From Candidatus Kapaibacterium sp. (GTDB taxonomy: Bacteria; Bacteroidota; Ignavibacteria; Kapaibacteriales; UBA2268), in the NCBI GenBank assembly GCA_963665665.1, contig OY762428.1, forward strand, positions 2,592,001-2,656,000: a DNA stretch of 64,000 nt, written 5' to 3'. The notes beneath the pieces are model-generated. The model had not been told where the DNA came from and made no database searches. It saw only the letters and a list, made by a program, of their open reading frames with translations. A program made the position numbers and the translations under genes. Shown here in pieces: positions 1 through 64,000 of this stretch. Position 1 is the first letter of the stretch. Each line of letters begins with the position of its first letter.

Positions 1-700
1 TAGCAATCGACTTGGTGCGGGAAACAGTCAGGATAATATCTTCAGCCGGAACTGAAGCGCCCAGGTAAACAGGCCTGAATCCATGAATTGATATAAGGGC
101 TGCTATGGCAAGCCCTGCAAGCTCGTGGTTCTGGTTCACCGGAGAGGCAATTACAACAGGTGGCGCGCTGTCAGTTGTACTGTTGTCGATTATTGATCCC
201 AGGGAATTTCTAATCATTGCCGAGGCGAAATGCTCGTTTGAAATTCTCAACTCGCCACTTTCCCAGCGATTCCCGATTTCTTTAAGCAGGGGTAGGATGA
301 ACATTATTATATAGTCAGTCCTTGATAATTTTATCAGCATAGAATCAAGTATATTTTTTAAGCCGGCCGAATTAAAATTTTTGACAGCTTCAATGGCATC
401 ATTTATACTATTATTGTTATCAGATTGATCAGAAGCAACATTTTCTCTGCTATTTTCTACAATTTCGCTGATCTCGTCAACAGACATCCGGGCAAGTTCA
501 CCAATCTTGAAACCATTACTTATTGCATCCCTAATAAGCAGGAGCTTGTTCAGATCATCATCCGAATACATACGCCTGTTTGTTTCTGTCCTTACCGGAT
601 TAATAATATTATACCTGTTTTCCCATGTTCTGAGCAACAACTGGCTCAACCCCGTCTTGTTCGAGATATATTTAATCGGATATTTTAAATCACTTTCCAT
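1..700 (-). CDS. MerR-family regulator with cobalamin-binding domain (CarH/LitR-like B12 photoreceptor); 3' end outside window
   Basis: Hand translation from ATG at 700: MESDLKYPIKYISNKTGLSQLLLRTWENRY...TETNRRMYS (MerR HTH, RxWExRY), then IGNRWESGELRISNEHFAS (W-x9-EH motif of CarH) and NHELAG (B12 His ligand motif). Open to the window edge, so absent from the ORF track. Confidence 0.9.
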   Translation of the reverse strand, partial: MESDLKYPIKYISNKTGLSQLLLRTWENRYNIINPVRTETNRRMYSDDDLNKLLLIRDAISNGFKIGELARMSVDEISEIVENSRENVASDQSDNNNSINDAIEAVKNFNSAGLKNILDSMLIKLSRTDYIIMFILPLLKEIGNRWESGELRISNEHFASAMIRNSLGSIIDNSTTDSAPPVVIASPVNQNHELAGLAIAALISIHGFRPVYLGASVPAEDIILTVSRTKSIA

Positions 701-718
701 ATTAATTTGCTATAAATT

Positions 719-923
719 TATACACAAAATCCATTTTCTATACAGACGCTTTACAAAGTTAATAATTTTTTTTAAATTTTTTATAAAATCTATACAATAA
801 CTATACAATGCTTTCGTTCTTCATTACAAGTTCATTGACAAATTAATTGAAAAGCAATAAAATTAAAGGGTTTTATTAGCAATATAAAAAAAATCAAACA
901 AGAACATGTATAGAATTTGTATA
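719..923. promoter_or_regulatory. Candidate CarH operator repeats (TnnACA, 11-bp period) in divergent promoter region
   Basis: TATACA 739 / TTTACA 750; TATACA 791 / TATACA 802 / TTGACA 835 (802+33); opposite strand TGTATA 907 / TGTATA 918; extra TATACA at 719. Confidence 0.7.
835..863 (+). promoter_or_regulatory. Sigma70-type promoter for the small-gene array
   Basis: TTGACA (835-840), 17-nt spacer, TAAAAT (858-863). Confidence 0.65.
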
Positions 924-952
924 ATTTATAATTTATAATGAAGGAGACAGAA

Positions 953-1123
953 ATGTCATCAATAAGCGAAATCAAAAGCCGCATATCAGTAAAATGGATC
1001 AAAGCAGAATCAGGAAACACATACCTTTGCCCGGCAAATGTGATGGAAAAACTTGACAACCCGACAGAAGAAGATCTTATGAGGTACTGTGTGAACGAAT
1101 CCGAAAATCCGCAGAACGACTAA
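953..1123 (+). CDS. Small protein, tandem copy 1 (56 aa)
   Basis: RBS AAGGAG then ATG 953; MSSISEIKSRISVKWIKAESGNTYLCPANVMEKLDNPTEEDLMRYCVNESENPQND. The ORF track starts it at 938. Confidence 0.85.
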   Translation: MSSISEIKSRISVKWIKAESGNTYLCPANVMEKLDNPTEEDLMRYCVNESENPQND

Positions 1124-1173
1124 TAAAAAATTGAAACAAAAAAAATAAAATTATAATAATCAGGAGATACAAA

Positions 1174-1347
1174 ATGGATAGCAAAACAAGCGAAATCAAA
1201 AGCCGCATATCAGTAAAATGGATCAAAGCAGAATCAGGAAACACATACCTTTGCCCGGCAAATGTGATGGAAAAACTTGACAACCCGACAGAAGAAGAAC
1301 TTATAAGGTACTGTGTGAACGAATCCGAAAATCCGCAGAACGACTAA
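1174..1347 (+). CDS. Small protein, tandem copy 2 (57 aa)
   Basis: CAGGAG RBS; MDSKTSEIKSR...TEEELIRYCVNESENPQND, stop TAA. Confidence 0.85.
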   Translation: MDSKTSEIKSRISVKWIKAESGNTYLCPANVMEKLDNPTEEELIRYCVNESENPQND

Positions 1348-1397
1348 TAAAAAATTGAAACAAAAAAAATAAAATTATAATAATCAGGAGATACAAA

Positions 1398-1571
1398 ATG
1401 GATAGCAAAACAAGCGAAATCAAAAGCCGCATATCAGTAAAATGGATCAAAGCAGAATCAGGAAACACATACCTTTGCCCGGCAAATGTGATGGAAAAAC
1501 TTGATAATCCGACAGAAGAAGACCTTATGAGGTACTGCGTGAACGAATCCGAAAACCCGCAGAACGACTAA
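1398..1571 (+). CDS. Small protein, tandem copy 3 (57 aa)
   Basis: CAGGAG RBS; MDSKT...TEEDLMRYC...PQND. Confidence 0.85.
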   Translation: MDSKTSEIKSRISVKWIKAESGNTYLCPANVMEKLDNPTEEDLMRYCVNESENPQND

Positions 1572-1622
1572 TAAAAAAATTGAAACAAAAAATATAAAAT
1601 TATATTAATCAGGAGATACAAA

Positions 1623-1796
1623 ATGGAAAGCAAAACAAGCGAAATTAAAAGCCGCATATCAGTAAAATGGATCAAAGCAGAATCAGGAAACACATACCTT
1701 TGCCCGGCAAGTGTGATGGAAAAACTTGACAACCCGACAGAAGAAGAACTTATGAGGTACTGCGTGAACGAATCCGAAAACCCGCAGAACGACTAA
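1623..1796 (+). CDS. Small protein, tandem copy 4 (57 aa)
   Basis: CAGGAG RBS; MESKT...CPASVMEK...TEEELMRYC...PQND. Confidence 0.85.
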   Translation: MESKTSEIKSRISVKWIKAESGNTYLCPASVMEKLDNPTEEELMRYCVNESENPQND

Positions 1797-1847
1797 TAAA
1801 AAAATTGAAACAAAAAATATAAAATTATAATAATCAGGAGATACAAA

Positions 1848-2021
1848 ATGGAAAGCAAAACAAGCGAAATTAAAAGCCGCATATCAGTAAAATGGATCAA
1901 AGCAGAATCAGGAAACACATACCTTTGTCCGGCAAATGTGATGGAAAAACTTGACAACCCGACAGAAGAAGAACTTATGAGGTACTGTGTGAACGAATCC
2001 GAAAACCCGCAGAACGACTAA
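1848..2021 (+). CDS. Small protein, tandem copy 5 (57 aa)
   Basis: CAGGAG RBS; MESKT...TEEELMRYC...PQND. Confidence 0.85.
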   Translation: MESKTSEIKSRISVKWIKAESGNTYLCPANVMEKLDNPTEEELMRYCVNESENPQND

Positions 2022-2066
2022 TAAAAAAATTGAAAAAAAATTAAATTATAATAATCAGGAGTTAAC

Positions 2067-2240
2067 ATGGAAAGCAAAACAAGCGAAATTAAAAGCCGCA
2101 TATCAGTAAAATGGATCAAAGCAGAATCAGGAAATACATACCTTTGCCCGGCAAATGTGATGGAAAAACTTGACAACCCGACAGAAGAAGAACTTATGAG
2201 GTACTGCGTGAACGAATCCGAAAACCCGCAGAACGACTAA
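2067..2240 (+). CDS. Small protein, tandem copy 6 (57 aa)
   Basis: CAGGAG RBS; MESKT...TEEELMRYC...PQND. Confidence 0.85.
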   Translation: MESKTSEIKSRISVKWIKAESGNTYLCPANVMEKLDNPTEEELMRYCVNESENPQND

Positions 2241-2275
2241 AAACGAATGTCATACCTTTAAAAATATTGTTACCG

Positions 2276-2308
2276 AAAGAGGCTGCCAAACGACAGCCTC
2301 TTTTTTTA
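2276..2308 (+). terminator. Rho-independent terminator closing the six-gene array
   Basis: AAAGAGGCTG-loop-CAGCCTCTTT followed by a T run. Confidence 0.85.
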
Positions 2309-2330
2309 ATTTTTTTATGTTCTTAGCAGA

Positions 2331-3053
2331 TCAGAAGGCAAAAACAAGTTTGAAGACATCACTCCAGTGAGTAATTGCCAGGCGATAGCCGAGGAAAGTA
2401 CCGAAACCAACAAAAGTAATACCGGCAAACTGCCTGATCCTTGTGATCATGTTAGTTGACATTCTTTCCTTAAAATGATTTACTATCCTGACAAGAGTTT
2501 GAAGCCAGACAAAATTACCTATACCAAATCCGAGAGCAAATCCCAATCCGGCAATAGTAGTGCTTTCAATCAGTTTGAATTCCTGAACGTTGAGTGTTAC
2601 ATAAGCTATTGACGGGAGAAATGTGGGATTAGGAAGATTAGTAAGGGAAAGAGCAATACCAAGAAGGAATGGCCCTCTTTTCATCAGGTTGTCTATGAAT
2701 TTCGGGTTGTTAGTTTTTAATTGTGTATCAAAATCAGCATCATTTGCGTCTTTCCGGGATTTAAGGTTCAATATTCCAAAAATTACCATCGCAAGAACAA
2801 TGGAGAGCTGAATAACAAACATGATGTAGGGATGATCAATTGAAAAACCACCTACAGCCGACATTGCCGCTTTTGTAGCAAACAAAGCAGCCAAACAATA
2901 AAACATATCTAATAATGCAGTTCCGAGAGCCATTTTAATTCCGGGCCGGATATTACCCAATAGCCCGTACTGAATGGCTGTTACGCCAATCGGCCCCGGA
3001 GGCATGGCCAGCACGAAACCAACCAAAAAACCAACAAGTATTGCAATAATCAC
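2331..3053 (-). CDS. LysE-family translocator
   Basis: N-terminal GFVLAMPPGP motif, LTNLPNP motif, six hydrophobic segments. Confidence 0.8.
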   Translation of the reverse strand: MIIAILVGFLVGFVLAMPPGPIGVTAIQYGLLGNIRPGIKMALGTALLDMFYCLAALFATKAAMSAVGGFSIDHPYIMFVIQLSIVLAMVIFGILNLKSRKDANDADFDTQLKTNNPKFIDNLMKRGPFLLGIALSLTNLPNPTFLPSIAYVTLNVQEFKLIESTTIAGLGFALGFGIGNFVWLQTLVRIVNHFKERMSTNMITRIRQFAGITFVGFGTFLGYRLAITHWSDVFKLVFAF

Positions 3054-3466
3054 ATGCGCCTCGATTAATCCAACATAATCGCAGGGCAGCGCAAAGTATT
3101 TGTTTTCAATCTATTATCAATCAAGCTTAGTGTCAGTGTCCTTTATCTTTTCGTCAGCCTTTCCTTCAAAGAACAGGCTTTTATCTCCGCTAAAACAAAA
3201 CTGCCCTATCAAAAAAATAGTTAGATAGTTATTATATCAATGTTCGAAAATTGCACAAGTGTGCAAATAATTACACACAATCTACGAAAAGCTTACTAAA
3301 TATCCAAAAAAATGTCTTCTTCCACCTATTTAGATTATTAGCTGATACTAAACATTGCTATTTGAAATATATCAAAAAAAATGAAAAAAAATTGCTAAAG
3401 TTTATATACTTTAATGCCGAGACTATAAACGGGTATTTGTATCTGTATTTTAATTTGTGGAATAAT

Positions 3467-4342
3467 TTGTTCGAAACCGGAAACATAGAAGCAATCATTC
3501 AACCTACTTTCACAAAGCCAATAAGTGAAAGCAGGGAGAACTCTTTATACAGGAATTATCTTAATGATTCTGACGGCCGGGAGAATAACACAAAACAGCA
3601 GGACAGATTCACTCCTTCATCCGCCGACAGGAGTATGGATGATTATACTAAATTGATAAAACAAAACCTGGGAAATCCTGTTCCCGTCAATGAAACATCC
3701 ACGGATGAAGCAGAAAGACAGGCCGGAAATAATTCCGAAAAAACATCATCTGCTAACAACGAAAATACGAAAAATGCTTCTTCTACCGACGGATTAACTG
3801 ATGAAGAAAGAGCCGAGGTAAGAGAATTGCAGCAAACAGATGCCGAAGTAAAGGCCCATGAATCTGCTCACATTGCTGCCGGGGGCAGCCTTGTTCGTGG
3901 CGGTGCCAGTTTCGAGTACCAAAAAGGGCCTGACGGAAAGCAATATGCAGTGGGTGGAGAAGTTCATATTGATATTAGTAAGGTTAGTGGCGATCCTGAA
4001 GCAACTATCAGAAAAATGCAGAAGGTAAGAACGGCCGCTTTAGCACCCGCCGATCCTTCTTCGCAGGACAGGATGGTTGCGGCACGTGCTTCCTCGATTG
4101 AGGCGCAGGCAAGAACCGAGCTGTCCAAACAAAGGGCGGAAGCGAGTCAATCCACAAATGATACAAATAATATCAATTTTGATAATCGTGGAAAATCGTC
4201 GGAAAACAGTAATTCCCAAAAGGCCAATTCCGAATCATCAACACCCTCAATTTATCAAGGCTCCGGCGTAGAAAGCCTGGATGTGTACCTAAAGGCCCAA
4301 AAAGAAAATCAATTACCAGGATATGTAAACCGCACTGCCTGA
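3467..4342 (+). CDS. SprA-related family protein (putative metalloprotease, CJM1_0395-like)
   Basis: EVKAHESAH...YQKGPDGKQYAVGGEVHID...ALAPADPSSQD signature. Start uncertain: TTG 3467 chosen, frame open from 3251. Confidence 0.8.
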   Translation: MFETGNIEAIIQPTFTKPISESRENSLYRNYLNDSDGRENNTKQQDRFTPSSADRSMDDYTKLIKQNLGNPVPVNETSTDEAERQAGNNSEKTSSANNENTKNASSTDGLTDEERAEVRELQQTDAEVKAHESAHIAAGGSLVRGGASFEYQKGPDGKQYAVGGEVHIDISKVSGDPEATIRKMQKVRTAALAPADPSSQDRMVAARASSIEAQARTELSKQRAEASQSTNDTNNINFDNRGKSSENSNSQKANSESSTPSIYQGSGVESLDVYLKAQKENQLPGYVNRTA

Positions 4343-4491
4343 AAGAATTTATTTTACTTGCATGTGATCAATAGTTTTTATAAAATCAATGCTGTTTGGA
4401 CAGTTTGGTTATTAATTTATATAAAAATAAATTATTGATAATATCCCGTTTATTTTTTAAGTTTAAACAAACAACAATAAGGGGAATTATT

Positions 4492-5535
4492 TTGTTTAAA
4501 CTGAAAACTATATTAATATTATCTCTGCTTTTTTACCCGACCTGCCACGAGTTGACGGCGTCGGAACCTGTTCCTGTTTTTACGGGTGTAATAAAGAAAA
4601 ACAGTACAGTGCCGGCGTTCGAGGTAAATGCTGTAATAAAATATCCCGAAATTACAAGAGTAGCGACGGAAATACCCGGCAAAGCAGATAAGGTTTTTAT
4701 TGAAGAAGGCCGTAAAGTCCGGGCGGGTGAAATTCTTGTGAAATTGAACAGCGATATTCTTGAAAAGGAACGGGAATCACAGCAAGCACTTTATGATGAG
4801 GAAGCGGCAAATAATGATATGTTGAAATGGGAACTTGAAAGATTCGACACACTGCTGCAGGCCGGTGATATTCCGCTAAGTAAGTTCAAATACAAAAAAG
4901 CTGAATTTTTAAAGAGCTCCGCCAGGCTTAGAAGCCTTGAAGCTGATCTTCAGAAAACAGCAATTATGATTGATAAAATGTCAGTACGCGCACCATTCAG
5001 CGGAATAATCACCTCAAAACCTATAAACGAAGGAAGCTGGGTGGAGAAGGGCAGTTCCGTTGCTGAAATTGCAGCAACAGATGTTGTTGATATAATTGCC
5101 TCGGTACCTGCCGGGAAAATCAATCTAATTCATCCCGGCAGCAAGGCTATTATAAAATGCGGTGATTCCGAGATAAATGCCGGTGTATTCTCTGTTCTGC
5201 CAAAAGGCGATCCGGATTCAAGGACTTTCCCGGTGATTATACGCATAAATAATGAAGCTAATCTGATGGGTGGAATGAATGCAAAAGCAATATTTACCCT
5301 GCCAGAATCCGACAATTCATTTATCATTTCCCGTGATGCCGTAATTAGCAGAAATGACAAATATTCTATATTTATTGCCGCCCAGGATAAAGCAAAACAA
5401 ATTGATATCAAAATAATTGAATGGGCAGGAAAAAATGTTATTGTAAAATCGCCCGAACTGAATGAATCAATGAAATTAATCATCAGGGGTAACCAGTTTT
5501 TAACTGACGGACAGGCTATAATTATTAAACGATAA
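4492..5535 (+). CDS. RND efflux periplasmic adaptor (MFP)
   Basis: EEGRKVRAGEILVKL, VRAPFSGII and DPDSRTFPV motifs; TTG 4492 follows AAGGGG. Confidence 0.9.
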   Translation: MFKLKTILILSLLFYPTCHELTASEPVPVFTGVIKKNSTVPAFEVNAVIKYPEITRVATEIPGKADKVFIEEGRKVRAGEILVKLNSDILEKERESQQALYDEEAANNDMLKWELERFDTLLQAGDIPLSKFKYKKAEFLKSSARLRSLEADLQKTAIMIDKMSVRAPFSGIITSKPINEGSWVEKGSSVAEIAATDVVDIIASVPAGKINLIHPGSKAIIKCGDSEINAGVFSVLPKGDPDSRTFPVIIRINNEANLMGGMNAKAIFTLPESDNSFIISRDAVISRNDKYSIFIAAQDKAKQIDIKIIEWAGKNVIVKSPELNESMKLIIRGNQFLTDGQAIIIKR

Positions 5536-5541
5536 TAAATC

Positions 5542-8500
5542 ATGAAACTGATCGAATCATCCATAAAAAATCCGATTCCGGTATTTACAACAATATTCCT
5601 TGTTTTTGTACTCGGAATAATCAGTTTTATTAATATGCCATATCAATTAACTCCGTCGGTTGATGAGCCTATGGTTTCGGTTTTTACGGAATGGCCCGGC
5701 GCAACTCCGCATGAAGTGGAAAGAGAAATTATTGAGGAGCAGGAAAAGGTTTTGATAGGTATCCCCGGAATGATTGAAATGGAAAGCTCTGCCAATAACG
5801 GGAATGGCCTGGTTGACCTGACTTTCGAGATTGGTACTGATGTTGACCAGGCAATGAACCGTGTTTCGAATAAACTTAATGAAGTGCCATATTACCCCGA
5901 AAATGTAGAAAATCCTGTTGTGAAAAGATCAGGCGAAAGCCAGGCGCCAAAGATATGGATGGTTCTCAGCACACTTGATGATAATAACAGAGATATTAAT
6001 ACATATCGTTCTTATCTCGAGGACGAACTTCTTCCCGAACTTCTTTCAATTGACGGTGTGGCTGATATTGTTTTATTCGGTGGCGCAAAATCCCAAATGG
6101 AAGTTGTAGTTGATTTACAAAAGCTTGCATCCTATGGAATAACGATTAGCCGGTTGATACAAATTCTGAAAAATGAGAATGTGAATATTTCAGCAGGTAT
6201 TCAGCAGGTCGGAGCAAAAGATTATCGTATCAGGACAACAGCCCAGTTCGCATCCCCGGAAGGCCTCGCCAATACAGTACTATTCTCTGACAGCTCGCGG
6301 ACGGTTTACCTGCATGATGTTGCTTTTGTTAAGGAGGGTATTGCCAGGCTTAAAACATATTTCAGGTTCGACAGAATGAAAGACCTCGGCCCGGAAGATT
6401 CCCTTGCAGCCCTGAACAGCCCAAGATACAAGATCGTCTCCGCGAAAAATGGTAAAAACCGATGGCATAAAATGGTTGCCGGGCTTGATATTGGAGTGAA
6501 GGCAGAAGCTGATGCCAATATTATTGAACTAACGGATAAACTTGGCCAGCAGGTCGAAAAACTGAATAGCCGGGTATTGCAAAAAGAAGGGCTTTTCCTT
6601 GAAATAGTTTATGATGAAAGAAGCTATCCACTTGCAGCCCTTTCAATAGTCGAGGACAACATTATTTTCTCCTGTATTCTTGCAGTCAGTATATTATTTA
6701 TTTTCCTCAGGAATTTCTCATCTACGTCAATAGTTGCATTTGTTATACCGGTTACCATTGTCAGCACTTTTATCATGATGTATTTTCTCGGCCTTTCGCT
6801 GAATGTAGTAAGCCTTGCCGGAATATCATTTGCAGTTGGTATGCTTATCGACAACTCCATTGTAGTTATTGAAAATATCGAGAGGAACAAATCTCTTGGG
6901 AAATCATTATTTCAATCCTCAGTTGACGGCGCCAGGCAGGTCTGGCCTGCAGTACTGGCATCCACGCTGACAACGGTTGCCGTTTTCCTTCCGGTAGTTT
7001 TCCTTAAGCAGGAAGCAGGGCAGCTGTTCCGGGATATATCAATAGCAGTGTCAACAGCTACATTGCTCAGCCTGTTTGCATCTGTGATAGTTATTCCCGT
7101 ATTGGTTCATTTCTTTGATTTCAAAAAAATCAGAAAAGCAATAAAATTCCCTTATCATAAAAAATTAAAAAGTTCTTTCAATAATTCAATCGAAAATATC
7201 GGCAACAGGATTTTTTCTTTCTTTGAAAGGTCCCTGGAATTCAGCCTAAAAAACAGGATTAGAAGGCTTGGGATTATAATTTCCATATTAATATGTACTA
7301 TTTTAATTGCTCTTTTTCTTATTCCCGATATGGAATATTTGCCTCAGGGAAACAGAAATTTTCTACTGAATATTATTATTCCGCCGGCCGGAACCTCTTA
7401 CGACGAAAGAGAACAATTTGCCGATCACTTCTTTAAGGAACTGGAACCCTATTTCGGAGTTGATAAAGACGGATTTCCATCTATAGAATATACTTTTATT
7501 GTCGGGGGCGAGGACCTGATATTCTGCGGTGCGCAAACCACTGACGAGGAAAGATGCGGAGAACTTGTTCCGCTATATTCACGTGTGGCCAATTCATACC
7601 CAGGAATATTCGGTATCAGTATGCAAAGCGGAATATTTCAGAACAGGCTGGGCAGATCAAGGACGGTAAGCTTGGATATAAGCGGCGGCGAGCAGGATGA
7701 AATATTGAAAGTAGCAGGCATTCTTATGAATGAAAAGATACCTGCTGTTTTAAAGAATTCACAGATCAGGGCCGTACCATCGCTCGACGTTTCTTATCCG
7801 GAAGTAAGATTTATTCCCAAAAGGGAAGCCCTCGCGGCAAACAGATTAAGCTCGGATGATTTCGGGAAATTAGTTGACGTTATGCTGGACGGAAGAAAAA
7901 TCGGAGATTATAAAGAGGAAGGCAGAAAAAAAATTGATTTCGTGGTTAAATGTTCAAGGTCGGATATAAGGGGCCCGGAAGATATTTATTCTGCAATAGT
8001 ACCACTGCCGGGCGGCAAATCCGTAAACCTGTTTGAACTGGCCAATATGGACAAAACATTCGGCCTGACCCAAATACGCCATTTGAATACGAAAAGAACA
8101 GTTACGCTTGAAGTTAACCTGCCGCAGGAAATACCTCTTGAGCAGGCTATTAACAAAATAAATGACAATATTATTCCCGAAATGCGTAATGAGGGATTAC
8201 TGGACAATGTAGAGATCAGTTCAAGCGGAAATTCCGGTAAATTTACTGAAACAAAACAGGCGCTAAAGTGGAATATTATCATTGCAGTAATAATATTATA
8301 TTTCATCATGGCAATAATTTTCAAGCATTTCCTCTACCCGGTAATCGTGATGATAAACGTGCCTTTAGCCCTTGCCGGAGGTTTTATCGGGCTGAAATTT
8401 GCGAATATACTTGTCGCCCCTACAGCCTTTGATATTATGACGATTCTTGGATTTATCATGCTTATCGGTATGGTGGTAAACAACCCGATATTGATCATTC

Positions 8501-8763
8501 ATCAGTCGCTGTTGAATATTAAGTCCGGAGGTATGAATTACCGGGATGCCGTTATTGATGCCGTCCTGAGCAGGATAAAACCAATTTACATGAGTGTGCT
8601 TACCACATTTTTCGGGTTACTTCCATTAGTGCTTGCACCGGGAGCAGGTTCCGAGCTTTACCGAGGCCTTGGAAGCGTGGTTCTGTCCGGGCTTTTCATT
8701 TCAACATTTTTCACAGTCTATCTCGTTCCGGCTTTGCTTCTTCTTTTTGTAAAGAAAAGCTGA
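5542..8763 (+). CDS. RND efflux permease (AcrB/AcrD/AcrF family)
   Basis: 1073 aa; GMLIDNSIVVIENI, VNNPIL and RIKPIYMS motifs; 12-TM pattern. Confidence 0.95.
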   Translation: MKLIESSIKNPIPVFTTIFLVFVLGIISFINMPYQLTPSVDEPMVSVFTEWPGATPHEVEREIIEEQEKVLIGIPGMIEMESSANNGNGLVDLTFEIGTDVDQAMNRVSNKLNEVPYYPENVENPVVKRSGESQAPKIWMVLSTLDDNNRDINTYRSYLEDELLPELLSIDGVADIVLFGGAKSQMEVVVDLQKLASYGITISRLIQILKNENVNISAGIQQVGAKDYRIRTTAQFASPEGLANTVLFSDSSRTVYLHDVAFVKEGIARLKTYFRFDRMKDLGPEDSLAALNSPRYKIVSAKNGKNRWHKMVAGLDIGVKAEADANIIELTDKLGQQVEKLNSRVLQKEGLFLEIVYDERSYPLAALSIVEDNIIFSCILAVSILFIFLRNFSSTSIVAFVIPVTIVSTFIMMYFLGLSLNVVSLAGISFAVGMLIDNSIVVIENIERNKSLGKSLFQSSVDGARQVWPAVLASTLTTVAVFLPVVFLKQEAGQLFRDISIAVSTATLLSLFASVIVIPVLVHFFDFKKIRKAIKFPYHKKLKSSFNNSIENIGNRIFSFFERSLEFSLKNRIRRLGIIISILICTILIALFLIPDMEYLPQGNRNFLLNIIIPPAGTSYDEREQFADHFFKELEPYFGVDKDGFPSIEYTFIVGGEDLIFCGAQTTDEERCGELVPLYSRVANSYPGIFGISMQSGIFQNRLGRSRTVSLDISGGEQDEILKVAGILMNEKIPAVLKNSQIRAVPSLDVSYPEVRFIPKREALAANRLSSDDFGKLVDVMLDGRKIGDYKEEGRKKIDFVVKCSRSDIRGPEDIYSAIVPLPGGKSVNLFELANMDKTFGLTQIRHLNTKRTVTLEVNLPQEIPLEQAINKINDNIIPEMRNEGLLDNVEISSSGNSGKFTETKQALKWNIIIAVIILYFIMAIIFKHFLYPVIVMINVPLALAGGFIGLKFANILVAPTAFDIMTILGFIMLIGMVVNNPILIIHQSLLNIKSGGMNYRDAVIDAVLSRIKPIYMSVLTTFFGLLPLVLAPGAGSELYRGLGSVVLSGLFISTFFTVYLVPALLLLFVKKS

Positions 8764-8773
8764 ACAAATCCTT

Positions 8774-9370
8774 TTAAAAAGCGATAAACCCTGCAAGATG
8801 TTCAGCTTCTGTTAGATGAACCAAAATGCTGTCGTCAACAAGTGTCTGTACAGCTTCCTTGGCTTCGGGTACACTTATTTTGTGCTTATATGCAAAATGC
8901 CATATATCGATAGCATCAATTGATATTTCAAGCGCGAGCATTTGTGCATTGGTAAGCTCTTTTTTATCCATGAATCGCTTCTGAACGGATTCAATATAGA
9001 ACTTTGCCTCTTTGTCCACAATATGAGCCGGATCGAAATAATAGTTTTCCGCTTCGAGCAGGTCGCAAATCGGATACCCACGGCCGGTATTCTTTACAAG
9101 TAACGGCAGAAATGAAACTCCCACAACATAAGGTTCTTCTTCCGGATTGCCCCAAAGGTCATTCCATACCGGAGAGTCCGATTCCTTCAGCCATTCGAAA
9201 AAAGCCCTTTCTTTGCCGGGCAGCCTTATAAAATTTGTAGCGGCAAGATTTCTCGCAAGGAAATCTGCCGTTTCCTCATCTATACTATTAAAAATATCAT
9301 CAGGAAAATCTATCAGGCCGTTATCTTCCGATTCCTTCACGCACCATACAAGCAGATCATTTTTATCCAT
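8774..9370 (-). CDS. Hypothetical protein
   Basis: 198-aa ORF, ATG start, fills the gap between flanking genes. Confidence 0.75.
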   Translation of the reverse strand: MDKNDLLVWCVKESEDNGLIDFPDDIFNSIDEETADFLARNLAATNFIRLPGKERAFFEWLKESDSPVWNDLWGNPEEEPYVVGVSFLPLLVKNTGRGYPICDLLEAENYYFDPAHIVDKEAKFYIESVQKRFMDKKELTNAQMLALEISIDAIDIWHFAYKHKISVPEAKEAVQTLVDDSILVHLTEAEHLAGFIAF

Positions 9371-9489
9371 TTATTGCACCGATTCTATAAATTTCTAATT
9401 ATCAATAATATACAGACTACAAAAATAGGAATAATTTTTTTCAGTGAAAAATATTCATTGCATATTTCGGGAAAATGTGATAATTTTAC

Positions 9490-9507
9490 ATTGACTATTT
9501 ATTCAAT
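9490..9507. promoter_or_regulatory. Candidate TetR autoregulatory operator
   Basis: ATTGA-N8-TCAAT inverted repeat just upstream of the TetR start. Confidence 0.4.
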
Positions 9508-9524
9508 CAATAAATAATAGCATT

Positions 9525-10124
9525 ATGGCAAGAAATGAAAAACTAAATGAAAAAATGAAGGAAGCCAGCAGGCAGAAAATTCTGAGTGCTGCCCTGAAGC
9601 TTTTTGCAGAAAGAGGCCCGGCAGCAACAAAAATCGGTGATGTAGCACTGGAGGCAGGCGTCTCACACGGGTTGCTTTACCACTATTTCAATTCCAAGGA
9701 CCAGATATTTACAGAGCTTATCAGCACTGCTTTTGATAAGCTGATTGAGGCATCTGAGAATTTGAAATCTATGTCCATATCAGCAGGTGAAAAAATTGAA
9801 ATGGCAATGAGAACCCTGATCAATAATATTGAAGAGGACAATGTTTCTGTTAATTATCATCTTCTGGTTGCAAAAGCTTCATCATCTGAAAGAGTTCCCG
9901 GAAAAGTTAAAAAAATATTGAAAGAAAAATCAGCCATACCTTACAAACTGATTGCGGATATTTTCAGGGACGGGCAGGAAAGCGGCGAATTCAATAAATT
10001 TCCGGCAGAAGAACTTGCACTGATGTTCTGGACAACAATTAAGGGGCTTGCTATGCAGAAGGCATTTGCCGGCAAGGCATACAGATCGCCCAATCCGGAT
10101 ATAATAATGAGAATGTTTACTTAA
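9525..10124 (+). CDS. TetR/AcrR family transcriptional regulator
   Basis: ILSAALKLFAERG...VALEAGVSHGLLYHYFNSKDQI HTH. Confidence 0.93.
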   Translation: MARNEKLNEKMKEASRQKILSAALKLFAERGPAATKIGDVALEAGVSHGLLYHYFNSKDQIFTELISTAFDKLIEASENLKSMSISAGEKIEMAMRTLINNIEEDNVSVNYHLLVAKASSSERVPGKVKKILKEKSAIPYKLIADIFRDGQESGEFNKFPAEELALMFWTTIKGLAMQKAFAGKAYRSPNPDIIMRMFT

Positions 10125-10133
10125 AGCGGAAAA

Positions 10134-11066
10134 ATGATGCAAAGTATTAGAAGCAGGATATTTTTAAAAATCCTGGAATGGAAAAAGAAAAGGACACCTG
10201 AAGAACAAAGAATAGATTATATTGATTTTAATACATCAATTTCAGGTCTGAGAGAAAAAGTTAATAAAGGAGCCGGATTCTTCGGAAGACTGCCAAAAGG
10301 GTTTATTCTTGATAATAAATCTGTTGATGATATAAATTGCGATTTCATATCTCCGCAGTCTGCACCACCGAATAAAATAATAATGTATTTTCACGGTGGC
10401 GGATTAGTTTGTGGCACGGCAAAGGCACACAGGGGAATAGTTGCAAAAATTGCCGGTAAAGCCAATTTAAAGGCAGTCGTTTTCGATTACGGGCTGGCTC
10501 CTGAAAAACCATTTCCGAATGGCCTGAACGACAGTTTGGCTGTTTATAAATATTTATTGAAAAACTATAGACCTGAGAATATTGCTTTCATGGGAGATTC
10601 CGGTGGTGGCAACCTATGCCTTGCTACCCTGGTGGCGCTTAAGATTAATGGCCTTGAACAACCATCCTGTGCCGTGGCGCTTTCTCCATGGACGGACCTG
10701 ACTAATAGCGGGGAATCAAGAAAATTCAACGCAGAAAATGATAAATTATGCTGGAAGAACAGCGAGAATGTATTCAGCCAATACTATTGTAATGGCGAAT
10801 CTCCTGAAAATCCGTTAATATCTCCGCTATTCGCGGATTTGACAGGATTGCCACCGATAAGATTATATGCCGGGGGACATGAAACTATGCTGAGCGATTC
10901 GGTTTCTTTTGCTGAAAAAGCAAAGAAATCAGGAGTTGATATAAAACTTACTGTCGGCGAGGGACTTTTTCATTGCTATCCTGCTTGTGCGCCCCTATTT
11001 CCCGAAGCAACAAAGGCACTGGAAGATATTGCAGAGTTTATTACGCAACAGGTGAAGCAAGAATAA
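10134..11066 (+). CDS. Alpha/beta hydrolase (HSL-family esterase/lipase)
   Basis: HGGG oxyanion motif, GDSGGG nucleophile elbow, C-terminal GLFH. Confidence 0.92.
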   Translation: MMQSIRSRIFLKILEWKKKRTPEEQRIDYIDFNTSISGLREKVNKGAGFFGRLPKGFILDNKSVDDINCDFISPQSAPPNKIIMYFHGGGLVCGTAKAHRGIVAKIAGKANLKAVVFDYGLAPEKPFPNGLNDSLAVYKYLLKNYRPENIAFMGDSGGGNLCLATLVALKINGLEQPSCAVALSPWTDLTNSGESRKFNAENDKLCWKNSENVFSQYYCNGESPENPLISPLFADLTGLPPIRLYAGGHETMLSDSVSFAEKAKKSGVDIKLTVGEGLFHCYPACAPLFPEATKALEDIAEFITQQVKQE

Positions 11067-11119
11067 TGCAATATTTCCATGAGCAAATAATCAACAATTA
11101 TTATTCCCAATCAAATTTA

Positions 11120-13360
11120 TCACCGCCCTACAACCACCGGCACAGTCCTTGTTGTACCGCCAAGGCGGATATTAATAAAATACACTCCTGAAGAGACCGA
11201 GGAACAATCCCAGATTATTTCGCCGTGATATACATTCATTTTGTTTACGCTTATCTCTCCGGGTTTGCTGATTGTTTTGCCCGTGTAGTCGTGCACGGTT
11301 ATTGTGGCGTTTTGCATATCGTACCTGGCATCCCAGTATATTTCCGTACTAACACGGTTGTTTGCAGGTTGTGGATATGGAGGATAGTTGTACATTTTTA
11401 TTACTTCTGCCCCTGGTTCTTCTACTGGTGTATCTTCGTGGAATGTGAATTTTAGAAAATGTCTGTCAAGGGTATAAGCATACATTGTATTGTCAAAAAA
11501 ACCGGTTATTTTCCAAACGAAGTATCCCGGTACCGGTTCTTTCTTCCAATAATAGGGATTGTTTTCAATATCCTCGCAATACAAAAGGCAATTGTCACCT
11601 CCGGCTACGATGTTGTTTTCCCATTTTATTAAAAATGCTTTATATCCTGATTCGTTGTCCAATCTTATTCTTTTATATGTATTTGTTTTTAGGTCAACTT
11701 TGAACAAAGGATGCCTGCTGTTTGTATCTTCACCCGGATACCAAACAATACCACTGAGGAAAATATTATCATCGATTATTGACATATAATTTATTATTGT
11801 ATCCATCATGCTCAGATTAACAAGTGTATCCCAGGCAACACCTGGCGCATCTGCCGTAAGTATCTGATATGTGTTAGTATCTACCCCATAGCCATCTTCA
11901 TGTCTTCCGTCAAATGAAAGCGCATAATATTTGCCATTATATTTTTGTATATTAAAAAGCTTAGCTGAATCTATACATTCAGTACTTTTGCAATTCATAT
12001 CTAAGTCCAATGTAAAAATAAGTGTATAATACAAAGATTTGAATCTGGAAGGATAAAACACTTTATATTCATCATTTATTCTGATAATTGGAGCATCAGA
12101 GCTAAAACCATATCCGTATATTTCATCAATACAAGTTGTATCCCATGTATCGCCGTAGTCATTTGTGTAAAATGTGGTTGGATAATTGACCTGTGAATGG
12201 CTGCCGAAAATAACACCCCTGCCATCTTCGCTGTAGAAATAAGAATATCCTAATGACCAATTCTTTAGATTATAGTTGCCTGTTTTTTGTGTTTGCCATG
12301 ATACTCCTCCATTCCTTGTTTTGTAAACTTCTTCTTTTCTTTCTGTCTGGTATCCTGTATTAACATTTACCCATTGCATACTTCCACTCGGGTTTAGGTA
12401 TGATATTAATTCCCAGTTATACCCGCCGTCAGTTGATCTTAAAATTAAATTTTGGGAACCGTAAGCAAAAATCAAATTCGAATTAATAAATTCAAAACCT
12501 ATTATCCTGAGCATTTCGCAATACCTGTCTAATTCCGGGTTGCTGATTTGCTCAACTATAGAATCGCTGCTACGGCAGAATTTTACAAGGTTATAATCAC
12601 TGCTGCCAAAACCTGTATATGAATGAATGGAATAAATATTATCATCATAAATATTGAATACTAATGAACCGCTATTTTTTTTGGTATAATTTTTTAGATC
12701 GTTTGTTTGATAAATTGAACTGCCAACCAAAATGTAAAGATCAGAGTTGTATTTTTTAAAACGATAAATTTTAGCAGCAGAATCCAGGTAGCCCTTTTCT
12801 ACAAAATCAAATATTTTCGGCTCGTTATCAATGCCATTAACAAATGAATAAAGCGAACCGTTTGTTGTCCCGACAATCAGATTATCGTTGAATAATTCCA
12901 TTTCAGTTGGTACAATATTTTCATCTAAATAAACGGAATTTATTTTTTCAAAATCATTATCAAGAATATCAATACTGTTCTCATTAAGAATCAAGAAATT
13001 ATTATCAAGTTTGATTACATCTTTAAATTTTGAAATCGCATCAAAAGATTTTGTATTCAATGGCCTACCTTCACTGTTCAACCTAAAAACAGATTGTTCG
13101 GATATACCGTAAAAACCGCTATCTTCATTCCTGATTTTGATAATATCGGTTTCCTCGTTAATGATTTTTATCAATTCCCAGTTTTCATTATTCAAATCAG
13201 TTCTTGCAATAGAATTATTAGCCCCGTAAAAAAATATGTAATTATCATTAAAAACCAAGCCGTCGTAATGCATATCCAGCCGTTGATAATCAAATTTCAA
13301 ACCGGCATTGGAAATATATACAATTATTAAGAATAGCGGTAATATCTTTTTCATCTCCAA
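11120..13360 (-). CDS. Secreted beta-propeller (BNR/YCF48-like repeats) protein with T9SS type-A sorting domain
   Basis: STDGGYNW, TRNGGVSW and TNDYGDTW Asp-boxes; C-terminal PYPQP...SGVYFINI. Confidence 0.82.
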   Translation of the reverse strand: MEMKKILPLFLIIVYISNAGLKFDYQRLDMHYDGLVFNDNYIFFYGANNSIARTDLNNENWELIKIINEETDIIKIRNEDSGFYGISEQSVFRLNSEGRPLNTKSFDAISKFKDVIKLDNNFLILNENSIDILDNDFEKINSVYLDENIVPTEMELFNDNLIVGTTNGSLYSFVNGIDNEPKIFDFVEKGYLDSAAKIYRFKKYNSDLYILVGSSIYQTNDLKNYTKKNSGSLVFNIYDDNIYSIHSYTGFGSSDYNLVKFCRSSDSIVEQISNPELDRYCEMLRIIGFEFINSNLIFAYGSQNLILRSTDGGYNWELISYLNPSGSMQWVNVNTGYQTERKEEVYKTRNGGVSWQTQKTGNYNLKNWSLGYSYFYSEDGRGVIFGSHSQVNYPTTFYTNDYGDTWDTTCIDEIYGYGFSSDAPIIRINDEYKVFYPSRFKSLYYTLIFTLDLDMNCKSTECIDSAKLFNIQKYNGKYYALSFDGRHEDGYGVDTNTYQILTADAPGVAWDTLVNLSMMDTIINYMSIIDDNIFLSGIVWYPGEDTNSRHPLFKVDLKTNTYKRIRLDNESGYKAFLIKWENNIVAGGDNCLLYCEDIENNPYYWKKEPVPGYFVWKITGFFDNTMYAYTLDRHFLKFTFHEDTPVEEPGAEVIKMYNYPPYPQPANNRVSTEIYWDARYDMQNATITVHDYTGKTISKPGEISVNKMNVYHGEIIWDCSSVSSGVYFINIRLGGTTRTVPVVVGR

Positions 13361-13567
13361 TCCTTTATAATTATGGATAATTATTTTCCCCGAATGATTA
13401 ATATCTAAATCTGATTCTTTATTAATGTAGGAAATATTTTATACATAAGCAAGAAAAAATAAATAACCTTAATTTTTTTTCACAAGCGGAAATGCTTCTC
13501 CACTAACTGCCTGTCGGGATATTGGTACCCCGACACAAATCAGGGAAAGGATTTCCCAATTCTCTTT

Positions 13568-13592
13568 ACTTTCGGATAAGATATCCGAAAGT
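13568..13592. repeat. Palindromic element, second copy at 59578-59602
   Basis: CTTTCGGATAAGATATCCGAAAG is identical at both intergenic sites. Confidence 0.75.
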
Positions 13593-13831
13593 GCCCGGGC
13601 TTCATATTTACTTTGCATTTGTTTTACCTTCCCAAGCAGGGGATTGGGAAGGAGATAAAATATCAACTCAACCAAATATATTACTTGTCAGGTCTTTGCA
13701 GTATAAATATCAGGCAGGGTATATGATGCTTTAAGTAAAATGATTTTATATTTTGGCTTCAGCAAAAAATCCAGAAAAATAAAAAAATGGCCGACAAATG
13801 CCGGCCCTTTTAGTAATAGTCGCTTATGGAT

Positions 13832-16645
13832 CTACGATTTCTCGGGATGAAGGACTATTTTCACGATATTGCCTTTCGTGAGATATTCTTTTGCGGCAGT
13901 AAGAATTTCTTCCGGTTTTACGGATTCTGCCAATTTCTTCCAATTCGGAATTTTATTTATATCTTCATTATTACTGATGTAATAGCCTAAGTTATTCAGC
14001 CAGTAGTTATTCCTGCGTTTGTTCAGTTTTATCTGTTCAAGCTGTGCTTTCTGTGCCTTTTCTACCCTGATATTATCAGTATTTTCTTTCAGGTCTTCTA
14101 GTATTTTATGAACGTCTGCTACAAGTTCGTCCACGCGGGTTGGCTCACAAACAAAATCTATATTAATCCTGAAATCTGATTCCGGATACTTTGACATATT
14201 TGCCCAACAACCAGGGGAGTAAACTCCGCCTTTCTTTTCCCTGATGTCTTCTGTGAGCCTTATATTAATAACATCAACAAGGGTATTCAGCAGGTAGCGG
14301 TTTCTCTGGGACCAGTCAAAATCTCCGGATAGCATCATGCGTACATGGCTCTTATCTTCTTCGCCTTTATAAATATCTTTTTCTATCTTGCCGTCTGGCT
14401 GTTTAACACCAATATTTTTCCATTTTTCATTCCTGTTTTTAGCAGGCAATGTGGCAAGATATTTTTTCGAGAATTCTTTGATCTTATCAAGTTCAACACT
14501 TCCTACAAAGATAAATGTAAAGTCGCTGGCATCCGAGAACCTGTCTGTATAAAAATCAAAAGCATCGTCAGGATCAACTTCATCAAGTTTCTCTATGGTA
14601 ATTGGCTGGTGGCGGGGATGATAGCAGTTTATGGTAACTTCAATAGTATCACCGAATGCATTTTCGGGAAGCATTGCTGAATTTTTAAGTATGCCTTTGT
14701 TTTTGTCCATATATGAATCAAATGCCTCGTAATCAAGCCTGGGGGACGTAAAGTAAAGGTGTACAAGCTGCATGAACACTTCAAGGTCCTTCTTGGTGGA
14801 AAAACCATTGAATCCTTCTGTTAATTCGTTGATATACGGAGACAGTGACACATTCTTTGCAGCGAGGGCCTTCTGTAGTGTTACCTGGTCGAAATCACCA
14901 ACACCGGAAAGGCCGACGATGGATGTTGCATTGCTGGCAGAAAGGTACATTTCGTCCCTGCAAACAGATGTTCCGCCCGGGCTTGTTGCACGGAAAAGTA
15001 TCTGATCATCTTCAAAATCAGTTTCTTTAACTAATACTTTTGCACCGTTGGACAAAGTATATGTTATCGTTCCGAGCTTGTCATTTTTTTCTTCCTTCGT
15101 TATTGTTCCGGGAGTAAGTTCTTTTGCAAAGAGTGGCTTGTTCGCTACTCTGTCAACCCATGGGTCCAGTTTTCTGTTTGATGCGGCATTGAATACTGCG
15201 AGCAATTCTTTTTCGGAAGGCACTTTAATTTCCTCGGCATCCGGAGTTGTAAGAGTTACGACAGCATTATCTTTTGTCAGGTAAGTTTTGGCAAGAGAAT
15301 TTACTTCTGCAAGTTTTAAATCAGGCAGAAGCTTGCTTATTAGCCCGTATTCATATTCAATTCCCGGGTGGTTATTACTACCAAGGAAGTATTGTGTCAG
15401 TTCATTTACTATTGAAGCAGATTCTTTTGTATTCCTGTCGTTATAGAAACGATCAACAATTGACATAAGCTGCTCTTTGGCTCGTGTAAATTCTGTTTCA
15501 ACGAATCCGTGCTGCTTAACCCTGTAAGCTTCTTTAAGTACGCTATCGATACCTGCCAGGCCTTTGCCGCCGTCAGCTACTACCGAGATTGTGTAAGCAT
15601 CTTTGTCTCCGCGAAGAGAGGAATAGCTACCGCTTGCATTAATAAATGGGGGATTCTTCCTCTGGCTGATCTCGCCAAGGCGTGATGAGAACATCAGGTC
15701 GTATAATCCTTCAATCAATCCCTGCCTGTAATCGGCAATAGTTTCTTCTTTTTTATGAGGCTTTTTGAAATATATCAGCCCGATATCTACAGGAATTTCT
15801 TTGTCTTTGTGTATTGATGTTAGTGTTTCTTTGTGATATGGTACTTCAATAACGGGCCTTTCCCTGGGATTGTCAATCATTTTTATCCTGCCAAAATGAT
15901 TTTTTATCATTCCTTCGATTTTGTTCACGTCAAAATCTCCAACAGCAATAATAGCCATCAGGTCCGGGCGGTACCAGTCGCGATAGAACCTGCGCAGAGC
16001 ATCGTGGGGGCAGTTCTGAATAATATTTGTATCGCCGATGATTACCCTTTCGGCATATTTGGAATCTTTGTAAATCTTAAATCCATGATTATAGCTAAGC
16101 CTGAAACGCCAGTCATTTCTCTGGCGCCACTCGGACATAATAACTCCGCGTTCGTCATCAATCTGCTGCCCGTCGTAATTAACATTGTGGGCCCAGTCCT
16201 CAAGTACCTGGAATGAATTTTTCAGAAGCTCTTCGTTGTCCATTGGTATGGGAAGTTCGTACATTGTTACATCGGTTCCCGTACTGGCATTAAGGTCAGC
16301 GCCGAACCTGATACCGGTTGATTCCAGAAAATCAACAAGTTTGTTTTTGGGGAAATTCTTTGTTCCATTGAAGGCCATGTGTTCGCAGAAGTGAGCCAGA
16401 CCCTTCTGGTCATCGTCTTCCATAACTGATCCTGTATGGATTACCAGGCGGAACTTGGCATGATTCTTCGGGGTTTCGTTTTTCTGAATGTAATAAGTCA
16501 TGCCATTGCTAAGCTTACCCATTTTCACGTTAGGGTCCAATGGCAGTTTGTCCTTAACACTTTTAAAGTTAACATCCGGCTGTGCCGAAAGGCTGAAAGA
16601 AAAGATCAGCATCAGTGAGCAAAAAGATAATAAAAATCTTCTCAT
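13832..16645 (-). CDS. M16-family zinc protease (PqqL-like)
   Basis: Signal peptide; GLAHFCEHMAFNGT (inverted HxxEH); IREKKGGVYS; 937 aa. Confidence 0.93.
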   Translation of the reverse strand: MRRFLLSFCSLMLIFSFSLSAQPDVNFKSVKDKLPLDPNVKMGKLSNGMTYYIQKNETPKNHAKFRLVIHTGSVMEDDDQKGLAHFCEHMAFNGTKNFPKNKLVDFLESTGIRFGADLNASTGTDVTMYELPIPMDNEELLKNSFQVLEDWAHNVNYDGQQIDDERGVIMSEWRQRNDWRFRLSYNHGFKIYKDSKYAERVIIGDTNIIQNCPHDALRRFYRDWYRPDLMAIIAVGDFDVNKIEGMIKNHFGRIKMIDNPRERPVIEVPYHKETLTSIHKDKEIPVDIGLIYFKKPHKKEETIADYRQGLIEGLYDLMFSSRLGEISQRKNPPFINASGSYSSLRGDKDAYTISVVADGGKGLAGIDSVLKEAYRVKQHGFVETEFTRAKEQLMSIVDRFYNDRNTKESASIVNELTQYFLGSNNHPGIEYEYGLISKLLPDLKLAEVNSLAKTYLTKDNAVVTLTTPDAEEIKVPSEKELLAVFNAASNRKLDPWVDRVANKPLFAKELTPGTITKEEKNDKLGTITYTLSNGAKVLVKETDFEDDQILFRATSPGGTSVCRDEMYLSASNATSIVGLSGVGDFDQVTLQKALAAKNVSLSPYINELTEGFNGFSTKKDLEVFMQLVHLYFTSPRLDYEAFDSYMDKNKGILKNSAMLPENAFGDTIEVTINCYHPRHQPITIEKLDEVDPDDAFDFYTDRFSDASDFTFIFVGSVELDKIKEFSKKYLATLPAKNRNEKWKNIGVKQPDGKIEKDIYKGEEDKSHVRMMLSGDFDWSQRNRYLLNTLVDVINIRLTEDIREKKGGVYSPGCWANMSKYPESDFRINIDFVCEPTRVDELVADVHKILEDLKENTDNIRVEKAQKAQLEQIKLNKRRNNYWLNNLGYYISNNEDINKIPNWKKLAESVKPEEILTAAKEYLTKGNIVKIVLHPEKS

Positions 16646-16858
16646 GGCAATATCCTGAATAGTTTATCTAAAACAATTAATGATAAAAGAATTAAATTCT
16701 TTAAAAGTGGGACGGGTTAGTTTTATATACTGATTTTTGACAGTTTTGTTTCAGAGAAAATTAAATATTTTCGGGGGATCGGTAGATTTTATTATTTCTG
16801 TTTATGTTATCTGTCGGTGGGGGATTAAATTGGAATTCTTTAATAACTATCTTTCATA

Positions 16859-16891
16859 AGACGTCCAACACATTCAAGGTGTTGGACGTCT
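16859..16891. terminator. Perfect 13-bp hairpin (terminator or REP-like)
   Basis: AGACGTCCAACAC-N7-GTGTTGGACGTCT downstream of the 16942 gene; no clear U tract. Confidence 0.5.
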
Positions 16892-16941
16892 GTATCGGCT
16901 ATATCCAAAAATTTAATTTCATCTTATTATTTGTTGATTTC

Positions 16942-19323
16942 CTATTCCTTCACCACCTTGCAGCTTGAAACAATTTTTCCGCCGGTACTTATCTTCAGTA
17001 CATAAGCGCCGGAAGGGATTTCAGGAACTCTGAACGGTAAGCTGAATGTTCCGGAAGTCAGGTTAGTATAAATTGTTCTGGCGGTTTCTATGCCCTGGAT
17101 ATTATAAAGAACTGCCTGTATTTCAGTTTCGGAGTTATTTTCAAGGACGAATGTGAAACTGTCCCGGAAGGGATTTGGGTATGTGGAAATGTTTTGTGTT
17201 TGGGATAGCTCCTCAATTACAGGGCTTGGATGATCGAAATGGAATTTTGAAAAATACATTTCCCAATCTTCAGTATATTCACTTTGAAATGCATCTTCTG
17301 TTACTGGAAAATTTGGTGATAAAGTCATTCCACCGATAAAATATTCTGTATCATATTTTGCGCCATAAGGCCAAAGTTCCCAAGAACTACCTCCAAGATA
17401 AGTAGCATATTTTATCGTATCACAATTTCGTGATATATCCAGTACAAAAATATCCGGATTTTCATAAATAAAAGGTTCGGTTTTTCCATGTTGGTAAGCA
17501 TCTTCTGTTACTGGAAAATTTTTACCCCAAGTTAACCCGGACATAATGAACCCTCCTGTGTTAGACCATGATATCGATGAACCTCGATCATCACTATTCT
17601 CATCGCCCAATAAATGTACTTTTTTAATATTGTACCTATCATCCATTTCTGCTAAAATTATATCAGCATCCTGAAATCCAACATCTTCTCCTTGAGGAAT
17701 TCCAGGAAATTCACCAGAACGTGTGTAACCATATAATAAGAATGTGGTATCAGACTCTCTAAGAACATTAAATAAAGAATCAGTCTGATTACCACCAAGA
17801 TAACTAAGATAGTTAAGATCATTGAAATCATTACTAATATTGGCAATAATCATATCTGTTCTCATGTTAGTGTTTTCACCATAACCGCCATAAATTGAAT
17901 CTAAGGCATTATTTGTATAAGGTAGGTTATATGAATTCGTGTTACCAAAACAAGTGAAAGAATTATTATTACCTTCAAAGAAATCAACAAAATGAGTATT
18001 ACCCCATCCACCAATACCAATACATCTGTATAGTGAAGTTAGATTTGTATCAAATACAGATATAAAAGATATAAGAGAGTTTGGGCTCTGCTCATGTATA
18101 AAAGTGTTAGTAAAAGGAAACTCAGTACCAAAGCTTTTTACCTGACCTGAAAGTATAACATTATTATCAATAACTTTTATTTTAAAAGGTCGGATTTCTT
18201 TCAATTTACCAAAATGAGTAAAAGCGTATAAAGAATCAAGATTGTTATTAAAACAGGCAATAAAGGCTTTTGGATATTCATCATTCGAAGAATCATACTG
18301 CCCGTCATCGTCATAAGAATCTGTATTTATAAAGAAGTTGGGTAAAGCGCCAACACCTGCTATATATAATTTGTCTTTATGGTAGAATGCAGAATAGGTA
18401 TCGTGAAAAAGACCACCATTACCAAAAAATGTTATTACTTCAAAATCAGCATCTTTATCAAGTTTAAAAAAAATATTACAGTATGAACCTGTCTCATTTT
18501 TTTCAGTATAAGCCCCAGGAGTACCAACAATATCATTACTTTTAGATCTGCCTACAGCATAAATCGTCCCTTCTTTCCCTTCCTCAAGAGCTTGAATCAT
18601 ATCATTACTTCTTCCGCCAAAGTAGGTAGAATACACAAGCGGATCTATCACGAGGGGTAAGTCCGGGTCGTAATTGCCGGGGGAAAGCCCCACGCTGCCG
18701 TCGGTATTTAGTACAAAACGGCAGGGAACAGCGCTAAGGCGGCTGTCGCCTGGCTTACCGCTTTCCTGGTAGGCAAATATCTGCCCGTGTTTTATTTCGC
18801 CGAGGCTTGTGCCGAGTACAAGGCTGCCATCTACATCGATATCAATATAATCCTGGCCGGTGAATTCCATCCTGATATTCTCCGGATCTGCTCCCGGATG
18901 AAGAATAAAGTCATATCTCATACCCGTGGCATCGAAATAATACCTGATATCAGTACCAGGATAAATATCTTTTGCAGTTACGGCAGAGTATGAAGCAACA
19001 TGCTTTGCCCATTTTGTGGGGTCGTTCCCGGTGAAGTAGTTGCGAACAATTTTATTCCTGCCGGATGGAGCAAACTCAGGAACGGCTGAAGTGCCAGCAA
19101 GGCTGCACTTAATAACATGCCCCGCAAGGCTTGTATCCCGCCCGTTTACTTCCATTTTTGAATAATCATAAATCACGCTGCCGGGCATAATCCATGCCGT
19201 CATCCCGGCGCTTTCAGTCTTGTAGCGTACATCCGCATCCCACTGGCCACGGTTCTCGATGAATTCGGAGGCGAAGAGAGGGGATGAGATGAAGATAAAT
19301 AAAAGAATTAATTTTATAGCCAT
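16942..19323 (-). CDS. Secreted SBBP beta-propeller repeat protein with T9SS sorting domain
   Basis: FIENRGQW...DIYPGTD...YDFILHPGADP...LVIDPLVYSTYFGG N-domain; YLSYLGG and T.S.NFPVTEDA repeats; YPNPF...SGAYVLKI CTD. Likely start 19323. Confidence 0.87.
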   Translation of the reverse strand: MAIKLILLFIFISSPLFASEFIENRGQWDADVRYKTESAGMTAWIMPGSVIYDYSKMEVNGRDTSLAGHVIKCSLAGTSAVPEFAPSGRNKIVRNYFTGNDPTKWAKHVASYSAVTAKDIYPGTDIRYYFDATGMRYDFILHPGADPENIRMEFTGQDYIDIDVDGSLVLGTSLGEIKHGQIFAYQESGKPGDSRLSAVPCRFVLNTDGSVGLSPGNYDPDLPLVIDPLVYSTYFGGRSNDMIQALEEGKEGTIYAVGRSKSNDIVGTPGAYTEKNETGSYCNIFFKLDKDADFEVITFFGNGGLFHDTYSAFYHKDKLYIAGVGALPNFFINTDSYDDDGQYDSSNDEYPKAFIACFNNNLDSLYAFTHFGKLKEIRPFKIKVIDNNVILSGQVKSFGTEFPFTNTFIHEQSPNSLISFISVFDTNLTSLYRCIGIGGWGNTHFVDFFEGNNNSFTCFGNTNSYNLPYTNNALDSIYGGYGENTNMRTDMIIANISNDFNDLNYLSYLGGNQTDSLFNVLRESDTTFLLYGYTRSGEFPGIPQGEDVGFQDADIILAEMDDRYNIKKVHLLGDENSDDRGSSISWSNTGGFIMSGLTWGKNFPVTEDAYQHGKTEPFIYENPDIFVLDISRNCDTIKYATYLGGSSWELWPYGAKYDTEYFIGGMTLSPNFPVTEDAFQSEYTEDWEMYFSKFHFDHPSPVIEELSQTQNISTYPNPFRDSFTFVLENNSETEIQAVLYNIQGIETARTIYTNLTSGTFSLPFRVPEIPSGAYVLKISTGGKIVSSCKVVKE

Positions 19324-19396
19324 AACAAAACAAGTTATATGGTCATTTTTTGTCAATAATTCTTTAAAAAAAGAGTACCTTCTAAAAATTTGCATA

Positions 19397-19795
19397 TTAA
19401 TTTAACCATTCTACAATAGGAGGAACAGAAGATAAAATATCAATACAATCCACAGGTGAATAAATTGCATAATGAATAATTTTCCAATCTTTATAAATAT
19501 TTAATGTCATCTCATGAAAATAATTTATGTATGAGGAATTTTCAACTATGAAAAATATTCCAAGAGGTTTTTCCGGATTCCAGATTTTTATAAGATTTCC
19601 TTCATCTGTATTTCTATAACCTAGATGATCATTAAAAGTTATTCTCAATAATATAGATTCAGGCTTTTCTCCTTTAAGCAATATCCTAAATCCTTCATAG
19701 TCATCATGGATTGCTTCAATATACATCTTCTTTTCAATTCCATAGATTGGTTTCCACGGAATCAAAATATTATTTTTATTTTTTGGAATTATCAT
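19397..19795 (-). CDS. Probable immunity protein for the upstream RHS toxin
   Basis: 132-aa AT-rich ORF directly downstream of the toxin ORF; assignment is positional. Confidence 0.65.
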   Translation of the reverse strand: MIIPKNKNNILIPWKPIYGIEKKMYIEAIHDDYEGFRILLKGEKPESILLRITFNDHLGYRNTDEGNLIKIWNPEKPLGIFFIVENSSYINYFHEMTLNIYKDWKIIHYAIYSPVDCIDILSSVPPIVEWLN

Positions 19796-19817
19796 ATATA
19801 TATTTTGAAAATTATTC

Positions 19818-20630
19818 TTAATATCTTATTTCTATACCACGTCCACCGCCAGAAGGTCGGATTTCTAATGTTGGTTCACCACTACTACTTCCCGGACGAG
19901 CTGTTACATTCCTACCATCAGGTAATACTCCTGTTTTTCCTTCTCCATGAGGTGTTTCAATCGGCCTTACATTTGAAGGGCTTAATTTATCAAAATCCTT
20001 TGCAGCCTGTTCATATCCTCCGGTTTTGTGTCTTAATGTAGTTTTACCCTTAGTTTGCCTTCCAGGGGTTGAACTGTCAATTAAATCGTCAACCGTTATA
20101 GTATCTTCATTTTCTGCATCACTTTCCGATGTACTCTCTTCAGAATCAATTTCTTCCGACTGTGAATCTTGCATGGTCAATGGTTCAACTGTAACATCTA
20201 CTGTCACGTTATCTTGCCTTGCTTCAGCGAATTGAGGATTTAAAGCAGTTTCATTTGTTATTGGAACCGGAGGCATAGGTTTAATAAAAGTAGAAGGTTT
20301 AACCGTCTGAATAACTTTCGGTGCGGTTTCTATAACCATTCGACCCATTTGCATTACAGGTTCTACTTGAATGGTTCTTGAGGATAAGATAACTGGTATT
20401 AATTGTGAGCCATTCCCATCCTCATACATCAACGGGTTATTGAGACCATACTGATACGGCGACCACTCGTAATAATCTTCCCAGAGCGGGTCAATGCTTG
20501 TGAAGCGCCCCAGGGCATAGCTGTACTTGCGCACGCCAAAGTCTCCCAGCCCGGTTTCAGCATCTTTTTCTTTGCTCCCGACAAGTCGGGATTTCGCAAG
20601 CTCAACAATGAACGATGATTGAAACCACAC
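19818..20630 (-). CDS. Orphan RHS-core fragment with C-terminal toxin domain
   Basis: KEKDAETGLGDFGVRKY...GRFTSIDPLW...SPYQYGLNNPLMYEDGNG RHS core; no YD repeats; compact C-terminal domain ending GEPTLEIR...IEIRY. Confidence 0.8.
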   Translation of the reverse strand: MWFQSSFIVELAKSRLVGSKEKDAETGLGDFGVRKYSYALGRFTSIDPLWEDYYEWSPYQYGLNNPLMYEDGNGSQLIPVILSSRTIQVEPVMQMGRMVIETAPKVIQTVKPSTFIKPMPPVPITNETALNPQFAEARQDNVTVDVTVEPLTMQDSQSEEIDSEESTSESDAENEDTITVDDLIDSSTPGRQTKGKTTLRHKTGGYEQAAKDFDKLSPSNVRPIETPHGEGKTGVLPDGRNVTARPGSSSGEPTLEIRPSGGGRGIEIRY

Positions 20631-20631
20631 A

Positions 20632-20730
20632 ATTTCAAAGAACTGATTGTTTACGCTTTAAGTTAAGCATATTTATTATTATTTCAAAGGGATAATCTAA
20701 TAATTCATCAGCAGCGTAGCCGCAGCATTT
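20632..20730 (-). repeat. Repeated leader module (promoter-like AT-rich stretch plus CAGTTCTTTGAAAT)
   Basis: Related sequence at 21910-21975 (-), 38951-38972 (+), 39700-39766 (+) and 40596-40693 (+). Confidence 0.8.
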
Positions 20731-20747
20731 CCCATTGTATATTCACT

Positions 20748-21647
20748 TTACCATATTTCCCATAACGGTTCTTTTTCCCAATTTTTGGGAAATCCCATCA
20801 CCGTTTTATCAATACCAGGATAATCGGAAAGCAAAGACTGAAGTTTAGATTTAAAAGTATTCCTTGTATGTACTTCATTAAGAATGTATTGCAAAATGCA
20901 AAGCAAATAATAGCTTCTATTGTTATGAATATCCCTGTTTCTTAGCCAGTAAAAATTCTTACTACTCGGAAAAACAGGCCTGATGCCAAGGCTCCTGTTC
21001 CATAAACGCGAATGATGGGCACAAATATTTCTAACATAGCTCAGGCTGTGAAGCCATGATTGTAAAACCGGATACCTAAGTTCGAAATAATCTGCAAGAA
21101 GCTGTTTGTCCGCATTATTTTTCAAATTTGAAAAATGGCGTGAAAGCCTACCGAAACTAAAAATCTCAAGGGCAATCCATGATGGAGGAAATTCAGAATC
21201 CGAATATTTTTCTTTGAAATGTTTGATAAACACTTCGTTCGAACTGCCATATTCTTTTTTAAAGTTTTCAATTGTTTTAAAAAAACAGTCAGAATCTTTG
21301 AACAGGTTTGCATTATGATACCATCCGGGGCCATATTTCTCGACGAGTGATACCGTCAGTCTTGTACGAAAGGCAATTTCAATTCGTTCTATGGCATCGA
21401 ATACCAGAAGCCTTAATTTTCGGTCGAATGAATAATTTCCGAGAATATCTTCGAATTCTGTTCCTATCATAAATTTCTGTCCTGGATCGTTCTTTACCAC
21501 GAACGGATGAAAATATGCACTAAACCTGAAATAACTTACATTTGTAAGAACACTATAAATTATTTCTCTGTCTTTTATAATCAGATTTCGTGATTTTAAA
21601 AGATTAACCTGCTCGGGAATAGTCAAATATGGTTTATCGTATTTCAT
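20748..21647 (-). CDS. Abi family protein (AbiF/AbiD-like, Abi_2, HEPN RNase)
   Basis: KPYLTIPEQVNLLKSRNL, FDRKLR...IERIEIAFR, PPSWIALE, RNICAHHSRLWN (HEPN Rx4H). Confidence 0.92.
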   Translation of the reverse strand: MKYDKPYLTIPEQVNLLKSRNLIIKDREIIYSVLTNVSYFRFSAYFHPFVVKNDPGQKFMIGTEFEDILGNYSFDRKLRLLVFDAIERIEIAFRTRLTVSLVEKYGPGWYHNANLFKDSDCFFKTIENFKKEYGSSNEVFIKHFKEKYSDSEFPPSWIALEIFSFGRLSRHFSNLKNNADKQLLADYFELRYPVLQSWLHSLSYVRNICAHHSRLWNRSLGIRPVFPSSKNFYWLRNRDIHNNRSYYLLCILQYILNEVHTRNTFKSKLQSLLSDYPGIDKTVMGFPKNWEKEPLWEIW

Positions 21648-21658
21648 GGATAATAATG

Positions 21659-21705
21659 AAAAAACCCGCCAGGTTGCGCATCGGGGAGAGGCGTGGCAGG
21701 TATGT
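21659..21705 (-). ncRNA. Structured RNA upstream of abiF (abiF-motif-like, candidate RNA antitoxin)
   Basis: ACCUGCCA...UGGCGGGU stem (G-U pair only on the minus strand), inner CGC/GCG, U tail, preceded by TATATTTG promoter element at 21718-21711. Confidence 0.65.
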
Positions 21706-21821
21706 TATAACAAATATATAATATTTAATTTATTCTTCAAAGATATTTTTCAGATAGTGATACAAACTTCAGGTTTTATTAGTTATTATCAGTCCTTACA
21801 TTTTTAATACTGAAATTGTCA

Positions 21822-21900
21822 AAACCTTCGGAAGCATCCTGTTCAAGAACAATACGATTGATAATACCGGCGATATATAACACAAACCTTCCGAAGGTTT
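21822..21900. repeat. REPIN-like inverted REP doublet (AACCTTCGGAAG...CTTCCGAAGGTT)
   Basis: Further copies at about 38982-39059, 39776-39852, 40432-40510 (degenerate) and 40704-40769. Confidence 0.8.
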
Positions 21901-22079
21901 AATCTGCACATTTCAAAGAACTGATTGTTTACCCTTTAATTTAATCATATTTATTATTTCAAATTCTTTTTCTTCCACGCTGCCTTGGAAGTCAGATCCC
22001 ATGCAAATATACTTTTTAATCACTCTAAGTGTTGCTTAGCGAAAAAGCATTGCGAAGCGGGGCTTCACAACGAGACGAA

Positions 22080-22180
22080 AGCAGCGTAGCTGCGGCATTT
22101 TTGTAGTTCAATAATTAGGAATGAAAACAATAAGCCCCGTAGCTGTGGCATATCTATCTTCTGTCGCTCCTACGGAGCTC
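22080..22180. repeat. GTAG-type REP cluster
   Basis: GCAGCGTAGCTGC, GCCCCGTAG and GCTCCTACGGAGC; inverted counterpart at 40518-40616. Confidence 0.7.
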
Positions 22181-22361
22181 CGGAATTCCTCCATTGCCTA
22201 CCCTGCTTCGTATTTTCTTATGATATCTGCATATCCTGATTTATCGGGGACCTTCAGGAATTCCGCCAGCGGGGCAATTGGACAGAAGAAATTTTAAACA
22301 ACAAATATATTCGCTGAGCAGAAATATTCAAGGGTAAAAATGAAACATCTGTTTTCAAAAA

Positions 22362-23522
22362 TTGATATTTCTTCCGTATATTAGCGAAATTGTATTTTCA
22401 AAGGAAATTTGCGTGGTTGGAATAAGTTATAAAAGAAATGGCAGACTCGGTGGAAGCCGGGCGCATCAGGCACGGCCTGCCGATGCTATACAGTCTTCAT
22501 TTTCAATTATCCATTCTCAATTTTCAATTTTGCCAGGCCGCCAGGGATTCAACGGGATTGTTGAGCGAAGCGAAATCCCGACTGCATTTTCATTCCATAA
22601 ATCTATCGGGAAGAAGGACGACGACGTGAAGAATGGTGAAGGCCAGCACTACGATTTCGGCGCCCGTGCATACGACCCCAGGGTGGGAAGGTGGTATAAG
22701 CTTGATCCAAAAGAAAGTTGTTATCCTGGATTTTCTCCCTATCACTTTGCAGCAAATAACCCAATTATCGTAATTGACCAAGATGGAGAAATCTGGAAAT
22801 TGACTTTTCGTGATGGAGACGATTCAGAGTTGCAAGCTGCTTTTGAATCAATGATTCGAAAAGTTTTTAGTGATAAAGTCATGGCTTTTCCCGCAAACGG
22901 TATTGTGGAGTTAGGATTCGTTGATGAATATACTATTGAATCATTATCTAAAGAACAACAAGAATTATATAATGTATTATTAGATGTAATTAAAGATGAG
23001 GAAAATACTGCTGTAACTCAAATTGTTTATGATGATGATAGATATTATGTTGGGTCTTATCAAAGACAACCGGGGACAGGTGATGGATGGGATGAAAGTA
23101 TAATTGATGTTGCAGACTTGGAACACTATTCTAACAACGATGATGTATTGTTTTATGCTATTGCTGTTTTGGGGCATGAAGTAATTGAAAGTTATTATAA
23201 AGCAACAGAATACGGGGTAGGCACTAGTAGAATAAACGGAAGACCTTTTTATGAGTGGGCTCATAGTGACGCCATTGAGATTGAAGAAAAAATCGGGGGA
23301 TATGAAAGAGTTGGAAATTCTTATGATGGTACAACAACTGGTCCTGATGAAAATCCAAAAATTGAAACCGGGACTTATAAAATGGTCATTCAAACCGGAG
23401 GTGGTTCTTCATTTTGGTCATTCTTTGGTCTTGATGAAAAGCCGGTTTATAAAACAATTGAAACCAATTATAAAGATGGCAAAATTGAAAACGTTACAAT
23501 CAAAGAAGGCGATACAAGATAG
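22362..23522 (+). CDS. Orphan RHS-core fragment with C-terminal toxin domain (possible metallopeptidase)
   Basis: HYDFGARAYDPRVGRWYKLDP...SPYHFAANNPIIVIDQDG core; LGHEVIE...WAHSDAIEIE in the C-domain. True start unclear; homology begins near 22545. Confidence 0.8.
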   Translation: MIFLPYISEIVFSKEICVVGISYKRNGRLGGSRAHQARPADAIQSSFSIIHSQFSILPGRQGFNGIVERSEIPTAFSFHKSIGKKDDDVKNGEGQHYDFGARAYDPRVGRWYKLDPKESCYPGFSPYHFAANNPIIVIDQDGEIWKLTFRDGDDSELQAAFESMIRKVFSDKVMAFPANGIVELGFVDEYTIESLSKEQQELYNVLLDVIKDEENTAVTQIVYDDDRYYVGSYQRQPGTGDGWDESIIDVADLEHYSNNDDVLFYAIAVLGHEVIESYYKATEYGVGTSRINGRPFYEWAHSDAIEIEEKIGGYERVGNSYDGTTTGPDENPKIETGTYKMVIQTGGGSSFWSFFGLDEKPVYKTIETNYKDGKIENVTIKEGDTR

Positions 23523-23547
23523 TTTATTTTAAATTTAAGGGATTTTT

Positions 23548-24018
23548 ATGTATAGATTTGTCGGCATTATATGTTTTCTCTTAATAATGATAGGATGCGC
23601 AAAAACCTATGATAAATATACAGATCCGAAGGATTATGTCTTCAAAACCGAAAGAAGAAATATACTTTGGCAATATTACCTTAGTCTTGATGATTGTGCA
23701 AAAGTAGATTTTATTGATTCAATTTATAGGGGTACTGCTGTTACGGATTCAATATCAAATGTTAGGTCACTAATCGATACCAATTTGATCGAACATTCTT
23801 GGACTGGAGAAAATTTTTATTATTGGATATTTAGAGAAATTTTATTAATTACTCGTCATGGCCCTCCGGGTGACTATAATGATTATTTGGGATTTTATTG
23901 TTATGATCCTAATCATCAAGCAGCACCGGGATATGATAACTTTGAAACATTTGATAATGATATAAAAAAGTGGAAAGAAATTTTAAATTGTATTGATACA
24001 ACAACAACGTCAAAATGA
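23548..24018 (+). CDS. Lipoprotein, probable immunity protein
   Basis: Lipobox-like LIMIG-C; immediately follows the RHS toxin. Confidence 0.65.
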   Translation: MYRFVGIICFLLIMIGCAKTYDKYTDPKDYVFKTERRNILWQYYLSLDDCAKVDFIDSIYRGTAVTDSISNVRSLIDTNLIEHSWTGENFYYWIFREILLITRHGPPGDYNDYLGFYCYDPNHQAAPGYDNFETFDNDIKKWKEILNCIDTTTTSK

Positions 24019-24072
24019 TACTCATGTAAAAATGAACCAAATTTGAAATCGAAACCATCCAAAGGACAAAAA

Positions 24073-26196
24073 ATGAAAAAATTATTTACACTTTGCATTA
24101 CAGTACTGATAATTATTATTGCAGCGGGGCGCCCTGCTGCCGGCGAAGGCAAATGGGAATGGTACAACCCCCTGCCCGGCGGCCAGCCAATACAAATGGA
24201 AAAAATTGGCGCGGATACCGCACTGGCGCTTTGCCCCTTCGGTATGCTGGTTTCAACCGACCAGGGAGAAACATGGCAGTACAAGCCGTCATTACAGGAC
24301 TATAATTTTGTTAACATGAGTATAAGCGAAACCGGTACGATATGGGCCTGCACAAGATCAGCCCTGCTGAAATCAACAAATTTTGGAGATTCATGGGAAA
24401 CTGTTAGGGATGGCCTGATACTAATTAATTATATTTATTTTATTAATGATAAAAAAGGCTTTATATTCAATGGCGATGTGGTTCATTGTACTGTGGACGG
24501 AGGACAGAACTGGGATAAAAGCAGTTTTCCTGCATTTTATGAAATTAAAAGCGTGTTCTTTATAAATGACAGTACGGGATGGGGGTGTGGATATAACGGT
24601 TGTTTCTTTAAAACCACAAATGGCGGAAAAAGCTGGGATAGCCGGTGGTTATTATATGATGGAGATATGAAAGGAATTCATTTCATTGATGAAAATAAAG
24701 GCTATATTTTTGGAAAAAACAATGCATATCCTGAAAATGGAAAGTATATATGGAGCACTAATAATTCAGGAAAAGACTGGAGCAGGTGTTTTAAAAATCA
24801 AACATCTGATTTAAATTTCGAGAACTGGGATTTTTTCGAGGACAAAGGAGTACTTACCGGACTTGATAACAAACTTATGCTATTTAACTACACATCTTTC
24901 AACCGTTGGGACTCAATCAGCTATGATCATGATGAAAGAATTACAAATATAATAATGTTCAATACGGACGTTTTTATTGGCTGGGATGCCAGGGGGCAGA
25001 TAATTAAATCAACAGACCAGGGCAAAACATGGAATATCAAATCTCAATCAATGACTTTAGATGGCTTTATAAAGGTTTATTTCCGTAATGAGAACAAGGG
25101 ATGGTTGTTAAAATGGAGTAATTTTTACTCAACAAACGATGGCGGAAAGAGCTGGACAAAAAATTCAATCGATCCAAATTACATTTATAGAGATATTGTA
25201 TTTATTGATGATAATACAGGGTTTTTAATCGCCTCGGGACATAGTAATTATTATTTATACAGAACAAAAGACGGCGGAATGAATTGGGAGGATATAACAA
25301 ATGGAAGTTACCAATATAACAGCCTTGCTGCAAGTCCGGAAGGCAAAGTCTTCGCCCTTGTTTATGATAGTAAGCTGCTGAAATCCGAAGATAAAGGAGA
25401 CAGTTGGGATGAAATCGATGTTGATTCAGTTAATTATAGCAACAAGATATATGTAGTTAACGAAGATACATATATTGTTCTTGGGAATAGTTATCCAAGT
25501 AGATTGTTGAATATAACGCGCAACGGAGGCCAGACATGGAACTATATTCTATCCAATAAAAACTCTTTCTACATAAAAGCTGTTTGTTTTATTGATGAAA
25601 ACATTGGTTTTCTTGGCGGTTCCGACGGCTGTATATATAAGACAATTAACGGTGGATATGACTGGGAAGAAAAGAACGACGGATACGCGTATTGTAATAT
25701 TCTCGATATTGATTTCAGCGATGAAAGCAATGGCTGGGCTGTTGGTGCGATGTCTGCAATTTTCGAAACAACAGACGGCGGGGAAACATGGGATAAGAAA
25801 GAAGGATCTATCGACGGGAGATATAATTCCATATATATGCTCGGTTTAAAAAGCGGTTGGATTGTTGGAGACAATGGTACGATATTGAAATACACCGGCG
25901 ATGGCAGCCCCGTGGCTGAAACTTATGTCAGTAACGAAGAGATAAGCGTTATGAACTACCCCAATCCTTTCCGGGACATGACGACGCTGCGCTTTAATTT
26001 AAAATCGGCAGCACATGTCAGCACAAAGATATACGACCTTTCCGGCCAGGTAGTAGCCGACCTTGGCAGCAAATATATCAACCCCGGCGACTACGAAATG
26101 CAATGGCAACCGGGCGGCCTGCCCTCAGGCGTTTATTTCCTTCGCATCAGCAACGGCAAAACCACAGCCGAGCGCAAGCTGATACTGGAAAGATAG
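24073..26196 (+). CDS. YCF48/BNR-repeat beta-propeller protein with T9SS sorting domain
   Basis: Many T-x-D/N-GG-x-x-W repeats; NYPNPF...LPSGVYFLRI CTD; signal peptide. Confidence 0.9.
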   Translation: MKKLFTLCITVLIIIIAAGRPAAGEGKWEWYNPLPGGQPIQMEKIGADTALALCPFGMLVSTDQGETWQYKPSLQDYNFVNMSISETGTIWACTRSALLKSTNFGDSWETVRDGLILINYIYFINDKKGFIFNGDVVHCTVDGGQNWDKSSFPAFYEIKSVFFINDSTGWGCGYNGCFFKTTNGGKSWDSRWLLYDGDMKGIHFIDENKGYIFGKNNAYPENGKYIWSTNNSGKDWSRCFKNQTSDLNFENWDFFEDKGVLTGLDNKLMLFNYTSFNRWDSISYDHDERITNIIMFNTDVFIGWDARGQIIKSTDQGKTWNIKSQSMTLDGFIKVYFRNENKGWLLKWSNFYSTNDGGKSWTKNSIDPNYIYRDIVFIDDNTGFLIASGHSNYYLYRTKDGGMNWEDITNGSYQYNSLAASPEGKVFALVYDSKLLKSEDKGDSWDEIDVDSVNYSNKIYVVNEDTYIVLGNSYPSRLLNITRNGGQTWNYILSNKNSFYIKAVCFIDENIGFLGGSDGCIYKTINGGYDWEEKNDGYAYCNILDIDFSDESNGWAVGAMSAIFETTDGGETWDKKEGSIDGRYNSIYMLGLKSGWIVGDNGTILKYTGDGSPVAETYVSNEEISVMNYPNPFRDMTTLRFNLKSAAHVSTKIYDLSGQVVADLGSKYINPGDYEMQWQPGGLPSGVYFLRISNGKTTAERKLILER

Positions 26197-26219
26197 GATA
26201 AAGAATAACATTTAACAAC

Positions 26220-26254
26220 GGCGTCCGGATATGAGATATTCGGGCGTTTTTTTT
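26220..26254 (+). terminator. Rho-independent terminator
   Basis: GCGTCCGGATAT...ATATTCGGGCGT plus T run. Confidence 0.75.
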
Positions 26255-26358
26255 ATTAATTATATATGTTTTTTTGAGAAAATTGCTTGACTTGTATTTC
26301 TTTTATTAGTAATTTTATTACTCATAAAGAGTGTATTAATTATATATTAAATAGAATT

Positions 26359-26913
26359 TTGTTAGATTCACTGATAACATCCAAGACAAGAATAAAACTA
26401 CTGCTGAAATTCTTCCTGAATCCCGGCACAAGGGCATATCTGCGAGGTTTGGCAGAAGAGTTTGACGAATCGACAAATGCCGTCCGGGTAGAGCTGAACC
26501 GATTGTCGGAGGCAGGCCTGCTGGATTCCGAGAACGAGGGCAGAACAAAAATCTATACTGTTAATCAAAACAATCCGCTTTTCCCGGAAATTCATACCAT
26601 GGTAAAAAAATACCTTGGTATTGATATTGTAGAGGAAGCCGTAAACCGCCTTGGCAACGTCGAGGCAGCCTTTATAACCGGCGATTATGCCAAAGGCCGT
26701 GACAGCGGAATAATTGACCTGGTAGTGGTTGGGCATATAAACAAAACATATCTGGATGAACTAACAGGCATAGCGGAAAAAGAAATTAAAAGAAAAATCA
26801 GAGTACTGATACTGAAAAAAGAAGAACTGGATATTTACAAAGAAAAACTAAACATAAAAAAATCACTACTGATCTGGAATAAGGACATGAGGAAAGATAA
26901 TGAAAAAGGATGA
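26359..26913 (+). CDS. Winged-helix (ArsR-like) regulator fused to a nucleotidyltransferase-like domain
   Basis: LITSKTRIKLLLKFF...YLRGLAEEF...VRVELNRL; GDYAKG.DSGIIDLVVVG. Heads the polysaccharide locus. Confidence 0.8.
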   Translation: MLDSLITSKTRIKLLLKFFLNPGTRAYLRGLAEEFDESTNAVRVELNRLSEAGLLDSENEGRTKIYTVNQNNPLFPEIHTMVKKYLGIDIVEEAVNRLGNVEAAFITGDYAKGRDSGIIDLVVVGHINKTYLDELTGIAEKEIKRKIRVLILKKEELDIYKEKLNIKKSLLIWNKDMRKDNEKG

Positions 26914-27796
26914 TCAGCCCGGAAATATTGTTCAGCTAATTAAGCCTCGAAAAGGAATTTTCGATATTGATTTTGCTGAATTATGGCGTTTCAGGGAGTT
27001 ATTCTTCACCCTTGTTTGGCGCGATGTAAAAGTAAAATACAAGCAAACCCTTCTTGGCGCTGCCTGGGCAGTATTAGTTCCATTTATCCAGATGGTAGTT
27101 TTTACTTTTATATTCAATCGCCTGGCCAAGCTGCCAACTGACGGAGTAAACCCACAGGTTTTCTATTTCAGCGGCCTGATATTATGGACATATTTTTCAA
27201 CGGCGGTAACAATGTCCAGCAACAGCCTGGTTGCCAATCAGCAATTTCTAACAAAGATATATTTTCCCCGGCTTATACTGCCTGTATCGCCGTCCTTATC
27301 AGCGTTGGTAGATTTTGTAATAGCATTCGTTATTTTATGTGTTCTGATGGCAATATATGGTATAGCTGTTAATTTTGCGGTGCTTTTCCTTCCGTTTTTT
27401 ATAATAATAGCATTGCTTTCGGCTTCAGGAACGGGCATGTTTTTTTCGGCACTTAATATTAAATACAGGGATATACGTATAGTAATGCCGTTTATATTGC
27501 AAATATGGATGTACGGAACGGTTATTATGCCTTTTAGTAAAATTCCCGAATCCTGGGGAGCCTGGCGTTATTTATACGGGCTAAACCCGATGTCAGGTGC
27601 AATAGAAGGCTTCCGCTGGTCGCTTTTGAACAGCGGAATGAGCCGTGAAAAAATAATTGACGGCGTTTCTACCCAGGCAGCAATTCCTGCTCCTGTTGAA
27701 CTAATAGCAATAAGTACATTGGCTGCGCTATTGTTTTTTTCATTAGGTTTTTTATATTTTAAAAGATTAGAAGATACTTTCGCGGATATAGTGTAA
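26900..27796 (+). CDS. wzm: Polysaccharide ABC transporter permease
   Basis: LVWRDVKVKYKQTLLGAAW, KIYFPR, LNIKYRD, FADIV. Confidence 0.93.
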   Translation: MKKDDQPGNIVQLIKPRKGIFDIDFAELWRFRELFFTLVWRDVKVKYKQTLLGAAWAVLVPFIQMVVFTFIFNRLAKLPTDGVNPQVFYFSGLILWTYFSTAVTMSSNSLVANQQFLTKIYFPRLILPVSPSLSALVDFVIAFVILCVLMAIYGIAVNFAVLFLPFFIIIALLSASGTGMFFSALNIKYRDIRIVMPFILQIWMYGTVIMPFSKIPESWGAWRYLYGLNPMSGAIEGFRWSLLNSGMSREKIIDGVSTQAAIPAPVELIAISTLAALLFFSLGFLYFKRLEDTFADIV

Positions 27797-29079
27797 TGGG
27801 AAATATAGCAATAGAAACAAGAAATCTGGGAAAACGCTACAAACTGGGTATGACGTTAAGTATGACAAATACCCTTAGGGATTCTATTGTCAGCCTGCCG
27901 GGAATGTTAAAGAACAAACTTACACAGAAAAGAGAAAAACCGGAAGTGTTCGATCCCGATACGCCTCCCGGAACATTCTGGGCATTGAAGGATATTGACC
28001 TGGATATCAATCACGGGGATGTAGTTGGTATTATCGGCCGTAACGGGTCGGGAAAGTCAACACTGCTTAAAGTACTTTCCAGAATAACAACGCCAACCCG
28101 CGGCAAAGCAAAAATTCACGGGCGTGTGGGGTCGCTTCTTGAAGTCGGCACGGGATTCCATCCCGAGCTTTCGGGCCGGGAAAATATTTATCTTAACGGT
28201 TCGATTCTTGGGATGAGCAAAGCAGAGATTGACCGTAAGTTTGATGAAATCGTTGATTTCTCCGAGATCGAAAAATTCCTTGATACACCTATCAAGCGTT
28301 ATTCCAGCGGGATGACCGTTCGTTTGGCATTTGCCGTGGCTGCCCACCTGGAACCAGAGATATTAATAGTAGACGAAGTCCTTGCAGTGGGCGACGCAGC
28401 CTTCCAGAAAAAAAGCCTCGGCAAGATGAAAGACGTCAGCCGCGAGGGCCGCACTGTACTCTTCGTAAGCCACAACATGGCAGCGGTAAAGAACCTGTGC
28501 GAGAAGGGAATATGGCTGAACGGGGGGAGGATGGAGTTTTGGGGAGATATGGGAGAAGTGATTAATAAGTATATGGAAGAAAGCGGAAATAATTCAACCA
28601 ATAAATTCCAAAACCCGGTAATCCGTGAAGAAGATGAAACAAAATTGGAAAAGCCCTATATCAAAGAAGTGATAATGACTGATAAAAATGGAAAATTAGC
28701 CAATTCGTTCAGTAGTACCGATGAAATACACCTAACTTTGAAAATTGAAAATGAGAACAACAATATTGGAGATTTCAATGCGGTTTGGTTTTTGAAAAAT
28801 GATATTGATAAAATTGCAAGTTCGGGAGCCTATCAATTACAAAACATACAGTTTAACTCACAAATTAAAGAAATAAATTGTATTATATATCCGGAAGCTT
28901 TAGTACCTGGTAATTATTCCATTGGTTTTGATTTACAAAAAATAAGAGTTAAAACTTTAGATCATTGGGATAAAGCAATAACATTTCTAATAACAGAAAA
29001 TGATTATTACAATTCCGGTTTTAATTACCCGGGTGCATGGAATGACGGAATGTTTGTTAGAAACAAATGGATAAAATAA
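27796..29079 (+). CDS. wzt: Polysaccharide ABC transporter ATPase with C-terminal Wzt-C domain
   Basis: GRNGSGKST, YSSGM, IVDEVLAVGD; C-terminal extension. Confidence 0.93.
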   Translation: MGNIAIETRNLGKRYKLGMTLSMTNTLRDSIVSLPGMLKNKLTQKREKPEVFDPDTPPGTFWALKDIDLDINHGDVVGIIGRNGSGKSTLLKVLSRITTPTRGKAKIHGRVGSLLEVGTGFHPELSGRENIYLNGSILGMSKAEIDRKFDEIVDFSEIEKFLDTPIKRYSSGMTVRLAFAVAAHLEPEILIVDEVLAVGDAAFQKKSLGKMKDVSREGRTVLFVSHNMAAVKNLCEKGIWLNGGRMEFWGDMGEVINKYMEESGNNSTNKFQNPVIREEDETKLEKPYIKEVIMTDKNGKLANSFSSTDEIHLTLKIENENNNIGDFNAVWFLKNDIDKIASSGAYQLQNIQFNSQIKEINCIIYPEALVPGNYSIGFDLQKIRVKTLDHWDKAITFLITENDYYNSGFNYPGAWNDGMFVRNKWIK

Positions 29080-29825
29080 TGAATTTTATTACAAAATTAT
29101 TCAATTGGGATATATCAACCCGTTATTTCAGCAACATCCGTTTGCGAATTATTTTTAAAATATGGAGAGAAAATAGAAAAAAAGCAACTCTATCTCCGAA
29201 CTATAATAAAATATTTTGCATAGGTTTTAATAAAACCGCAACAACTTCAGTAGAAACTGCATTTTCAGAAATGGGTTTCAAAGTAGGATCTCATAAATTA
29301 GCAGCCATGCTAACGGAGGAAGTTTGTGATGGAAGATACGACAGACTGATAAATTTTTGCAAAACATCAGATGCTTTTCAGGATGAACCATTTAGCTTGC
29401 CGGATATATATAAAGTATTAGATAAAAATTTTCCGAATTCAAAGTTTATTCTTACAATAAGAGATAATGAAGAACAATGGTATAATTCTCTATGTAAATT
29501 TCATACAAAATTATTATCTGAAGATAAAACACGTTTACCTAATGAAAGGGAACTTGAAAGCTGGCAATATATTTATGAAGGATATTTATTTATGAGCCAT
29601 AAAAAAAGATTTCCGTGTAAGAAATTATATGATAAAAATTTTTACCAGGCAATATATTTGAAGCATATACAAGATGTAAAAAACTATTTTTCTGACAGAG
29701 CTGAGTAGTTATTAGTAATCAATATAGCCCAAAAAGGCAGTTATCAAAAGCTCGCAACATTTTTAGATGTTGAAGTGAATAAAAACAAAGATTTTCCTTG
29801 GCTTAACAGGACTGATAAAATATGA
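29079..29825 (+). pseudogene. Sulfotransferase-family protein interrupted by an in-frame TAG at 29706-29708
   Basis: IFCIGFNKTATTS PAPS-binding loop and KFILTIR; the frame continues past TAG as LLVINIAQKGSYQKLATFL...FPWLN to a TGA overlapping the next ATG. Confidence 0.75.
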
Positions 29826-30700
29826 AAATATTATTAACAAATCACGCTTTAAAAAGATTCGGAGGTTCGGAATCCTATACTTTTACTCTGGCTAAAGAAT
29901 TATCAAAATACCACGAAGTATCAATTTATACTCCGGAGCCCGGGCCAGTAGCAAAATTTTTTTCTGATTTTTCAGAAATTGTTGAAAATCCCTCCTGCAA
30001 TTATGACTTTGTTATTTACTTTCATAATAATACAATTTTACCAAATCTAAAATCCATACCGCAGATTTATACTATTAACGGTATTTTTCCAAAACTGGAA
30101 CAGCCCCCGGCAGGTATGACTAAGTATGTTGCAATATCAAAAGAAATTGCTGATCATTTTAAAGATTTATCACCTTCAATTATTCTCAATGGAATTGATA
30201 CAACAAAATACAAACCAAATGAAAAAAAAGATAATAATAAAAAGAATGTTTTATTTTCAAGTCATTATAAAAGCAACATTTCAAGATTAATTAAATATGC
30301 TTGTTTAAGTCTTGGTTTAAATTTCAGACGAATAGGATCGGCAGATACAAAAAGAACAGATGTTAGAGAAGATTTACATTGGGCTGATATTGTTATTGGT
30401 CTTGGCAGGACAGCAATGGAAGCGCTTTCTTCCGGGAAAAAGGTTATTGTTGCAGACAAAAGGTCTTATGCAAATATAGGGATGGATGGATTGTTGACAA
30501 AAGACAATGTAGCTCGTTCTTGTAATAATAATTACTCTGGCAGAGCTTTCAAAAAAAGAATAAATATTTTTTTAATTAGAAAAGAATTAAAAAAGGCTAT
30601 CGAAGATAATACTTGTTGGGAAAGAGATTGGATTTGTGAAAATCATGATATTACAAAAATTGCTCAGAAATATATCGATTTAATAATTAAAAACAAATAG
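29822..30700 (+). CDS. Glycosyltransferase (GT-B/GT4-like)
   Basis: GGSESYTFTLAKEL, NGIDT, ADIVIGLGRTAMEALSSG. Confidence 0.82.
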   Translation: MKILLTNHALKRFGGSESYTFTLAKELSKYHEVSIYTPEPGPVAKFFSDFSEIVENPSCNYDFVIYFHNNTILPNLKSIPQIYTINGIFPKLEQPPAGMTKYVAISKEIADHFKDLSPSIILNGIDTTKYKPNEKKDNNKKNVLFSSHYKSNISRLIKYACLSLGLNFRRIGSADTKRTDVREDLHWADIVIGLGRTAMEALSSGKKVIVADKRSYANIGMDGLLTKDNVARSCNNNYSGRAFKKRINIFLIRKELKKAIEDNTCWERDWICENHDITKIAQKYIDLIIKNK

Positions 30701-30712
30701 CCATTTAATGCC

Positions 30713-31522
30713 ATGAAGATTATAGGATTAACCAGAATCAGAAATGAAGAAAAAATCATCAAAGATACTTTAGATCATTTATCAACATACTGTAACGAAA
30801 TTTATATTTATGATGATGCATCTACTGATAAGACTTTAGAAATTTGTCGATCTCATCCCAATGTGACAGGTATTATTGAATGTAAAATTTGGGAAGAAGA
30901 AAGATTAAACGCTGAAACAAAAAACCGACAAAAATTATTAGAACTTGCTCAACAGAATGCTACAGAGAATGATTGGTTTGTATATATTGATGCTGATGAA
31001 AGGATAGAATTTGATTGGGATATTTTGAATTCTACCAAAGCTAATGCCGTAAAGATGAAATTGTTTGATTTTTATATAACAGAAGAAGATAAAGATAAGA
31101 CATATATTGATCGGGAATGGCTTGGACCTGAATACAGAGAAATAATTATGGCTTTTAAAAATTCAAAAGAATTAAAATATTATCGGCCAATTCAAAGAGA
31201 AGCAACTCTTCCAGCAAATAGTATCATTTTATACAAAGGATTTGTAAGGCATTATGGAAAAGCAATTTCCATCGAAGAATGGGAAGAGACTTGTGATTAT
31301 TATATAAAATATTTTGAAAAATATAGCGCAAAATGGGCACAAAGAAAGGGAAAAGCAATTCATTCAATTTCTGATTTTGGCTGTAAACTAATTAAATGGG
31401 ATGAGAAGGAATTAAAAGGTTTTCCAATTCAATGGGTATCGGGAAAGAAAAAAAAGAAAGTAAAATTATTTCTAAAAAGAATTCAAATATTTCTTAAAAC
31501 TAAGAGAATGATTTGTCTTTGA
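30713..31522 (+). CDS. Glycosyltransferase family 2
   Basis: RNEE, DDASTD, IDADE, HYG motifs. Confidence 0.85.
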   Translation: MKIIGLTRIRNEEKIIKDTLDHLSTYCNEIYIYDDASTDKTLEICRSHPNVTGIIECKIWEEERLNAETKNRQKLLELAQQNATENDWFVYIDADERIEFDWDILNSTKANAVKMKLFDFYITEEDKDKTYIDREWLGPEYREIIMAFKNSKELKYYRPIQREATLPANSIILYKGFVRHYGKAISIEEWEETCDYYIKYFEKYSAKWAQRKGKAIHSISDFGCKLIKWDEKELKGFPIQWVSGKKKKKVKLFLKRIQIFLKTKRMICL

Positions 31523-32463
31523 ACATCTATACCATAGTAGTAACCTATAACGGAGAAAAATGGGCCGAGCGTTGTTTCGGAAGCCTGGTTAATTCCGATA
31601 TTGAAAACCATACTATCCTGGCAATAGATAATGGATCAACAGATAAGACTTTAGATATAATCAGACGTAAATTTCCGCAGGTTAAAATAATTGAAACAGG
31701 TGAAAACCTCGGCTTCGGCAAAGCAAATAATATTGGATTAAGCCTGGCATATAAAAACAATGCAGACTATGTGTTTCTGATCAATCAGGATGCCTGGGTG
31801 GATAGTAACCAAACTCTCAAACAAATGGTAAATATCCATGAGAAAAATCCTGATTACGGTATAATAAGTCCGGTACATTTGAATGCAGACAGGACATTAG
31901 ATAAGGGTTTCTCGAATTATGTAAAAGCAGGTGTGGATAATTCATTTTTATTGGATTCCTTAAGCAGAAATATTAGTAGGGACGCTTATCCTGTTAAATT
32001 TGTAAATGCTGCTTCCTGGCTGATAAGCAAAAAATGTATATCACGAAATGGTGGTTTTATGCCGGCATTTCCTCATTATGGAGAAGACAGGAATTACTGC
32101 CACCGCGTAATAAACTCAGATTTGAAAATTGGAATAGTTCCAGGTATTTTAATGGTTCATGACAGGGGTAATAGAGAAGGCCGCAAAACAGATAAATCAT
32201 TCAAATTTAGAAAGAATATTGCTTACGTTGATATATTAATCTCAATAACAACAAGTTGTTCAAATTCCATTTTCATTTTTTTCTCTAAAACTCTTTTCGA
32301 ATTATTAAAAAAAATATGGTATAAAAAATCACAACCATTTGCAGTTATTTACTTAATATTGGCTTATTTGAAAATACTTTATAACTTAAGAGATATTTAT
32401 CATCAAGTTTTACTTAGCAAAACTAAAGATTCACATTTTCTTGATTTTAATATTTACAACTAA
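31513..32463 (+). CDS. Glycosyltransferase family 2
   Basis: VVTYN, DNGSTD, NLGFGKANN, INQD, YGED. Confidence 0.9.
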   Translation: MSLNIYTIVVTYNGEKWAERCFGSLVNSDIENHTILAIDNGSTDKTLDIIRRKFPQVKIIETGENLGFGKANNIGLSLAYKNNADYVFLINQDAWVDSNQTLKQMVNIHEKNPDYGIISPVHLNADRTLDKGFSNYVKAGVDNSFLLDSLSRNISRDAYPVKFVNAASWLISKKCISRNGGFMPAFPHYGEDRNYCHRVINSDLKIGIVPGILMVHDRGNREGRKTDKSFKFRKNIAYVDILISITTSCSNSIFIFFSKTLFELLKKIWYKKSQPFAVIYLILAYLKILYNLRDIYHQVLLSKTKDSHFLDFNIYN

Positions 32464-32469
32464 CTTATC

Positions 32470-33393
32470 ATGAAACTTATTATTTTAATACCAACACATA
32501 ACAGGCTTCAACTTTTAAAAAGAGCTTTGGATTCTTTGGCTAAATGCGATTTTCCCACTGAGTATTCCAAAACGATTGTTATTGAAAATGGTGGTAAATT
32601 CGGCGTTGAAGAATTAATTAAAGATTATAATCATATTCAGGTGGAGTATCAATACCAGGAATTAGGCAATAAAAGTGCAGCCCTGAATTCTGCTCTTGAA
32701 GGTATTTCCTCTAAATCCTTGATCTATTTTACCGATGATGATGTAAGGTTTTCTACTCAGGTTTTAAAAGCATATTGCAAGACAGCCAAAAAGTATCCGG
32801 ATAAAAACATATATGGTGGTCCGGTAGGAGTTGATTATGAAGGAAAAACACCTGATAACTGGCTGTTGAATTATTTACCTGATTCTGCTAAAGGTTGGAA
32901 TTATACAAACAAACAGTTATTATCTCGAAACATCAATTTCTTAGGCATCAACTGGGCTGCATATTCTGACGATTTAAAAACCAACGGACTTTTTAACTCT
33001 AACTTTGGTCCTGGGGGAAATACAGTAGGTAGAGGTCAGGAAACAACAATGCAAAATAAAATGCTGAAAAATGGATGGAAATCTTGTTACATTCCTGATG
33101 CTAAAGTTTGGCATTATGTCCCAAAGAATAGATCAGATAAAAAATTTACTTTAGAACACATATACAAGGTAGGAAGAACTCAGGGATATAAACAAGCTCA
33201 AAATAAATATTCCTTATACTTCCCATCTGATATTTATAAAGGAATTATCTTCCAATTATACATGATATTAACCTGGCCATTTTTTAATAAAGGATTTCAG
33301 CACAAAGAAGAAAAAATCTTTTTTTTCAAATATAAGTTCAATTTTGTTAAAGGCATGGTTCAGGGCTTTTTTTACCAGAAGTCGAGGAATTGA
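32470..33393 (+). CDS. Glycosyltransferase family 2, paralog A
   Basis: IPTHNR, FTDDD, GQET, AKVWH. Confidence 0.88.
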   Translation: MKLIILIPTHNRLQLLKRALDSLAKCDFPTEYSKTIVIENGGKFGVEELIKDYNHIQVEYQYQELGNKSAALNSALEGISSKSLIYFTDDDVRFSTQVLKAYCKTAKKYPDKNIYGGPVGVDYEGKTPDNWLLNYLPDSAKGWNYTNKQLLSRNINFLGINWAAYSDDLKTNGLFNSNFGPGGNTVGRGQETTMQNKMLKNGWKSCYIPDAKVWHYVPKNRSDKKFTLEHIYKVGRTQGYKQAQNKYSLYFPSDIYKGIIFQLYMILTWPFFNKGFQHKEEKIFFFKYKFNFVKGMVQGFFYQKSRN

Positions 33394-33443
33394 TAATATC
33401 AAAAGTTTTTTTTCATTTTAAGAACATATTTAGATCTGTATTA

Positions 33444-34379
33444 ATGGAACTTATAATAATTATTCCAACACATAAAAGACCTGAACTTTTAGGGAGAACT
33501 TTAGATTCTTTAGCTAAATGCGATTTTCCCGATGAATATTCAAAGACAATTGTAGTAGAGAACGGTGGCAAATTTGGCGTTGAAGAATTAGTTAAGGATT
33601 ATAAAAATATTCAGGTTGAGTATCAATATCAGGAATTAGGTAATAAAAGCGCAGCCCTGAATTCTGTTCTTGATAAAGTTCCCCCGAAATCATTGATTTA
33701 TTTTACCGATGATGATGTAAGGTTTTCTACTCGGGTTTTAATTGCTTACTGCAAAGCAGCAAAAAATAATCCTTATAAATACGTTTATGGGGGACCTTTT
33801 GAAGTTGACTATGAATACAAAAAACCAGAGAGCTGGCTATCAAAATATTTACCTGATTCGGCCAAAGGCTGGAATAAAGGAAATAATCTAATATTGTCTA
33901 AAAATATCAATTTTATTGGATTTAATTGGGCTGCTTTTGCACATGATATATTGGCGAACGGAGGATTTAATAACCAATTCGGGCCGGGTAATAATACAAT
34001 CGGTAGAGGTCAGGAAACAACAATGCAGGAAATTATGTATAAGAATGGTTGGCAATCTTGTTACATTCCTGATGCTAAAGTTTGGCATTATGTCCCTGAA
34101 ATTCGTTCTGATGAAAATTTTGCAATAACTCATCTATACAAAGAAGGCAAAACAATCGGGGCAAAATTAAGAAAATATAAGAACCCATTGATCATTTCAA
34201 CATCAATAATTATGAAAATTATTTATCATCTGTTTAAAGTATTAATATTTTTAATTTTTAATTTTTTTACTTCAGATATTAAAGAAAAAAAATTTCATGT
34301 TAAATACAAATGGAATTATTTAAAGGGGGTAATTGAAGGATATAAATATCGGGATATTAACAAGCAAACCTTCTTATAA
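33444..34379 (+). CDS. Glycosyltransferase family 2, paralog B
   Basis: Close tandem paralog of 32470-33393; ATG 33444 aligns with the paralog start. Confidence 0.88.
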   Translation: MELIIIIPTHKRPELLGRTLDSLAKCDFPDEYSKTIVVENGGKFGVEELVKDYKNIQVEYQYQELGNKSAALNSVLDKVPPKSLIYFTDDDVRFSTRVLIAYCKAAKNNPYKYVYGGPFEVDYEYKKPESWLSKYLPDSAKGWNKGNNLILSKNINFIGFNWAAFAHDILANGGFNNQFGPGNNTIGRGQETTMQEIMYKNGWQSCYIPDAKVWHYVPEIRSDENFAITHLYKEGKTIGAKLRKYKNPLIISTSIIMKIIYHLFKVLIFLIFNFFTSDIKEKKFHVKYKWNYLKGVIEGYKYRDINKQTFL

Positions 34380-34441
34380 ATTTGGTGATGCTATGTGTCG
34401 TTGTTTAATGGGAATTTAAAATTGTTGATCGGTATTAATTC

Positions 34442-35677
34442 ATGAATATACTCCATATAAATACGCAGGCTGGCGGCGGGGCAGGAATTGCTGCAAAAAG
34501 GATTATGAAAGCCCTTGAAAAAAAAGGGCATCATTCGGATATGCTGGTTCTTTTCGGCAATAATGATCCGGAAAATCATATATACAATTTTTGGGGCGTG
34601 AAACATAATGCCATTCAATATATGAAAATGGCATATCACCCTGTCATTAATAGAATTAATACTTTCGGCCGGAAATTTAAGCCGGAAATGTTTTCCAGGC
34701 CACGAAGCCTGATTGATATTACAAGTCATGATTTGTATAAGAAAGCCGATATAATCCATTTGCATTGGGTAGCACATTTTCTTGATTATCCATCATTCTT
34801 TAAAAAGAACAATAAACCTGTAGTTTGGACATTGCACGATCAAAATCCTTTTACTGGGGGTTGTCATTATTCATTTGAATGCAATAATTTCTTGCAAAAC
34901 TGTAATAATTGCCCTCAGCTTGTTGGAGCATTTAATCAGAACTTTTCAGTATCCAATATTAATAAAAAGAGTCAAGCACTAAAAAATTTTCACAAACTTC
35001 ATATAGTAACACCCTCAAACTGGCTGTTGGAGCTGTCTAGGAAAAGTACGGTTTTTAAAAAAATTCTACACACTCGTATTAGGCATTGCCTTGATCCCAA
35101 GGAGTTTTTTCCTGAAAACAAATCTCAGGCAAGAAAACAATTCAATATTCCCGACGACTCTATTGTTCTTTCTTTTGTATCTCAAAACATCGAGAAGGAA
35201 TACAAAGGTTTCGGATTGCTGATTAATGCATTGAAAAAAATCTATGCTGATAATATTGTTCTTTTGGCTATTGGAGAACAACTAACTGATACAATTAATT
35301 CTGATATAATCATTATTAATACTGGCTTTATAGATAATACTGAAATATTGAGAAAGGCTTACAGCGCCTCGAATTTATTTGTTAACCCATCACTTTCAGA
35401 AAGTTTCTCCCTGACAACTGCTGAAGCGCAAATGTGTGGAACACCCGTTTTGGTCTTTCCCGTAACGGCAGTGCAGGAATTAGTTGACCATGGAATCAAT
35501 GGTATTAAAACAAATAAACCTGATAGTGATTCACTGTTTCAATCAATTCAACTATTCATAGATAATAAATTTTATTTTGATTGTGATAAAATTACCAATT
35601 TGGCCAGGCAAAATTATAGCGAAAATTCAACTGCCAATAACTATATAAAAATTTATGAAGAACTATTGAAAAAATAA
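34442..35677 (+). CDS. Glycosyltransferase family 4 (WcaC-like)
   Basis: GGAGIAA, IIHLHW, VWTLHD..PFTGGCHY, ESFSLTTAEA. Confidence 0.88.
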   Translation: MNILHINTQAGGGAGIAAKRIMKALEKKGHHSDMLVLFGNNDPENHIYNFWGVKHNAIQYMKMAYHPVINRINTFGRKFKPEMFSRPRSLIDITSHDLYKKADIIHLHWVAHFLDYPSFFKKNNKPVVWTLHDQNPFTGGCHYSFECNNFLQNCNNCPQLVGAFNQNFSVSNINKKSQALKNFHKLHIVTPSNWLLELSRKSTVFKKILHTRIRHCLDPKEFFPENKSQARKQFNIPDDSIVLSFVSQNIEKEYKGFGLLINALKKIYADNIVLLAIGEQLTDTINSDIIIINTGFIDNTEILRKAYSASNLFVNPSLSESFSLTTAEAQMCGTPVLVFPVTAVQELVDHGINGIKTNKPDSDSLFQSIQLFIDNKFYFDCDKITNLARQNYSENSTANNYIKIYEELLKK

Positions 35678-35708
35678 TTTTTGAAATTATTAATTTTGGG
35701 TTATTATC

Positions 35709-36692
35709 ATGAAATTTTCGAAGATTGTAAAACTTATTTCAAATCATGAAAGTATAATTTTATCTCCTCCGGTTTTAATGGACATTGGCGCATCAGGCTA
35801 TATAAATAAACACTGGAAAAAAATAGCATCATTTTCAATATGTATAGCATTTGATGCTGATGACAGAGAGTTCGAGTATATTGAAGATAAGAAATCATTA
35901 TATAAGAAACTTATTAAAGTGAATAAAATTCTTGTAGCTGAAGGCGAAGGTATTAGGGATTTCTATTTAACAAAATCTCCATACTGCTCTAGCCTTCTTG
36001 AACCGAATAATGCCTCGCTTGAAAAATTTCAGTTTTCTTCTCTATTCGATATTGAAAAACAAATAGAAATATCTTCAATAAGTTTGCCAAAGGTAATCGA
36101 TGATCTGTCAATAAAAAATATTGACTGGTTTAAAACTGATTCTCAGGGAACAGATCTTAGATTATTGATTTCTGTTGATCCAAAAATATTTAGAAAGATG
36201 ATTGTTATAGAAATTGAGCCTGGATTTATTGACGCTTATAAGGATGAAGATAAAATATTAGATTGTCTGAATTTCATGGAGCAGAATAAAGATTTTTTCC
36301 TTGCTGATTTTATAATTAAAGGGCCTTTAAGAATTCCAGATGATATTTTTAATTCATTTTTTAAAAGTACTTTATTAACAAAAATCGCTGCATATTGCAA
36401 TAAACCTGTTCCAGGCTGGGCAGAAATCACTTTTATGAACGATATGGAGAATCCTGATGCTAAGTTCACAAGTCGAGATATTATTTTGGCTTGGCTATTT
36501 AGTTCTTTACAAGATCATCATGCATTAGCATATGTATATGGAGAAATTGGACAAAAAAGATTTAAAGATGATCCTATATTTATAACTCTTCAAAATTATT
36601 CAACAAAAAAATTGAAGTATGGAATGTATAGCTTGAGTTCGTTAATAAAGTTGAGTAAATTTTTTTTTAAGAGATTCTTTAAAATTCAATAG
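35709..36692 (+). CDS. FkbM-like methyltransferase
   Basis: [19 protein letters not shown] motifs. Confidence 0.7.
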
Positions 36693-36727
36693 TTAAACAA
36701 ACAATAATAAATAAAGCGAAAAACATT

Positions 36728-37876
36728 ATGAAAAAAGCACTGATAACAGGAATAACAGGACAGGATGGGTCATACCTGGCAGAGATGCTGCTGGCAAAGG
36801 GATATGAGGTTCATGGGATTATCCGCAGGGCCAGCACATTCAATACACAGAGAATTGACCATATTTACCAGGATCCGCACGAGGATGAAGTAAAGATGTA
36901 TCTTCACTACGGCGACCTGGCTGATCCCGGCCTAATCACCGAAATGATGTATAATATTCAACCGGATGAGATCTACCACCTTGGAGCACAGAGCCACGTG
37001 CGTGTATCATTCGATATGCCGGAATATACCGGAAACGTAACAGGGCTGGGTACTACCAGGCTGCTGGAAGCTGTACGCCGCAGCGGCATAAAAACAAAAT
37101 TCTACCAGGCTTCAACATCTGAGCTTTTCGGGGCTGCCAAACCTCCGCAAAGTGAAACTACGGTATTCCAGCCGCAAAGCCCTTATGCCATTGCCAAGAT
37201 GTATTCCTACTGGATGGTGAAGAACTATCGCGAGGCATATAATATGTTTGCATGCAACGGCATCCTGTTCAACCACGAAAGCCCCCGCCGCGGCGAAATA
37301 TTTGTAACTAGAAAAATTACACGCGCCGTGGCAAGGATTCTTGCAGGAAATCAAAAGAAGATATTCCTTGGCAACTTAGACGCTAAGCGCGACTGGGGAT
37401 TTGCACCGGAATATGTTGAAATGATGTGGCTAATGCTTCAGGCCGACGAGCCGGAAGATTATGCCGTGGGAACAGGTGAAAGCCATTCTGTTCGCGAATT
37501 CGTGGAAACGGCTTTCAACTATGCAGGCGTGGAAATTGAATGGCAGGGAGAAGGCGTGGGAACAAAAGGTCTGGTAAAATCAAATACTTTCAATTCAGGG
37601 CCCAAACCGGGCGACAGCATTATTGAAATCGATCCGAGATATTTCCGTCCCACTGAGGTTGATTTCCTTCTCGCTGATATTTCCAAGGCAAAGGAAATAC
37701 TGAAATGGGAGCCGCGAGTAAAATTTAACGAACTGGTTCAGGTTATGACTGATTTCGATATGATGCAGAACGGACTGAAAGCCCCCGGAACGGGCATGAA
37801 ATCCGTGAAAGAGAAAGGAATTGCCTGGACAGACCATAAATTTGTGAATTTCCTTGATATTAACAACGAAGTGTGA
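36728..37876 (+). CDS. gmd: GDP-mannose 4,6-dehydratase
   Basis: [46 protein letters not shown]. Confidence 0.97.
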
Positions 37877-37890
37877 TCGGGATAAATACT

Positions 37891-38940
37891 ATGGAAAAAA
37901 ATTCAAAGATACTGATAGCCGGATACAAGGGCATGGTTGGTTCGGCAATATATAAAACCCTGCAAATCAAGGGATATGACAATTTTATCCTTGCTGATAA
38001 AGATGATGTTGACTTTACAAGGCAGGCCGATACTGAAGAATTTTTCGCGCAGCTTAAGCCGGACTATGTTTTTCTTGCCGCCGCAAAAGTGGGCGGAATT
38101 GTAGCCAATAATACTTATAAGGCCGAGTTTATTTTCGATAATATGTCGATAGCTATGAATATTATCAACTCAGCTAATAAATCGGGCGTTAAAAAGCTGC
38201 TTAACCTGGGCTCCTCATGTATATATCCCAAGTTTGCGCCGCAGCCCATGCAGGAAAATCACCTTCTGACAGGCGAGCTGGAACCCACCAACGAACCTTA
38301 CGCTATTGCCAAAATTTCAGCTATCAAGCTTTGTCGTTATTTCAACGAGCAGTATGGAACTGATTTTATTTCAGTGATGCCTACCAATCTCTTTGGTCTG
38401 AACGATAATTATAACCTGGAAACATCCCATGTGCTGCCGGCATTGATAAGGAAAATGATTCTCGGTAAAGCGCTGAGGAATAATAATTTTGAATTCCTGA
38501 GGGAAGATATTAAAAAGCGCCCCCTGGGATACAAACTGGAAGATAATATCACTGATAATGATTCTATTGTTAGTGCGCTGGCAGAACTCGGGATAACAGC
38601 CGAATATGTAAAAATTTGGGGAACCGGCAAAGTTATGCGAGAATTCCTCCACGCTGACGATATGGCAGCAGCCTGCGTTTTTCTGATGGAGAATAAATCC
38701 TATGATGAAATCGGTGAATTTGTAAATATTGGTACAGGCGAGGACTTGTCGATTGCTGAGCTGGCGGAAACTATTCAAAAAGTTACTGGATACGAAGGCG
38801 AACTTCGTTTCGATGCCGATAAACCGGAAGGAACTCCCCGAAAATTATTGGATGTCAGCCGTATAAAATCTCTTGGCTGGAAACCTGAAATTAGCTTAGA
38901 GGAAGGTATCGGGAAGGTTGTGGGAAGCTATCTATCATAA
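37891..38940 (+). CDS. fcl: GDP-L-fucose synthase
   Basis: [51 protein letters not shown]. Confidence 0.96.
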
Positions 38941-38950
38941 AATGAAAATG

Positions 38951-39069
38951 AATCAATCAGTTCTTTGAAATGTGCGGTTTTAACCTTCGGAAGGTTTGTG
39001 CTAAATATCAGCGGTATAATCAATTGTATTGTTCTTGAAAAGGATGCTTCCGAAGGTTCGGGTAGGTCG
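38951..39069 (+). repeat. boxA-like motif plus REPIN-like doublet
   Basis: CAGTTCTTTGAAATG followed by AACCTTCGGAAGGTT...CTTCCGAAGGTTCGGGTAGG. Confidence 0.8.
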
Positions 39070-39174
39070 GGCATGACTATTCCCTGCAAAGATTCGGCAT
39101 CGTATAGTGTGAATACAATCTATATAGATACAACTAGAGATTCATAAAAAAGAATTAAGGAAGAGGAAGATAAT

Positions 39175-39552
39175 ATGTTTTTTCCATATCTGCATAAGAA
39201 AATAATTAAAATATTATGTGAGAGAAATAAACTTAGAGAGATAGAAGATAATTATTTTGATAGTATAATTTTAGTTTTTGAATACTCTGAATTTATCTTG
39301 TTAGAGGTTGACTATGATCATGATGAGATCGTAATGCAGGAAATAGATAATATTCCTACTAATATTGATTATGTCACATATTATCCAACTTTTGCAAAGG
39401 ATAGAGAATTAAAATCGGTTTGGGTTTGTAGAGGTATTTACGAATGTGATGATTTGCTCCTTCTCGGTATTAATAAGTCTTTACCAAATTTCGCTATATA
39501 TTCTTCATGTGAAGGATTGGAAATATTTGAAATAAATTTGAATAAATTATGA
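39175..39552 (+). CDS. Hypothetical protein (possible orphan immunity protein)
   Basis: Strong RBS (GAGGA), acidic 125-aa AT-rich ORF inside the repeat island. Confidence 0.65.
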   Translation: MFFPYLHKKIIKILCERNKLREIEDNYFDSIILVFEYSEFILLEVDYDHDEIVMQEIDNIPTNIDYVTYYPTFAKDRELKSVWVCRGIYECDDLLLLGINKSLPNFAIYSSCEGLEIFEINLNKL

Positions 39553-39579
39553 AATTAATTATAAAATTACGTATACTTT

Positions 39580-39696
39580 ATCTCATCCCCTCTCTTAGCC
39601 TCCGAATTCATCGAGAATCGTAGCCAGTGGGATGCGGATGTACGCTACAAAACTGAAAACGCCGGGGTGACGGCATGGATTATGCCCGGCAGTGTG
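39580..39696 (+). pseudogene. 5' fragment of an SBBP/T9SS gene
   Basis: ATCTCATCCCCTCTCTT...GGATTATGCCCGGCAG closely matches the reverse complement of about 19175-19291. Confidence 0.85.
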
Positions 39697-40005
39697 GCAG
39701 GGAAAAGAATTTGAAATAATAATTCATATCTTAACTTAAAGGGCAATCAATCAGTTCTTTGAAATGTGCAGATTCAACCTTCGGAAGGTTTGGGTTAAAT
39801 ATTGCCGATATTATCAACGGCAAAGTTCCTGAACAGTAACCTTCCGAAGGTTCGGGTAGGTCGATTATGGCTTAAATATTTTACAAATTTCTTTGCTGAT
39901 TTATCATATTGATGTCCAATAATTTATTGGAAATATTTGATATTATATCTATATTTATTGTAATATTCTGATGAATCCGGTGTCTTCATTTAAAAAGGAG
40001 TTATT

Positions 40006-40230
40006 ATGATTACAAATCTGACAGCAGTGTACAAAAAAGTAACCGAAGGTTATATCGGCTATGTTGAGGAGTTGCCGGGTGCTAATGCTCAGGGCCTTAC
40101 GCTTGATGAGGTAAAACAGAATCTGAGGGAAGCCGTACTGCTTGTTCTTGAAACTAACCGTGAGATCAGCAGGATTGAAACCCCGGAGAATCCGGAATTT
40201 GAAGAGACTTTCAGTTTAAGCATGACATGA
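40006..40230 (+). CDS. hicB: HicB-family antitoxin (short form)
   Basis: GYIGYVEELPGANAQGLTLDEVKQNLREA. Confidence 0.88.
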   Translation: MITNLTAVYKKVTEGYIGYVEELPGANAQGLTLDEVKQNLREAVLLVLETNREISRIETPENPEFEETFSLSMT

Positions 40231-40421
40231 AAAGGAAGAAGTTCCTGAAATACCTGCTTTCTCTTGGTATTGTATTGCACAGAGAGGGAGGCAATCATTC
40301 TGTATTTATAAATCCCATTGCAAAAAGAATATCAACAGTTCCGCGACATAATGAGATTAACGACTTCCTTATTAACAAAATTTGCCGGGACCTTGATATT
40401 CCTGCTCCAACTAAGCGTTAA
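40227..40421 (+). CDS. hicA: HicA-family toxin
   Basis: REGGNHSVF...STVPRHNEI...ICRDL; ATGA overlap with hicB. Confidence 0.9.
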   Translation: MKRKKFLKYLLSLGIVLHREGGNHSVFINPIAKRISTVPRHNEINDFLINKICRDLDIPAPTKR

Positions 40422-40635
40422 TTCACGGCTTGACCTTCCGATGGTTTGTGTTATATATTACCGGTATCATCAATCGTGTTGTTCCTGAACATGAACCTTC
40501 CGAATGTTTTGCCATTCAGCTCCGTAGGAGCGACACAAAACGAAATGCCGCCCCTACGGGGCTTATACATGTGATTGGGTAATAAATACTACAAAAATAC
40601 CGCAGCTACGCTGCTGATGTATTATTAGATTACCC

Positions 40636-40993
40636 CTTTGAAATAATAATAAATATGCTTAATTTATAGGCAGGCAGGCAGTTCTTTGAAATGTTGCGGT
40701 TTCAACCTTCGGAAGGTTTGTGTTAATTATTAACGGTAAAGTTCCTGAACAGGAACCTTCCGAAGGTTCGGGTAGGCCGATTATTGCTTAAATATTTTAC
40801 AAATTTCTTTGCTGATTTATCATATTGATGTCCAATAATTTATTGGAAATATTTGATATTATATCTATATTTATTGTAATATTCTGATGAATCCGGTGTC
40901 TTCATTTAAAAAGAGTTATTATGATTACAAATCTGACGGCAGTGTATAAAAAAGTAACCGAAGGTTATATCGGCTATGTTGAGGAGTTCCCGG
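40636..40993 (+). repeat. Direct duplication of about 39710-40078 (leader, REPIN and hicB 5' end)
   Basis: 39871-40073 and 40787-40988 are nearly identical; the second hicB (ATG 40921) stops matching after about 24 codons. Confidence 0.9.
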
Positions 40994-41292
40994 ACGCTAT
41001 ACAAATGTTCAAAGGCAAGTTGGCCGTAAAACTCTCTTGCAGCCTTATCTTTGATTGGTATCATGGTTAGAAAATGAGACCATGACAATTGTCGTGACAG
41101 CGTAGCGACAATTTGTTTGCCATATTCTGCTCTTTCTGATTTTAGTTCGAAAGTCAGAATTTTGTAGCCAATTTGCCAGAATAAAATGGTCAACGAACTA
41201 TTCACAGTCGAAACAACATATTGCTTTGATTTTTCTATGAGCGCAATAATGTCGCTAATCAAATTCTTGGAATTATGTTTATTATCTGCCAT
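40906..41292 (-). pseudogene. Truncated DUF1016/YhcG-like gene (N-terminal part)
   Basis: VNSSLTILFWQIG...RAEYGKQIVATLSRQLSWSHF...AREFY; homology ends at the hicB duplication; nuclease domain missing. Confidence 0.8.
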
Positions 41293-41480
41293 CTTGATAC
41301 TCTCCTCATCAATAAATTTATCATAATTTTCTTCAAGTCCGATAAGACCAGATATTCAATACATGCCAGTGCATTACTCGCCGGAATTCCAATTATTCCC
41401 TCTTGCCCCCGACAGGTCGGGGCAGGGCGGGTGGCGAGCGCAGCGATGCGGGGTGGATATACCCTGTTATTGAAGATTTC

Positions 41481-41654
41481 TCAAATTTCACCGGTTACTT
41501 TCAATATTACAACTGTAATTCCCATAATTACAATCCAAATAAAGAGTCCAAGAAAAAATTCACTTATTGAATCTTCACGATGGTCATAAACTCCTCCTTC
41601 AAAACCGGAGAATATCCACTTAAAAAATGCTGCAATTGTATTGATACTATCCAT
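41481..41654 (-). CDS. Small membrane protein (possible immunity protein)
   Basis: MDSINTIAAFFKWIF... with a C-terminal TM; ATG 41654 overlaps the stop of the upstream remnant. Confidence 0.5.
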   Translation of the reverse strand: MDSINTIAAFFKWIFSGFEGGVYDHREDSISEFFLGLFIWIVIMGITVVILKVTGEI

Positions 41655-42097
41655 CACTATTATCCTCTGATTTGTTCTCATTCTTTTTGTTATCTTTAAC
41701 CTTATTTGAAGTTTCTTGAAGAATATCAGCAGCGTCTTCACTACGACTTTTTGTGTTTGAAATCTTTAAAATTTTTTTCATTTTCTTGAAACTTATTCCA
41801 AACATCATTAATGTTCGACTTGGCAGGTTTAGTTTTAGTAAGTTTACAATAATTCAAGAAACATTGAAGAATAGTTTTTCCTTTTACAGCAACAACTTTT
41901 AATCCATTTTTCATAATATCTCCAACTGGAACACTCGTAGCAAAAGCAGCAACTCTTTCGTTTCCATTCACACTGTTTCCCCCACCATCGTAACCAGAAA
42001 CTGCTTTATATGGATCATCAATTACAGAATACAATACTGAAGCAACAAACTTAGAAACTGCTTCAGGAGCATCTTCTGAATCAGATTTTAACTTTCC
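41647..42097 (-). pseudogene. Polymorphic-toxin C-terminal remnant (pre-toxin TG-like motif)
   Basis: DPYKAVSGYDGGGNSVNGNERVAA resembles pre-toxin TG; no proper start; possible frameshift in the A run near 41775. Confidence 0.45.
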
Positions 42098-42108
42098 TTA
42101 TTTTCAAT

Positions 42109-42142
42109 ATCACTATCCCGGGTATAAGCCCGGGATAGTGAT
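42109..42142. terminator. Perfect 14-bp hairpin after the slipin gene
   Basis: ATCACTATCCCGGG-N6-CCCGGGATAGTGAT. Confidence 0.65.
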
Positions 42143-42179
42143 TTGCAATAGTATATATTTTGGATGAACGATAATAGTC

Positions 42180-42962
42180 CTATTCTTTTATGGCCTTGTC
42201 GTCATTCTTTGTGATGTTTTGAATAAAGGGTGTTAGCAGGTCAATCGGTACCGGGAAGATTGTCGTCGAGTTTTTCTCGGTAGCGATATCTGATAATGTC
42301 TGAAGGAAACGAAGCTGCAACGCTACCGGGTGCTTCTCGATAGTTTCGGCGGCGGAAGTAAGTTTTTGGGCTGCCTGGAATTCACCGTCGGCGTTGATCA
42401 CTTTGGAACGCCTTTCTCTTTCGGCCTCTGCCTGGCGTGCCATTGCTCGCTGCATTTCCAGCGGCAGGTCTATCTGTTTCACTTCCACGCTGGATACTTT
42501 TATTCCCCAGGGCTCGGTATGCTCGTCGATAATTTCCTGGAGTTTCATGTTGATTTTTTCTCTTTCCGAAAGCAGTTCGTCCAGGTCGCTTTGGCCGAGA
42601 ATCGACCTTAAAGTTGTCTGGGCAATCTGGTTGGTGGCGTAAAGATAGTTCTCAACTTCAACAATTGCTTTATCCGGGTACATTACGCGGAAATACAGTA
42701 CTGCGTTAACCTTTACCGATACGTTATCTTTTGTGATAATATCCTGCGGTTCCACATCCATGGCAATTGTTCTCAGGCTGACCTTCACCATGCGGTCGAT
42801 AAAAGGAACTAGGATTATCAGGCCGGGGCCTTTAACTCCAATCAGCCTTCCGAGGCGAAAGATAACGCCTCTTTCATACTCCCTGAGTATTTTCAGCATT
42901 GAGGCAAGTAAAATTATAACGAAAGCAACAAAAACTAATAAGCCCGGCATAGTACCTCCCAT
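42180..42962 (-). CDS. SPFH/stomatin-like (slipin) protein
   Basis: [36 protein letters not shown]. Confidence 0.95.
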
Positions 42963-43136
42963 GGATTGATGTATTAATTACATAAGATAATTAAAAATCC
43001 GATTTCCTGCAATGAGAAATCCCATGCAGGTTTAAAATTTTAATGATAATAATTATGAACAGATGTAATAACCATTAACAGGGGGATTTGTGAGTAGTAC
43101 TGCTAAAAAATTCTATTTGTTGTAAATTAATTCCCT

Positions 43137-43171
43137 AAAAAAATACCCGTCCTGGCTAAAGACGGGTATTT
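43137..43171 (-). terminator. Terminator of rsmB
   Basis: AAATACCCGTC...GACGGGTATTT with a T tail on the minus strand. Confidence 0.75.
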
Positions 43172-43192
43172 GAAATTATTCAATTATTAATT

Positions 43193-44575
43193 TTAGCTAT
43201 CAGATTTTTTTACCACCCTGGCTGCAAAAGCGCCGTCGCAATTATTTCTGTGTGGGAATGTCTGCATAAATCCATCAGTACATACTTCGCTGTGAAGATA
43301 ATTTTCAGCCGGGTCGATTTCGAAATCCGGGTGGTTTTCTATGAACCAGTGTATATTATCCTGGTTCTCTTCCGGCTCGATAGTACATGTTGAATATAGA
43401 AAAGTGCCGCCCGGTTTTACAAGTTTAGCAGCATTTTCCATTATTTCCCTCTGAAGTTTTTGCAGGGTTATCAGGTCTTCCGGTTCTCTTTTCCATTTGA
43501 TATCCGGTTTTTTGGAAAGTGTACCAAGCCCTGAGCATGGTACGTCGGCAAAAACTATGTCGAACTGTTTTCCCGGTTCGTATTCAGTAGCATCGGCAGC
43601 TTCTGTAGTAATGCCTTCAAGGCCCAGCCTGTCCGCGCCGTCCTTGATAAGGTTTAGCTTGGAAGGATATTTTTCAAGTGCTGTTATCGATCCCTTATTA
43701 TTCATAAGTTCTGCCATATAAAAAGTTTTTCCACCGGGAGCCGAACACAGATCTAAAATTTCATTGCCTTCAACCGGGTGTGCAAGTTTGGCTGCAAGCG
43801 AAGCGCTCGTGTCCTGAACGGTTGCCATGCCGTCCCTGAATATATCGGTATCAAAGAATAGTGCACGGGAAGTTCTCAGCCTGAGAGAAGAATCCAGATA
43901 TGGTGTCCTGTAGAATTTAATGTCCAGGTCTCTTAATTTATTAATAACATTTTCGGTTGAAGCATTTAAAGTATTTATCCTTAGTGGAATATTTGGCCTG
44001 TGGTTGTTCCATGTAAGTAATTTTTCTGTTTCTTCCCGGCCGAATCTTGCCAGCCACCTTTTAATGATCCATTTGGGATGAGAATAAATTACGGAAAGGA
44101 AATAGATAGGGTCATTATTTTCATCCGGATAGCGAACATTTTCAAGGTTACGAACAATATTTCTGAGTACTCCGTTAACTATACCGGCAGTTCTTTCACC
44201 CTGTATCCTTTTAACGATTTCAACTGATTCGTTAATAGCGCTGGGTATTGGTATTCTGCTCAGGAAAGTGATCTGGTACAGAGCCACGCGCATTGAGTTT
44301 TTTACAAGATTCAGGCATTTTTGATAGTCACCCCTGTAGAAACCTGTAAGAACCCAGTCCAGTTTGGCTTTCCAGCGGATAACACCTGCAACTATTTCGT
44401 GCAGCAGGGCTTTGTCCATAGGATTAAGGTTGGTGTTTTTTTGTTCGTGTGCAAGCAGTTTGTCCAGATACGAATCAGATCTTTCAAAGCGGCTGAGCAG
44501 CCTTACAGCCACATATCTTGCGCCTTTAAGTTCTGTAATGTTTCCGGTTGGGTTGGGATCGGGTAATTGTTCCAT
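43193..44575 (-). CDS. rsmB: 16S rRNA m5C967 methyltransferase RsmB/Sun
   Basis: NusB-like N-domain; LDLCSAPGGKT, DVPCSGLG, YSTCT. Confidence 0.93.
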   Translation of the reverse strand: MEQLPDPNPTGNITELKGARYVAVRLLSRFERSDSYLDKLLAHEQKNTNLNPMDKALLHEIVAGVIRWKAKLDWVLTGFYRGDYQKCLNLVKNSMRVALYQITFLSRIPIPSAINESVEIVKRIQGERTAGIVNGVLRNIVRNLENVRYPDENNDPIYFLSVIYSHPKWIIKRWLARFGREETEKLLTWNNHRPNIPLRINTLNASTENVINKLRDLDIKFYRTPYLDSSLRLRTSRALFFDTDIFRDGMATVQDTSASLAAKLAHPVEGNEILDLCSAPGGKTFYMAELMNNKGSITALEKYPSKLNLIKDGADRLGLEGITTEAADATEYEPGKQFDIVFADVPCSGLGTLSKKPDIKWKREPEDLITLQKLQREIMENAAKLVKPGGTFLYSTCTIEPEENQDNIHWFIENHPDFEIDPAENYLHSEVCTDGFMQTFPHRNNCDGAFAARVVKKSDS

Positions 44576-44918
44576 TCAAATAAGATTCCAATAATAGTTT
44601 TAATAATATTTGATAACATCAGAAGGCTTGAAAAAAAATTCTTCTGATCTTTTTGCGAAAATTGCACATTTCTTTCGGAAAAACAGAAAAAAATAAAGTT
44701 AATGAATTTTTCGCAAATCATTCTAAGCACATAAACGTTAATCAGGAAATAAGATTGTTTTTCTATATTTTTATTGTAATTATAAATGCATTCTATTCTA
44801 AAAAGTTATTGGGAATTAGCAACAATTGGATTAAACAAAAGTAAAATTAATGTGTAATCTTTTTAACACATAATTGTTATCTATAAAAGAGATGTTCATA
44901 ATGAAGTCCGGATTGAAT

Positions 44919-45752
44919 ATGAAAATTAAAACTATGATCTTGTTATCAGTTTTCGCACTGATGTTCTTTGGCAATTTATCAATGGCACAGAAGAAGAAAT
45001 TAGACACACCGCTGAAACCCGAGGATTACGGGGCACAATTCGACCTTGGTATTGTCATCGGGCAGGGCAGCAATTTCCAGAGTGGCAAATTTTTTGTTGA
45101 TTGCCCTGATTGCGTTTTTGAAACAGGCCAGAAATATGGGTTTTCGCTTGGTGGCGTGGCGTTAATCGATTTGAGCAAAACTTTTCGGTTTGGTATAATG
45201 GGGCTTTACGAAAGCCTTGGAATTAATGATTCTTTCAGGGAAACAGAGCTTGTAAATGTTGCTCTTGACGATGAAAGAATCGAGAAACTCAATGTAAATT
45301 TCCGTCACGAGGCAAAAGTAGATCTGTCGGCATTTACAATTACTCCATTCGTAAGCTGGAATCCGTTACCATTCTTTTTTGTCCGAACCGGATTAAGCGG
45401 GAGTTTTTTGATTAATTCTAATTTATACCACAAGAAAACCCTGACCGACAGGTTTGTCTCGATTGGCGATATCGACAGTGTACGTATTGAACTTGAAACA
45501 GGAGGATACGAAAAAGTAGTAGAAGACGGAGATATTCAGAAATTGAATCCGTTTCAGCTTTATCTTGTTCCCATGGCAGGGTTTACGCTTCCTTTCGGGC
45601 AGCGCATTTATTTCAGCCCTTATTTTTCTTATTCAATTCCTTTAACTGACATATCAGATAACGGTGATGCTTTCAAAATCAACCATTTCCGTTTTGTATT
45701 AGAGCTAAAAATGGTTTTCAATCCCTACCGATTTGGTGTAGATAAAAAATAA
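44919..45752 (+). CDS. Outer-membrane beta-barrel-like protein
   Basis: Signal peptide and amphipathic beta strands; start uncertain (frame open from 44874). Confidence 0.65.
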   Translation: MKIKTMILLSVFALMFFGNLSMAQKKKLDTPLKPEDYGAQFDLGIVIGQGSNFQSGKFFVDCPDCVFETGQKYGFSLGGVALIDLSKTFRFGIMGLYESLGINDSFRETELVNVALDDERIEKLNVNFRHEAKVDLSAFTITPFVSWNPLPFFFVRTGLSGSFLINSNLYHKKTLTDRFVSIGDIDSVRIELETGGYEKVVEDGDIQKLNPFQLYLVPMAGFTLPFGQRIYFSPYFSYSIPLTDISDNGDAFKINHFRFVLELKMVFNPYRFGVDKK

Positions 45753-46121
45753 ATAATTTTTTTGTCATCAAAATTCATCATTTTTTTTTGGCAATTACAA
45801 TATATTGAAGTAAATTATCAATTCGGAAATCGTCGATTAGCGGCATGTGTGAAAAAAATTCCACAGTTCCGAATTGATTTTATTTTTTAATTCAAGCCTT
45901 TTTCTTATCTTAAGAATCAGGGCTTGTGTTTATTGAAAAGGAAATATCGGGGTTTTCAGTTATTCAATGATTGTTTTGAACTATTTTCAATTTAATATTA
46001 AATAATTTCCGGGCTATTCATACCCGGTTGAATTGCCTTATGTGCATATTAGATATTATCCCGAACGGACATTACATAATTGTTTTAAATTTAAGATTAT
46101 CAATATTTTGGGTAGGAGCTT

Positions 46122-48845
46122 ATGCAACGTGAAATTACAAAAAAACTAGGCCTTATTGTCCTGGCCTGGATGTTTGTGTTTTCAGCAGTAGTAGCGCAGG
46201 ACAGCCAGGTGCTTGGCACTTTTGATCTTGCCGCAGACGCTGCAGTTACAGATGGATCTGACTTGTTCTTATACGGGTTAATGATCCAGGACGAAACAGA
46301 TACGGATGATGCTGATGAAGGCGGCAACATCCTGGTGAAAAAAGGAAAAATTGTTATCATCAACCTAGGGCCGGTAGTTAATCACGAAGGAGTTGACTAT
46401 GCCCCGACAGTTTCAGCCGATGGTAAAACACTTTACTACGTGTCCAACAGGCCCGGAAGTAAACTTTCCGCTGATGATGATTTAACACATGATTTCTGGA
46501 AAACCACTAAGAAACATCGCCTTGATACTGTTTTCTTTGCCCCGATGAACATCGATACAACAACAGACCTTGGCGACCTTGGTGTTAATACACCTTATAA
46601 TGAAGGTGCAGCATCTATCGCTGCCGACAAGCAGTCTCTTTACTTTACCGCCTGTAATAAATCAGACGGTATCGGTAATTGTGACCTCTATAAATCCACG
46701 ATCCAGGGTGATCGTTGGAGCCGTCCTGTTAACCTTGGCAGAAATGTAAACTCTGCTAACTGGGACTCCCAGCCTTCAATTTCTCCTGATCAGAGCAGGA
46801 TCTATTTTGTATCCACAAGAGAAGGGCCGAACTCTGACGGCGAACTGATTTTTGAAAACTTTGATATCTGGTATGCCGACTGGGACTTCGAGATGGAAGA
46901 ATGGCAAAAAGCCAAGAACCTTGAGCAGCTGAATACTAAAGGTTCAGAAGCTTCCCCGTTTATTGCTGCCGATGGTGTAACACTATTCTTTGCATCAAAT
47001 GGGCACACACCGAATATTGGCGGACTTGACTTTTACGTTACCAGGCTCGATCCTGATACTGACAAATGGTCAGCCCCTGAGAACCTGGGCGAGCCGATCA
47101 ATACTGAAATGGACGAGCAGTTTATTTCTCTTCCGGCTTCCGGCGACATTATTTATTTCTCATCAACTCGCGAAGACCTTGCAGGTTTCCAGGGCAACCT
47201 TGACGTGTTTATGGCATTCGTTCCTACATTCTTCCGCACAGTTCTTGTAAAAGGTACTGTAACTGACGAATGTTCAGATGAATTTATTCCTGCAAAAATC
47301 ACTGTTAACAATCCTGTTACAGGTAAAGTTTTCAACGACAGCCTTACAATGACTCACCAGGAATTTGAACTTATCGTATCCAATCAGGATTTTGGCAACC
47401 CGAAAGACTCTATCAAATCTATAGACCTTCAGGTTACAGCAGAAAATGAAAAATACGGTAAAAAATCAAAAGTTGTCCGCGTTGAAAAACCTAAAAAGGT
47501 TGAAGACAAATCACAGGCCGGTTCGGTTTCCGAAGAGATTTTCGTGAAGATAACTCTTGGCCAGAAACCTGTTCTCGGTGCTGAAATGGACGAAGCCGAT
47601 TATATCAAACGTGCTAAAGAATACAATACCAGCCTGGACGGATATCGCGGACTCGTGATGGAACAGGTTCAGACCTGGGATCTTTATCCGCTTCTTAACT
47701 ATGTTTTCTTTGATCTTGGTTCATCAACACTGCCGGACAGGTATATTCTGTTTGACAGCCCGGACCAGACAGCATATTTCACCGACACAACTATTGCCGG
47801 TGGAACACTGGATAAATATTATCACGTACTGAATATCTTTGCATACAGGATGACAAAGAATCCTGACTCTAAAATAGAAATAGTTGGTACAAACGACGGT
47901 ACAACACCTGAGGAAAAAGTTGCAGGCCTTTCTAAAGCAAGAGCAGAGCTTGTTTATAATTACTTCAGGGATATCTGGAAAATTGACGAGAGCAGGCTGA
48001 AACTTACTGTTCGCGGCAAGCCAAAACACCCGTCAAACCTTAAAGATTCGCTCGGTATCAGGGAAAACCGCAGGGTTGAGATCCTGTGCAAAGACTGGGA
48101 AATTATGAAACCGGTATTTGACAGGGATCCTAAAACATTCCCTCAGCCGGAGCAGATGACTTATACTATGAAGAATGGCATTGAAGATGCTATCGTTGAC
48201 AAACGCCGTATCGAAATCAAACGCGGCGATGCAATGTGGAAAGTGCTTACTGACGTTGGTATAACAGACAAAACAAAAATCTGGGACTGGACTAACGACA
48301 GGGGCAAATATCCTAAAGATGAAGTTGCTTACACAGCACAGTTGATTGTAACTACAAAATCCGGCGCTGAATGTGCCTCCGATCCGATTACAATTCCGGT
48401 TATGCAGGTTTCTACAGAGAAGAAGAAAGTTGAAGCTACAGCTGACAGTACACAGGAACGCTACAACCTGATCCTCTTCCCGTTTGACAGCCCGAATGCA
48501 GGCCCGCTGAACGAGAGAATTATGAGGGATTATGTTTACGACCGTATTCTTCCTTCTTCAGTTGTTGAAGTTATCGGCCATACAGACGTTGTTGGCTTGT
48601 ACGAACACAACCTGAAACTTTCGAACCGCAGGTCGAACACTGTTGAAAAAGGTATCAAGAAGAAAACCAAAGGTAAATATGCCGTTCTTACAAAACGCGG
48701 CGTTGGTGAAGAAGAACCTCTGTTTGACAACATGCTTCCCGAAGGACGTTTCTACAACCGTACAGTACAGGTTATCATAAAAACTCCTGTTGCTGACTGG
48801 GAAGAAATTGAAAAGAAACAGGAAGCTGGCGTTGAAGTTGATTAA
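46122..48845 (+). CDS. OmpA-family protein with PD40 beta-propeller repeats
   Basis: P.VSADGKTLYY.SNR repeats, NLG..IN; two OmpA-like domains (NRRVE; GHTD...LSNRR...NRTV). Confidence 0.88.
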   Translation: MQREITKKLGLIVLAWMFVFSAVVAQDSQVLGTFDLAADAAVTDGSDLFLYGLMIQDETDTDDADEGGNILVKKGKIVIINLGPVVNHEGVDYAPTVSADGKTLYYVSNRPGSKLSADDDLTHDFWKTTKKHRLDTVFFAPMNIDTTTDLGDLGVNTPYNEGAASIAADKQSLYFTACNKSDGIGNCDLYKSTIQGDRWSRPVNLGRNVNSANWDSQPSISPDQSRIYFVSTREGPNSDGELIFENFDIWYADWDFEMEEWQKAKNLEQLNTKGSEASPFIAADGVTLFFASNGHTPNIGGLDFYVTRLDPDTDKWSAPENLGEPINTEMDEQFISLPASGDIIYFSSTREDLAGFQGNLDVFMAFVPTFFRTVLVKGTVTDECSDEFIPAKITVNNPVTGKVFNDSLTMTHQEFELIVSNQDFGNPKDSIKSIDLQVTAENEKYGKKSKVVRVEKPKKVEDKSQAGSVSEEIFVKITLGQKPVLGAEMDEADYIKRAKEYNTSLDGYRGLVMEQVQTWDLYPLLNYVFFDLGSSTLPDRYILFDSPDQTAYFTDTTIAGGTLDKYYHVLNIFAYRMTKNPDSKIEIVGTNDGTTPEEKVAGLSKARAELVYNYFRDIWKIDESRLKLTVRGKPKHPSNLKDSLGIRENRRVEILCKDWEIMKPVFDRDPKTFPQPEQMTYTMKNGIEDAIVDKRRIEIKRGDAMWKVLTDVGITDKTKIWDWTNDRGKYPKDEVAYTAQLIVTTKSGAECASDPITIPVMQVSTEKKKVEATADSTQERYNLILFPFDSPNAGPLNERIMRDYVYDRILPSSVVEVIGHTDVVGLYEHNLKLSNRRSNTVEKGIKKKTKGKYAVLTKRGVGEEEPLFDNMLPEGRFYNRTVQVIIKTPVADWEEIEKKQEAGVEVD

Positions 48846-48870
48846 TATTGAAATTTAATCTTGAATATAT

Positions 48871-48895
48871 AAAGGCGCCTTTGGGCGCCTTTTTT
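48871..48895 (+). terminator. Rho-independent terminator
   Basis: AAAGGCGCC-TTTG-GGCGCCTTTTTT. Confidence 0.85.
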
Positions 48896-49042
48896 ATTTG
48901 TAAATATATAAATTATATTGCTATATTGGTTTTCAGCAGTATGGGTTGTCTTTATTGTCGTTATTTTAAAATACTACAATTTGTGAAAGCCCGTCAATAT
49001 TATTTTGAATTAACTAAGGGGCACTCCCCGGGAGTGAAAGCC

Positions 49043-50146
49043 ATGAGATATATAAAAATTGTTACGATCATTCTGCTGCTGGCAATTGTTCAGGCAAGTG
49101 CGGAGAATAGAAAAGCTTTGTCGATTCCGCCGTGGACAAAATTTATCGAGTTGGATACGGCTGGTATGGAAATTAAAACTGACAACCTTCTATTCAGCGG
49201 GATGACAAGGCTTTGCGAAATGAATAAGGGCGATCTGCACCTGACTGTAATGATTGAATTTGACAGGTCGAATAGCGGAGATTCTCTGAATGATAGAACT
49301 TTCAATGAGCCGGCCTGGGAAATAAGCGACAATATTGCTGAGGCAGAAGAAGGCGAACAGCTCAAACTTGAGGCAAGATCGAAATTTAATGATGTGAATG
49401 TTAAGTTGAAGTTTTCCTACGGGCAGGCATCAGGTATTCAGAAATCTGATTTGGAAAATTTCATTGAAAATATTCTTATTAAAAGAAAGGCTGATACATC
49501 AATGCAGGAAATTGACAGCCTTTACCATCATTACAACCTTACCGAAGATACACGGGTAGTTGACAAATTGTATAAATGCGATAAGTCGCTATACTCCATG
49601 CTGCTTTGGGCTGCAACTTTAAGGAGCAGAGACGATCAGATTGCCATGACAAGCAGATTTATAGATGAAAATCCCCGAACCGGAGTTGAATACGGTTATT
49701 TCCAGAGGGGATTTCTGAATACCCTGGCAGAAAAACATGATGAAGGAATAGCGGACCTTACAAGGGCGCTGGCCGATATTCAGGATAATTTTATCGGCCA
49801 CTATTTCAGGGCCTACTGCTACATGGGTAAGGGCGAAATTGAAAAAGCGCTTCAGGATCTGGTTATAGCAATTTCCATGAACGATAAATTTGCTCCTGCA
49901 TTTGAACTCAGGGGAAGCGTATGGATGAAAAAGGGCGAAGGTGATAAAGCTATTGTTGACTACTCAATGGCAATTAAACTACAGCCAAGGCCTGACCTTT
50001 ATTTTATACGTGGAAATCTTTTCTATGAAAAGGGCGACTACCAGGCAGCCCTGGCCGATATGGAAGAAGCGGTAAAGCTGAACCCTTCGCTTGAAAAAGA
50101 TTTGCGGGATAAAATTCAAATTATCAAAAAAGAATTAGGGAAATAA
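49043..50146 (+). CDS. Exported TPR-repeat protein
   Basis: Signal peptide from ATG 49043; C-terminal TPR repeats. Confidence 0.8.
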   Translation: MRYIKIVTIILLLAIVQASAENRKALSIPPWTKFIELDTAGMEIKTDNLLFSGMTRLCEMNKGDLHLTVMIEFDRSNSGDSLNDRTFNEPAWEISDNIAEAEEGEQLKLEARSKFNDVNVKLKFSYGQASGIQKSDLENFIENILIKRKADTSMQEIDSLYHHYNLTEDTRVVDKLYKCDKSLYSMLLWAATLRSRDDQIAMTSRFIDENPRTGVEYGYFQRGFLNTLAEKHDEGIADLTRALADIQDNFIGHYFRAYCYMGKGEIEKALQDLVIAISMNDKFAPAFELRGSVWMKKGEGDKAIVDYSMAIKLQPRPDLYFIRGNLFYEKGDYQAALADMEEAVKLNPSLEKDLRDKIQIIKKELGK

Positions 50147-50218
50147 AAGGATTTCGAAAGATACGATAAATTGATTGCCTCTTATGTTTTTTATTGATTA
50201 TTTTAATGAATAATTTAT

Positions 50219-51463
50219 ATGGAAATAAACCAATATTTTGTACTGATCTTAATTACATTTACAGCAGGATATATCCTGGATACTATTTCGGACTATCTTA
50301 ACCTTAAAAATCTGAAACCTGAACTACCGGAAGAATTCTGCGATGTTTATGATAATGAAAAATATGCCAAATCGCAGGAATATACACGTGTAAGGACAAA
50401 ATTCGGTTTCATAAGCTCGGGCTTCAGTTTTCTGTTGATACTTATTTTCTGGCTTGGCGGAGGTTATCCCTTGCTGGATGAATTATTAAGGGGATTGATT
50501 GCCGACAGCCTGTATCGAGGAGTGGCTTTTATTGCATTATTAATGATTGCGCAGTCCGTTATATCTATGCCTTTTAGTATTTATTCCACATTTGTAATCG
50601 AGGAAAAATTTGGTTTCAATAAAACCACTGTTAAAACATTTGTCCTCGATATACTGAAATCCACCGCCTTGGCCATATTGATAGGACTGCCATTGCTCGC
50701 GCTGATACTATGGCTTTTGGAATCTGCCGGAGAGTATGCCTGGCTGTATGGCTGGGGTATTGTAACGCTGTTTTCACTGATAATGCAATATATTGCACCG
50801 GTATGGATAATGCCGCTTTTCAATAAATTCACCCCGCTCGGGGATGGGGAACTGAAAGATTCAATAATGGACTACGCCAAATCCGTAAACTACCCGTTGA
50901 AGAACCTGTTTGTTATGGACGGATCCAAAAGGTCGTCGAAATCAAATGCATTTTTCACCGGTTTTGGTAAGAACAAAAAGATAGCCCTTTTTGATACACT
51001 GATTGAAAATCACAGTGTGAAAGAACTTACTGCTGTACTTGCTCATGAGATAGGGCACTATAAAAAGGGCCATATCCGCAAGGGAATGATAATAGGATTT
51101 CTCCATTCAGGAATTATTTTCTGGCTTCTGTCGGTTTTCCTCGAAGAACCCGGCCTTTTTGCTGCATTCGGGATAGAAACCCCTTCAGTTTATACCGGGA
51201 TGATATTTTTCGGCATGCTTTACTCACCTGTGGAAACTATACTTTCAATAGTTTTGAATGTGTTTTCCAGGAAAAATGAATTCGAGGCGGATGCGTTTGC
51301 GGCTGAAACTTCTGATCCCGGCGCAATGATAACAGCGCTGAAAAAACTATCGGCTGATAATCTGTCCAACCTTACGCCTCATCCGTTCAATGTATTTATC
51401 AATTACTCACATCCTCCTGTTCTGGAAAGGATAATGGAAATAAAAGAAAAATATATCAGGTAA
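50219..51463 (+). CDS. M48 family (Ste24-like) membrane metallopeptidase
   Basis: DGSKRSSKSNAFFTG, LAHEIGH, EFEADAFA, SHPP..ERI. Confidence 0.95.
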   Translation: MEINQYFVLILITFTAGYILDTISDYLNLKNLKPELPEEFCDVYDNEKYAKSQEYTRVRTKFGFISSGFSFLLILIFWLGGGYPLLDELLRGLIADSLYRGVAFIALLMIAQSVISMPFSIYSTFVIEEKFGFNKTTVKTFVLDILKSTALAILIGLPLLALILWLLESAGEYAWLYGWGIVTLFSLIMQYIAPVWIMPLFNKFTPLGDGELKDSIMDYAKSVNYPLKNLFVMDGSKRSSKSNAFFTGFGKNKKIALFDTLIENHSVKELTAVLAHEIGHYKKGHIRKGMIIGFLHSGIIFWLLSVFLEEPGLFAAFGIETPSVYTGMIFFGMLYSPVETILSIVLNVFSRKNEFEADAFAAETSDPGAMITALKKLSADNLSNLTPHPFNVFINYSHPPVLERIMEIKEKYIR

Positions 51464-51565
51464 TTTATTATCCTGAGGCTGTTCATATTTTATAATTATA
51501 AGGCTTGTGCATAATTAACATTTTGATTAATATATGGCCTGGAAATTTAAAAAAATTGAATATTC

Positions 51566-52522
51566 TCATTCATCTCTTACACAACGGATAGAAGCGCCAA
51601 TTTCGGCGAAAATACACATGCCAAGACTCCAACCGCTATTATCACCATCAAGAATAAGATACCTAACAGTATTATCTATTTTGTACCAAAAAGCTGCAAA
51701 ACTTCTTTTACCATAGTATTTTCCTTTTTCTTCCCATCTTATGCCCCCCGGAAGTGCACCGAAGCCGGTAATATTATTTATTGTCGGAGAATAATTATCC
51801 CAAAATGTGGAATCATTTGATTTCAGCATATCTCCTATTCCTTTTTCAGCACTGATTGAGTAGTTAGAATCTATTTCTTCCTGGGTCATCCCAAGATGAA
51901 TAAAAAGTTTGTCCCAATCTTTTTTAAGCGCAACGTGCCAGCCTTCAGGCGCTAAATACATACCTTTATGTTCCACAAGAGCATAGTATCCGTATAACTT
52001 TCCAACTGTATCATTTTTTTTTCCGTTATTAGGGTAGCACCACGCGTGATAGCAATATTTTTCCCAATCTTCATCACTTAAAGCTCTTACAAGCCTGTCA
52101 CCGTTAGGATATTCGATTATATTCAGATTCCTCTTCATCCATACCTGCCTGCCGATGGCAACCGAGGGGAAACCTCCGAAGGATTTTACGGTGAAATACA
52201 GCTCGTTGCTTTCCTCTTCTGCTTTTTTCACAATTCTGACCTTACCGCTTACTGCACCTGTCGGTATTGTCAGGTGAATAACCGTGTCGGCCCATATTCT
52301 GTAGCTTTCGGCAGGAATATCGTTGAAATATACCAGGCTGCTTCCTCTTTCCCCACCGAAATTCTTCCCGTGAAGAATAATATCGTCACCATTATCCGAG
52401 GCTGTGGGAAATATTTCAATCAGCTGCGGCATAGTTTCATTGTTTATAATGTTATTGCTTTCCTCATCATCAGTGCATGACAGGAGAAGCAGGCTTATGA
52501 ATAATACCTGAAAAAATTTCAT
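51566..52522 (-). CDS. Lipoprotein with IPT/TIG and FISUMP (Fib_succ_major) domains, paralog A
   Basis: LLLS-C lipobox; IGRQVWMKRNL, GKLY, APEGWHV, GFGALPGG, SIRCVRD. Confidence 0.85.
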   Translation of the reverse strand: MKFFQVLFISLLLLSCTDDEESNNIINNETMPQLIEIFPTASDNGDDIILHGKNFGGERGSSLVYFNDIPAESYRIWADTVIHLTIPTGAVSGKVRIVKKAEEESNELYFTVKSFGGFPSVAIGRQVWMKRNLNIIEYPNGDRLVRALSDEDWEKYCYHAWCYPNNGKKNDTVGKLYGYYALVEHKGMYLAPEGWHVALKKDWDKLFIHLGMTQEEIDSNYSISAEKGIGDMLKSNDSTFWDNYSPTINNITGFGALPGGIRWEEKGKYYGKRSFAAFWYKIDNTVRYLILDGDNSGWSLGMCIFAEIGASIRCVRDE

Positions 52523-52608
52523 TTTACTATTTCCATTATTTATATAAGATAATTGTTGAAATTCTTAAGGGTTTTCTTATTGCTTTCAGAGACTTTTAAA
52601 CAATATTC

Positions 52609-53565
52609 TCACTCATCCCTTACACAACGGATAGAATGTCCACCTGGGTCAATATTCCATGGGGAAATCAGGATCATACTACTTTTATAATAGATATGTA
52701 TTGTTCCACACCATATTTCATTATTATTATCGTACCACCAACTTGCTGTTTCGCCTTTGCTCATGTATATACCTTTTTCTCCGTTAATATAGCCTGTAGG
52801 TAATGCACTAAAACCGGTACTATTTGTTGAACCGGGAAATAAATCAACCCAAAGTCCTTTGTCATTATCTGTTAAATATGCTGCTAAGTCAAAACTACTA
52901 AATTTATTTGAATCAAGTAAAACTTTGTCGGCACCAAGATAAGCAAGCAGTTCATCCCAATCCTTTTTCAATGCAACATGCCATCCATTGGGGGCGATAT
53001 TATTTTTTTCCGGATAAAGGATTACTTCATCCCCATATAATTTTCCTAGTTTTTCATCCATTGTTTCTGCCGGATATGCCCAACAGAAGAATCCATTTGT
53101 GCGTATCCAATCAGAAGGATCAAGTCGCCTTTCAAGTCTTGTTCCATTTCTGCATTCTATCAATCCAAGATTCCTCTTCATCCATACCTGCCTGCCGATG
53201 GCAACCGACGGGAAACCTCCGAAGGATTTTACGGTGAAATACAGCTCGTTGCTTTCCTCTTCTGCTTTTTTCACAATTCTGACCTTACCGCTTACTGCAC
53301 CTGTCGGTATTGTCAGGTGAATAACCGTGTCGGCCCATATTCTGTAGCTTTCGGCAGGAACATCGTTGAAATATACCAGGCTGATTCCTCTTTCCCCGCC
53401 GAAATTCTTCCCGTGAAGAATAATATCGTCACCATTATCCGAGGCTGTGGGAAATATTTCAATCAGCTGCGGCATAGTTTCGTTGTTTATTATGTTATTG
53501 CTTTCCTCATCATCAGTGCATGACAGTAGTAGCAGGCTTATGAAAAATACCGGAAAATATTTCAT
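52609..53565 (-). CDS. Lipoprotein with IPT/TIG and FISUMP domains, paralog B
   Basis: Same motifs; N-terminal ~130 aa nearly identical to paralog A. Confidence 0.85.
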   Translation of the reverse strand: MKYFPVFFISLLLLSCTDDEESNNIINNETMPQLIEIFPTASDNGDDIILHGKNFGGERGISLVYFNDVPAESYRIWADTVIHLTIPTGAVSGKVRIVKKAEEESNELYFTVKSFGGFPSVAIGRQVWMKRNLGLIECRNGTRLERRLDPSDWIRTNGFFCWAYPAETMDEKLGKLYGDEVILYPEKNNIAPNGWHVALKKDWDELLAYLGADKVLLDSNKFSSFDLAAYLTDNDKGLWVDLFPGSTNSTGFSALPTGYINGEKGIYMSKGETASWWYDNNNEIWCGTIHIYYKSSMILISPWNIDPGGHSIRCVRDE

Positions 53566-53577
53566 TTTTTTCTCCTC

Positions 53578-54954
53578 TTATTTCAATATTACTAATTTTT
53601 CAACACGGGAGTCGGTTCCGCGAATTACCCTGAGAAAATACATTCCGTTAGCAATTCCGGAAGTGTTCAGATCGGCCCGGATACCTGAAGAAATTTCCTT
53701 TTCCAGTATTATATTCGAATTAATGTCCAATAATTGAATTTTTGCAGGGATGTTTGAACTTCTGTCAAAATTTATATGCACTTTGCTTCCCGCAGGATTT
53801 GGGAAAACTGAAAATTCTGCCAGTTTATTGTCATCAATACCAACAGGATCGGCAAACCATTTGGCGTTCAGCAGTGTAAGTTTCTTGTAGGATTGGCAGA
53901 GAATATATTTATTGTCCGGGGAAACCTGGAAATACCCCAGATCCGGGAATTCATATATCCTTATTTCTTCCTCATTTTCAATATCAATCACATAAAGTTT
54001 GCAAACCTTATCTTCATAACTTGACACAAGGCAAAATTTTGAATCCATTGAAAAACACATATAACGGCAGCTCGCTAATTCACCGCCAAAATAGATACTG
54101 TCAAGTTTTTCTAACGTATAAGCATCAAAATAAACAATCAGATATGTAGATGTTGCCTGGAAAATTCTTTTTCCGTCAGGAGTAAATTGCACTTCCCAGG
54201 TATTAATATTATTACCTACATAAGGATTGCTTCCATAAAAGACTAAACCTGAGAATCTCGAAATATTTTCCCAATAATTCATTTCCATTATTTTTTGCGA
54301 GAAAGACCAATAGCTGTGATAATCAATATCAAGTGACATAGCAGTAAATAATATTTTAGAATTGTTAGGTGAAAATCTAAATTGATAAAAATTTGGCTTG
54401 CCAAAATAATCAAGATTATATTCACGCTTATAAATTACTTCTTCAGAATCAATATCAAACACCATGAGATTGTTTTCACCACATGATTCATCGTAAGCAG
54501 TGTAATTACCGGTTTTACAACAAGCAAAAAGATATTTTCCGTCATAGTTGAATTTTCCTGTAAATCTGCTACCTTCCTGAAAAGTAAAATATTTTTTCAC
54601 ACCCGGGTCTTCAAGGCTGACTAAATGTATCGTATCATTTATTGCGCCGGGGAACATCAGCCATTTTCCGTTGTTGGAGACTTCGAAGGAAATACTTTCA
54701 AAATCATCCAGTACCCCGGGATATGGAAAATCGCGGATAAATGAGCCGTCTGAAACATTTCTTTCCTCAACGCATTTTTTTTTCGGATCTACTACGAAAA
54801 AAGTGTTTCCGTCGGGATGAAATTGAAACATCCCGAAACCCTCGCCGTGTGAATCTTTTGTTAATTCCCAGGCTATATCCGGCAATTCATCACCCCTGGA
54901 TAAGCTAATGACAGTAATAAAAACAATGATTACTGAAATAAAAGGGTACCTCAT
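53578..54954 (-). CDS. WD40-like beta-propeller protein with T9SS sorting domain
   Basis: FHPDG, FSPNN, FTPDG, VSPDN blades; VFPNPA...NGMYFLRV CTD. Confidence 0.82.
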   Translation of the reverse strand: MRYPFISVIIVFITVISLSRGDELPDIAWELTKDSHGEGFGMFQFHPDGNTFFVVDPKKKCVEERNVSDGSFIRDFPYPGVLDDFESISFEVSNNGKWLMFPGAINDTIHLVSLEDPGVKKYFTFQEGSRFTGKFNYDGKYLFACCKTGNYTAYDESCGENNLMVFDIDSEEVIYKREYNLDYFGKPNFYQFRFSPNNSKILFTAMSLDIDYHSYWSFSQKIMEMNYWENISRFSGLVFYGSNPYVGNNINTWEVQFTPDGKRIFQATSTYLIVYFDAYTLEKLDSIYFGGELASCRYMCFSMDSKFCLVSSYEDKVCKLYVIDIENEEEIRIYEFPDLGYFQVSPDNKYILCQSYKKLTLLNAKWFADPVGIDDNKLAEFSVFPNPAGSKVHINFDRSSNIPAKIQLLDINSNIILEKEISSGIRADLNTSGIANGMYFLRVIRGTDSRVEKLVILK

Positions 54955-55202
54955 AATATTTCCCCGAGTAATTAATAAACAGACTTGCTGCCCGCGATGG
55001 CAGTTCAGGTCATTTAATTTTTAAAGGGAAAAAATTGCCATTCAATATGATAATATTTCACAATAGTTAACCAACAGACAAATTTAGTGATATTTTTGTT
55101 TTCTACCAATAAATAAAAAATAATTTTTATACTTCTCTAACGTAATTAATTCCATCGTGTATATTTAAATAACACGATGATGACAAAAAGAGCAGGCATA
55201 AT

Positions 55203-55769
55203 TTGAAAAGGGATATAAAAACATATAGCGACAAACAACTGGTAGCTTTGATGCAGGAAAGCAGAAAAAGCTCCGATGCCGCTTTCACGGAAATTTACGA
55301 CCGCTACGGCCTGAGAATTAACGCTTATATCAGGACTATCGTGAATGACTACGAGCAGGCCGAGGATATTTTCCAGGAAACATTCCTGAAATTTTACCAA
55401 TATGCAAGGTCGGACTTCAAGGGCGGCAGTATTATCGGTTTTCTGATAACAATTGCCAGGAATCTTTGCCTTAATGCAAAGCGCGATAAAAAGCATACTG
55501 TTCCCATCGAGGAGTTTAATTTCGTCTTCCAGGATGCTGTGAAGTACGAGGACAAAGAAATGGCAGAGCTGGTAATAATGGCTATGGATTTGATCGGAGA
55601 GAACCATAAGGAAGCGATGACACTGCGTTATTTCAATGGCTTGCGTTATGCTGAAATTGCCGAGATACTTGAGATAACCAATGCACGTGCAAGATACCTG
55701 GTTTTCTCGGGGAAGCAAAAGATCAAAGATGTTTTACATCCCTATTTAAAAGAACTGACAAGTAACTAA
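55203..55769 (+). CDS. ECF RNA polymerase sigma factor
   Basis: AFTEIYDRY, AEDIFQETFLK, IARNLCLN, GLRYAEIAEIL. Confidence 0.92.
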   Translation: MKRDIKTYSDKQLVALMQESRKSSDAAFTEIYDRYGLRINAYIRTIVNDYEQAEDIFQETFLKFYQYARSDFKGGSIIGFLITIARNLCLNAKRDKKHTVPIEEFNFVFQDAVKYEDKEMAELVIMAMDLIGENHKEAMTLRYFNGLRYAEIAEILEITNARARYLVFSGKQKIKDVLHPYLKELTSN

Positions 55770-55775
55770 ACCGGT

Positions 55776-57005
55776 GTGTTTATGAATTATAGTAAATTGA
55801 TACACGATTTTCTCGAAGGCAATATTTCCAAAAAGGATGAATCTGCCCTGTTTATGAGTATGTCATCACATGATGAGCTGCGGAGCGAATTGAAGCAGGC
55901 AATCAAAATAGACAAGGCTTTTGAAACACGCCTCAGTGCAATGGCTCCTTCTGCCAAAACAACCATGGGGATATTTAATAAGCTTGGTATTGTAGCGCCC
56001 GGTGCTGCTGCGGCTACTGCCGCTGCTCCTAAAACGGGATTCTTCGGCAACGTGTTCTCGAAATTCGGGCAGGGGCTGGTTGGAGCCGGAATTGCATCAT
56101 TATTATTTGTGGGAACTTATTTTACATTCCTCAATAACGGAAACGGACAGGGCTCGGATAATATACAAAAAGCCGTGCCTGTGATCACTTCCATCGAGGA
56201 TGAGAACAAACCGGATGCCAAACCTGCTGATAATATTAACCCGCAAGTAAATAATAGTTCCGAGGAAAAAGTAAAAACAGTTATAAAATATGTTTATATC
56301 GACCGCTCGGCTGATAAATCAGATGATCAAATTGATCCTGCCCATGCTGAAAATACTTCTGCCGGGGATAGTCAGTCTCCAAATCTGATTAATTCCAAAG
56401 AGCTGAATAATATTAACTATTACAATGAACTTTATCCCGAAGGATTCTTATCGGAAAATAATTTTACACCTGTTCCAGCAATGGACTATGAACCATTGTC
56501 CAAAAATCTTAATATTCCATCATTCTACGGCCTTGCATTTGAAATAAGGGCTGTAAGAAACTGGACTAATCCCGAATCGGAAGATGTTCATTCCACAACT
56601 CCGAAATTGAACAATATGGGGGCTGCCGTATTCTACGAGTTAAGCCCGAGAATGCTTGTAGGCCTTGATTTCCGCCAGGAGAAATTCTACCAGAAATTTG
56701 AAGGAAAAGATCAGTTCAATGACCTTTACGAGTACAGGCAATTTTCCAATTATCTCGGCATTTCTGCAGCTCTGCGTTATAGATTAATTTATGACAGTTC
56801 TTATAATATTTTCGGGCAGATGAATCTTGGCGGTGTGCAGACAGGTTTCCTCGGAAGGATTTCCGGCGGACTCGAAATTACGCCTTCGGATTCATACAGC
56901 ATGATAATCAGCCTTGAAGGCAGCTCCATGCTGTTCAAACATCAGAATTCATGGTGGATTGCTCCGAAGTATGGCGTTAACTATGGTTTCAATATAAAAC
57001 TTTAA
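55776..57005 (+). CDS. Probable anti-sigma factor with TM and C-terminal beta-barrel-like domain
   Basis: Follows the ECF sigma; LIHDFLEG N-domain, one TM, low-complexity linker, beta-rich C terminus ending YGVNYGFNIKL. Confidence 0.6.
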   Translation: MFMNYSKLIHDFLEGNISKKDESALFMSMSSHDELRSELKQAIKIDKAFETRLSAMAPSAKTTMGIFNKLGIVAPGAAAATAAAPKTGFFGNVFSKFGQGLVGAGIASLLFVGTYFTFLNNGNGQGSDNIQKAVPVITSIEDENKPDAKPADNINPQVNNSSEEKVKTVIKYVYIDRSADKSDDQIDPAHAENTSAGDSQSPNLINSKELNNINYYNELYPEGFLSENNFTPVPAMDYEPLSKNLNIPSFYGLAFEIRAVRNWTNPESEDVHSTTPKLNNMGAAVFYELSPRMLVGLDFRQEKFYQKFEGKDQFNDLYEYRQFSNYLGISAALRYRLIYDSSYNIFGQMNLGGVQTGFLGRISGGLEITPSDSYSMIISLEGSSMLFKHQNSWWIAPKYGVNYGFNIKL

Positions 57006-57012
57006 GCAGCGG

Positions 57013-57666
57013 ATGAAAAGAGTAAAATATATATCTTTTTTAGCAATGCTGTTAGTATTAGCAGGATTCTATTCATGCGATGACAGCCTTGGTTACGATC
57101 CGAATGTGGAAAGCACTTTGCTGGAAAAGGATATTAATATTGAAGAGCCGGATACAAGCGATAATTCAGGGAATCCTGATCCCGAATTAACTGTGAAGAT
57201 TGACTCGATTTCCTACCAGTTCTATGAAACAATCAGGCCCGGATGGATCAATTTTGACTGGAAGTATTCATCTGATAATGATGTAAAGTTGATGCTTGAC
57301 GAGGAAGACAGGCTTTATCTGCAGCTGTCAGTAAAATTGAATAATACCAATACAGACAGGGAATTAGAAAACAGGTATGATTATATCAGCTATTTTGAAA
57401 TGGATTTTATGTCAGAAGTAAAAACAACTGCTTTTGCTCTTGATAAGGGATCAACATCCAACCGCTGGGCTTATATTGAAATAACTAAGTTGCCTGATTC
57501 TAAATACCAGTATAACGGTTCAACTCTCAGGTATGCGCCGGTCCTGAATATGACTCACGATGATGAAAAGCATATAATTACCTGCCAGATACATGTTTTC
57601 CTGAAAAAAAATTATTTCCATACAGAGGATTTTGGCGGTTTGATACACGTGTATTACAGTTATTGA
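57013..57666 (+). CDS. Hypothetical lipoprotein
   Basis: Signal peptide ending FYS-C-DD. Confidence 0.72.
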   Translation: MKRVKYISFLAMLLVLAGFYSCDDSLGYDPNVESTLLEKDINIEEPDTSDNSGNPDPELTVKIDSISYQFYETIRPGWINFDWKYSSDNDVKLMLDEEDRLYLQLSVKLNNTNTDRELENRYDYISYFEMDFMSEVKTTAFALDKGSTSNRWAYIEITKLPDSKYQYNGSTLRYAPVLNMTHDDEKHIITCQIHVFLKKNYFHTEDFGGLIHVYYSY

Positions 57667-57784
57667 CGATTACTTACCAAACATAGATTTCTTCTTTATT
57701 TGCACTCATAACCAACAACACCTATCCGGCTTTGCAGCCGGATTGTTTTTTGATAAATAGCCAGAGTTCCGGGCTGTCTTTGCC

Positions 57785-58093
57785 TTCCCCTGTGCTTTCC
57801 GAGTGTTTCCTCATGCTTTCCGAGCGTTCCCCCGTGCTTTCCGAGCATTCCCTCATGCTTTCTGAGCGTTCCCCCGTGCTTTCCGAGCATTCCCTCATGC
57901 TTTCCGAGCGTTCCCTCATGCTTTCCGAGCATTCCCCCGTGCTTTCTGAGCATTCCCTCATGCTTTCCGAGCATTCCCTCATGCTTTCCGAGCATTCCCT
58001 CATGCTTTCTGAGCGTTCCCCCGTGCTTTCTGAGCGTTCCCCCGTGCTTTCTGAGCGTTCCCCCGTGCTTTCTGAGCGTTCCCCCGTGCTTTC
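57785..58093. repeat. 21-bp minisatellite, about 14.5 units
   Basis: Unit TGCTTTC(C/T)GAGC(A/G)TTCCC(TCA/CCG); TGCTTT recurs every 21 nt from 57793 to 58087. Confidence 0.95.
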
Positions 58094-58394
58094 GTAATTA
58101 TTATTTTGGACATAATTTAGCTCAGATAAGGGACAGTGTGTATCTATAGATATTACGAAAGCAATATCAGGAGCAGTTGAATTGTAAAATATTCCGGGAT
58201 TACGATTTTTAAGTATCATTTTTTATTAAAATGGTTTAGATGTTTCGGAGAATATAAACATAATATTGCCGGAAGCAAGGGTAAATAATAATTATAATGC
58301 TGAGAGTTGCTTCTATAAAACGGAGTGTCTGGATTGATAACGAAATAAAGAATAATATCGGGAACTTAATCATGTTTCCTGATATTTGCAGGGC

Positions 58395-59480
58395 TTACAT
58401 GATAAAGTATATTCCGTTGTAGGAGAAACTCAGGCCGAGAATAATTATCGTTGCCCAGCCGATTGTTTTTCTTGTTGCGCCGATATCGTCATAATCGCCC
58501 ACCGGGGGATGAGGCAGCTTTAGGAAAAACTTTGCGATCAGTCCCCAGAACAGCCAGCCTCCCCATCCCTGAAAGTACCAGGGAATAATATCATGGAGCA
58601 TATCCAGCGGTGGATAAAAAATACTTTGTATAAACTGAGCCGTGCTGCTTTCGAAAGTGCTCCCGAGGAATAAATATAATTCGTTAATGATTGATCCCGA
58701 GCCTATTGCAATCATTACTATCCATAAAATTTTTGCAATTTTTTTCTGTTTCTTTCCGAACATGGAGTAAAGTATATGCCCCCCGTCGAGCTGTCCGAAA
58801 GGCAGCATATTCAGGGTTGTAACAAACAGCCCGAACCAGCCTACATTCAGAAATGGATAATGATATATTTCATTCATTGGGGGAAGGAACCCATCGTGAT
58901 TTGCAAACAATTTAGCAAATATTGTATATAGAAGTGTATCGCCGAAAAACAGGCTTGTTTCTGGAATTTTTCCGCCGTTTTCAAGGTATTCCGGGTGGAT
59001 GCTGTAAATAAAATCAATTCCCGGAAGTGTTTGCAATCCGATGATAAGAAAGATAATGCAGACTATGAAACCGGCAATCGGGCCGGCAGCCCCAATATCA
59101 AAGAGGGCTTTGCGGCTTGGTATGGGAGAGCGGGTTTTTATAACGGCTCCGAAAGTACCGAAATTGATCGGGAATATATAATATAGCGGGGGAAATGGTA
59201 TAAAAAATGGCAGCGAAGCCTTCACTCCATGTGCCTTTGCAGCGAAGTAATGTCCAAATTCATGGGCGCTCAGGAATGTCAGTATCAGGACTGCGTAAAG
59301 CAATCCTTCACCCCATGTTGTTATTTCAAATACATTTGCTCCTGCCCATGCAGCCCCGGCTATTACACATGTAAGAAATGTAAATAAAAACAGTATAATG
59401 TGAGTACTTGCTTTACTTTCCCTTCCGGGATGTTGTGATTTCAGCCCGAGGGCTATTAATATTTTTCTTATAAAACCCAT
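58395..59480 (-). CDS. Site-2 protease (M50 family)
   Basis: AHEFGH, IGAAGP, NMLPFGQLDGGH. Confidence 0.93.
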   Translation of the reverse strand: MGFIRKILIALGLKSQHPGRESKASTHIILFLFTFLTCVIAGAAWAGANVFEITTWGEGLLYAVLILTFLSAHEFGHYFAAKAHGVKASLPFFIPFPPLYYIFPINFGTFGAVIKTRSPIPSRKALFDIGAAGPIAGFIVCIIFLIIGLQTLPGIDFIYSIHPEYLENGGKIPETSLFFGDTLLYTIFAKLFANHDGFLPPMNEIYHYPFLNVGWFGLFVTTLNMLPFGQLDGGHILYSMFGKKQKKIAKILWIVMIAIGSGSIINELYLFLGSTFESSTAQFIQSIFYPPLDMLHDIIPWYFQGWGGWLFWGLIAKFFLKLPHPPVGDYDDIGATRKTIGWATIIILGLSFSYNGIYFIM

Positions 59481-59638
59481 TGTTAATTTGATAGTATCAG
59501 TATTGAAAATGTTTTGAGTAATTTTTTAATTTATACCAGTTTGTTTGTCGGATCTTTTTTTAATCCCAAATCCTTCTTCTTTCGGATAAGATATCCGAAA
59601 GAGTATGGGTAAAGAGTTCACAATTTTAAAAAAATTAC

Positions 59639-61795
59639 TTACCTTATCCTTCTTAATAGTATTGCTGCGTCCTTATATTGCGGATTAACTTCCAAAGCCC
59701 TTTGCAGCAGTTGAACGGCCTGCGGACGTTTCCCAATAGTGGCAAGAATTCTCGCGGCATAATAAAGTGTTTCAACATCATTAGGATAAATACCAAGATG
59801 TTTCAGGTAGCAATCCAGTGCCTTACGGGGTTTTCCGATTTTTTCGTAGCTCATACCGCAGAACTTACTTACTCCGAGATAATCGGGTTTGGCATTAACG
59901 ATTACGGAGTAGTCTTTAATTGCTTTTTCAAAGTCTTCCATGTAATAATAGCAGGTAGCCCTGTTGAAAAGGTGTTTGATATTACCGGGTTCCAGGTTCA
60001 GCGCCCGTGAATAGTTTTCAATAGCAGCGTCATATTGTTTAGCAAGGAAATAAACTTCGCCGATTGAAGAATAAATTGAAGGAACACGGGGTGAAATTTT
60101 CAGTGCTCTTTGGTAATCGGCTATGGCACTGTCGGCCATTCCCGCACCCTTGTAAGCATTGCCTCGGTTGATATAGTTGTTGATCAGGTCCGGGTATTCC
60201 TTAATAAACCTTGTATAATTGGCAACTGCACTGTCCCACATCTGCAACTTGTAGTAAGCATTTGCAAGATTATTATAATTTGCGTAACTCCATTTGTTCA
60301 TGTGCAGTATTCGGGCGTAATCATCAGCAGCCTCGCGGAAATTTTCCATTTTCATGTATGTATTTCCCCTGTTCTGCAGGGCAAAATCAAAATCAGGATA
60401 AAGGTCCAGCGCCCAGTTGAAATCCTCAAGGGCTTTATCGTAATCCCCGGCATTGTAATATGCCATACCCCTGCCGTTATATGGCCTGGCTTTGTTTGGA
60501 GATTTTTCAATAGCATCGCTCCATAATGCCATGGGGTTTTCCCAAACGGTATTTCGGGAAATAGTGCAGGCCAGGAAGATCAATATAATTGCGGCATTAA
60601 TTCCGATAGCGGCTGTCTTTTTCTTCTTCAAAAGGCCGAAAAGGAAGAGATTAAATACAAGTATGATACCAAAAATCGGCAGGTAAACCCTGTGTTCCAC
60701 CATCACATCCAGGATGGGGATAAAACTTGATTCTATACTGATTGTAAGGAAGAACCAGAAAATACCAAAGGACGCAAGCCTGTTTTTTCTGAACAGAATA
60801 ATTGCAAATATTATAATTGCCAATAGAATTGCCGCCCCGCCCATTACCGGGAATTCAAAGAAACTTGTGGCAACTTCTACATTGTGGTCAATGTTCTGGC
60901 CAGCCGGAAAGAATATCATCTTCAGGTATTCCGGAATAACCTTCAGCTGGGTATAGAAATATGTAAAGTTATCAATAGTTTCGCCGGTATATGCCGTATA
61001 TTCCTTTATTATAAGGCGGTACATCCTGAATTTAATAAAAATAAAAGCCCCGCCTGCAAGCGGCAGAAGGAATAAAAGTATATACCTGAATTTGATCTTT
61101 CTTGAGAAAAGGAAAATCTCGATCATGATTATCATAATCGGGAGTGTAAAACCGTTTTCCTTCGAGAACATTGCCATAACAAGAGTTAGAAATGCCGGCC
61201 CAAAATACCTGATCTTTTTTGTAAACCCTCCCTGTTCAATCCTGCCCATGATATATAATAATACCGTACTTAGATAAAACAGAGTTACTATTGAAGTCAG
61301 GCGCTGGTAGATATAAGCTACGGCCTGGGTTTGCATGGGGTGGACGATGAAAATCAGTGCGGTAAGCAAAGCAATGTATTTAGCATATTCTTTTTGGGAA
61401 GAATTCTCAAGCGCCGGAGTTTCGAACAGTAACAAAACAAGGCGCCATACCAGCATTCCGTTTATTATATGGATAAGTATATTGAACAAATGATAGGAAT
61501 ACAGGTCGAATCCGGATATTGCATAGTTTATGGCAAAAGTATAAAAAGAAACAACACGGAAACGGTTTATCCCGAAAATTTCCGAGAAGTTACCGAGGTC
61601 CCTTAACTGAGAGAAGTTCATCCAGACATGGTCATCGAAGTTGGCTTCGTTACCGAAAATATTGATATAAGCTATTGTACATAAAATAATTATCAGCATT
61701 CCGCCAAGATAAAGATAGTTCCTGCCCTGGAACAACTCGTCGATATTGAAATTTGATTTTTTAATCTTTTTGGATTTTCCGCTTTTCCCTGCCAT
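59639..61795 (-). CDS. TMTC-like membrane glycosyltransferase with C-terminal TPR repeats
   Basis: FDD acidic motif, HPMQTQAVAYI, SKE, EHRVYLP, RNTVW...LWSDA; multiple TPRs. Confidence 0.85.
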   Translation of the reverse strand: MAGKSGKSKKIKKSNFNIDELFQGRNYLYLGGMLIIILCTIAYINIFGNEANFDDHVWMNFSQLRDLGNFSEIFGINRFRVVSFYTFAINYAISGFDLYSYHLFNILIHIINGMLVWRLVLLLFETPALENSSQKEYAKYIALLTALIFIVHPMQTQAVAYIYQRLTSIVTLFYLSTVLLYIMGRIEQGGFTKKIRYFGPAFLTLVMAMFSKENGFTLPIMIIMIEIFLFSRKIKFRYILLFLLPLAGGAFIFIKFRMYRLIIKEYTAYTGETIDNFTYFYTQLKVIPEYLKMIFFPAGQNIDHNVEVATSFFEFPVMGGAAILLAIIIFAIILFRKNRLASFGIFWFFLTISIESSFIPILDVMVEHRVYLPIFGIILVFNLFLFGLLKKKKTAAIGINAAIILIFLACTISRNTVWENPMALWSDAIEKSPNKARPYNGRGMAYYNAGDYDKALEDFNWALDLYPDFDFALQNRGNTYMKMENFREAADDYARILHMNKWSYANYNNLANAYYKLQMWDSAVANYTRFIKEYPDLINNYINRGNAYKGAGMADSAIADYQRALKISPRVPSIYSSIGEVYFLAKQYDAAIENYSRALNLEPGNIKHLFNRATCYYYMEDFEKAIKDYSVIVNAKPDYLGVSKFCGMSYEKIGKPRKALDCYLKHLGIYPNDVETLYYAARILATIGKRPQAVQLLQRALEVNPQYKDAAILLRRIR

Positions 61796-61853
61796 AACAC
61801 TTGTGTTTTAATATGAATAATATATGATCTCAATATAATGCTATTGAAGAAAT

Positions 61854-61888
61854 AAAAAAAGCGGATTACCCTGTTAGACAATCCGCTT
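61854..61888 (-). terminator. Terminator of the LamG gene
   Basis: AAGCGGATT...AATCCGCTT plus T run on the minus strand. Confidence 0.7.
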
Positions 61889-61904
61889 AATCAGAAACTT
61901 AAAA

Positions 61905-62936
61905 TTATTTAACTTTGATAAGCCTTGTGGATTTTTTTGTGCCGTTATAGTTAATTTCGCAGATATAAGCACCATCCCTGAGGTTGCTTAAGTTTATGCT
62001 ATAATTACTAAAGCCGGCAGTTGCATCTCCGCTGAATACATTCATCATTTTCTCTCCGGCGATATTGAAAATATTTATTTCAATATTCGCGGGTTTGTCA
62101 AGTGTCAGTTCCAGGCTTGCTTTGTCTTTTGCGGGGTTTGGGCTGACGCGGATCTCGATATTGTCTGAATCTTCATCTGTTTCCACCCATCGCGGGTTGT
62201 TAATAAGCGCTGCTTTGCCATTTTCTGTTTTATCGGCGCTAACTGTGCCTTTACCTTCGTTAAAGGGCAGGTAAAGTACCAGGTTGTCTTCATTTCCTGA
62301 CATATAGGAAGCATGTGTGGCTGCAATATCCTGCTGGGAGCGAATTGTATTCCATATTTTTACTTCGTCAATCTGGCCGTTGAAGTGCCCACCGTAAGAT
62401 AATTCGGAATATTCGGCAGTTTCCCTGTCGCCAATAAAAAGCGGTTCGTTATCAAGATCGATATCAAAACCTGTTTCGCCTTCGGCAGCAAGAGCTCCGT
62501 CAATGTATAGTTCAGCTTTGTGATTGTCTGCTGTAAATGCCAGGTGAGTCCACTTGCCGACAACAGCTGTACCGGGTTCAGTCGAGATGTGTTTTTGGAA
62601 ACCGTCTTTAGAGCTCAAAGTAAGCCAGAAGCATTTCTTATCCTGATCGAGATAAAGTGCGAAAGCTTCGTTGCTGTGGTCAAGATTGTTTTTCTTGAAC
62701 AAAATAAACTGACGGATTTCATTATTTCCGAATTTTTCGGAAGTCATGGCATCAACCTTTACCCATGCCTCGGCAGTAATAGCATTTGTTTCCATAGCTT
62801 TGAAGTGAGGTACAAGAACAACATCGTCGAGGCCGTCGAAATCAAGGCCTGCCGGAGTGAATGAATTTGCATAAGAATTATTCCCTGCCATTGCCAGAAG
62901 AATTATCACGAAAATTGAAGCTAAGAGCTTATTCAT
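61905..62936 (-). CDS. LamG-like jellyroll protein with T9SS sorting domain
   Basis: LDFDGLDD, ITAEAWVK, WTHLAFT, LYIDG, FNGQIDEVKIWN; SPNPA...GAYICEI CTD. Confidence 0.88.
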   Translation of the reverse strand: MNKLLASIFVIILLAMAGNNSYANSFTPAGLDFDGLDDVVLVPHFKAMETNAITAEAWVKVDAMTSEKFGNNEIRQFILFKKNNLDHSNEAFALYLDQDKKCFWLTLSSKDGFQKHISTEPGTAVVGKWTHLAFTADNHKAELYIDGALAAEGETGFDIDLDNEPLFIGDRETAEYSELSYGGHFNGQIDEVKIWNTIRSQQDIAATHASYMSGNEDNLVLYLPFNEGKGTVSADKTENGKAALINNPRWVETDEDSDNIEIRVSPNPAKDKASLELTLDKPANIEINIFNIAGEKMMNVFSGDATAGFSNYSINLSNLRDGAYICEINYNGTKKSTRLIKVK

Positions 62937-63339
62937 AGTTTACCGTTATAGATTAATGATACATTACTGATAATTAATTATAATATAATAATTCTTTACG
63001 AAAATATAAATCTTTAATTGGATAAAACCGGTAATAAAAAAAAATTTCTGAGTTGTAGTGATGCCTAATTCTATAAATATATTAATAAAAGTTAATGATA
63101 AATTTAATTATAATATCTTAAATATCTGAAATATATCAAGATAATATTACAAAACATCGTTTCTATGAAATAGCTCTGCTAACTTGCAAGTAGGACATTT
63201 CCCTACAAAGGTAAGCCTAATGCCTACATACGAAATAGATTTTGGCCTACAAATAAATTGATATTTATGGGATATATTATTGCCAGTACTATTGAAAATG
63301 TCAATGAAATTATTATTTCTTATAAACTATGAGGTTGAT

Positions 63340-64000
63340 ATGAGTTTAAAAAACATGAAAATTGGAAGCAGGATTGCTTTAACGGGGGGGATATTGATAG
63401 TTTTCCTCGCTATTGTAAGTATCTACTCTCTGTATGAATTTGGCAATATGAATGATCATATTCAGAAAATGGCAAACGACCGCTTTCCGAAAACAGTTCA
63501 GGCGAATATAATTATTGATGATGTAAATGTTATTGCCCGTTCTATTAGGAATATGATTTTATTGGATGAAACACTTCATGACGAAATTATCAAGCAGGAT
63601 AAAAGAATTGACAAAGCTTCAAGTAGTATAAAAGTAACTGTCGGTGAACTTGAAAAAGTGATTAAATCCGGAAAGGGTATTGAATTACTGACCGATTTGA
63701 AGGACAATGAACAAAAAGCATTCAAAGAAATTGCTATGATCAGGGATTATGCTTTGAAGCACGATGTTGAAAACGCAGAAAAATTATTATTCGGAGAATA
63801 TAGAAAGTTACAGGCAGATTATGTTAAAGCTATCGAAAACCTGATTGAATACCAGGGTGAATTGATGCATGAAGCAGCAAGGGATGCTGATGATCAGCTT
63901 AGCCAGGCTACCATGCTGATTATTGGCCTTTTGGTAGTATGCATTATAATAGCAGTTATTTTAGTATTAATGCTTACAAAAAGTATTAATAATCCAATCA
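63340..64000 (+). CDS. Methyl-accepting chemotaxis protein or sensor with four-helix-bundle domain; 3' end outside window
   Basis: GAGG RBS, ATG 63340: MSLKNMKIGSRI-TM-...NDRFPKTVQAN...ARSIRNMILL...-TM-SINNPI (start of HAMP). Absent from the ORF track. Confidence 0.85.
   Translation, partial: MSLKNMKIGSRIALTGGILIVFLAIVSIYSLYEFGNMNDHIQKMANDRFPKTVQANIIIDDVNVIARSIRNMILLDETLHDEIIKQDKRIDKASSSIKVTVGELEKVIKSGKGIELLTDLKDNEQKAFKEIAMIRDYALKHDVENAEKLLFGEYRKLQADYVKAIENLIEYQGELMHEAARDADDQLSQATMLIIGLLVVCIIIAVILVLMLTKSINNPI

What the first reader, a model, noticed from the sequence alone, without database searches (positions are those of the whole stretch)
1..2308. B12/light-sensor-linked operon of six near-identical 57-aa genes
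Seen: six tandem copies of a tiny acidic two-Cys protein (...SRISVKWIKAESGNTYLCPANVMEKLDNPTEE(D/E)L(M/I)RYCVNESENPQND), each with its own AGGAG RBS, one upstream promoter and one terminator, divergent from a MerR plus B12-binding regulator. Copies differ mostly by synonymous (TGT/TGC, AAT/AAC, ATC/ATT, GAC/GAT) or conservative changes, which argues for selection on the protein and against a collapsed-assembly artefact. Established: CarH/LitR proteins are adenosylcobalamin photoreceptors that derepress photoprotection genes in light. Inference: the peptide is needed stoichiometrically in bulk after light exposure, so dosage is amplified six-fold. Candidates are a Cys/Met/Trp/Tyr singlet-oxygen or thiol sink, a cobalamin or pigment binder, or a small acidic antirepressor analogous to myxobacterial CarS. 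I do not recognise the protein family.
Basis: partly seen in the sequence, partly recalled or inferred. Interest (0 to 1): 0.92.

Follow-up and report, generated by a model that had tools for sequence, protein, structure and literature searches.

The report
Light-controlled six-copy small thiol-protein operon
Six tandem genes for a tiny, acidic, two-cysteine protein of an undescribed but widespread family sit beside a vitamin-B12 light-sensor repressor, and relatives of the protein usually lie between a thioredoxin and a peroxiredoxin gene, which points to a new player in oxidative-stress defence.

Summary
Six tandem copies of a 56/57-aa gene lie at window 953-2240, with a 224-225 nt period. 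Each has its own AGGAG. There is one strong promoter-like site, one terminator, and a divergent 299-aa MerR + B12-binding regulator.

The regulator is CarH-like. T. thermophilus CarH is its best solved relative, and Wx9EH and the axial His are conserved. A CarH-type operator (11-bp nnnnTnnACAn repeats, the last holding the -35 TTGACA) lies upstream of the array. Only 8 such sites exist in the 5.46-Mb genome.

The peptide belongs to an unnamed family with no Pfam, NCBIfam, PDB or fold match. It has 132 representative clusters, and its two Cys are near-invariant. In 60 other genomes it is single-copy in 59. It lies directly after a thioredoxin gene in 44 of 60 and directly before a 2-Cys peroxiredoxin gene in 40 of 60. 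A CarH-like gene is within 6 kb in only 5 of 60; one of these (L006) has the same divergent layout and three perfect operator repeats.

Best reading: a light-derepressed, dosage-amplified cytoplasmic dithiol protein acting in thiol/peroxide (photo-oxidative) defence. Control by the regulator is well supported; the biochemistry is inferred. RiPP-precursor and CarS-like antirepressor readings are disfavoured. The case is a new CarH regulon target and an uncharacterised protein family.

The parts
2..700 (-). CarH-like regulator gene, N-terminal 233 codons in the window (full gene 299 aa, genome C1 2591801-2592700): MerR HTH + four-helix B12-binding_2 + Rossmann B12-binding
   Evidence: MerR_1 1.8e-14, B12-binding_2 1.1e-8; best PDB hits 3whp/5c8d CarH (E 2e-23); RTWENRY 24-30, Wx9EH 146-157, His192; the only such gene in the genome
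787..841 (+). CarH-type operator candidate: five phased 11-bp units AATCTATACAA TAACTATACAA tgctttcgttc ttcattacaag TTCATTGACAA (DR-DR-dr-dr-DR)
   Evidence: 1 of 2000 shuffles reach it; 8 such sites on both strands of the 5.46-Mb genome; TATACAA-N4-TATACAA unique; consensus nnnnTnnACAn taken from passages of PMC9304148
835..863 (+). sigma-70-like promoter TTGACA-17-TAAAAT; its -35 lies inside the last operator repeat
   Evidence: 11 of 12 matches
953..1123 (+). copy 1 (56 aa from ATG 953 after AAGGAG 941-946; alternative ATG 938 gives 61 aa); divergent N-terminus MSSIS
1174..1347 (+). copy 2, 57 aa
1398..1571 (+). copy 3, 57 aa
1623..1796 (+). copy 4, 57 aa (N30S)
1848..2021 (+). copy 5, 57 aa
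2067..2240 (+). copy 6, 57 aa (protein identical to copy 5)
2275..2304 (+). intrinsic-terminator-like hairpin (11 pairs) followed by a T-run, ending the array

Best explanation
The locus is a two-part module: a CarH-type adenosylcobalamin photoreceptor-repressor and, divergent from it, one operon of six near-identical genes for a cytoplasmic, acidic (pI 4.7), 57-aa two-cysteine protein. In the dark the regulator would sit on tandem 11-bp repeats that cover the -35 box. Light would release it, and six ribosome-binding sites on one transcript would then give a burst of the small protein (inferred from known CarH behaviour). The protein belongs to an unnamed family whose usual home is a thioredoxin - X - 2-Cys-peroxiredoxin cassette. 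I therefore read it as a thiol-based component of peroxide/photo-oxidative stress defence. Most likely it is a small dithiol/disulfide protein that is oxidised by peroxide or singlet-oxygen products, either directly or through a peroxiredoxin, and re-reduced by thioredoxin. Here it is needed in large amounts, hence the amplification. Shown: the array, selection on the protein, the CarH hallmarks, the operator-like site and the family's synteny. Inferred: the light response, the redox chemistry and the reason for six copies.
For: Array and selection: (7 synonymous versus 3 replacement differences, P = 0.0007).

Regulator: MerR_1 + B12-binding_2 + B12-binding. Best PDB relatives are T. thermophilus CarH 3whp/5c8d, E about 2e-23, with W..EH and His aligned without gaps. 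RTWENRY, Wx9EH 146-157, His192, S237 and GG266 are present. These are the marks listed for CarH in PMC9304148 passages. It is the only such gene in the genome.

Operator: three consensus repeats and two degenerate ones in phase at 787-841, the last containing TTGACA of the best promoter-like site. 1 of 2000 shuffles matches this. It is 1 of 8 such sites genome-wide, and TATACAA-N4-TATACAA is unique. L006 holds a regulator 50% identical, divergent from trx-X-prx, with three perfect tandem repeats between them. It is the only one of 60 loci with such a site, against 0 of 3000 control windows.

The chromophore can be made: PduO-type and CobA-type adenosyltransferases are present.

Family: 32 close homologues and 132 representative clusters at E <= 1e-3. 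C27 and C47 are invariant in A1 and A4 and at least 90% conserved in 106 diverse rows.

Synteny: thioredoxin lies directly upstream on the same strand in 44 of 60 loci (median gap 63 nt). AhpC/TSA + 1-cysPrx_C peroxiredoxin lies directly downstream in 40 of 60 (median gap 91 nt). Both are present in 39 of 60.

Light-linked contexts elsewhere: L055 has photolyase-CarH...DUF4397-X-DUF4397-X. L058 has CarH-CbiX/NUDIX-DUF4397-X. L052 has CarH...SDR/DUF2867-fasciclin-X. L054 has CarH divergent from X.
Against: No expression or light-response data were available, because no RNA run holds the locus. The regulator scores 95.6 bits against an NCBIfam CarH cut-off of 400. Its B12 motif reads QxHxxA...SxI rather than D/ExHxxG/P...SxT/V. 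Two of the five operator units are degenerate.

This genome has no thioredoxin or peroxiredoxin gene next to the array. Its best peroxiredoxin match is 42% identical and far away, and its thioredoxin matches are only 28-29% identical. A strict partnership with the cassette's own Trx/Prx therefore cannot hold here.

The window copies group weakly (67/93) with 8 other rows, none of which has a peroxiredoxin neighbour. The 8 CVNES-type loci have a peroxiredoxin in 0 of 8. In the distant Desulfobacterota branch, 1 of 49 loci has a peroxiredoxin nearby.

Two Cys per chain would also fit metal or cluster binding by a dimer. The model is of middling confidence (pLDDT 73 and 71), and I could not read the Cys-Cys distance from it.
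Confidence: 0.55

Rival explanations
1. Metal- or cofactor-binding small protein. Two chains would contribute four Cys, or Cys plus the invariant acidic tail, to bind Zn, Fe, an Fe-S cluster, or a tetrapyrrole/cobalamin. The protein would act as a buffer, chaperone or sensor during oxidative or light stress.
For: Only two residues, both Cys, are conserved across the whole superfamily. They come with a CP motif and an invariant acidic C-terminus, CV(D/N)ESxNPQN. Neighbours in some loci bind cofactors: CbiX/NUDIX in L058, and SOUL haem-binding and PNPOx-like proteins in the Desulfobacterota branch.
Against: No His and no third or fourth Cys is conserved. The dominant neighbours are thiol-disulfide enzymes, not metal or cofactor genes. 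No fold or sequence likeness to known metal-binding knuckles was listed.
Confidence: 0.15
2. CarS-like antirepressor or other direct partner of the CarH-like regulator. The acidic peptide would bind the regulator's DNA-binding domain, or its B12 domain, and tune derepression.
For: The protein is small and acidic (pI 4.67, net charge -4.5). It is encoded divergently from the regulator. 5 of 60 other loci have a CarH-like gene within 6 kb and one has a stand-alone B12-binding protein, far above what chance proximity would give.
Against: 55 of 60 family loci have no CarH-like gene within 6 kb, and most are embedded in trx-X-prx. A repressor's own target encoding its antirepressor in six copies has no stated precedent. 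The predicted fold is a beta-hairpin plus two helices, whereas CarS is recalled as an all-beta SH3-like protein. A profile search of PDB sequences at E <= 10 gave four unrelated rows.
Confidence: 0.07
3. The regulator senses B12 availability or another signal rather than light. Alternatively the array is expressed constitutively from spacer promoters, so the link to light is coincidental.
For: Promoter-like sites with 10 of 12 matches lie in three spacers. The B12 motif deviates from the canonical form and the NCBIfam CarH score is below cut-off. The genome has no photolyase FAD-binding domain. Its SQS_PSY genes have no operator-like site nearby.
Against: An intact Wx9EH motif, which PMC9304148 passages give as the mark that separates photoreceptor CarH from B12-independent CarA, is present. 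An operator of the CarH type overlaps the -35. Relatives of the regulator sit next to photolyase genes.
Confidence: 0.12
4. Array of RiPP (modified-peptide) precursors, or other secreted peptides exported by the neighbouring LysE or HlyD/AcrB transporters.
For: Tandem multi-copy short genes with Cys are typical of some RiPP precursor sets (recalled). A LysE-type translocator and an HlyD/AcrB pump lie within 6.5 kb.
Against: No maturation enzyme was found among the 11 neighbouring window/genome proteins scanned. The whole chain, and most of all the C-terminus, is conserved across phyla, instead of a conserved leader with a variable core. 59 of 60 other loci are single-copy and most lie inside a trx-prx operon. 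There is no signal peptide-like N-terminus (sequence).
Confidence: 0.03

Closest known systems
CarH/LitR adenosylcobalamin photoreceptor repressors (T. thermophilus, M. xanthus, B. megaterium)
   Same: Same domain order (MerR HTH, four-helix bundle with Wx9EH, Rossmann B12 domain with axial His). Best solved relative is CarH 5c8d. Tandem 11-bp nnnnTnnACAn repeats overlap the -35, as described in PMC9304148 passages. Same divergent regulator/target layout.
   Different: The target is not carotenoid synthesis or photolyase but a six-copy small-protein operon. Only 27-32% identity to characterised or CarH-like relatives apart from L006. The score is far below the NCBIfam equivalog cut-off. The B12 motif has Q, A and I in place of D/E, G/P and T/V.
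Thioredoxin-dependent typical 2-Cys peroxiredoxin systems (AhpC/Prx1 type)
   Same: The family's commonest context is between a thioredoxin (CxxC) and an AhpC/TSA + 1-cysPrx_C peroxiredoxin with FVCP and VCPANW motifs. The small protein also carries a Cys-Pro motif and a second invariant Cys.
   Different: No third, 57-aa component is part of the described Trx-Prx couple, to my knowledge (recalled; searches found none). The small protein has no thioredoxin or peroxiredoxin fold. In this genome it stands without the cassette.
CarS antirepressor of Myxococcus (recalled; mentioned in PMC9304148 passages)
   Same: Small, acidic, and encoded in a light-response circuit with a CarH/CarA-type regulator.
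   Different: CarS is recalled as an SH3-like all-beta DNA mimic restricted to myxobacteria. Here the predicted fold is hairpin + two helices, two Cys are essential-looking, and most family members have no CarH neighbour.
High-light-inducible small proteins (Hli/HLIP) of cyanobacteria and cyanophages (recalled, not tested)
   Same: Small, light-induced protective proteins whose gene number is amplified where light stress is high. This is an analogy for dosage by copy number.
   Different: Hli proteins are membrane-spanning chlorophyll-binding helices. This protein is soluble and acidic, has no hydrophobic segment, and is unrelated in sequence.

Membership tests
CarH/LitR B12 photoreceptor repressors (the regulator) | N-terminal MerR-type HTH with RxWERRY-like recognition helix | tested here: met
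   MerR_1 E 1.8e-14; RTWENRY at 24-30, against RxWERRY in PMC9304148 passages
CarH/LitR B12 photoreceptor repressors (the regulator) | Intact Wx9EH motif in the four-helix bundle (separates CarH from B12-independent CarA) | tested here: met
   WESGELRISNEH at 146-157; aligned to the same motif of T. thermophilus CarH
CarH/LitR B12 photoreceptor repressors (the regulator) | Classic B12 motif D/ExHx2G/P-x41-SxT/V-x22-27-GG with axial His | tested here: inconclusive
   QNHELA (His192), then S237-A-I 41 residues on, then GG266 26 residues on. The spacing and His fit, but three flanking positions are substituted. His aligns with the axial His of 5c8d
CarH/LitR B12 photoreceptor repressors (the regulator) | Reaches the curated NCBIfam equivalog score (NF052513, 400 bits) | tested here: not met
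   95.6 bits, E 3.1e-27, though it is the best-scoring family. I therefore call it CarH-like, not an equivalog
CarH/LitR B12 photoreceptor repressors (the regulator) | Operator of three or four tandem 11-bp nnnnTnnACAn repeats overlapping -35 or -10 | tested here: met
   DR-DR-dr-dr-DR at 787-841, with TTGACA in the last repeat. 1 of 2000 shuffles reach it. 8 such sites genome-wide
CarH/LitR B12 photoreceptor repressors (the regulator) | AdoCbl-dependent oligomer binds DNA in the dark and falls apart in light | not testable with these tools
   Needs protein biochemistry. Only the capacity to make AdoCbl was checked
Any curated protein family (the small protein) | Match over threshold in Pfam-A or NCBIfam, or a solved relative | tested here: not met
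   Best Pfam hit DUF5817_CT at E 0.078, 13 bits against cut-off 29. Best NCBIfam hit at E 0.13. PDB profile search best E 0.6. Distant members also have no Pfam hit at E <= 0.05
Trx-X-Prx cassette small protein (family defined here) | W-x-K...SG-x-T-Y-L-C-P ... L..x-C-V-(D/N)-E-S-x-N-P-Q-N tail, 50-60 aa, stand-alone | tested here: met
   All six copies carry every invariant column of A1 and A4; 61-70% identity to members from other phyla
Trx-X-Prx cassette small protein (family defined here) | Encoded between a thioredoxin and a 2-Cys peroxiredoxin gene | tested here: not met
   True for 39 of 60 other loci but not here. Window neighbours are the regulator and a LysE-type gene, and the genome's Prx/Trx matches lie elsewhere
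CarS antirepressors | SH3-like all-beta fold mimicking operator DNA (recalled) | tested here: inconclusive
   The model shows two strands, two helices and a short strand. No CarS chain was listed by Foldseek, VIA-align or the PDB profile search, which does not exclude it
RiPP precursor peptides | Neighbouring maturation enzyme, and a conserved leader with a variable core | tested here: not met
   The neighbours scanned are LysE, SprA-related, HlyD, AcrB, TetR, hydrolase, T9SS cargo and a SEC-C protein. The C-terminal part is the most conserved

The most novel reading that the evidence does not exclude
The 57-aa protein is a hitherto unrecognised third component of a widespread bacterial thioredoxin-peroxiredoxin system. 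It would be a small dithiol relay or sacrificial thiol protein that takes oxidising equivalents from peroxiredoxin, or directly from singlet-oxygen products, and is recycled by a dedicated thioredoxin. Several lineages have independently wired it to B12 photoreceptors. In this genome it has been cut loose from the cassette and amplified six-fold as a stoichiometric, light-induced photoprotectant.
Probability: 0.3. Interest if true: 0.8.

Novelty: new variant of a known kind. Interest (0 to 1): 0.62.

Why it matters
CarH photoreceptors are known mainly as switches for carotenoid and photolyase genes. Here the only recognisable target of the genome's single CarH-like gene is a six-fold amplified small protein of unknown function, which widens the known output of B12-based light sensing. 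Independently of this genome, the data define an unnamed, strongly conserved two-Cys protein family. It sits inside a thioredoxin-peroxiredoxin operon in Acidobacteriota, Ignavibacteriota, Myxococcota, Latescibacterota, Zixibacteria, Planctomycetota and other phyla. If it is a working part of that antioxidant system, a basic and much-studied redox pathway has a missing component in many uncultured bacteria. The protein is small, soluble and easy to make, so the idea can be tested directly.

Tried and rejected
Complex prediction: peroxiredoxin x2 + thioredoxin + small protein from L003, using alignments A2, A3 and A4, scored 0.00. The tool's verdict was 'no answer', and I use it neither for nor against binding.

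Fold searches: Foldseek against PDB gave no match at E <= 0.001. VIA-align wide gave best Z 2.8 and none at 5 or above. A second model from 106 diverse rows did not gain confidence (pLDDT 71.3) and was not searched again.

ESM Atlas returned only 'hypothetical protein' clusters.

Expression: no RNA holder was listed for the locus, so nothing can be said about expression. The contigs laid leave parts of the array uncovered and none spans it, so the number six rests on the assembly.

Closest relatives of the regulator, searched with a single protein, gave only two Bacillus-group loci at 27-29% identity; these were uninformative.

Longer 'fusion' hits of the family (P0064, P0068, P0081, P0088, P0090, P0112, P0164) look like chimeric or frameshifted gene calls, and P0163 is a repeat protein. 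I reject fused forms.

Literature: four full-text searches found no paper describing this small protein or a CarH-controlled thioredoxin/peroxiredoxin operon.

CarH operators in trans: 0 of the 59 loci other than L006 show a >=3-of-5 repeat site within 300 nt upstream of trx or the peptide gene. I therefore reject general CarH control of the family.


Full report
OBSERVATION. The window holds six same-strand ORFs at 938/953-1123, 1174-1347, 1398-1571, 1623-1796, 1848-2021 and 2067-2240. They form one direct-repeat family of six 257-nt units spaced 219-225 nt. TRF reports one array with period 225, 5.7 copies and 96% matches. Every spacer carries CAGGAG 5-8 nt before the ATG. Copy 1 has AAGGAG 6 nt before ATG 953, so it is probably 56 aa rather than 61. 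One 11-of-12 promoter-like site (TTGACA-17-TAAAAT, 835-863) precedes the array, and one hairpin plus T-run (2275-2304) follows it. Three spacers also hold 10-of-12 promoter-like sites. In core codons 6-57 the copies differ at ten sites, seven synonymous and three conservative replacements. Given 30.3 synonymous and 125.7 non-synonymous sites, that split has P = 0.0007 under neutrality. The genome is a single 5.46-Mb contig, 99.5% complete, and has no further copy.

Public-run contigs stop at 993 and resume at 2211. Short unitigs reproduce copy-spacer-copy junctions exactly, at 2-4.5 times the flank depth. A second study, with ~98%-identical flanks, shows the same pattern. This supports a real tandem multi-copy locus, but no contig spans it, so the count of six rests on the assembly.

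THE REGULATOR. The divergent gene runs off the window. In the genome it is 299 aa with MerR_1, B12-binding_2 and B12-binding domains. Its best NCBIfam family is CarH, at 95.6 bits against an equivalog cut-off of 400. Its best solved relatives are T. thermophilus CarH chains 3whp and 5c8d (E about 2e-23), with the W...EH stretch and the axial His aligned without gaps. RTWENRY (24-30), Wx9EH (146-157), His192, S237 at the expected +41 and GG266 at +26 are present, with Q, A and I in place of the canonical D/E, G/P and T/V. Passages of PMC9304148 name exactly these marks and give Wx9EH as the feature that separates photoreceptor CarH from B12-independent CarA. It is the only such gene in the genome. 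The genome encodes PduO- and CobA-type adenosyltransferases, so the chromophore can be made.

THE OPERATOR. The same paper's passages give the CarH site as three or four tandem 11-bp repeats, nnnnTnnACAn, overlapping the -35 or -10. At 787-841 the plus strand reads AATCTATACAA TAACTATACAA tgctttcgttc ttcattacaag TTCATTGACAA. That is three consensus and two degenerate units in phase, with the last holding the TTGACA of the promoter-like site. One of 2000 shuffles of the intergenic region reaches this. The whole genome has eight such sites on both strands, and TATACAA-N4-TATACAA occurs only here. None of the other seven lies by the genome's two SQS_PSY genes, and no photolyase FAD domain was found. 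On present evidence the array is the regulator's one clear target.

THE FAMILY. The peptide matches nothing curated: best Pfam E is 0.078, best NCBIfam E is 0.13 and best PDB profile E is 0.6. It nonetheless has 32 close homologues of 50-72 aa and 132 representative clusters at E <= 1e-3 among 1.84 billion proteins, nearly all stand-alone and 45-90 aa. Longer hits look like chimeric gene calls. Fifteen columns are invariant among the 32, including W16, K18, SGNTY, C27-P28, C47, V48, E50, S51 and P54. A more distant branch (VWVKDxxGNEYxCPxDALKDP..EEL.NCVDD) keeps both Cys. Across 106 diverse rows only G22, C27, L43 and C47 stay at or above 90%. AlphaFold models from 32 and 106 rows agree on a hairpin (14-18, 24-28), two helices (29-34, 40-46) and a short strand, at pLDDT 73 and 71. 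Foldseek and VIA-align found no convincing fold relative. The protein is acidic (pI 4.67) and has no hydrophobic N-terminus.

CONTEXT ELSEWHERE. A scan of one genome per species returned 60 loci from Acidobacteriota, Ignavibacteriota, Myxococcota, Latescibacterota, Zixibacteria, Planctomycetota and others. The gene is single-copy in 59 of 60; L055 has a second copy 1.5 kb on. A thioredoxin gene lies directly upstream on the same strand in 44 of 60 (median gap 63 nt). An AhpC/TSA + 1-cysPrx_C peroxiredoxin lies directly downstream in 40 of 60 (median gap 91 nt). Both are present in 39 and neither in 15. The peroxiredoxins carry the FVCP and VCPANW motifs of typical 2-Cys enzymes. The thioredoxins have a CxxC with a further near-invariant Cys five residues before it.

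A CarH-like gene lies within 6 kb in 5 of 60 loci (L006, L052, L054, L055, L058). L002 has a B12-binding protein without an HTH. In L006 the regulator is 50% identical to ours, is divergent from trx-X-prx, and three perfect tandem repeats (ATTATTTACAA TATTTATACAA TATTTATACAT) lie between them. That is the only one of 60 loci with such a site upstream, against 0 of 3000 control windows. L055 reads photolyase-CarH-...-DUF4397-X-DUF4397-X. L058 reads CarH-CbiX/NUDIX-DUF4397-X. L052 reads CarH...SDR/DUF2867-fasciclin-X. The other loci without trx/prx have unrelated housekeeping neighbours.

The window copies carry CVNES, like 8 of the 60 loci. None of those 8 has a peroxiredoxin neighbour and 3 have CarH. 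Of the 52 CVDES loci, 40 have a peroxiredoxin and 2 have CarH. In a tree of 64 rows (L056 and L059 were left out as truncated), the six copies form one clade with L035 (96/83). They fall in a weakly supported (67/93) group of 14 rows that contains no peroxiredoxin-linked row. The distant branch, with 49 loci all in Desulfobacterota, has a peroxiredoxin nearby in 1 of 49. Its recurrent neighbours are flavin amine oxidase (7), SDR (6), PNPOx-like (6), DUF1499 (6), ADP-ribosylglycohydrolase (6), SRPBCC (5), NUDIX (4) and SOUL (4).

ORIGIN OF THE MODULE. Neither part is a lineage trait. The peptide was found in 0 of 40 relatives (24 of the same family, 16 of the same order). The regulator was found in 1 of 40, at 27% identity. 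The genome's closest named relative, judged by one housekeeping protein, is a Candidatus Kapabacteria MAG at 74%. A T9SS sorting domain in the window fits that group. The module was therefore probably acquired and then amplified in place. This genome has no cassette-type thioredoxin or peroxiredoxin beside the array; its best matches are 28-42% identical and distant.

HOW IT MOST LIKELY WORKS. Shown: a selected, tandem six-gene operon; a CarH-like regulator with the photoreceptor motif; an operator-type site over the -35; and a family whose main home is a thioredoxin-peroxiredoxin operon and whose only universal residues are two Cys. Inferred from what is established for CarH: the AdoCbl-bound regulator represses in the dark, and light releases it. 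Inferred from synteny and conservation: the small protein uses its two thiols in peroxide or photo-oxidative defence, being oxidised directly or through a peroxiredoxin and reduced by thioredoxin. Inferred from copy number: it acts in proportion to its amount rather than catalytically. I put 0.95 on the array being real and coding, about 0.75 on CarH-type control, about 0.6 on an oxidative-stress/thiol role, and about 0.25 on the specific relay or sink chemistry.

The main rival for the biochemistry is metal or cofactor binding by a dimer (0.15). The antirepressor idea (0.07) is weakened by the 55 of 60 loci without CarH. The RiPP idea (0.03) is weakened by the lack of maturation enzymes and by the conserved C-terminus. 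A complex prediction gave no verdict and is reported only under Tried and rejected.

COMPARISON AND NOVELTY. The switch is a known kind, the CarH/LitR type. I call it CarH-like rather than an equivalog because the curated score is not met. The output is new. Four full-text searches found no description of this protein family or of a CarH-controlled thioredoxin/peroxiredoxin or small-protein operon; supplements were closed. I rate it a new variant of a known kind, resting on an uncharacterised protein family. Interest is 0.62: the regulation is testable at once, and the family may be a missing part of a common antioxidant system. The function is still inferred, and no expression data exist.

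Noticed in passing
L055:5058-7710 (also L058, L060): In CarH-linked Acidobacteriota loci the small-protein gene follows a DUF4397 gene, and in L055 the DUF4397 + small-protein pair is itself tandemly duplicated. A photolyase gene precedes the CarH-like gene.
   Followed up: partly
L154-L202 (49 Desulfobacterota loci): A distant branch of the same two-Cys superfamily (VWVKDxxGNEYxCP...C[VI]DD, lacking the NPQN tail) is found in Desulfobacterota, which I recall as anaerobic sulfate reducers and syntrophs. Its recurrent neighbours are flavin amine oxidase, SDR, PNPOx-like, DUF1499, SRPBCC and SOUL genes. From memory this set resembles light/singlet-oxygen stress clusters; I did not test that.
   Followed up: partly
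L006:6973-8391 and L052:3209-4627: A 472-aa NAD(P)-binding SDR fused to DUF2867 recurs next to the small protein in two CarH-linked loci. A fasciclin-domain gene recurs in L052 and L025.
   Followed up: no
A3 (thioredoxins of the cassette): The cassette thioredoxins form a distinct type: the CxxC dipeptide is variable (CDSC, CSAC, CNAC, CAPC), a further near-invariant Cys lies five residues upstream (DCWAxWCxxC), and there is a conserved C-terminal helix.
   Followed up: no
genome C1 77855, 267796, 1303985, 2741444, 3085243, 3158429, 3331652: Seven other sites in the genome have at least 3 of 5 phased CarH-type repeats. 267796(-) and 2741444(-) are three tandem repeats in AT-rich intergenic-looking DNA. 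Their downstream genes were not annotated.
   Followed up: no
genome C1 2585730-2591519, just upstream of the window: The regulator is preceded by a SEC-C-motif protein and by unannotated ORFs of 383, 317, 467 and 299 aa. By eye these include an AAA-ATPase-like and a peptidase-like protein, so this may be an island, which would fit acquisition of the module. Not scanned.
   Followed up: no
window 2331-3053 (-), 3251-4342 (+), 4396-10124: Downstream neighbours are a LysE-type translocator, an SprA-related family protein (PF12118, 2.3e-38), an HlyD/AcrB efflux pair and a TetR regulator. There is no evident link to the array.
   Followed up: partly
window 832-2289 (-): Each repeat unit also carries a 52-75-aa antisense ORF (MSSFSITFAGQRYVFPDSALIHF...). 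Similar antisense ORFs appear opposite the peptide gene in GC-rich loci (cluster 4). I take them as mirror-frame artefacts of the conserved coding strand.
   Followed up: partly
L002:2226-3290 (-): A 354-aa protein with B12-binding_2 + B12-binding but no detected HTH lies 3.2 kb upstream of a trx + small-protein pair in a Phycisphaeraceae MAG.
   Followed up: no

Follow-up and report, generated by a model that had tools for sequence, protein, structure and literature searches.

The closest described counterparts of the element analyzed here are the REP and REPIN repeats associated with RAYT (TnpA-REP) enzymes. As described in PMC3733652, these repeats are palindromes of 20–50 nt, mostly intergenic and non-autonomous, that form mosaic clusters and now and then lie in frame inside genes; the element resembles them in these respects. 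PMC8266576 describes strand-specific processing of single-stranded DNA, a property that the element may share, and presents the spread of REP-like repeats as still poorly understood. A further likeness is to the SRM/NTS/dRS3 repeats handled by Ssn GIY-YIG nucleases, which present a directional single-stranded DNA hairpin, its 5′ part conserved and not palindromic; the dRS3 core given there, ATTCCC-N8-GGGAAT, resembles hairpin B of the element (PMC11893778). Rickettsia palindromic elements (RPEs) are likewise palindromic inserts in frame in unrelated proteins (PMC3733652). The genes that carry the element here recall RHS C-terminal displacement or orphan modules, composed of truncated core, tip and immunity gene (putative in our case), and RHS tips are described as exchanged by recombination in the core (PMC5727410, citing Jackson 2009 and Koskiniemi 2014). 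With MITEs the element shares the character of small, non-autonomous mobile DNA.

In the 64-kb stretch of DNA analyzed (the window), an earlier note had placed inserts of 30 and 51 nt in two orphan RHS genes, and both are indeed present: each starts right after ATTG, ends in TCGGGA and is in frame in an RHS core of the TIGR03696 family. The element pattern is TTGAGC-N2/3-GCGAAA followed by TCCCGA-loop-TCGGG[A/G], which makes two small hairpins, A and then B. Insert 1 (30 nt; 20605–20576, minus strand) presents hairpin A as TTGAGC-TT-GCGAAA (20605–20592) and hairpin B as TCCCGA-CTTG-TCGGGA (20591–20576). Insert 2 (51 nt; 22561–22611, plus strand) presents hairpin A as TTGAGC-GAA-GCGAAA (22561–22575), and its hairpin B is formed by TCCCGA (22576–22581) and TCGGGA (22606–22611) on either side of a 24-nt loop. 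The window has two matches to the complete motif, and 100 shuffles gave none.

Both host ORFs match TIGR03696 above the cut-off and have upstream DNA that is repeat and not RHS, and thus fit the orphan RHS module. The first (19818–20630, minus strand; 45 bits) is a core remnant plus tip, an ORF of 270 aa whose GTG start lies inside the upstream repeat. Its tip weakly resembles CdiA/MafB-type clusters, and its probable immunity gene (19397–19795, minus strand), assigned from position, has no family match. The second (22362–23522, plus strand; 41 bits) is also a core remnant plus tip, with RHS homology from 22539. Its tip resembles HEXXH metallopeptidase (Peptidase_M91-like) clusters, and position and N-terminus point to a probable lipoprotein immunity gene (23548–24018, plus strand), again with no family match. 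Between the two orphans lies a gene of the AbiD/AbiF family (20748–21647, minus strand), accompanied by an Rfam abiF RNA (21664–21700). A dispersed composite repeat (20613–20730, minus strand), 85% identical to 40595–40711, passes straight into the first RHS remnant some 7 nt 5′ of insert 1, and a REP-like doublet repeat with AACCTTCGGAAGGTT arms (21823–21984, minus strand; z −3.95) has four relatives at 38933–40768; dispersed repeats cluster at 19–23 kb and 38–41 kb of the window. The palindrome noted earlier at 41408–41421 proves to be part of a sibling insert, CCTGCCCCGA-N4-TCGGGG (41426–41407; N4 is CCTG), within a hairpin repeat (41397–41471, minus strand) that is also the N-terminal leader of the orphan P0049. 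The toxin remnant beside it (41481–42097, minus strand) is indeed what remains of an RHS tip, fragmented and without core, and is 60% identical to P0052. Compared with known RHS orphans, those of the window are distinguished by their repeat-rich islands, by cores with a mini-insert and by 5′ ends fused to repeats.

The pair of filled and empty alleles P0049 and P0050 proves insertion. The peptide of insert 2 recurs in P0049 and is missing from the empty paralog P0050, which is encoded on the same 5,458,198-nt contig and reads GFNGMEKDDDVK at the locus-2 site. None of 17 longer candidates proved to be the full-length parent of locus 1, whose empty allele is therefore deduced from homologs, which present G (18), D (14) or S (2) at the insert codon (n = 34). 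Neither window insert has a target duplication. Removal of the insert had been expected to restore a normal core start; at locus 2 it gives GFNGIEKD, which is not the empty allele. P0050 has M where this sequence has I, and in none of the 92 regular cores is the residue I: it is K in 45, M in 39, Q in 7 and S in 1. The ATTG at locus 2 is therefore, at least in part, not original target. Whatever the register, the locus-2 junction and the empty allele disagree at one base, which counts against the passenger reading given below. One irregular core, P0191, does have I at this position.

A GTDB scan, whose listed copies do not include the window's own genome, gave at least 135 copies of the element at no fewer than 124 loci in at least 77 genomes; at least 101 copies in at least 57 genomes, from about ten phyla, are full-length. 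Element-rich hosts in culture include isolates of Pedobacter, Draconibacterium and Prolixibacter. Most listed copies are intergenic, often within other repeats, and the element thus behaves as the short, multicopy, mainly intergenic palindrome of the REP class. The plasmid and phage collections gave matches at chance level only, and a literature search that reached few subscription papers returned no description of the element. Copies in so many unrelated bacteria and at so many kinds of sites make the inserts look like passengers. Our best explanation, which we consider probable, is that a widespread REP-like mini-element, non-coding and non-autonomous, inserted independently in two orphan RHS cores, where it rides along as a passenger and marks the exchange of cores without causing it.

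The element nonetheless differs from each described class. Where REP/REPINs have one hairpin and are clade-confined, it has two in tandem and crosses phyla; no RAYT gene was found among 300 ORFs near its copies, and neither GTAG nor CGTC stands in the six nucleotides before the element in any of the 135 listed copies or in either window copy. RPE-1 is about 150 nt long; the element is shorter, cross-phylum and mostly intergenic. Unlike those of a MITE, its ends, TTGAGC and TCGGG[A/G], do not form an inverted repeat, target duplication is not obligatory, and its length is far below 70 nt. The degenerate SRM pattern of PMC11893778 is absent from −40 to +90 nt of all 135 listed copies and from the window, and no ssn gene was found among 300 ORFs near element copies.

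The structure of hairpin A points to a single-stranded DNA stage, as it is enriched for the DNA mini-hairpin GC-GNA-GC: its three-base loops are GNA in 86 of 125 cases (49 of 75 counted per genome), where chance gives 1 in 16. In PMC13037366, GCGNAGC is described as an ultra-stable DNA mini-hairpin and GNA triloops as a DNA motif. ViennaRNA does not predict hairpin A; according to the same source, mini-hairpins are missed by standard folding parameters. Hairpin B shows covariation in one sibling only (CCCCGA/TCGGGG), because the search pattern fixes the stems.

Target choice appears loose. The 5′ flank of listed GTDB copies shows a weak A-W-G preference, a motif on which 13% of window positions score as well, and most listed sites are free of target duplication. 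ATTG, of which the window has 903, directly precedes 2 of the 135 listed copies (1 of 62 counted per genome) and was rejected as the target. Of 76 sites, 17 lie within tandem tracts of 7–9 nt, compared with 20 of up to 2000 controls, which supports the element boundaries, although some of these counts may stem from a spacer and element duplicated together afterwards. A preference for hairpin loops, where 9 of 76 sites lie as against 117 of up to 2000 controls, was weak and was discarded. Five genomes have full-length copies in Pfam-supported genes, for HsdR, an ABC ATPase, an E2 linker, a phosphoesterase and a Mur ligase, of 36, 33, 39, 33 and 33 nt, respectively; HsdR shows a 13-residue gap against a distant homolog for its 12-codon insert. 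The proposed bias to multiples of three thus holds within genes of any kind (five of five genomes) but not elsewhere (21 of 50; Fisher p 0.019, listed copies). As a general rule it fails, since the raw 54 of 101 becomes 26 of 55 per genome and, outside genes, does not depart from one third (p 0.23).

For this passenger element, we would envisage copying in single-stranded form by an enzyme whose gene lies elsewhere, perhaps an HUH/RAYT-type transposase, or an Ssn-type GIY-YIG nuclease together with repair. Independent insertion into two purine-rich RHS core starts may have occurred in repeat-rich islands under weak selection, and recombination of the ordinary kind, passing through the core 3′ of the insert, would then have set insert-bearing cores on different tips. 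We scanned neighboring ORFs of at least 70 aa, comprising 150 of the 152 nearest and 150 of 295 further small ORFs (300 in all). Y1_Tnp (RAYT) was absent from these and from the 37 window proteins scanned; GIY-YIG was absent from the 300, as four motif candidates failed Pfam. Beyond this, the scan of neighbors showed only one four-helix-bundle gene and two PDDEXK_3 genes. The RAYT/IS200-like gene suggested beside the element was thus not found near any copy scanned, and such an enzyme could act in trans; that no mobilizing gene was found among the 300 ORFs weighs against this reading, whose mechanism is inferred. A bolder proposal, which is tentative and which we rate as unlikely, is that of an undescribed minimal class of mobile DNA: a 30-nt two-hairpin single-stranded DNA element built on GC-GNA-GC, spread over about ten phyla, that would enter repeats and genes without target duplication, nest in or beside its siblings, and be moved by an enzyme outside the known RAYTs and Ssn nucleases. 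Here, with host repeats, it would cut and seed islands that gather orphan toxin cassettes and scraps of defense genes.

A different account dispenses with a dedicated enzyme. The element might spread between hairpin-rich single-stranded regions when replication slips or switches template, and by gene conversion, dragging short donor flanks along, which would account for the common ATTG and for the unclean, one-base-altered junction at locus 2. The lack of a linked enzyme in the 300 ORFs agrees with it, as do head-to-tail arrays of the element plus a 7-mer at four GTDB loci (L005, L017, L018 and L041). We nevertheless judge it quite improbable: the constant ends, the fixed order and orientation of the two hairpins and the A-W-G bias over about ten phyla suggest recognition by a protein, and such distant phyla call for a transfer route.

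The earlier note had suggested that the element is directed to RHS core starts and may mark where toxin-tip cassettes recombine or are excised; that it does so in this lineage, as a site of cutting or recombination, we now find very doubtful. Both full window copies lie in RHS cores, after ATTG and with lengths divisible by three, which the weak motif alone does not predict and which counts against the passenger reading; every orphan 5′ end examined adjoins some kind of repeat, and another RHS core, that of P0042, has an unrelated insertion of 11 residues. The two sites, however, are not the same position: the codon split is that for Gly in F-I-G|KEKD at insert 1 and, two codons further on, that for Glu in F-N-G-x-E|KD at insert 2. 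No listed GTDB copy (0 of 135) lies in an RHS core, and when 48 RHS proteins were compared with the loci (839,447 nt) by tblastn, a single one of the 124 listed loci matched, at a distance of 5.4 kb from its element; another RHS-like motif there, 2.2 kb away, has no Pfam match. What stands of the site-specific miniature element is that it is real, mobile-looking and REP-like, as the filled/empty pair attests; RHS specificity is not supported. RHS homology does end shortly upstream of the inserts, about 7 nt at locus 1 and 22 nt at locus 2, but P0049 retains 23 RHS codons upstream of the insert that it has in common with locus 2, 5′ breakpoints range from about 3 to 23 codons upstream, and the longer paralog P0050 has no insert. 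Among 205 fetched proteins, just four contain a peptide encoded by the element (P0001, P0002, P0048 and P0049), that of insert 1 recurring in P0002 with a different tip. The pairs P0001/P0002 and P0048/P0049 have insert and core in common and unrelated tips; their members are identical past the insert and diverge further down the core, where the tip junctions map in both pairs, contrary to a recombination or excision mark. Finally, it is extremely unlikely that selection maintains the element for a role as functional RNA or as regulatory hairpin (terminator or mRNA stabilizer) by which, from RHS genes, it would tune orphan expression: although most listed copies are intergenic and REPs are described as often transcribed (PMC3733652), Rfam gave no gathering-score match to the element (window and nine loci), PMC13037366 treats GNA triloops as a motif of DNA, neither window insert has a U-tract terminator, and the sites are sporadic and not conserved.

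With its 30 nt, its constant ends, a fold specific to DNA, an empty allele to set beside a filled one and copies in many phyla, the element is a handy substrate for an enzyme hunt. It adds 10–17 residues to unrelated proteins and can yield false N-termini in annotation. For RHS biology, the insert probably serves as a neutral tag of core exchange among orphan cassettes.

In the two orphan RHS genes of the window, inserts of 30 nt at 20605-20576 (-) in locus 1 and 51 nt at 22561-22611 (+) in locus 2 are present as the earlier note had described them, with ATTG directly 5' of both. The complete motif, TTGAGC-N2/3-GCGAAA (hairpin A) followed by TCCCGA-loop-TCGGG[A/G] (hairpin B), occurs twice in the window versus 0/100 shuffles. 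Both inserts are in frame, and both ORFs hold the TIGR03696 RHS core above cut-off. The sites, proposed to be the same, are distinct: locus 1 is interrupted within the Gly of F-I-G and locus 2 within the Glu of F-N-G-x-E, with two codons between. The closest named RHS matches of the window proteins are labelled Chlorobi, Kapaibacterium or Bacteroidetes, and T9SS sorting domains are found among the window proteins. An AbiD/AbiF gene with an upstream abiF RNA (20748-21700, -) lies between the two divergent genes. The locus 2 leader contains a degenerate CC-GA/TCGGG palindrome (22235-22248) and an imperfect 7-mer tandem tract (22499-22531).

Comparison of two further RHS proteins provides the evidence for insertion. 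P0050, a paralog of locus 2 encoded on a contig equal in length (5,458,198 nt) to that of the window proteins, is the empty allele at this site and reads GFNGMEKDDDVK, and its filled counterpart P0049 has a 17-residue insert identical to that of locus 2. Outside the insert the two match over 23 residues upstream and, except for one residue, over about 75 downstream; at the level of protein sequence, the pair proves insertion. Across 153 cores, the locus 2 site holds a single residue in 92 (K 45, M 39, Q 7, S 1) and an insert in two (P0048 and P0049); 59 have a variant motif, lack F-N-G or lack an anchor, and no insert was seen in these among the matches listed. The expectation that removal would restore the normal core start breaks down at locus 2, where clean excision yields the M-E allele in no register. 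The ATTG preceding insert 2 therefore derives partly from the insertion event or a neighboring mutation.

A GTDB scan with the 5' part of the element, the hairpin A loop being left free, gave at least 135 distinct copies at no fewer than 124 loci in at least 77 genomes. Among the 135 copies listed, TCGGG[A/G] is downstream in 101, a looser end in 15 and none in 19, these last probably being mostly chance matches. Full copies, with both hairpins, occur in at least 57 genomes, the titles of which include Bacteroidota, Planctomycetota, Poribacteria, Desulfobacterales, Zixiibacteriota, Ignavibacteria, Neomarinimicrobiota, Cloacimonadota, Patescibacteria, Verrucomicrobia and Clostridia. The boundaries as first drawn are borne out, as tandem tracts and host hairpins reappear once TTGAGC..TCGGG[A/G] is omitted. 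Short tandem tracts contain 17/76 sites vs 20 positions in a control set of up to 2000, and hairpin loops contain 9/76 vs 117 in that set, a weak excess. The 5' flank favors A at -3 (75%), A/T at -2 (79%) and G at -1 (72%); ATTG precedes just 2/135 copies among the matches listed. The ends and the orientation of the element are thus constant, a duplication is not obligatory, and the 5' bias is weak. A sibling, CCTG[C/T]CCCGA..TCGGG[A/G], is found in 13/125 loci among the matches listed and in the window at 41426-41407. At seven GTDB loci (L005:6001-6135, L017, L018, L041, L055, L070 and L115) the element and a short spacer are arrayed head-to-tail, with a nested GA-GC-GNA-GC-GA hairpin inside several loops.

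GNA loops make up 86/125 of the three-base hairpin A loops (49/75 per genome) among the matches listed, where chance gives 1 in 16. GCGNAGC, according to the available text of PMC13037366, is an exceptionally stable DNA mini-hairpin formed only by GNA loops. The loop of insert 2 is GAA, and insert 1 has a TT variant. The GA/GA flanking the mini-hairpin could form tandem sheared pairs. The element would pass through single-stranded DNA and be processed at that stage by an enzyme acting in trans, for which TnpA-REP (PMC8266576, in part) offers a model and Ssn (PMC11893778, in part) an alternative; chances are about even that the mover is of HUH or Ssn type. Bacteroidetes have RAYTs of subclasses 2.4 and 2.6, the latter associated with atypical hairpins (available portion of PMC6006769). 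No RAYT or Ssn-type gene was found near copies in 150/152 nearest ORFs and 150/295 further small ORFs, nor by a motif search for such genes. The element behaves like the REP or RPE inserts in the accessible part of PMC3733652. The 135 copies listed lack the GTAG/CGTC tag of REP and any SRM match; the element has no MITE-type ends and matches no Rfam family. It resembles REP/RPE inserts yet came out negative in the membership tests that were feasible. The available portion of PMC4690160 makes no mention of GNA loops, and the accessible literature gave no description of the element, although a repeat catalogue in some supplement could hold one.

The proposal that the insert marks recombination is not supported. 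P0002 and locus 1 have leader, insert and 20 core residues in common and differ in the tip (the variable C-terminal toxin end), the downstream core recurs in P0003, P0044 and P0046, and P0049 combines the insert and following residues of locus 2 with the tip type of P0050. The sharing patterns of P0002 and P0049 therefore place the exchange points 3' of the insert; this agrees with C-terminal displacement of RHS, where exchange is likewise in the core (PMC5727410, in part). The 5' truncation of the orphans is not tied to the insert, its distance varying from about 7 nt upstream in locus 1, which is fused there to a 118-nt repeat, to 22 nt in locus 2 and as much as 23 codons in P0049, whose leader is a hairpin repeat found also at window 41397-41471. 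That the orphans examined each begin at some repeat is real. The P0049 N-terminal repeat has 7 extra residues relative to the window copy, which may represent another TCCCGA/TCGGGA insert outside the RHS core. P0042 has an 11-residue insertion at another RHS core position; judged from the peptide, it would be compatible with another mini-palindrome family.

Dispersed repeats of the window cluster at 19-23 kb and 38-41 kb. The second repeat-rich island (38930-42170) has AACCTTCGGAAGGTT doublet repeats in four copies. It also contains a HicAB-like pair, a fusion of a truncated HicB-like copy with a DUF1016 scrap, a scrap (149 nt, inverted) of the 16942-19395 gene and the remnant of an RHS tip, and a short inverted repeat, CACTATCCCGGG..CCCGGGATAGTG, lies at its edge (42109-42142). 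Elsewhere, a tandem set of six near-identical ORFs (57-61 aa each; 938-2240, +; 224-nt period, a leader on each) matches no Pfam family and is possibly a peptide-precursor array, and a 21-nt-period array (57727-58135) lies within an ORF without clear family.

The view that the element is directed to RHS cores draws on the location of both full copies of the window in such cores. The flank motif cannot account for this, being so weak that 13% of positions score equally. Among the 124 GTDB loci listed, no copy is inside an RHS core and a single locus has an RHS match, 5.4 kb from the element; among 205 proteins, peptides encoded by the element are confined to P0001, P0002, P0048 and P0049, besides two short chance-like matches. 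Neither RHS targeting nor an RHS-specific element is supported. Both orphan genes sit in an island dense in dispersed repeats and gene scraps, and this context is the likely cause of their two copies. Frames crossing a copy number 22, six with Pfam support; full-length copies in five of these (HsdR, ABC ATPase, E2 linker, phosphoesterase and Mur ligase) are all 3n, the sixth being left out for its loosely defined element end, and the HsdR insertion is backed by a homolog without the stretch. The suggested multiple-of-3 bias holds in Pfam-supported genes (5/5) and not outside them (21/50 genome-length classes; Fisher p 0.019), and in-frame length is therefore an ordinary survival filter in genes.
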